Source: a virus
Lineage: Duplodnaviria > Caudoviricetes
Length of the DNA: 24,735 nt
Virus record (IMG/VR): IMGVR_UViG_3300020402_000154
Coordinates: 1 to 24,735 of that record
Direction: 5' to 3' (one strand)
Shown here: positions 1 through 24,735 of the stretch, in pieces
How positions within the stretch are numbered: position 1 is the stretch's first letter
Layout: the number at the start of each line of letters is the position of its first letter
Notes under the pieces: model-generated
The model's input: the letters and a program-made list of their open reading frames with translations, nothing else
What the model was told of the DNA's origin: nothing
Database searches by the model: none
Position numbers and translations under genes: made by a program

Positions 1-79
1 TACTTCCGGTAGTTCCAGAAGCAGCCATACTTTGGTCTGCTGTGCTAAGTCCTGATCCATCTGATCTACCTAAATCCAT
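1..79 (-). CDS. 5' part of a hypothetical protein running off the left edge (MDLGRSDGSGLSTADQSMAASGTTGS...)
   Basis: ATG at 79-77 overlaps the TAA of the 1404 aa gene (TAATG); frame is open to the window edge; not in the ORF track. Confidence 0.7.
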   Translation of the reverse strand, partial: MDLGRSDGSGLSTADQSMAASGTTGS

Positions 80-3000
80 TATGCTAATCCTCTGTTTTTA
101 AGTGTTATCATTTTTTCCTCTTCTGATAATAACGCCTGTTCCATCATAGTCAACCCTGTTTGAGTTACAGGTGGTGGACTTTGTACTATCGCTGCGTTTG
201 GCATAGGCTGTTCTGGTAATGGTGGAACCATACTAGTGTTAGATTCTTCCAACAAATAATCCTCTTCATTTATTATAAAGGGTTGATTTAATTTTTGTTT
301 GTATAATTTATCTTCTATTTTACCTAGTTGTTTTAATACTCTATTATTTAATGGATTTGGTATATTTTTTTCCTCTGATTCTTTAGCGTACGCTGCAATA
401 ACATTATCACTTATAGAGAAAGGTTTAAATTTATTGTCTTCTATAAAAGAATACAAGTTTATTGCACCTCGATCATCAAACTCCTCTGCTATTTTTTTAT
501 CTCTTAAACCTAAAACTTTTACAGCGTCATACAATCTACGCATTTTATTGTATGTTTCTAATCTTTGTTTGTTAGCCTCTATATATTGCCTAATGATTTG
601 ATTTTCGTCTTTTATAGGATCTCCTGTTCTTGTGCCTCTGTATATTAAATTACGTTCATTTCGTTCATCTCTTTTAAATTCTTGTATTCTAAAATTAAGA
701 GTTTTTTCAAGATCAAGTGGCACTTTTCTAAATCCAAATAGTCCCATAAGTTCATCTGGTATTTCATATTTTGTGCCTTTTACAGTTTGATCTGTTAATG
801 CTTTGTATAATCTTACTAACTGTTCTCTAGACCCTGGTGATAGTTCTTTAGCTGCATATTGCACAGCCGCTGCAAATTTATCGCCTGGTGACATTCTTTC
901 GTTCCAAATTTGTCTGCCTTCTTTTGTTCTACCATTTCTAGCAAAAATATCTAATACAACACCTGTCCAGATAGATTCTTGAATAAAAGGTTCAAAAACT
1001 TTTGCTGTAGATTTTACCATACCATCTAAAAGTTGTGGAACTAACGGTGCATTAGGATCTCTTTGCACAGTTGCTAGTGTGGTTTGCACAGGTTGAATCA
1101 TTGTGTCATAGAAAAAACCGTGACTAAAATCTATATATTTGTATTTACCATTTTCATATACAGGTAAAATAGTGTTATCTTCTGACCATGTTGGTAATAC
1201 TTCTCTCATAGCATTAATTTGTTCTCTAGTTATTCCATATAAATATCTAAATCCTTCTGTGGCTATTACAGGTATAGCGGTGTAAGTAGCTGCTTGACCT
1301 ACTAAACTGTTGTAACCAATTTGCTTTCTTACAGGATCTTTAATTTCTTTCAATGCTCTTGCAGTTGTGTTTACACCTGTTCTATATATCTCTGCAGGGA
1401 AAGCTGCGAAACTACCAAGTGGTGAACGTCTAACACTTTTTACAAAATCGGATACGTATGCGTAGTTAGGAACAGTTTCTCTTACAATCTGTGCTGCCTC
1501 TTTCATTAATTCAAGATCTGTTGGTTTAGTTGCTTGTGTTACTACTTTACCATTTATATCTTTAATACCTTTTTTAATTGCAACAGTAAAAGCATTGTCT
1601 AATTTATAAAATTCAGCTAAAAAATTATACACTCTAAAAAAGTCATCTTCTGCTGTGTACAAGTCTTGTGCTACATCATACAATCTTTTAAATTTACGTG
1701 TGCCTGTATTTAATATTTTATTAAAAAATTGATCAGCTGACATGTTAGCTGTTCTAACTTGTGTTATATCAGAGAAGATACCTTCTAATTCTCTAGCTAC
1801 AATATTTTGGTTAGTAACACCTTCTTCTAATAAAAATCTATAGAGAGACTGATTTTCAGTCATATTTCTAAATCTTGGATTACCCGTCATTCTATATAAC
1901 AATTGTGGTTGCACGGTTTTTCTAGATTTGTTTAAAAATTCTGCAATCTTTGATGGTGGTATTAAGATGTTTCCTCTGTGTATTGTTGTAAACATAGAAG
2001 AGAAAAAATTTCTAGCGTGTGTAAAAGGACCCAAAATGGTTTTAGCTGCTTGTGATAAACCTTTTGGTATTAAGTTAAGAAATCTGTAAGCTAAACTTCT
2101 TGTAAGTGCACTACCTACCACTGCGTCTCCCACTCTAATAGCTTCGCCATATGGAACTGTTGTAAAGTATCCATCTAACGGACTTTTATAAATTGTTTCT
2201 GGTAAAGCTGATTTTAAACTTAAAGGAACTTTAGAGATTTCTTGATTTGGTAAATTTACTACAGCGTCGTTATAGTTTCTAAAAAATATGGGTCTACCTT
2301 CTGCAGCTCTAATAATATCAGGGTTGCCTTGTTTAATAGCTGCTGCAATTCTTTTGCTTTCATTTAACAACGTTTGATAAAAATTATCTCTTGCAACTGT
2401 TTCTGCGAGTTCAGCTGCTACATTGTATATGCCTTTTTGTACATCTCTATACTCACCAAATAATTTTTTAAATGCATTAAGATCAGATTCTGTTTGTATT
2501 AATCCACCTTTACCGTCTGCTTTAAATTTACCTGTGGTAATATATTTACCCATATTAACTCTTTGCACTGCTTTATCTGCTAAAGCACTTTGTTCTCCAA
2601 TATCAAACACTAATTCTTTTGTTGTTTTATCTTTAAATGCGTTTTTAGTTATGTCGTTTACTAATTTATTAGCTGTATCATCATCTAATTTTTTTCCATT
2701 ATCTCTTGCATATCTTTTTAAAATATTAGCAACCACTTTTATATCCTCGGCAGCAGGTTTAAATCCATTAAATAAACCTCTGTTGTCATCAATAATTTTG
2801 TAATCTACTGATAAAACATTTTTAACTCTTTCATTTAATATTTTATTTAATTTTTCTTTTCCTACTGTTACATTTTTACTAGCTGCAATTAAGTTTTTTA
2901 ATTTAGCTGCAGTTTCTCTAAAAGCTGTAGCATCTGATATTATTTTGTTTGTAGATTTTTTAGACACTCCTAATTTATTTAAAGCTTCTGTAAATTTTTT

Positions 3001-4293
3001 TGTGCCTTGTTTTGCAAACCCAGGAAAAATTATATTGTTTTTAGTAATAACGTCATCGGTGCTTTTAAACATAAACTCAGATATAACTTTAGAAAATGTA
3101 TCTGGATCTTTTACTGCTTGCGCCGCGCCACTTGTTTCTTTTGAAATCTCTCTTAATCTATCATCAAAATTTCTAGAGGCATCTTGTGCTAATACTTTTA
3201 TTGAAGATTTTTTACCTTCTAATTTTTGTATACCATCAAATAATTCTTGAGTTTTATTGCTTCTAGATCTAAATGGTTTACCAACAAATCTGTCTATCCA
3301 TCTCTCTAACATACTATCACTATATGTAAGTTCTTTACCTTTTTGCACAAGAAGTTTACCAACTTTACCTGTGCCTACAACAAAAGGTATGATGGGAAAA
3401 CCTAACTCTGCACCAAATTTTAATCTATTTAATAATTGTCTTTGTGCATCATCAGCGCCTAACTCTTTTTGTTCTCTATCTAATCCTGTAGGTAAAAAAT
3501 CTAAATAATCCCAATCACCAAACGTACCTATATCTTCTACGTCTGATACGATAAAACCACCTCCAACTCCTCCACCCACAGCAATGGCTATAAATTTATC
3601 TTTGCCTGTTATTCTATTTAAATCCTTTGCTTTTTTAACAGCTCTTGCTGCATTTATATTGTTTGTAGTTTTAACATATCTACCCTGTTTAATAGCGCTT
3701 ACTAATTGTCTAACTTTTTGAGATGTTTTTTCTATAACAGGTATAGCTGTTTTTTGTGCTATTTTACCTGCACCATATAATTGACCAATCGCTTCTGTAA
3801 TTTTACCAGCTGCTGTCTCTGCTGCGACTTCTGACGATGCTGTTTCTATTTTACCTAATGTTGTTTGCTCAAAAGCTTCATTAAACTTAGCTGTTAATGT
3901 TTCGTCTACGGGTATATCTTGATCTCTGAATATATCAGTAAGTAAAGTTCCAAACGTTACAAGTCCTTTTGGTATTTTTATACCAGCACTGATACCAGCT
4001 CCAACTAAGGACTCTACAAGAGATACATCTTCTTCTACCTCTTTACCTTGCACTTTGTCTACAATTTTACTGATGCCTCTAATTTGTTCTTCTATTAAAG
4101 TTCCAGTAACACTGTCTTTTGAAATAAGGCCTTTTTCTTTTAATACATCTAAACCTTTAGGCTCTTCTGTTTGTTCTGTTTCTTCTTCTACTGTTTCTAA
4201 ATTAAACTCAGCGTCTTTTGGAATATCTTCTACTTTATCTTCTTCTAGTGATTCATCTTCTTCAATGAGGATAAATTCTCTTTCATCAATCAT
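79..4293 (-). CDS. Large putative internal virion / DNA ejection protein (1404 aa)
   Basis: Long ORF with very acidic N-terminus, Gly/Ala-rich hydrophobic stretch (FIAIAVGGGVGGGFIV), helical-looking body and Pro-rich C-terminal tail; last of a block downstream of the nozzle-like gene, where podoviral ejection proteins usually sit. Confidence 0.6.
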   Translation of the reverse strand: MIDEREFILIEEDESLEEDKVEDIPKDAEFNLETVEEETEQTEEPKGLDVLKEKGLISKDSVTGTLIEEQIRGISKIVDKVQGKEVEEDVSLVESLVGAGISAGIKIPKGLVTFGTLLTDIFRDQDIPVDETLTAKFNEAFEQTTLGKIETASSEVAAETAAGKITEAIGQLYGAGKIAQKTAIPVIEKTSQKVRQLVSAIKQGRYVKTTNNINAARAVKKAKDLNRITGKDKFIAIAVGGGVGGGFIVSDVEDIGTFGDWDYLDFLPTGLDREQKELGADDAQRQLLNRLKFGAELGFPIIPFVVGTGKVGKLLVQKGKELTYSDSMLERWIDRFVGKPFRSRSNKTQELFDGIQKLEGKKSSIKVLAQDASRNFDDRLREISKETSGAAQAVKDPDTFSKVISEFMFKSTDDVITKNNIIFPGFAKQGTKKFTEALNKLGVSKKSTNKIISDATAFRETAAKLKNLIAASKNVTVGKEKLNKILNERVKNVLSVDYKIIDDNRGLFNGFKPAAEDIKVVANILKRYARDNGKKLDDDTANKLVNDITKNAFKDKTTKELVFDIGEQSALADKAVQRVNMGKYITTGKFKADGKGGLIQTESDLNAFKKLFGEYRDVQKGIYNVAAELAETVARDNFYQTLLNESKRIAAAIKQGNPDIIRAAEGRPIFFRNYNDAVVNLPNQEISKVPLSLKSALPETIYKSPLDGYFTTVPYGEAIRVGDAVVGSALTRSLAYRFLNLIPKGLSQAAKTILGPFTHARNFFSSMFTTIHRGNILIPPSKIAEFLNKSRKTVQPQLLYRMTGNPRFRNMTENQSLYRFLLEEGVTNQNIVARELEGIFSDITQVRTANMSADQFFNKILNTGTRKFKRLYDVAQDLYTAEDDFFRVYNFLAEFYKLDNAFTVAIKKGIKDINGKVVTQATKPTDLELMKEAAQIVRETVPNYAYVSDFVKSVRRSPLGSFAAFPAEIYRTGVNTTARALKEIKDPVRKQIGYNSLVGQAATYTAIPVIATEGFRYLYGITREQINAMREVLPTWSEDNTILPVYENGKYKYIDFSHGFFYDTMIQPVQTTLATVQRDPNAPLVPQLLDGMVKSTAKVFEPFIQESIWTGVVLDIFARNGRTKEGRQIWNERMSPGDKFAAAVQYAAKELSPGSREQLVRLYKALTDQTVKGTKYEIPDELMGLFGFRKVPLDLEKTLNFRIQEFKRDERNERNLIYRGTRTGDPIKDENQIIRQYIEANKQRLETYNKMRRLYDAVKVLGLRDKKIAEEFDDRGAINLYSFIEDNKFKPFSISDNVIAAYAKESEEKNIPNPLNNRVLKQLGKIEDKLYKQKLNQPFIINEEDYLLEESNTSMVPPLPEQPMPNAAIVQSPPPVTQTGLTMMEQALLSEEEKMITLKNRGLA

Positions 4294-4299
4294 ATGAAA

Positions 4300-5178
4300 T
4301 TACCTCTTTGTTTTAAACTTAGGCGTCAGTGTTACACCGTCATAAAGATACCATGTTTTATCCTTATAATTATAGTAGAGATTATTAGTGTTTAATCTAT
4401 CTGCGTCTTCTGGAACTAATGTTCCTTTTTTCTCACCCGGTTTATAATTAGTCTCCGGTGGTAGGTAATATAAATTATTATCTATAGTAAATTTACCTTC
4501 TTGAAATGTTTTGTTTTTTACTAAAGCGTCTTTTGCTCCAGCTATATCTCTAGCTGCTGATGGTATAAAATAAGATTGTTTAGTTATTCTATTTCTCTCT
4601 CTTTTCATTATGCCTTCAGCTTCATTATTTAAAGTTTCTCTTAAAATAGTTGCTGATGATTTACCTTGTCTAAATCTATCTTGGTTAAATAATTCTAAGG
4701 CATATTTTTGCACGTTACCACCATATTGTTCTTTTAATTTAGGATCAAATTTAAATGCATCTCGTGCTTGTAAAATATATTTTTGTAAACCACCCGTGCC
4801 CATTTTTCCTATTAAAGATGCAGCTATTTTTCTTCTACTTGCATCTTTTAATTGTTGAGCTTTAATAGCTTTATCTAATGGCCCTTTGGCTGCACCTACA
4901 ATCTCTTGTAGTTTTGTGCCACCAGCTGCAGTGCCACCTATAAGATTAGCACCTGTTTGTAATAAAAATTGTGTTAACGGATTTGCTAACGGACTAGACC
5001 CTGTTCCAGCAACAGCATCAATTAAATTAACTCTGCTTTGAATATTTTTTAATTGGTCTGCCATTTCATTTGACATACCTTTATCTTGAAACATTTCTCT
5101 AGGCTTAATACCAGTCATAACACCTTCCATAACTTCTCCGCCTTTTCTAAACATTGGTCTTTTTAATACTCTGCTCAT
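4300..5178 (-). CDS. Putative internal virion protein (292 aa)
   Basis: ORF coupled by TAATG to the upstream gene; N-terminal MSRVLKRPMFRKGG; amphipathic segment LTQFLLQTGANLIGG; position in the internal-protein block. Confidence 0.55.
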   Translation of the reverse strand: MSRVLKRPMFRKGGEVMEGVMTGIKPREMFQDKGMSNEMADQLKNIQSRVNLIDAVAGTGSSPLANPLTQFLLQTGANLIGGTAAGGTKLQEIVGAAKGPLDKAIKAQQLKDASRRKIAASLIGKMGTGGLQKYILQARDAFKFDPKLKEQYGGNVQKYALELFNQDRFRQGKSSATILRETLNNEAEGIMKRERNRITKQSYFIPSAARDIAGAKDALVKNKTFQEGKFTIDNNLYYLPPETNYKPGEKKGTLVPEDADRLNTNNLYYNYKDKTWYLYDGVTLTPKFKTKR

Positions 5179-6008
5179 TATGATATCAATTGTAGTTTCT
5201 GTGTTGGTGGACTAATTAATCTGTAAATACCAGCTAGTGTCGATGCTGTTCCAAGTCCTGTAGCCAATGGTGAAGGTGTCGGTGCAGGTGGTTGAATTAC
5301 ATCTCTTCCTGGATATCCAGCAATTAAACTTGTAACACCAGAGCCAAATTGTTGTGCTGCTTCTAGTGGTTGTAAAGCTTGTCTTGATAATAATTGTTGT
5401 TGCGCTGTTAATTGTTGTTGTTGTCTTGCCGCTTGTTGCGCACCTAAACCTGTTAGTGCAGAGATCTGTTGACCTAACAATGCAGGTGTTTGTTGCGCTA
5501 AATTAATATTTCTTAAGAAATCTTGTTGAGCTAATTGCTGTGCTTGACCAAAACCAGTTTGTAATAATTGAGCTTGTAATGCTGCTCTGTTTCTATCTGA
5601 TTGCGCTTGAAACTCTGCTCTTTGTACACCTTCTCTTCCACCACCAAAAGCTCCAGCTTGAATTGCTTGAGCAGATAATGCCGGTAAACCTTTTGCAGCT
5701 TGTCTATCAAACTCTGCTAATGTTGTGTCAATAACATCTTGTTGGAATGGAGACATGTAAGCTTGAAAAGCTGTAGGGCCTCTTAATTGTTGTGCTTGTG
5801 TTAAGAAAGGTTGAAAACCACCTAGACCAGAGGCAAGTCCTTCTGCTTGTGTTGTTAACGCACCAGGTCCAGCGATAAACTGTGGACCTTGTATTGTAGA
5901 AAGATCTGTAGTCTTAAATTGACCAATCGCTTTTGTAAGATCGTCTAAATATGTTTTTGCACCCGCTTCGATAAATTCTGCTGGGGCTGTTCTTACTACT
6001 TCCGCCAT
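5178..6008 (-). CDS. Gln/Ala/Gly-rich putative ejection (pilot/DNA-transfer-like) protein (276 aa)
   Basis: Q/A-rich coiled-coil-like composition, YMSPFQQDVID and GAFGGGREGV motifs, hydrophobic C-terminal segment (LATGLGTASTLAGIY). Confidence 0.6.
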   Translation of the reverse strand: MAEVVRTAPAEFIEAGAKTYLDDLTKAIGQFKTTDLSTIQGPQFIAGPGALTTQAEGLASGLGGFQPFLTQAQQLRGPTAFQAYMSPFQQDVIDTTLAEFDRQAAKGLPALSAQAIQAGAFGGGREGVQRAEFQAQSDRNRAALQAQLLQTGFGQAQQLAQQDFLRNINLAQQTPALLGQQISALTGLGAQQAARQQQQLTAQQQLLSRQALQPLEAAQQFGSGVTSLIAGYPGRDVIQPPAPTPSPLATGLGTASTLAGIYRLISPPTQKLQLIS

Positions 6009-7198
6009 TATGCTCTTCCTCCTGCTTCTAATCTTTTCATAGTATCATACATCCTTTGTGCTCCTAATTCGACGTTTCCGTCTCCTGCACCTCTTACAGC
6101 ATCTGCTGTAAATACAAATTCATTGTTTGATAACATTGCCGGAATGTCATCTGCTTTTTCTTTTATACCAACAGGTTGTATAAATCCACCGGTTTTTCTA
6201 AGGTCTAACTCTTTCACACCAGCTTGATTTTTTCTGATAGGTAGCCCCTCGATGCCCGCCGCTTGCATGGCGTTATCACTAGCGGTATCCATCTTACCAC
6301 CTAAAGCTGCTAGACCTCTTCCTTCTTTTGTTTTTCTCATACTCATTCTCTCAAATTCTTCCATTGCTTTTTCTGCTGCTTCTTTAGGAGATAAACCCAT
6401 ATCTAAATACTTTTCAAAAAGAGCTTCTAATATTTTATCGTTCTCTATATTAGATGCCATTTTTATTGGAATGTCTTCTTCAATACCAAAGTCTCCTGGT
6501 TTTGGTCCAAAAGGATTTACAGGTTGTGTTGGGTCTGGCGGTAATACTGGACCTTCAGCAAAACCTATTCTACCACCATCAGCCGAGTTTTGTCTTACAA
6601 ACTCTTCTATCTCTTCAGATCCTGCATTTGGATTTAAATTCGTATAATATAGTCTTAAATATTTTGCTGGATCTCTAGTTAATTCTTCTTCAGCTTGTTC
6701 TTCTGTCATACCATATTTAGATGTTAGAAAAGCCGACACTCCTGCTAGTGCAGCTCCTTTTCCTAAAGCACCAGTAATACCACCACCAGCAATTTTTTTA
6801 CCTGCCTCTGTCATGAACGCGGATATTGGATTACTATAGTCCATAGCTATGTTTGTAGCTGATCCTTGAGATAATAATGGACCAACAAAAGGTAGATTAC
6901 CAAATTGAAATCCTGATTTAACTCCTGGTTTTAACAAATTTCCAAATGAACCACCACCTAACTTAAATGTTGCTGCAGCTAATAAAGCAGCTTTACCTGC
7001 ATCAGAAGACACAATACTTTTTACACCTTTGGCAACTTTCTTAACACCTCTAGATATTTTTTTAAGTATACCAAAACCTGTTCGGCTACCCATATCAATA
7101 CCTCTGTAGTCACCGCCACCAATACCTTCTTTTGAAAGGCTCATGATACCGCCACCTTCACGTAATTGTCTCTCCATCTGTCCTCTTGATATTGCCAT
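6008..7198 (-). CDS. Putative internal virion protein with C-terminal DDIPAMLSNNEFV domain (396 aa)
   Basis: Basic amphipathic N-region, Ala/Gly hydrophobic segments, repeated xxGG motifs, C-terminal KADDIPAMLSNNEFVFTADAVRGAG. Confidence 0.6.
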   Translation of the reverse strand: MAISRGQMERQLREGGGIMSLSKEGIGGGDYRGIDMGSRTGFGILKKISRGVKKVAKGVKSIVSSDAGKAALLAAATFKLGGGSFGNLLKPGVKSGFQFGNLPFVGPLLSQGSATNIAMDYSNPISAFMTEAGKKIAGGGITGALGKGAALAGVSAFLTSKYGMTEEQAEEELTRDPAKYLRLYYTNLNPNAGSEEIEEFVRQNSADGGRIGFAEGPVLPPDPTQPVNPFGPKPGDFGIEEDIPIKMASNIENDKILEALFEKYLDMGLSPKEAAEKAMEEFERMSMRKTKEGRGLAALGGKMDTASDNAMQAAGIEGLPIRKNQAGVKELDLRKTGGFIQPVGIKEKADDIPAMLSNNEFVFTADAVRGAGDGNVELGAQRMYDTMKRLEAGGRA

Positions 7199-7244
7199 AA
7201 TTTAATTAAATCCTTATTGGCAGGTTTTAAATCCTGTAAACTCC

Positions 7245-7273
7245 AATCTACTTGGTTTTTCCAAATAAATCAA
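7245..7273 (-). promoter_or_regulatory. Candidate sigma70-type promoter for the internal-protein genes
   Basis: Minus strand reads TTGATT-N17-TAGATT (7273-7268 and 7250-7245), ending 46 nt upstream of the 7198 start, at one of the few intergenic gaps. Confidence 0.45.
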
Positions 7274-7415
7274 GACTAGGCATAACGACTGTTACATCCC
7301 TTTGAATGTCTTCTTCTGGCACGCCTTTTGCCTTCCAATCGTCTTCGTCTTTATAGACTTCACCTGTCTTTTTATTGCTTATTTTCTCTATTATATCTTT
7401 TGGTTTTATTAACAT
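7248..7415 (-). CDS. Small hypothetical protein, 55 aa (MLIKPKDIIEKISNKKTGEVYKDEDDWKAKGVPEEDIQRDVTVVMPSLDLFGKTK)
   Basis: Hand-translated; ATG overlaps the upstream stop (TAATG at 7415), TAG stop at 7250-7248; fills a gap left by the ORF track. Confidence 0.8.
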   Translation of the reverse strand: MLIKPKDIIEKISNKKTGEVYKDEDDWKAKGVPEEDIQRDVTVVMPSLDLFGKTK

Positions 7416-7756
7416 TACGTTGTTACCTCTCTCGGCTGTATTTGTAATATAGAAGCTATAACGTGCAGCTCGTTCGCGTCACTAGCTTGTACCTTTAATA
7501 TCTCACTTTCCTCTACTACAAGAGGGTGAGTTAAAAGTTCGGTTGTTGTATTAGATGCTACAGCTTTAGTCTTGAATAAACTAAACACGTTACCAGAAGA
7601 ATCTGTTAAAGTAACATCTATGTTACAGCTAGATCCTGAATCATTAGATACCAATAACGACTTAATTAAAGAAACGTTAGCAGTTGGAGTTGTGTACAAC
7701 GTAGTATTATCTGTTGATGTTAGATCTACCTTTGCATTTACGAAACTGTTTGCCAT
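7415..7756 (-). CDS. Small beta-rich putative virion structural protein (113 aa)
   Basis: Coupled ORF; Thr/Ser/Val-rich beta-strand pattern; directly downstream of the nozzle-like gene pair. Confidence 0.6.
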   Translation of the reverse strand: MANSFVNAKVDLTSTDNTTLYTTPTANVSLIKSLLVSNDSGSSCNIDVTLTDSSGNVFSLFKTKAVASNTTTELLTHPLVVEESEILKVQASDANELHVIASILQIQPREVTT

Positions 7757-7920
7757 TAATCTAAAAAGAAGCTTTGTGCCTCTACCTCTTGTTTTAATTC
7801 TTCTTGAAACGTTGTATTTAATTTTTGTATGACAGCATCAAGATCTCTAACCTGTGCGTCAGCAACATCTTGTCTATACTCTTTACTAGGTCTTGTTAAT
7901 ATCTGTACTATCTTTGCCAT
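7756..7920 (-). CDS. Small hypothetical, coiled-coil-like protein, 54 aa (MAKIVQILTRPSKEYRQDVADAQVRDLDAVIQKLNTTFQEELKQEVEAQSFFLD)
   Basis: Hand-translated; exactly fills the gap with TAATG overlaps at both ends (7920 and 7756); not in the ORF track. Confidence 0.85.
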   Translation of the reverse strand: MAKIVQILTRPSKEYRQDVADAQVRDLDAVIQKLNTTFQEELKQEVEAQSFFLD

Positions 7921-10055
7921 TATCTTCTTCCATCTGGTTGTATGTCTAATCTAAATCCACCAAGTTTCCAGTTTTGAGATGCAGCCGTATTTGCTATCTT
8001 CAAGGACACAGCTCTAGCTCTAGCTCTTGTGTCTACTTTAGTTGTTGATGACGTTACAGTAAACGGACCAAGTGCTGAACTTGATTGTGAATCATTAGAG
8101 TAGTTTCTTAATTGTAATGTAATTTGTGTGTTACCAGTTTGAGATACAAAGTCTGGTATAAATCTTCTTATCTTTGCAAAAAACTCACCGTCACCACCTT
8201 GACTAATATCAAAGTCTCCAGACTCTATGTTAGAAGTTATTGCTGTTGTAGCCGTGGTTGTTACTTGATCTGTGCCAGTCTCATGCTCGTAATAGATTGT
8301 GCAACCATCAGTGTTGCCAACAACATCATAAGAGTTGTTAGAGTCAGCGTCGTAGTCTGTAGCATGTGGTTTACCAAATACAGCAGAGTCTTGCCATGTT
8401 GTTCTGTCTAATGTGCTTGTAGTCCAAACAGGTCTTTGAGGGGTAGATTCAATGTAATTATAAGTTACACATTTATCAATGACTGTTGCACCAGAAGAAC
8501 AGTAGAACCAATTAATCTCACCAAACAAGTTATTAATTCCAGCGTTGATAAGTTGGTTGGCTGTTGTATTTAAATCGTTATAAACAAAATCTTCTACTAA
8601 ACATGGTAGTGATTGTAAGGCACCGGCATATTTAAAGAAACCATTCTCTGAAAACCAATATGCAGCGCCATCTACTTCTACCGCAGCGTTTTGACCTATT
8701 AATCCACAGTTAGTACCTACCTGTGCGAAACCAAATGTAAATGGTGGACCAATAAAACGCATAGTGAATAAGGCAGTGTCAGTCCAGATGTAAATCGCAT
8801 CTCGACCTCTAACCGATCCCATAATTCTGGATCCATCTGCAAGTCTCTGTGTACCAGCAGTATTGGTAGCTGTTGGTGTGTAAGTATTAATATCTTCTTG
8901 ATTAGAAAATCTTATAAACATTTCATCTTGTGTGCTTTGATCACCTATCGTTGTTTCTGTTCCAAAGAAAACTAAGTGTCGATCTGGTGTAGATACAATC
9001 ATGTCTCTTGATGCGGTTGGCGCACCAGAAATAATTGTAGCTCTTGTTGCTGTTGCGTTTGATGCATTTGAGTTCCACTCAAAAACTTGTCCGTTATGTA
9101 TTAAAGCGATAATTTTATCACCAAAGTTATCGATAGACCAAAGACCTGGATCAATTACCAAGTCACCTGATGCAGCTTCACCCCACGCCACAAAGTCAGA
9201 ACTGTTTGTAACTGTTGCACCGTCAGAGTGTGATGCAGCTGTTGTGCCTCTCGCTCCTCGCGTCACGCCTGTTAGTGTGCTGCCTGAGATTCCAGTATAA
9301 GATATTTCTTCTGATCCTATCTGTATGTGATTTGTACCCGTCGATGGAAAGTTAATGACGCTTGTTAAAACTATCGTTGTTGTGGAATCATTGATTGCTC
9401 CATTTAAAGTTGTAGTAAGTGCGTTGGCTACTGTACCACCGAACGTAGCTAGACCCCAACCAAACCCTGGTAGCTGTTCTGCTGGTCCTACAGGATAGTA
9501 GGTTTGAACTCTAATACCACCGGATGTTGTAGCACCTGATCCTGTCTCGTTAGACGGCATGGTAATTGTTATTGTTAAGTTTGTTGGCGCAGAAGTCACC
9601 ATAAATTTATTGTCATCAAAATCTGATGCTGAGTAATTAGAATTTGTAATTGCTGTAAAGTTATCTAATAAGATTATGTCACCAGCGCTAAGACCATGTC
9701 CTGAAGAAAACGTTATAGTTACGATTGCAGATCCGTTAGTTGTGCTGAATGCATTAGTAAGTGTTGTCGTAGATTTAATTGGATGTATGTCATAGAACAC
9801 ACCACCTGAATAAGCATACAATATTCTGTTTGTGCCTATGATTGAAAACTTTTGACCACTTCTATTTACAATATGATGCATAGCTCTAGCTGCACCTGTT
9901 ATTTTATTATTACCTAGTTGCTGCCAGCCACCTATTTTTTCAGGTGTGCCGTATCTAAATCTAACATTATCACCATCAACCCATTGGCCTTCCGCCTGAG
10001 TGTCTGTAAGTTGTTTATTAAAGCCTGGTAAGAACTGTACTTTTTGTAATGCCAT
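7920..10055 (-). CDS. Putative tail nozzle / tail tubular protein B-like (P22 gp10 / T7 gp12-type) protein (711 aa)
   Basis: Beta-propeller-like Trp/Asp/aromatic pattern, N-terminal WVDGDNVRFRYG.PEKIGGW, IRFSNQED motif, C-terminal RLDIQPDGRR; size and position fit a podoviral nozzle. Confidence 0.65.
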   Translation of the reverse strand: MALQKVQFLPGFNKQLTDTQAEGQWVDGDNVRFRYGTPEKIGGWQQLGNNKITGAARAMHHIVNRSGQKFSIIGTNRILYAYSGGVFYDIHPIKSTTTLTNAFSTTNGSAIVTITFSSGHGLSAGDIILLDNFTAITNSNYSASDFDDNKFMVTSAPTNLTITITMPSNETGSGATTSGGIRVQTYYPVGPAEQLPGFGWGLATFGGTVANALTTTLNGAINDSTTTIVLTSVINFPSTGTNHIQIGSEEISYTGISGSTLTGVTRGARGTTAASHSDGATVTNSSDFVAWGEAASGDLVIDPGLWSIDNFGDKIIALIHNGQVFEWNSNASNATATRATIISGAPTASRDMIVSTPDRHLVFFGTETTIGDQSTQDEMFIRFSNQEDINTYTPTATNTAGTQRLADGSRIMGSVRGRDAIYIWTDTALFTMRFIGPPFTFGFAQVGTNCGLIGQNAAVEVDGAAYWFSENGFFKYAGALQSLPCLVEDFVYNDLNTTANQLINAGINNLFGEINWFYCSSGATVIDKCVTYNYIESTPQRPVWTTSTLDRTTWQDSAVFGKPHATDYDADSNNSYDVVGNTDGCTIYYEHETGTDQVTTTATTAITSNIESGDFDISQGGDGEFFAKIRRFIPDFVSQTGNTQITLQLRNYSNDSQSSSALGPFTVTSSTTKVDTRARARAVSLKIANTAASQNWKLGGFRLDIQPDGRR

Positions 10056-10069
10056 AATGAACCATTATA

Positions 10070-10399
10070 CTAATTTTTGGCTAAAAATATAGTCCATTCT
10101 AGCTTGGGAATCAAATCATTTAGGCTAATACGTTTTATCTTATTTTTCTTTATAAATGGAGTCAATTCTTCTAGGTCTAAAATTATCCATTGGTCTTTCA
10201 TTTCTAAAACCATCTTATCTGCTTTTGTATCTATTCGTCCGCTTTGAGCAGGTGTGCCATCAGATAATTCAAACATATCTCTAACATCAAATTTGTAAAA
10301 AGCATTTTGACTTTTTAAAATACCTGCAATATTCCAAGAACATTTTTCTTTTGGATATTCTACAGCTGTAAGATATTCAGAAAATTTTTTAACGATCAT
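10070..10399 (-). CDS. Hypothetical phage protein (109 aa)
   Basis: ATGA-coupled ORF closing the oxygenase array; has no HxD/H...H motif. Confidence 0.7.
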   Translation of the reverse strand: MIVKKFSEYLTAVEYPKEKCSWNIAGILKSQNAFYKFDVRDMFELSDGTPAQSGRIDTKADKMVLEMKDQWIILDLEELTPFIKKNKIKRISLNDLIPKLEWTIFLAKN

Positions 10400-10914
10400 T
10401 TAAATGTATATACCACAACTCTCCTAACACTGTTAATAGGAAAGTAATGATAGTGAAGAACACTGTCAAAAGAAATGGCCTTAAATTCTTCAGGTCTTAC
10501 TATTTTAAAAGGCCTGCTTTTTTTATCTAGAATAACAGTCTCTCCCGAAGAGTTATTTAAATACAATAATAATTGCTTATGTTTATAGTCATGATCTACA
10601 TGCGCAGGCACTCTATCTATTTTTCCATTATTAAAAGTTATGTTAATTGCACATCTAAATATCTCCTTTATTTTAAACTTTTGTTCTTTAGCAAAATTAT
10701 AGAGTATGTCTTCAAACCACTTTTGATTAGGATTTTGATTATAGTAACCCTTATCTTTATTAATTATATGATGTATAAAATGATGACCTCCATCACCAAC
10801 CTCCGCTGCATTTGGCGCCCAATACCAGGGTGTATTAGATTCTTTAGAACAAAACCAATTTAAAAAGTTTTTTTGTTCATCTGATAAAAATGTTTTGCTT
10901 TCTTTATAAAACAT
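10396..10914 (-). CDS. Fe(II)/2OG-dependent dioxygenase-fold protein (no. 12 of array)
   Basis: HVD...LLLYLN..GET...HYH...RRVVVY: HxD...H triad plus distal Arg. Confidence 0.8.
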   Translation of the reverse strand: MFYKESKTFLSDEQKNFLNWFCSKESNTPWYWAPNAAEVGDGGHHFIHHIINKDKGYYNQNPNQKWFEDILYNFAKEQKFKIKEIFRCAINITFNNGKIDRVPAHVDHDYKHKQLLLYLNNSSGETVILDKKSRPFKIVRPEEFKAISFDSVLHYHYFPINSVRRVVVYTFK

Positions 10915-11447
10915 TATTTTTTATTAAATATTAATGTTAAAGTAAATCTGTAACTTGGCCCTGTTATGTTCTGTGCTCTAATCGTATGTGGTATTGATCC
11001 ATCAAAAACAACAAGCTTGTTTGGTTCATACAATGATGTTTGTATTACTTCCGTTTTTGTTTGATTAAAAAATAAAGTCTCTCCCGCCCAGTCTTTTTGC
11101 CAAGTTGGATTTATATAATATACACAAGCAAATTGATCGGAATGTGTGTGAATAAAATTAGGGTCACAGGGTTTAGTTAGATTTACTACAACGAAAGCTA
11201 AATTATCTATTTTACAAAATTTTTTAAAACAAGTCTTATTAATATATTTTTTAAAAGATTTCAAAATACCAAGCTCCTCTACAGCATTTTTATTCCAATG
11301 ACTTCCTAGACAAGGTTGTGTTCTTTTTTCAGGCTCTGCAGTATCGGCCCAACCGATTGTATAATTAGAATTTAAAGCTGCATCGTAAAGTCTATCTTGA
11401 AAGCCTGCTTTAAAAGCATTTGTAAATTTAAAAATTTTATTTTCCAT
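10914..11447 (-). CDS. Fe(II)/2OG-dependent dioxygenase, prolyl-hydroxylase-like (no. 11)
   Basis: IHTHSD...VYYIN..W...WAGET...NKLVVFDGSIPH.IR...RFT; ATG at 11447 preferred to TTG at 11450. Confidence 0.85.
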   Translation of the reverse strand: MENKIFKFTNAFKAGFQDRLYDAALNSNYTIGWADTAEPEKRTQPCLGSHWNKNAVEELGILKSFKKYINKTCFKKFCKIDNLAFVVVNLTKPCDPNFIHTHSDQFACVYYINPTWQKDWAGETLFFNQTKTEVIQTSLYEPNKLVVFDGSIPHTIRAQNITGPSYRFTLTLIFNKK

Positions 11448-11931
11448 CAAAAAAATTAAAGTTGATTACAAACCTGCCTTGTCTCGGGTCTGTATGTCTT
11501 ACGACAGAATGTGGAGTATTCGCAGGCATGATTAACATTCTATTTGCTTTTGATTTAATAATCTTTTTTCCCACCTTAGTGCCTCCGTCATTTGTGTTTA
11601 AATAAAATACAGCAGTGCTTGCATGTTTATAAGTGTAGTCTGTGTGCGTTTCTTCTTCTTTAACACAAGGAAAAGTTAAATTAGCTTTCACTCTAACTAA
11701 ACCAACAGCATGTAGTTTTCTTAAGATTGGATCTATAATATCCATTCTATCTGTATTTACTCTAGTTTTATTTCCATCATCTATTGTATAAAAAACGTGA
11801 GTTAGTTGAGACACACCATCCCAACTATAGCTTGAACTTTTTTGATAAAACCAAGGAAAGTTTGGACTCATCATAATATCTTTAATTGCATTAAAGTTTC
11901 TCTTATCTAAAAAATTATCTATTACTTTCAT
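11437..11931 (-). CDS. Fe(II)/2OG-dependent dioxygenase-fold protein (no. 10)
   Basis: RVKANL...HTD...FYLNTNDGGT...NRMLI...PHS...RFVINFN. Confidence 0.85.
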   Translation of the reverse strand: MKVIDNFLDKRNFNAIKDIMMSPNFPWFYQKSSSYSWDGVSQLTHVFYTIDDGNKTRVNTDRMDIIDPILRKLHAVGLVRVKANLTFPCVKEEETHTDYTYKHASTAVFYLNTNDGGTKVGKKIIKSKANRMLIMPANTPHSVVRHTDPRQGRFVINFNFFDGK

Positions 11932-12448
11932 TTACAAACCTAAATTTAATATTACCTGCTATCGTTTCATTATTAGAATTTTTATGTACACCATGCTTTA
12001 CAAAACTTGGAAAAATTACCATCTGATTATTTCTACATTCTAATTTATACATTGATTCGAATATATTACCTACATTAAAAGATGCAATGAGATCTCTGTA
12101 CGGAGATAAAAAATAAGTTTCGCTTTCCTTTACATTCTTGTAGATAATAAAACTAAAAGTAGAAAAAGGATGTATGTGAGGCTCTTGGTAATCATCTTTG
12201 TTATATTTATTAGTCCATATATTTGTTAAACCTATTTCGTAATTTCTGTACTTTCTATCTAAAGATTTTACTATACAATCCATTAAATATTTTAGTGAAC
12301 TTTCTGTAAGTGTGTTTTTATGAGCGAAAGATGATACCGTTTTACTAATCCAATCTTTTGTAACCGTAATTTTTTGTTCTTTAAATTTAATTTTTTTAGC
12401 ATCTATGTTGGATACAAATATTGGTGTTTCAAATAAATTACTTATCAT
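11915..12448 (-). CDS. TIGR02466-like / 2OG-FeII_Oxy_5-like oxygenase (no. 9)
   Basis: N-terminal LFETPI, W.N.Y....YQEPHIH...FSFIIY...IFPSFVKHGV...TIAGN (HxH...H type). Confidence 0.82.
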   Translation of the reverse strand: MISNLFETPIFVSNIDAKKIKFKEQKITVTKDWISKTVSSFAHKNTLTESSLKYLMDCIVKSLDRKYRNYEIGLTNIWTNKYNKDDYQEPHIHPFSTFSFIIYKNVKESETYFLSPYRDLIASFNVGNIFESMYKLECRNNQMVIFPSFVKHGVHKNSNNETIAGNIKFRFVNESNR

Positions 12449-12449
12449 A

Positions 12450-12944
12450 TTAAAAATAGTTTATGTTTATAGTGCATCTTAAATTTTGATCAGTGCATGT
12501 TGTGCTGTGATGTTCATAGTAAGAATTAAAATGCAATACTCTGTTTGCTTTGCTTTCAACTTTCATATCTTCGTTTTTTAAATATGTGTATCCATCATTG
12601 TCGTTCACAAAAAACAAAGCGCTTTTACATTTAAAGTCTTGATCGGTGTGTAACCCATGTCTGACTATCTTGTGTGTTCTAGGATAAAAGTTAACCTTAA
12701 TTCTTACTAAAGCTTTCACTTTTAAATAATTTAAAATTGGAGCAATAGTTTCACCAAGATCACTAAGCCATCCTTTCGGGTAAGTATAAATATCATGAAT
12801 GTGATAATAACATCCTAAAGAACCATCCTCCGCAAAAGCGACTTCGTTAGCATAAAACATGGGCACACCATGACTACTAAGTAATCTATCTTGTATTTTT
12901 TTAAGTTCTCTAGTATTTAAAACGTTATCTTTTATTCTAATCAT
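12450..12944 (-). CDS. Fe(II)/2OG-dependent dioxygenase-fold protein (no. 8)
   Basis: RIKVNFYPRT...HTD...FFVNDNDGYT...NRVLHF...EHHSTTCTD...R.TININY; ATG at 12944 (MIRIKDN) avoids the overlap implied by the track's 12965 start. Confidence 0.85.
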   Translation of the reverse strand: MIRIKDNVLNTRELKKIQDRLLSSHGVPMFYANEVAFAEDGSLGCYYHIHDIYTYPKGWLSDLGETIAPILNYLKVKALVRIKVNFYPRTHKIVRHGLHTDQDFKCKSALFFVNDNDGYTYLKNEDMKVESKANRVLHFNSYYEHHSTTCTDQNLRCTININYF

Positions 12945-12945
12945 G

Positions 12946-13488
12946 TTAATCAAAAAATAATACAATTACGTATCTAGTATCAAAAGTAAAATCGTGCATG
13001 GCTGCGTGATGCCTGTTTCCATTATATACAACTAATCTGTTTGGATAAGCTCCTATTTGTATGTCTGGATATTTATCCCAACTGTTTTCAAAAAAAGCAG
13101 TGCCTCCATCCACTGTTTGATCGAAACAAAAAACTCCTGCGTAGCCATGAGCATCTTTGTGTGTAAGTCCATACTTTGTGTTTGTTTTTGATTTTAACAA
13201 TTCACTAGTTAATATCTTACGCACAACAACAAATAATTTTTTTGGCTCTCTATCGAACGCCTTAGTTAGTGCTTTTAAAAATATAGAATAAAAAGTTTTA
13301 TCCTCTGCTTCGTAACAAGGATAGGCTTGATATCTATTACCATAGAAAGTATTTTCTGGCTGGTAAGTTTCTTTGTACTTTAATTTTGTAATATTCTTTT
13401 TTACATAATTAAAATCTTTGTTATTTAAAAAATTTGGTTTTATGTAGAAACCACCATCTTTTAAATCTGATAAGTAAAATTTTGTCAT
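12946..13488 (-). CDS. Fe(II)/2OG dioxygenase-fold protein, DUF6445-like (no. 7)
   Basis: HKD...YAGVF...GGTAFF...NRLVVYNGNRHH...R; ATG at 13488 gives TGATG coupling. Confidence 0.8.
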   Translation of the reverse strand: MTKFYLSDLKDGGFYIKPNFLNNKDFNYVKKNITKLKYKETYQPENTFYGNRYQAYPCYEAEDKTFYSIFLKALTKAFDREPKKLFVVVRKILTSELLKSKTNTKYGLTHKDAHGYAGVFCFDQTVDGGTAFFENSWDKYPDIQIGAYPNRLVVYNGNRHHAAMHDFTFDTRYVIVLFFD

Positions 13489-14015
13489 CACATTTTTAAG
13501 AAACAGTTAAGTGTTAATCTACCGTCTTCTATATCCTTTCCATGATTATTTAATGACCTATGCCACAAGTTAGCGTTAAATAAAAACGCTCTGTTTTGAA
13601 CAAAACCCACCGTTGTTGTTGGTTGTTTATTTTCGTCGTAGAGCACAGTGCCAGAACTTAAATTTGTTTTTGAAAGATAAATCATCAGTGTGTGAGTTGT
13701 TCCATCACCAGAATCTTTATGAACCCAGTCATCTTTATCATCTTTATCTAATCTTAAATTAACGGTTGCATCACAATATACAGTGCCTTGTCCCATTCTA
13801 AATTTTGTAAAAAACTCTTTCAATATTAAGTTATAAAGAAAAGGATTATGATCTATCAAAGCTTGGCTTCTCTTACCTGGCCATGCTTCATAATCCATTT
13901 TTGATTTTTTAAATTTCTTGTTGTATTCGGGTAAAGAATATAAAGGTATCTCTTTAAATTTATTTTCAATAAATCTAAAATTATCAAAAAAATTATCTAC
14001 TATTATAGCGTCCAT
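13488..14015 (-). CDS. Fe(II)/2OG dioxygenase-fold protein, DUF6445-like (no. 6)
   Basis: IIVDNFF...WPGKRS...WVHKD...IYLS....SGT...NRAFLF...WHRS...RLTLNCF. Confidence 0.85.
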   Translation of the reverse strand: MDAIIVDNFFDNFRFIENKFKEIPLYSLPEYNKKFKKSKMDYEAWPGKRSQALIDHNPFLYNLILKEFFTKFRMGQGTVYCDATVNLRLDKDDKDDWVHKDSGDGTTHTLMIYLSKTNLSSGTVLYDENKQPTTTVGFVQNRAFLFNANLWHRSLNNHGKDIEDGRLTLNCFLKM

Positions 14016-14576
14016 CTATCTCCATTTTGGTCCACCTACAAATATTGCTAGCGTCCTTCTTTCTCCTTTTGTAACGGGTTCTACTTTATGAAAAACCCAT
14101 GGTCTTAGCACAATCATATTACCAGGTTCATTAAATAAATCTACCTTATGTTCTTCACCATTAAAAAAATATTTAAAATCTCCTCCCTCATATTTCTTTT
14201 GCGAAACATTTATTAAGATAGTGCTTTTAATATCCCAGTTACATGTAATATCTTGAGCATCAACGTGATAACCATAATCCGATTTATCCTTATGATCGTA
14301 TACATTTAAATTAATAAAAACATTGTCGTTCATTTCAAATGTATCAAAACCAAAATCACGATTGATATGATACAAGGCTCCTTGATAACAGCCATGTAAA
14401 TATTTTTTTATTTTACCCCAAGTAATTTGATATACTTTGACATTTTTTAAAAGCTTTCCATCTAAAGTTTTAGCACCTTCAGTATCAACATCGGTTCTAT
14501 CATAACTAGATTCTATATGATTGTTTATCTCTTTAATTTGTTTGTTATTTAATTTATTTTTAAAAAGTATAATCAT
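14016..14576 (-). CDS. Fe(II)/2OG dioxygenase, prolyl 4-hydroxylase/PKHD-like (no. 5)
   Basis: YGYHVD...K....IN.S...YEGGDF...HKVEPVTKGERRTL...GPKWR. Confidence 0.9.
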   Translation of the reverse strand: MIILFKNKLNNKQIKEINNHIESSYDRTDVDTEGAKTLDGKLLKNVKVYQITWGKIKKYLHGCYQGALYHINRDFGFDTFEMNDNVFINLNVYDHKDKSDYGYHVDAQDITCNWDIKSTILINVSQKKYEGGDFKYFFNGEEHKVDLFNEPGNMIVLRPWVFHKVEPVTKGERRTLAIFVGGPKWR

Positions 14577-15139
14577 ATTAAACTCACATTAAATGCTACA
14601 CTAATCCTGTCCTGACTTGATCTACTTGGCTCAACTAAATGTACTAAGGTGGAGGGAAACAGTATAAGTTTATTATCCTCTGGAGTTATTCTATAATTAA
14701 TCCAACCTAACGGATCATCTATGTACTTATATAGATTTGTAGGATCTGAATTCTCTGGACTATTTAGAAACAACACATCACCAGAATTCTTTTGTGCTTT
14801 AATGTACCATATTCCAGAAAACTGAACTGTGGGTCCAACGTGATTATGTGGCATATTATAATCTGCTACAAAGTTTTGATTTACCCAACAACTTTGAATT
14901 ACAATTTTAAAGTCTTTAACTTTTTTAAATTGTGAAATATATTTGTGTAAAGGTTCTTTCCAACAATCTTTTATTTTAAATGGGTTTACAATTTCAGTTT
15001 GAACTCCGCCTATATTTGAAACCACACCTGTGTGTCCTAAACTTTTACATTTTTCTAAATGTTTAATAAAAATATTTTTATACTTTTTACTTTCGTACGG
15101 TGTTATGTATATGGGCGTTCGATGTATATCTATATTCAT
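14573..15139 (-). CDS. TIGR02466-like / 2OG-FeII_Oxy_5-like oxygenase (no. 4)
   Basis: SNIGG.Q...WVNQN...YNMPHNH...FSGIWYI...LILFPSTLVHLVEP...RISVAFN. Confidence 0.9.
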   Translation of the reverse strand: MNIDIHRTPIYITPYESKKYKNIFIKHLEKCKSLGHTGVVSNIGGVQTEIVNPFKIKDCWKEPLHKYISQFKKVKDFKIVIQSCWVNQNFVADYNMPHNHVGPTVQFSGIWYIKAQKNSGDVLFLNSPENSDPTNLYKYIDDPLGWINYRITPEDNKLILFPSTLVHLVEPSRSSQDRISVAFNVSLI

Positions 15140-15780
15140 TTTATCTTTATATAATTTTTATTTACTTGATATGTTGATAAATCAAAAGCTACAGATATTC
15201 TTTCTTGAGTATCGATTTGTTTATCTGTGCAATGAGGTATACATGTTTGAAACAAAGTTAATTTTCCAACTTCATTTAAACTTTCATATTTTATAGGTTC
15301 ATTGATTTGATTTTGTGGATTAACATATATTGTTTTTGTGTCTTGACATTGAACCATTAGATTACCACTAAGATAAGTATCTGGACTAGTTCCGTGTATA
15401 TGTAGTTTTATTTTTTCTCCTTTACGCATAACATTAAACCAAGATTGAATCCAAAGTTCTTTTGGTATTTTAATTTTATAATATTTTAAAAACATCTCGT
15501 GTGCTTTTATTACTGCTTGTTTTATTTTATTTATCTCCTTATTTTTAAACGTAAAAATATTAAAACTATTAAATCTTGCTGTAACACTTTTTTTACCTAA
15601 TCCTGTATATCCATCATTTATGACAGAGGTATTCTTTATTATTTGTTTTTCTTTTTTCAAAAGATATCTACTTAAAGATTTAAAATTAATTTCTTTTAAA
15701 ACTTGTTCTGCCAACGTATATTCCCACTCAGGAGCGAAAGGTGTCTCTCTTGGTTCACTCTTAAAAAGTATGAATTGCAT
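15136..15780 (-). CDS. TIGR02466-like oxygenase (no. 3)
   Basis: WFNVMRKGEKIKLHIH...YLSGN...G.LTLF...IPH.TD...RISVAFD. Confidence 0.85.
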   Translation of the reverse strand: MQFILFKSEPRETPFAPEWEYTLAEQVLKEINFKSLSRYLLKKEKQIIKNTSVINDGYTGLGKKSVTARFNSFNIFTFKNKEINKIKQAVIKAHEMFLKYYKIKIPKELWIQSWFNVMRKGEKIKLHIHGTSPDTYLSGNLMVQCQDTKTIYVNPQNQINEPIKYESLNEVGKLTLFQTCIPHCTDKQIDTQERISVAFDLSTYQVNKNYIKIK

Positions 15781-16398
15781 CTACTTTATTACAGATCTAG
15801 GCAATCCAAACGAAGGTCTTTTATCTCTAAAATGATCGGCATGCTTTCCATTTTTCTTTACATAGTGTAAAAACACTTGACTACATTCTTTCTTTTTAAA
15901 CTCTTCTCTCCAATGTTGTAATTTAGTTCCTTTGTATATTAACATATCACCACATTTTAATTCTACTTTAATTTTTTTATTTTTATCTTTTAAGTATATC
16001 GGCCACATATCTCCACCCATATTAACTGTGCAAGAAATTTCACAGCTTGGTCTATCTTTATGTTTCTTCAACTCAGCTCCCGTTTCATAAATTCTTGCAT
16101 AAGCATAGCAAGGAAGTAGCTTCATTTTTGTTCTTTCCTCCATTAAAGGATGTGCCATAAGAAGTAATGTTTCCATTGCATTATCACCATAAACAGAAAA
16201 ATTACCTGGAGCTTGTGGGTCTTCCCAAGTTCCGAACCAGTTTTTAATATGCACAGATAAAGGTCCAAAGAAATTATCTGTGTTACGTAGAATATGCATT
16301 GCATTTCTTTTAATCTTTAAAGCGTGATTACAAAAATCCATTAACTCTACCGCAAAAGCTTGTCTTATAATTATATAGTCTTTATTTTTTAAACTCAT
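15781..16398 (-). CDS. Fe(II)/2OG dioxygenase-fold protein, HKDRPSCEIS type (no. 2)
   Basis: YARIY..GAELKKHKDRPSCEISCT...WPI...GDMLIYKG..LQHWRE...QVFLHY. Confidence 0.85.
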   Translation of the reverse strand: MSLKNKDYIIIRQAFAVELMDFCNHALKIKRNAMHILRNTDNFFGPLSVHIKNWFGTWEDPQAPGNFSVYGDNAMETLLLMAHPLMEERTKMKLLPCYAYARIYETGAELKKHKDRPSCEISCTVNMGGDMWPIYLKDKNKKIKVELKCGDMLIYKGTKLQHWREEFKKKECSQVFLHYVKKNGKHADHFRDKRPSFGLPRSVIK

Positions 16399-16979
16399 CT
16401 AAAAGGATCTCCTGTTATCCATGCAACTAAAGAGAATCTTTCTCCCTTAGTTACTGGGGTTACTTCATGTAAAGAGAAACTAGGAAACATAATTAATGTT
16501 CCTTGATCTCTTATTGTTTCAATAGGATCTTCACCATCATATAAATGTAAATCTCCACCTTTATATTTGTTTGGATCAGATAATTGAATACTTACTGATA
16601 GTTTTCTGGTTGTACCATTCATGCCTCTATCAATATGCTTTCCATATTTTTCTCCTGGAGCTTTATAATGTGTGAATTGTAAACCCTCAGAAAAAGAGGA
16701 AATATGAAAATTATAAAAATTCTCATTTAGTTTTAAAACTGCATCTGTCATTTGTTGAAATAATTTTTCTAGATTATCTGTGTGATATAAGAATACAGTA
16801 GAAGACTTTCTAAGTTTTTTATTTAATTTACCACCTGCTCCAAAACCTACCATGGCTTGTTTCATACCTTTCTTTTTTCCAATCCTAATTATCTCTTCAC
16901 ACTTTTCAGGAGATAAAAAATTTTTTACATATGCAAAGGGTGGAAACGTGTCTATTCTTAATGGCCATACTTCTCTCAT
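16395..16979 (-). CDS. Fe(II)/2OG dioxygenase, prolyl 4-hydroxylase/PKHD-like (no. 1)
   Basis: LQFTHY...YGKHID...RKLSVSIQLSDP..YKGGDL...FPSFSLHEVTPVTKGERFSLVAW. Confidence 0.92.
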   Translation of the reverse strand: MREVWPLRIDTFPPFAYVKNFLSPEKCEEIIRIGKKKGMKQAMVGFGAGGKLNKKLRKSSTVFLYHTDNLEKLFQQMTDAVLKLNENFYNFHISSFSEGLQFTHYKAPGEKYGKHIDRGMNGTTRKLSVSIQLSDPNKYKGGDLHLYDGEDPIETIRDQGTLIMFPSFSLHEVTPVTKGERFSLVAWITGDPFR

Positions 16980-17004
16980 ACTTTCTTTCTAAATTTAATA
17001 TTTA

Positions 17005-17388
17005 TTATCCGTATACTCCGTCGTGTTTTATCCATGTTTGAGTTTCTTCATCCCAAGAATACTTAGGTCCTACTGTGCCAGGGCCAGTTGCATCATCAGG
17101 GATTGGTGTTGGTGGCACCCACTCACAATTTGATTCGTTTAATGTCCATGATGGATATGGTTGTGGTGAATGAAATCCATTTAAATCTTCTCTGTAAATC
17201 CAATCTACTGCTGCTCTAGATAATTTTGGTTGACCTGGAACAATTTTAATAAATCTTGTAGTTGGCTCCTTATGGATACCTCTTAAATAAGCTTCTCCAC
17301 CTTCTTGAGTTGCTCCGTTTTCTGGGTCAACCATTTCGGCGTTAACTACTATGTTATTTTCGTTTAATCTGCAAAATGTAAATGCCAT
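17005..17388 (-). CDS. Small Pro/Trp-rich protein, possible fibre-associated/assembly factor (127 aa)
   Basis: PQPYPSW.L.E....W.PP.P.P...YSWDEETQTW; SD-like GGAAAAGGA upstream; immediately follows the Gly-rich gene. Confidence 0.55.
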   Translation of the reverse strand: MAFTFCRLNENNIVVNAEMVDPENGATQEGGEAYLRGIHKEPTTRFIKIVPGQPKLSRAAVDWIYREDLNGFHSPQPYPSWTLNESNCEWVPPTPIPDDATGPGTVGPKYSWDEETQTWIKHDGVYG

Positions 17389-17405
17389 GTTTTTTATTCC
17401 TTTCC

Positions 17406-18275
17406 TTATGGTGTAAACGTTGTACTCGCTGTAAACTGAATTATACTATAATCTCCATCCGTTGTCACGTTAGTTGCTGGTGCAGGAAATCCTGCTGGAT
17501 TTAAATCAGCTGTTAACATTCTTATAAAAACTCCTCCTGATGCGCCTGGATATTTGTCTGGTCTTCCACCACAACCTCTTCCACCAAAATATGAAACAGA
17601 AGCTTTTTGATCACTCCATGGTGGTGAGTATGGACCTAAAGGCATACCACCTTGCGCTGCAGGTCTTTGACCTGTGTTTTGATTTCCGTTACCACCTGCA
17701 CAATAATAAATAGATGTGCCTGTAATATTGTTGGCTTCTCCGCCTCCGCCACTTTGTTGTGTTCCAGCAGCACCTTTTCCGCCGCCATAGCCACCTCTAG
17801 AGTTTGAGTGAAATCCACCTCCTGGTCCTCCAGGGTTTCCTTGGTTAGTTGTTCCGTTACCGCCTGTTTGAGGAGGAACGTTTTGTCCTCCGCCGCCACC
17901 GCCAGATCCTCCGGGTTGTCCTGGAAAACCTCCTCGGCCTCCAGCACCTCCATAACCGCCGCCGCCAGCGCCTCCGCCAACTGCAGTTGTTAATCCCGTA
18001 AATCCTGAATCTCCACCTTGACCACCTTGGTGATAAGGTTCTGGGCCGCCACTATCTGGCCCTGGTGCTCCAACAGTTACTGTGTAATCTGTTCCTCTGT
18101 CTAACAAGAGAGATGTTCCAGAAACCATACCTCCTGCTCCTCCACCTGCGCCTACGTAGAAGCCGCCGCCTCCACCGCCGCCGGTAATTAAGTAGTCTAC
18201 TGAAACAGGGCCTTTTCCTCCAGAGAAACCAAATCCTCTTACTGCCGCTGCTCCGAATGATCCTAGTATTGGCAT
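17406..18275 (-). CDS. Glycine/proline-rich protein, putative distal fibre / receptor-binding subunit (289 aa)
   Basis: DYLITGGGGGGG...GAGGGAGG, many GGxGG and GxPG units, N-terminal MPILGSFGA; GGAGG SD upstream; locally GC-rich. Confidence 0.7.
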   Translation of the reverse strand: MPILGSFGAAAVRGFGFSGGKGPVSVDYLITGGGGGGGFYVGAGGGAGGMVSGTSLLLDRGTDYTVTVGAPGPDSGGPEPYHQGGQGGDSGFTGLTTAVGGGAGGGGYGGAGGRGGFPGQPGGSGGGGGGQNVPPQTGGNGTTNQGNPGGPGGGFHSNSRGGYGGGKGAAGTQQSGGGGEANNITGTSIYYCAGGNGNQNTGQRPAAQGGMPLGPYSPPWSDQKASVSYFGGRGCGGRPDKYPGASGGVFIRMLTADLNPAGFPAPATNVTTDGDYSIIQFTASTTFTP

Positions 18276-18293
18276 CTTTCTATATTCCTCCTA

Positions 18294-19397
18294 TTACGCG
18301 AACTGCGTTTGTGCTGCGAGCGCTGTAAAAGCAGCGTCCCCAGTTTTAAAAATCGTGTACGTGTAAACGTCAATCGAACTTGCATTTCCAGCTGAAGGTG
18401 CTGAACCACCTTGCCATTCTGGAGTTACTGAAGATCCATCAATAGTTACTGCATTATTGTAGTAAGGTGTTGAACCTTGAGTTACTAAGTGAGCAATTGT
18501 AATCGATTCACCTGTATCCATAATACTGTTTAACGTGTTTGAACCATCACCTCTAATGTTTAGAGTGTAGTTAGCTGCAGCGTTAGATGTAAAATATAAA
18601 ACAGCTTGAGTGATTACGTCAAAGTTGACTGTACCCGTAGCTGCAGTTGCTGCTATTGTAGCTTTTTCTGTTAGCTGTTGAATCGCACCAGCGCCTAAAC
18701 TTACTCTTCCTAAACCTTTTCCAGCGATACTTAAATCAACATTAGTGTCTCCACCAGTTGCAGTTACGCTTGGCGCGTTGCCTGTAGCTGCGTTTGTTAC
18801 ATCAATTTGGTTTACTGCTGATGCTGTTGTTTGAAATATAATTTGTTCGTTTCCATTTTCGTCTCCGATAAAGTGTGCATCATCAATTAAAATGTTGTTG
18901 TCATTAGTATCTAGATTTCCACCTAATTGAGGTGTTGTATCTTCAACAACTGATTTGATACCTGTGTTAATAGTTAAAATTTTTGGGTTAGTTCCATCGT
19001 CTGCAGAAGCAAAAACTAAGGCATCGCCTTTGTTTGTTGCAGAGAAAGTGAAAGAATCACCTGATCCAGTTATATATTTAAATTGTACTGTGTATGCACC
19101 CGACGTTGAATTTCTTAAAAAGTAAAAAGTTTGAACATCTAAAGGTATTGTTACAACTTGGTTTCCTGTAATTGTACCTGTAAACTCAATCATTCTGTGA
19201 GAAAGTTCTGCACCAGTTGATCCATCAGAAACTGCTAAATCAGTTTGTTGTGCTCCACCAGCAATTGATTTTTGAATAAATCCACCAGATATTTGTTCTA
19301 AAATTTGTAAATTGGTATTGGTTTTTGTTCCCCACGTTCCCGCGTTTTCACCGGTTGCTTGAAGTTCTACTCCTAAAGGTGTGTATGTTGAAGCCAT
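18294..19397 (-). CDS. Putative tail fibre (proximal) protein (367 aa)
   Basis: N-terminal MASTYT..GVELQATGENAGTWGTKTNTNL, central DTTPQLGGNLDTN, C-terminal W.GG.AP...IDVYTY; AGGAG SD. Confidence 0.65.
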   Translation of the reverse strand: MASTYTPLGVELQATGENAGTWGTKTNTNLQILEQISGGFIQKSIAGGAQQTDLAVSDGSTGAELSHRMIEFTGTITGNQVVTIPLDVQTFYFLRNSTSGAYTVQFKYITGSGDSFTFSATNKGDALVFASADDGTNPKILTINTGIKSVVEDTTPQLGGNLDTNDNNILIDDAHFIGDENGNEQIIFQTTASAVNQIDVTNAATGNAPSVTATGGDTNVDLSIAGKGLGRVSLGAGAIQQLTEKATIAATAATGTVNFDVITQAVLYFTSNAAANYTLNIRGDGSNTLNSIMDTGESITIAHLVTQGSTPYYNNAVTIDGSSVTPEWQGGSAPSAGNASSIDVYTYTIFKTGDAAFTALAAQTQFA

Positions 19398-19417
19398 TTT
19401 TTATCTCCTAATTTTGC

Positions 19418-21220
19418 TTACGCAACATCTGTATAGCTAGTATTTGAACCTGTGTCAATACTTTGATATGCCTGAATTCCAAAGCCTGATGAAGTTCCAA
19501 AAGCAGCTACATTTGACGTTGCTGATAATCCAGTTAACGCTAAATCTAAACTTGTGTCAACTGATAATGTTCCTATACTAAACGTTGCAGACAATCCAGT
19601 CAAGCCCATAATATCAGCAGGCGCTAAAGATCCTACACTAGAAGTCATGCCAAATCCATTTGGTATAATTATAGGATTTGAAGTCTCGTCCGTGGAACCT
19701 AAAGAAATAGTAGCAGAAACACCAGTTATATCATAAGCCGTTTCTATGACTACTGATCCAACAGAAGATGTTGCACCTACGCCTGTTGGAACCATTACGT
19801 CTGTTGCAATCACTGATCCAACAGAAGACGTCGCTGACTGACCAGTTAAAGTTAAAGAAACATCACCAACTATTGTAGGCGAGCCTAAACTTGATGTTCC
19901 AGAAACTCCTGTAACTCCCATTACATCCGCAGGAGATAATGAGCCGACAGAAGTTGTTGCTGATTGTCCTGTTAATAATACGTCACCTTGTATACCCCAA
20001 GCATCATCATTCCAAGCAGCTCTGCCCCAACCAGTGTTAATCTCTCCTGTCGCTGTAACTGTTCCAATGCTTGTTGTTAAACCAATACCTGTTAACTCTA
20101 AGGATGTATCACCAACTTGTCCCCATTCACCTTCGTTCCAAAATCTACCACCCCAACCTTTTTCGTTAAAAGCCTCTAAACTTCCAACGGAAGATGTCAT
20201 TGATAGGCCAGTTAAAGTTAAAACAGGATTATTACTGTCGCCCCAAGATTCTGAGTTCCAAGTATTTCTACCCCAACCATTTAATGTATAAGATAAAAGA
20301 CCTGCAGCATTTAAAGATGTTGTTAATCCAAGTCCTGTTAATTCAACGCCATTGTCTGTAACTGCGCCCCACTCACCATTACTCCAAGTAGTTCCACCCC
20401 AACCTTGGGCAGGCACACCCATGTTTGTCCCATCACCAACGGAAGAAGTTGCTGATTGTCCTGTAACTGAAACTGAAACAGTGTCTTGAGCACCCCAAGA
20501 GTTATAATTCCAACTTAAAAGACCCCAAGTGTTTGAAGTTGGAGTGTTTGCTTGTCCACCCATACCTGAGTGATTGGTGCAATAATAATATAAAGTTGGT
20601 GCGGAGGCTGCGACTGTAATTTGTGTGTACGCTCCAGCGCTCCCTGGCGTTCCATTTGTGGTTACACCGGTAGTATATTGAGAGCCACCGCCGTGTGTTC
20701 CATCACTGGTCGTTGAAAATCTTAAAGGGTGATTGCTATTTGAAGAATCAGACTGATCAAAAATATAAGTATAACCTTCACCTAAATTAACAGTGTCTTG
20801 TTGCACGCCATCGATAGCATATTTATTTCCAGAGCCAGTAGAAACAACTGTTACTGCAAGCGTTCGAGAATAACTACTTATGGGAGTGTTAGCTTGTCCC
20901 CCCATGCCAGAATGATTAGTGCAATAATAATATAAAGTTGGAGCGGAAGTGGCTACGGTGATTTGCGTGTACGCTCCAGAACTTCCTGGCGTTCCGTTTG
21001 TGGTTACACCTGTTGTGTATTCAGATCCACCACCATGCGAACCATCTGATGTTGTAGAAAATCTTAACGGGTGTGAACCGTTTGATGAATCGGATTGATC
21101 GAAACGATAAGTTCTACCTTCAGCTAAATAAACGGTATCTTGTTGAACACCGTTAATAAAATATTTATTACCAGAGTCGGTGCTAACAACCGTTACTGTA
21201 TAAGTTCGAGCAACGGACAT
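19418..21220 (-). CDS. Thr/Ser/Gly-rich virion protein with two tandem cupredoxin-like N-terminal domains and Trp-Gly repeats (600 aa)
   Basis: 114-aa-period duplication ending in YYYCTNHSGMGG; five W-G-x3-W-x4-W-G repeats; repeated TG.SATSSVG units; GGGAGG SD. Confidence 0.7.
   Translation of the reverse strand: MSVARTYTVTVVSTDSGNKYFINGVQQDTVYLAEGRTYRFDQSDSSNGSHPLRFSTTSDGSHGGGSEYTTGVTTNGTPGSSGAYTQITVATSAPTLYYYCTNHSGMGGQANTPISSYSRTLAVTVVSTGSGNKYAIDGVQQDTVNLGEGYTYIFDQSDSSNSNHPLRFSTTSDGTHGGGSQYTTGVTTNGTPGSAGAYTQITVAASAPTLYYYCTNHSGMGGQANTPTSNTWGLLSWNYNSWGAQDTVSVSVTGQSATSSVGDGTNMGVPAQGWGGTTWSNGEWGAVTDNGVELTGLGLTTSLNAAGLLSYTLNGWGRNTWNSESWGDSNNPVLTLTGLSMTSSVGSLEAFNEKGWGGRFWNEGEWGQVGDTSLELTGIGLTTSIGTVTATGEINTGWGRAAWNDDAWGIQGDVLLTGQSATTSVGSLSPADVMGVTGVSGTSSLGSPTIVGDVSLTLTGQSATSSVGSVIATDVMVPTGVGATSSVGSVVIETAYDITGVSATISLGSTDETSNPIIIPNGFGMTSSVGSLAPADIMGLTGLSATFSIGTLSVDTSLDLALTGLSATSNVAAFGTSSGFGIQAYQSIDTGSNTSYTDVA
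20540..21208 (-). repeat. Tandem intragenic duplication (two copies of about 327 bp, period 342 bp)
   Basis: aa 5-113 (21208-20882) and aa 119-227 (20866-20540) are near-identical; shared DNA such as gcaataataatataaagttgg and tgtggttacacc occurs in both copies. Confidence 0.95.
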
Positions 21221-21233
21221 CCGTTAGCCTCCC

Positions 21234-21665
21234 TTACGCTATTCTGATGATCGCGTTTGATGCGTCTGCTGTTGGAAACTGAATTGTAAAAGTACCACTC
21301 GTTACAGTTTTGTCAGAACCAAAATCGATTGCACAAACTGCTGGATCACCTGTTGCTGAGTCGTTGAAAATTAAACATCCTCTTGCCGTGAAAGAAGCAG
21401 ATGTAAAACTTGTGTCAGCAAAGTCGCAAACAGCTGTTGATGAATCTAAAGTTGGAGTAACACTTGTAAGCGCATTTCCTTTTGCAGTGTATCCAGAACC
21501 AGAAACTTCGTTAGAAGTTGTGTACGCCGTCGTACTAGCTCCTAAAGATGCTGAAGATGTGTACAATGCTAAGTTAAACGTGTTTCCACTTGATGCAGTG
21601 AAATTGTGAGTGCCTGTTAAAATTTCAGTTTTGAAACTATTACAGATTGCTGATGTTATTGCCAT
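21234..21665 (-). CDS. Putative virion structural protein (143 aa)
   Basis: MAITSAICNSFK.E.L...LALYTSSA...GY..KG..L...DFG.DKT...GTFTIQFP; AGGAG SD. Confidence 0.65.
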   Translation of the reverse strand: MAITSAICNSFKTEILTGTHNFTASSGNTFNLALYTSSASLGASTTAYTTSNEVSGSGYTAKGNALTSVTPTLDSSTAVCDFADTSFTSASFTARGCLIFNDSATGDPAVCAIDFGSDKTVTSGTFTIQFPTADASNAIIRIA

Positions 21666-21682
21666 AATTTAACTCCTAATTT

Positions 21683-22390
21683 TTACGGGTTTGTTGACGG
21701 AACGGTTAACCTAACTGTGCCATCTGTGTAGTCATCTCTTCTTCTTCTGCCGATCTGCTCTACACCAAACTTGTCTACTTCTTGTTTATACTTTTGTTCG
21801 TATAATGTCAACATATCTTGTGGACCTTTTAAAAAAGCGTACGTCTCCGCTAGACAGCAGTATAATAGCCCGTTAGGGAAGTTTAGACTGATATAGTTAG
21901 TCTGATTATCAGACGCTAATGTGGCTGGCATAACATTATAATGAATCCTAAATTTATATGTAGTATCAGGCACGGGAGCAAACATCAGTCGCCCTGAAGT
22001 CGTGTCTGTATTGCCTGTAGCGGCTCCAAACATGGCATAATACTTAGGTTGTCCTCTTTTTGCTGTCTCTGTTGAGGGCACATATTCTTGTAGATATGTA
22101 ACGTCCTTCTTTTCTAGATATCTATTATTACCTGTTATGGCTGAAGTTGAATCATAAACTTGCACAGCTCTGACAAATAGACATCCTGCCGGAGCATTTA
22201 TTGTTTCTTGACCTGTAACCAAATTACCTTGTTGTTGCTTTCTATCAGCATCGATAGGGACATCACGCATAATTCTATATTGTGAGTTTAAGATAATATT
22301 TTCCAACTGATCAGTAGTTAAAACATTAGAATCTACTTCTGTGTAGTTTCTAATTTGTGTTACTAAAGTGTCATAACTAATTCCTGCCAT
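21683..22390 (-). CDS. Putative head-tail adaptor / tail tubular protein A-like (235 aa)
   Basis: Helical N-terminus, GQPKYYA and APVPDTTY motifs, LLYCCLAETY helix and helical C-terminus. Confidence 0.6.
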   Translation of the reverse strand: MAGISYDTLVTQIRNYTEVDSNVLTTDQLENIILNSQYRIMRDVPIDADRKQQQGNLVTGQETINAPAGCLFVRAVQVYDSTSAITGNNRYLEKKDVTYLQEYVPSTETAKRGQPKYYAMFGAATGNTDTTSGRLMFAPVPDTTYKFRIHYNVMPATLASDNQTNYISLNFPNGLLYCCLAETYAFLKGPQDMLTLYEQKYKQEVDKFGVEQIGRRRRDDYTDGTVRLTVPSTNP

Positions 22391-22887
22391 TATGGTGTTA
22401 ATGTTACCGGCCCTGCCGTTACAAACATTCCTCCTGCTGTTTCCGTTACAGTAGGAGTTGATCCTAATGTAAACGTGTAATTATCTGTTCCTGTTACTGT
22501 TATACTAAATCCTGATGAATTTTCAAATACAGTAAAAGCTAAACCTCCTGGAGATCCATCCACGTTTCTAAAAACAACGGTATCTGAAGTAGATCTTCCG
22601 TGACTTGGCTCTGTGACTGTAATTGTTGTGCTACCAGATGTTATATTAAAAGGATTTCCTGGTAATAAATTCTGTGTAGCTGGCTCTGTTCTATCTGGTT
22701 TTGCCATAGGTAAACCTTGAGGATCAGCGCCATGTGGCTTTGGCTGTAGTTGTGGCTGTTTTGGTTCAAACTCAGATACATGTACTCTAGAACCATTCCA
22801 TTCTTTAACCATTTCTTTATATGGAAAAGCCATACCAGATCTATCTGATATAAATTTAGCGTGTTTACCTTTTGCAAAATTAGACAT
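22390..22887 (-). CDS. Hypothetical virion-associated protein with C-terminal beta-rich module (165 aa)
   Basis: N-terminal FAKGKHAKFISDRSGMAFPY.EM..EW.G; C-terminal TITVTEPSHG...DTVVF module; overlaps the upstream gene by 8 nt. Confidence 0.65.
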   Translation of the reverse strand: MSNFAKGKHAKFISDRSGMAFPYKEMVKEWNGSRVHVSEFEPKQPQLQPKPHGADPQGLPMAKPDRTEPATQNLLPGNPFNITSGSTTITVTEPSHGRSTSDTVVFRNVDGSPGGLAFTVFENSSGFSITVTGTDNYTFTLGSTPTVTETAGGMFVTAGPVTLTP

Positions 22888-23608
22888 TTGGATAATAAGT
22901 TTTTGGGGTTATGTAAGAACTAGATGATGAGCCGTCCTCCGCTAAAGCTCTTTGTAATTCATCTTCGTATAATAGTTTCATGTTTTGAGTTAATTCTGGT
23001 TTAAATTTTTGTGATAAATAATAAGCTAAACCTGATGCCATGCATGGTACAAATCTGTACGGAACGTCTGTTGCATTAGTGTAGTCACCAACATCTTGTA
23101 TTCTTTTTACATAATAGTAGTTAATAAAATTACCAGCTTCTGAAGAACCAGGTGTTAAATATAAAGTGATTGTAACTTTATCTATAAACCTCTGCACAAA
23201 ATATTGTGATGGTTGACCTGTTGATGTTTTATTTGATAAAGCTTGATACGTAGATCTATTTATTTTTGTAAGAGGTGAATCAACACTTGAAGAATTTCTG
23301 TAAACAGCTTCTAATACATCGTCAACACCATATACAGCTGTAGTGCTAGAAGTGCCATCGCCTGTTGATCTAAACATTGTGTATTCTGCTTGACCACTAA
23401 CTAATGTAATTGAGTTGTTTGCTACTTCCCAATAGTGAAGTCCTCTATTACCCCACTCTTGAAACATGATATTGAGAGATCTTCTTGCCTGACGTAACTG
23501 ATTACCAGACACACCTTGCATACCTATTCTCTCATATGCTTCTTCGATTATCTCGTCGATAGCAAATGTTTTGTCGAACGTTGTAGTTCCTGAAGTAGTA
23601 TTAGCCAT
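22880..23608 (-). CDS. Putative head-tail adaptor/connector protein (242 aa)
   Basis: DEIIEEAYERIG...ARRSLN.MFQEWGNRG...TGQPSQYF...DVPYRF.PCM.SGLAYYLS; AAGGAG SD. Confidence 0.6.
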   Translation of the reverse strand: MANTTSGTTTFDKTFAIDEIIEEAYERIGMQGVSGNQLRQARRSLNIMFQEWGNRGLHYWEVANNSITLVSGQAEYTMFRSTGDGTSSTTAVYGVDDVLEAVYRNSSSVDSPLTKINRSTYQALSNKTSTGQPSQYFVQRFIDKVTITLYLTPGSSEAGNFINYYYVKRIQDVGDYTNATDVPYRFVPCMASGLAYYLSQKFKPELTQNMKLLYEDELQRALAEDGSSSSSYITPKTYYPNV

Positions 23609-23617
23609 TTAGTCTCC

Positions 23618-23887
23618 TTACTTGTCTAATATAATTGTAGCAACAGCGTTTGAAATTGCTGATACGGTCATACCGCCTTCAAACAAAATACCATCTTCTG
23701 CTAAGTTATATGCAAAGACATCTCCAGCTGGAACATCTACTTGAAACTGTGTAACAGAGTTACCGTCTTGTAAAGTTACTGAACCTGCTGATCCAGTTGA
23801 AGCTAAAATAATTCCTCTTAATCTAGTTCTCCCTGCAAAGACTGATGTAGCATCTGTTTTTCTAACTGCTTTTACGTCTGATTTCAT
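23618..23887 (-). CDS. Small putative virion protein (89 aa)
   Basis: RTRLRGI...G.V.L.DG...DGILFEGG; TAATG-coupled to the upstream gene. Confidence 0.7.
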   Translation of the reverse strand: MKSDVKAVRKTDATSVFAGRTRLRGIILASTGSAGSVTLQDGNSVTQFQVDVPAGDVFAYNLAEDGILFEGGMTVSAISNAVATIILDK

Positions 23888-24201
23888 TATCCTGTGTATC
23901 CTATCGTTACGGAAGTTGTATTAGTTAAATCTAAATACACTCCTGTTTTAAATCTTATGCCTGAGCCAGGTACAAAAACATCGCAACCTTCTGTTCCAAA
24001 ACCTGTTTGAAACTCTAAAGAACCCGAAGTATCTGTTCCATCATATAATTTAACCACAGAACTAGCTACTCCAGCAGCTTGAATATAAGTCACTCTGCAT
24101 GGTCCTAAATTTACAGCACCACCTGTTATAGTTTTAAATCTACCGTCTGCTGTTAACGTGGTAAATTTCTGATCGCTTGAAAATGATCCGCCACCTGACA
24201 T
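23887..24201 (-). CDS. Small putative virion protein (104 aa), probable paralog of the 89 aa protein
   Basis: PCRVTYI...VKLYDG...GSGIRFKTGVY; AAGGAG SD upstream. Confidence 0.7.
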   Translation of the reverse strand: MSGGGSFSSDQKFTTLTADGRFKTITGGAVNLGPCRVTYIQAAGVASSVVKLYDGTDTSGSLEFQTGFGTEGCDVFVPGSGIRFKTGVYLDLTNTTSVTIGYTG

Positions 24202-24224
24202 AATTTTATCTCCTTATCTTTTGG

Positions 24225-24271
24225 TCTTGGTGGGTATCAAGATCAAAAAGTCTCGAAGTTTCCCACCAAGA
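24225..24271 (-). promoter_or_regulatory. Intergenic stem-loop (10 bp outer stem, internal loop, 6 bp inner stem)
   Basis: TCTTGGTGGG (24225-24234) and CCCACCAAGA (24262-24271) form a perfect inverted repeat; on the sense strand UCGAGA/UCUUGA form an inner stem with one G-U pair; no U-tract follows on the sense strand. Confidence 0.6.
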
Positions 24272-24281
24272 TAATTAACTA

Positions 24282-24686
24282 TTACGCTATTGTTGCACCA
24301 ACTGTTGAAGTTGCAACCCAACCAACAGTACTGTTCCAAACTAAAGTAGCTGACTCTCCTACTGCATCGAAAGTAATTGTGCTTCCGTTTGCAAAAGTAG
24401 TTGGAGTTAAAGTTCCATCTCCACCGTCAACAATCATGTTAATGATTTTAATTTGACCTGAAGTTGAACCATCCGCTAAAGTTAATGCATCAGCTCCAGT
24501 CGTAGTTATTTCAGTTATTAGGTTAGTTAGATCAACTGCACCTGCTCCTGATAAAGACTGAACACCACCTCTAATACCTTTGTCGTAAGCTGCATTAGAT
24601 GTGATAGCACCAGTTGTTGCGTTTTTTGTTATTTGTTCAAAACCGTTTTCCGATCGGACCGGTCCTGAAAATGTTGTATTTGCCAT
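24282..24686 (-). CDS. Putative minor capsid/decoration-type virion protein (134 aa)
   Basis: MANTTFSGPVRSENGF N-terminus; Thr/Gly/Ala-rich beta domain; strong AGGAGG SD. The function is inferred from context only. Confidence 0.55.
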   Translation of the reverse strand: MANTTFSGPVRSENGFEQITKNATTGAITSNAAYDKGIRGGVQSLSGAGAVDLTNLITEITTTGADALTLADGSTSGQIKIINMIVDGGDGTLTPTTFANGSTITFDAVGESATLVWNSTVGWVATSTVGATIA

Positions 24687-24694
24687 AATTATAT

Positions 24695-24735
24695 CCTCCT
24701 AGTTTCCGAACATAGTCTCTAGGCCGTCGACTATA
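24695..24735 (-). promoter_or_regulatory. 5' leader hairpin with loop complementary to the SD region (possible H-type pseudoknot)
   Basis: Sense RNA UAUAGUC-GACGGCCUAGA-GACUAUG-UUCGGAAA-CUAGGAGG; loop CCUAG can pair with CUAGG, which overlaps AGGAGG; truncated by the window edge. Confidence 0.45.

Follow-up and report, generated by a model that had tools for sequence, protein, structure and literature searches.

Twelve tandem Fe(II)/2-oxoglutarate-type oxygenase genes of a marine phage as likely modifiers of its own receptor-binding fibre

For the T4-like myovirus Syn9 a ten-gene tandem dioxygenase array was described in 2010 and a role in host secondary metabolites was proposed (Iyer et al. 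2010, PMC2938197). The same study predicted for bacterial beta-hydroxylase/sulfotransferase operons the hydroxylation, then sulfation, of a co-encoded glycine-rich or tail-collar protein. This is the logic followed here, but the prediction concerned other families of oxygenases, and residue-level covariation is not given in the part of the paper on these operons. Eight co-located 2OG families were described in 2022 for HTVC023P-type phages. At the same locus of this lineage, a 2OG-Fe(II) oxygenase and a 'ferrochelatase', nearby but not adjacent, were read as iron-related auxiliary metabolic genes (AMGs) in the relevant passage of Wittmers et al. (2022, PMC9599517). Marine phages commonly carry 2OG-Fe(II) oxygenases and homologues of Trp-halogenase as 'auxiliary metabolic genes'; what these do for the virus was called 'not specifically investigated' as of 2022 (PMC9602691). 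For the Pam3 fibre, the glycine-rich domain was proposed as receptor-binding and a likeness to S16 was stated; the passages on Pam3 gp24 and S16 gp38 do not mention enzymatic modification (PMC9942802).

The window, i.e. the whole analysed stretch of 24,735 nt, stems from a marine virus whose hosts are probably SAR11 bacteria. Its ORF list contains 12 consecutive minus-strand ORFs of 164-214 aa (10396-16979), spaced by -20 to +1 nt and numbered in reading direction (Table 1). Pairwise identity is at most 38% (alignments of at least 40 aa), and no internal DNA repeat was found across the array. The unbroken row of 12 divergent 2OG-Fe(II) oxygenase genes noticed in the first-pass annotation was confirmed, with PHROG matches and intact triads for all 12. 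Its position between fibre genes and a nozzle-like gene also holds, except that a 13th island gene, Y109, with zero matches in Pfam, PHROG and NCBIfam searches, precedes the nozzle.

Table 1 Features of the oxygenase island and its surroundings
Feature	Description	Position	Strand	Motif or evidence
Nozzle	Nozzle-like virion protein, downstream anchor	7920..10055	-	48% identity to HTVC027P/HTVC023P homologues
Y109	Island gene without known family	10070..10399	-	Frequently between oxygenases in relatives
O12	phrog_274 family	10396..10914	-	H105 D107 H154 R164
O11	2OG-FeII_Oxy_3-like	10914..11450	-	H101/H103, H155, R168
O10	phrog_274 family	11437..11931	-	H96 D98 H141 R153
O9	TIGR02466-like	11915..12448	-	HxH triad H91 H93 H152; without distal Arg
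O8	phrog_274 family, Syn9 gp51/gp53-like	12450..12965	-	H106 D108 H152 R163
O7	DUF6445-like oxygenase	12946..13491	-	H111 D113 H162 R173
O6	DUF6445 / Syn9 gp52-like oxygenase	13488..14015	-	H99 D101 H152 R166
O5	PKHD-like oxygenase	14016..14576	-	H104 D106 H163 R173; PF13640
O4	TIGR02466-like	14573..15139	-	HxH triad H98 H100 H167, R178; PF13759 E 7e-13
O3	TIGR02466-like	15136..15780	-	HxH triad H127 H129 H183, R194; PF13759
O2	Syn9 gp54 family	15781..16398	-	H113 D115 H162; phrog_2954; Syn9 gp54 E 1.6e-30
O1	PKHD/prolyl-4-hydroxylase-like	16395..16979	-	H115 D117 H171 R181; PF13640 E 2.8e-16
X127	Small partner of glycine-rich fibre genes	17005..17388	-	phrog_7759
GLY289	Glycine-rich fibre-tip / adhesin-like, proposed substrate	17406..18275	-	Pfam Gly_rich_2 E 8.5e-12
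Promoter	Sigma70-like promoter match, 11/12	17440..17468	-	3' end of GLY289
FIB367	Conserved tail-region protein, upstream anchor	18294..19397	-	Without residue link to enzymes

Like Syn9 gp41-gp54, the array consists of at least ten tandem, mutually distant dioxygenases, and both arrays lie behind glycine-rich genes. Five or more families, gp52 and gp54 types included, were found: O2 corresponds to gp54, O6 resembles gp52, O8, O10 and O12 resemble gp51/gp53, and O3, O4 and O9 gp47/gp48. Since these families are those of the Syn9 array, the array type is already known; new here is the evidence on the substrate, which points to the fibre. Unlike Syn9, the 12-gene array belongs to an HTVC023P-type podovirus whose genome has no halogenase, JmjC or dUTPase-fold gene; flavin halogenase and JmjC were also sought in the island itself, with none found.

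In the HMM searches proposed beforehand, all 12 proteins matched PHROG families 61, 81, 274, 2954 or 1644, and seven matched Pfam 2OG/DUF6445 models, six of them above the cut-off. HxD or HxH with a distal His is present in every protein and conserved among its homologues (a single one for O7). The HxH variant occurs in O3, O4 and O9, and the register of O11 is ambiguous (H101xH103 or H103xD105). The usual distal Arg is present in ten proteins and missing from O2 (family-wide) and O9. O1 matches PiuC/PKHD and algal and Bacillus P4H in the PDB by sequence (E 2e-12 to 3e-4), with scores below the NCBIfam cut-offs. For O7, the Atlas model gave TM 0.75-0.76 to clusters partly carrying 2OG-FeII_Oxy_3/5. 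For O8, which probably starts at an ATG further downstream, AF2 confidently modelled a beta-rich domain (pLDDT 90.1); the O8 profile reached HIF prolyl hydroxylase at E 0.086 only. O2, O10 and O12 were assigned via motifs and PHROG family. Motifs and family matches thus identify 12 intact genes for Fe(II)/2OG-type oxygenases with predicted catalytic activity. Two existing labels were rejected. The O2 family, to which the 'ferrochelatase' of Wittmers et al. belongs, is annotated as such, yet HxD...H is invariant across it, no Pfam ferrochelatase match was obtained and the family profile found no ferrochelatase in the PDB at E 1. The label 'endonuclease V' of phrog_274 (O8, O10, O12) has no Pfam match to DenV/EndoV, and H-x-D...H...R is kept.

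An assembly chimera and gene decay, both raised beforehand as possible objections, were examined and neither holds. At least half of the array's sequence words were found in 20 of the 24 runs listed, from seven studies, and contigs of runs not flagged as possible source spanned 14 of 14 gene junctions; recurrence in independent metagenomes and the bridged junctions rule out a chimera. Among the 45 best-supported variant positions listed, 30 are synonymous and 15 non-synonymous (expected synonymous share 33% for transitions), and no indels were seen in the array at 96% likeness. This synonymous excess and the lack of indels reject decay, and the array is under purifying selection.

Related viruses were compared at 161 loci chosen by anchors, 55 of them with both anchors. 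The island contains 0-12 oxygenases among these 55 loci and 1-9 in the other HTVC023P-type podovirus islands (n=80), so that 12 is the largest number found. Relatives interleave other enzymes: their island ORFs include 21 Trp-halogenase-like, 12 carbamoyltransferase and 10 sulfotransferase sequences, with halogenases in 33 of 81 islands and JmjC in a few. The oxygenase-only content of the 12-gene island is a quirk. Hence, the locus comparison called for in the first-pass annotation bears out the exceptional size, whereas purity and size are not defining features. The weight laid there on missing glycosyltransferase and nucleotide genes means little, because the contig has only 24.7 kb and the glycosyltransferase of cultured relatives lies beyond the nozzle.

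The fibre-tip gene and its small partner immediately precede the island, and the island moves with both. Inside it fall 433 of the 436 oxygenases of the anchor-selected loci; the other three, HTVC023P gp65-67, adjoin the glycine-rich genes of that phage. Where FIB367 is relocated behind the block, as in some loci, the oxygenases still follow GLY and X127, and oxygenases likewise adjoin glycine-rich genes in HTVC033P, HTVC008M and Syn9. Loci with LamG/DUF7483 fibres (n=6) have zero oxygenases before the nozzle, which needs three changes on the nozzle tree.

The fibre-tip protein GLY289 contains 31.8% Gly, 8.0% Pro, 0.7% Cys and 0.7% His. Its AF2 model (pLDDT 79.5) matches the fold of the Pam3 fibre (7ypx_A: Z 10.9, rmsd 3.5, 165 aligned), the Bxb1 tail tip (9d93_Qa, Z 10.6) and the ALK GRD (Z 5.5). 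In the model a glycine-rich lattice domain sits on top of a beta domain, as in gp38 and Pam3 gp24; presence in the virion and receptor binding are predicted. X127-type genes follow glycine-rich genes in many phage groups, and in the Atlas X127 matches unnamed viral clusters only. For X127 we infer a putative role as fibre-assembly chaperone.

Covariation of enzymes and fibre residues was examined with 81 dereplicated complete islands. Fibre Cys is 1.49% with and 0.19% without F2, a TIGR02466-like subfamily (37 vs 44 loci), and fibre His 1.24% with and 0.55% without halogenase (33 vs 48 loci), both with permutation FWER <0.0002. Fibre Pro is 6.85% with and 4.18% without the O2/gp54 family (72 vs 9 loci; FWER 0.004). 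Furthermore, F5 is linked to fibre Arg (FWER 0.019) and F4 to fibre Asn (0.031). On the fibre tree (60 loci), F2 and Cys agreed in 11/11 pairs (PGLS p 8e-14) and halogenase and His in 22/22 (PGLS p 1.5e-6), in our own pairing over all branches of a quick tree; strongly supported branches alone left seven pairs for halogenase (median p 0.125). F4 gave 9 up and 3 down, O2 5 up and 1 down. The proline link is weaker: PGLS p was 2.9e-4 for G0, the wider O1 group (four loci without it), and 2.6e-4 for O2 (eight negative loci), both just missing Bonferroni. Controls with X127, FIB367, FIB600, nozzle, T143/adaptor and the oxygenases themselves gave p >= 0.065 in all 24 tests. Enzyme-family presence thus tracks particular residues of the fibre and of none of the six neighbouring protein sets tested.

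In new loci, fibre His was 1.14 vs 0.56% (27 vs 22, p 2.4e-4), with halogenase-positive and -negative loci found via different anchors, and fibre Cys was at least 0.54% in 25 of 26 further F2 loci. The 90 fibre cysteines scatter over 61 columns, in which sisters mostly have Gly, Ser, Thr or Pro, and show no even-number bias; therefore, they are not conserved disulfides. In 12 phages without detected oxygenase the glycine-rich fibre contains 2.4% Pro compared to 6.3%, and GLY289 is richer in Pro than such fibres. Relatives supply the two strongest links, because F2, F4 and halogenase are all absent from the genome with the 12-gene array. Its own enzymes are linked to proline only, via O1 (through G0) and O2; O4 gave no F2 score, and the groups of O4, O8/O10 and O12 showed no significant positive residue link. 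Counter-examples were also found: F2 without fibre Cys (L361), halogenase without His (L191), 2.5% Cys without F2 in Syn9 gp36, O1- and O2-type genes between uvsY and uvsW (L208), and bacterial O2 homologues adjoining pirin/flavodoxin genes. Oxygenases also accompany non-GLY fibre types, which speaks against the fibre-tip reading. Some glycine-rich fibres occur without oxygenases; modification is therefore not needed for the fold.

Because enzyme content tracks fibre amino acids across relatives, the likely target of the enzymes is the fibre with which the virus itself recognises its host. We assign a probability of roughly 0.7 to the reading, drawn from comparative sequence data, that the array carries out residue-specific post-translational tailoring of this fibre. 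The first-pass annotation had suggested a dedicated multi-enzyme tailoring system instead of scattered AMGs or DNA modification; this is supported, and a likely substrate can be named. The 12 genes would make up the enzymatic half of a module for the fibre, each oxygenase subfamily acting after translation on one residue type in exposed loops and strands of the glycine-rich tip. Their products would appear late and in catalytic amounts, and would act ahead of fibre assembly or in the course of it. O1 and O2 may hydroxylate proline; in relatives, F2 may oxidise cysteine, flavin halogenases may halogenate histidine, and carbamoyl- and sulfotransferases may cap the new hydroxyls. The altered surface chemistry could tune receptor binding or particle stability, and fibre and enzymes would therefore be swapped and tuned together.

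It is unlikely that the core families alone act on the fibre, with most rare oxygenases of the array as passengers in a recombination hot spot or with other substrates, or that host or habitat selects both enzyme content and fibre composition with no direct chemistry between them. Ten of the 12 own enzymes, several of them near-singletons, lack a residue link, non-synonymous exceed synonymous changes in each of O3, O5 and O6 among the best-supported variants listed, and the island is highly variable. However, its recognised genes are almost only tailoring-type enzymes, the links are specific to residue and protein, and oxygenase number rises with fibre Arg (rho 0.35, PGLS p 0.025). Still less probable is the synthesis of a halogenated or hydroxylated secondary metabolite or decoration of host capsule/LPS, as proposed for cyanophage clusters (Iyer 2010, PMC2938197; Iyer 2021). 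Such classes of enzyme typically tailor natural products, and one bacterial locus has such genes beside a TonB receptor, but the islands contain no recognised enzyme for building a scaffold, and neither the fibre-specific Cys/His/Pro covariation nor the fixed fibre-gene adjacency nor the absence with LamG fibres is predicted. Auxiliary metabolism by 2-oxoglutarate drain, succinate production or iron handling with 'ferrochelatase', proposed by Sullivan 2010 and echoed for pelagiphages, is very improbable. One enzyme would be enough for this, compared to 12 distant ones, the 'ferrochelatase' family is oxygenase-like, and expression of the HTVC027P island genes peaks in neither the early nor the middle phase. 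Least probable is a role in modifying or repairing DNA bases (TET/JBP, AlkB, endonuclease V): some phage carbamoyltransferases modify bases, phrog_274 carries its label and the O2 profile reaches a Tet-like dioxygenase (E 0.47, non-significant), but TET_JBP and AlkB / 2OG-FeII_Oxy_2 Pfam profiles matched none of the 12 proteins at E 0.05, the location is late and in the tail module, and the covariation is fibre-specific.

Through the covariation, fibre tailoring moves from a vague guess to predictions that name enzyme, residue and protein. Cultured phages allow these to be checked by mass spectrometry: fibre Cys for HTVC023P gp66 or HTVC033P gp60, His of gp38/gp39 for Syn9 gp41/gp42, and Pro for the gp54 family. 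If true, oxygenase and halogenase genes would be reassigned from host metabolism to virion chemistry, phage host-range evolution would gain an extra layer, and a protein-modifying enzyme set with candidate His halogenases and a candidate Cys-directed three-His oxygenase would be available. We lean slightly towards the broader proposal that abundant marine phages run a modular, swappable toolkit of oxygenases, halogenases and transferases for fibre modification, each matched to a residue accumulated only with its enzyme. Such a toolkit would yield oxidised Cys, halogenated His and hydroxy-Pro/Asn/Arg; adhesin chemistry beyond the 20 amino acids would be a host-range mechanism, many 'metabolic' 2OG oxygenase and halogenase genes of ocean phages would be virion-maturation enzymes, and no toolkit found in this lineage would be more elaborate than the 12-gene island.

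The HTVC027P island genes gp72-74 were classed as Late, with 361-863 TPM compared to 14,385 for the adjacent collar-fibre gene; this signal may partly be antisense read-through, because reads were counted without strand option. The predicted Sigma70-like promoter in GLY289 could drive X127 and the array. At this position it is not conserved (1/84 loci), and a promoter match precedes the first oxygenase in 15/120 loci compared to 2/430 inner genes.

The window is one complete contig of 24,735 bases. The twelve oxygenase genes O1-O12, numbered in reading direction, belong to a minus-strand phage virion module, with gene spacings of -20 to +1 and a GC content of about 27-32%, compared with 37-49% in the fibre genes. 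All twelve ORFs match PHROG families 61, 81, 274, 2954 or 1644 and keep the HxD/HxH...H motif; seven match Pfam 2OG/DUF6445 models. Thus, the consecutive array of 12 oxygenases described in the first-pass annotation was confirmed. The labels 'endonuclease V' and 'ferrochelatase' of two matched PHROG families were not supported. O1 resembles PKHD/prolyl hydroxylases. For O8 the fold is predicted from secondary structure and motif, and a profile comparison of its family with the O2 family was weak (probability 28%). A FlmC identity for O11 was rejected, since the match lay far under the cut-off and the literature search gave nothing relevant. Tandem duplication as origin of the array was also rejected: identity is low, no DNA self-match was found, and O1-O12 are not recent duplicates.

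The stretch was found in 20 of the 24 listed runs, from seven studies; no RNA run was among the listed holders. An assembly chimera and decaying genes, two objections that the first-pass annotation had raised against itself, were ruled out. Each of the 14 gene junctions is spanned in runs that carry no possible-source flag, and the 45 listed variants comprise 30 synonymous and 15 non-synonymous changes and no stop. The nozzle-like protein encoded downstream has its best matches in 023Pt_psg01, HTVC027P and HTVC023P (44-48% identity). Hence, the phage is classified by sequence as HTVC023P-type; its host is probably Pelagibacter.

Relatives were collected by scans anchored on the nozzle-like gene and on the upstream tail protein gene FIB367. 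Together with two cultured phages and the window this gave 161 sequences, of which 55, some duplicates among them, span both anchors. Family HMMs built from the O1-O12 proteins detected 436 oxygenases, 433 of them in the island between FIB367 and the nozzle gene. With 12 oxygenases the window has the largest array among the two-anchor loci (0-9 in the other 54), but its oxygenase-pure content is not general. When one representative per cluster was scanned, the unlabelled ORFs of the relatives' islands proved to include Trp-halogenase-like proteins (21), carbamoyltransferases (12) and sulfotransferases (10), besides JmjC, APS kinase and methyltransferase proteins. His-less TIGR02466-like proteins are present as well.

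The recurring order in O2-anchored loci is Gly-rich gene, small partner and O1-, O4- and O2-type genes. The enzymes still follow the Gly-rich gene where FIB367 lies behind the block, and this adjacency also occurs in HTVC033P, T4-like HTVC008M and Syn9. Six loci with LamG/DUF7483 fibres (two identical, three found via that fibre) have no oxygenase before the nozzle gene; a nozzle tree of 64 rows explains this state by three changes. Three observations count against a strict link: oxygenase-free Gly-rich fibres exist in other phage groups, O1/O2-type genes lie near uvsY in one T4-like contig, and bacterial O2 homologues stand alone. A mixed or indirect relation of enzymes and fibre is considered unlikely. 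Obligate maturation of Gly-rich fibres was rejected, as 12 loci of other groups have such fibres and no oxygenase detected by family HMMs and reading.

If the enzymes modify the fibre, its composition should depend on the enzyme content. In a discovery set of 39 complete loci, fibres of halogenase-bearing loci had 1.4% His and those of the others 0.5% (p 7.7e-5 in one of 39 tests). Fibre Pro was 6.3%, compared with 2.4% in 12 fibres of phages without detected oxygenases. The set was enlarged with O2- and halogenase-anchored loci, and fibres at least 80% identical were merged; in the new loci alone, fibre His was 1.14% with and 0.56% without halogenase (27 vs 22). The screen covered 81 complete islands with at least one oxygenase each; after clustering of their oxygenases, it used the 17 families or enzyme classes that occur in 5-76 loci. 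With F2, a TIGR02466-like HxH subfamily, fibre Cys was 1.49%, without it 0.19%. Cysteine occurs in the fibres of all 37 F2 loci and is absent from 26 of the 44 others. By permutation (17 x 20 tests) the FWER was below 0.0002 for both F2-Cys and halogenase-His, 0.004 for O2 family-Pro, and 0.019 and 0.031 for the subfamily links F5-Arg and F4-Asn. The negative links F2-Glu, halogenase-Cys and U7-Leu (lower Leu with cluster U7, FWER 0.0006) also passed.

When 60 single-domain loci were analysed on a fibre tree (threshold 1.3e-4 for 380 tests), PGLS kept F2-Cys (8e-14; 11/11 pairs), halogenase-His (1.5e-6; 22/22 pairs) and F4-Asn (5.9e-5; 9 up, 3 down), while O2-Pro lay narrowly above the threshold (2.6e-4; 5 up, 1 down). 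Strongly supported branches alone left 7 pairs for the halogenase test (median p 0.125). Six further protein sets from these loci served as controls, and none of the 24 tests on them was significant. An additional, non-dereplicated group of 26 F2 loci with a fibre contains 25 with at least 0.54% Cys and one (L361) without any. In HTVC023P, HTVC033P and psg01, F2 is present and the adjacent fibres contain 1.1-1.8% Cys; HTVC008M has no F2 and 0% fibre Cys, and Syn9 combines two halogenases with 1.9-4.1% fibre His. A counter-example is Syn9 gp36, with 2.5% Cys although F2 is absent. Conserved disulfides are unsupported as cause of the Cys link, since the 90 cysteines are spread over 61 columns without pairing bias. 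The histidines are mostly Gly-flanked. No fibre residue was significantly linked to carbamoyltransferase or sulfotransferase presence, and oxygenase number showed no relation to fibre Pro, Tyr, Gln or His. For pooled R/Y/F/Q/D/H/W the window ranks first of 60, a post hoc grouping that is not counted as evidence.

The window genome lacks F2, F4 and halogenase, and its fibre, with 2 Cys, 2 His and 23 Pro, is as the covariation pattern predicts. The Pro-linked groups are that of O1 and O2; the groups of O3-O12 either occurred in too few loci for a test or had no residue link. The proposed substrate GLY289, a glycine-rich fibre-tip protein, had no match in a sequence search against the PDB. In a fold search with its structure model (pLDDT 79.5), two of 48,161 chains reached Z of at least 8: the Pam3 fibre, with 165 residues aligned at rmsd 3.5 (Z 10.9), and a chain from the Bxb1 tail tip (Z 10.6). 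ALK glycine-rich domains came next (5.4-5.5). The Pam3 report describes a S16 gp38-like lattice of glycine-rich motifs that might recognise the receptor (PMC9942802).

Near-consensus sigma70 sites lie ahead of FIB367 in 37 of 104 loci and ahead of the first oxygenase in 15 of 120. As they are also common at FIB367, they were rejected as a sign of early expression; the sites suggest that these late units are transcribed from promoters of the host type. In HTVC027P the island genes gp72-74 match O9-, O1- and O4-type HMMs. The Table S3 rows for this phage class them as Late, without an earlier rise and with final mean TPM of 611, 863 and 361, compared with 14,385 for collar-fibre gp70 and 74,585 for the capsid (PMC12753301); as the featureCounts command is quoted there without a strand setting, only the absence of early or middle gp72-74 expression is safe.

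The oxygenases are intact, their position is fibre-linked and the residue covariation in relatives is fibre-specific. We estimate a probability of roughly 0.7 that the island oxygenases modify the phage's own Gly-rich fibre residue-specifically after translation. They would be made late, at catalytic levels, and modify the fibre chain either ahead of its assembly or in the course of it. O1/O2 would form hydroxy-Pro, and F2 may oxidise Cys in relatives; three-His metal sites occur in thiol dioxygenases. The relatives' halogenases may halogenate His, transferases could cap modified sites, and receptor binding or stability might be affected.

For the ten tandem dioxygenases of Syn9, onto whose gp47-54 the window's oxygenase families map, secondary metabolites were proposed; separately, Gly-rich and tail-collar proteins were predicted as substrates in bacterial operons (both Iyer 2010; PMC2938197). 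Metabolic readings also appear in Sullivan 2010, Iyer 2021 and the S-SCSM1 paper, the last with 24 such genes of function not investigated (PMC9602691). Tailoring of metabolites or capsule is, beside the fibre-specific covariation, rather improbable. For the HTVC023P-type lineage Wittmers 2022 gives eight 2OG families with 'ferrochelatases' (PMC9599517); a role in 2OG/iron metabolism is very doubtful. DNA modification is the least probable of all. Two further papers report that a 2OG gene acquired a mutation in the course of host adaptation and that structural variants contain such genes (PMC6224464; PMC12379486). In the literature covered, fibre modification or enzyme-residue covariation was not reported; most subscription papers were outside this scope, so absence is unproven. 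The array is real; it represents, in a podovirus lineage, a large example of an array type already known. New is the residue-level evidence on the substrate, through which an old question can be put to the test in cultured phages.

Coordinates of features in the window and in other loci
Feature	Sequence	Position	Observation
sigma70 promoter	window	18593-18622	near-consensus
sigma70 promoter	window	17440-17468	near-consensus
O1-O12	window	16979-10396	twelve oxygenase genes
Y109	window	10070-10399	conserved island gene, no known family; varied positions among island enzymes
600-aa tail protein	window	19418-21220	two N-terminal domain copies matching cyanophage tail-fibre PHROGs; repeated Trp-rich G-W motifs
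U7 (and relatives)	L006	6408-6911	TIGR02466-like without metal histidines; in many islands directly behind the homologue of small partner X127; may be an adaptor without catalytic activity
U9 (Syn9 gp43)	L096	6904-7662	about 250-aa family without Pfam/NCBIfam match; behind short Gly-rich fibre type in 5/6 complete loci, also in Syn9 array
Sulfotransferase, APS-kinase-like, cytidylyltransferase-like genes	L092	10654-12147	looks like a self-contained PAPS supply within the island
FecR and CHASE2-cyclase genes	L188	9048-11920	behind an oxygenase island, Pelagibacter MAG contig

Standalone O2/gp54 homologues were found in alphaproteobacterial MAGs (L189, L193, L198, L201, L205, L206), with adjoining flavodoxin-fold and pirin genes in the two loci scanned, which points to a cellular use of the family. 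A second fibre type (L059, L110, L117, L120, L228, L257), whose repeats look propeller-like by eye and have no Pfam match, is accompanied by a partner of 226 aa, in many cases by a sulfotransferase, and by an O4-O1-O4-O2 set that recurs; F2 and halogenase are absent from all listed loci of this type. Halogenase-bearing phages of another group (L370, L371) encode 12-15 histidines in each of their Gly-rich genes.
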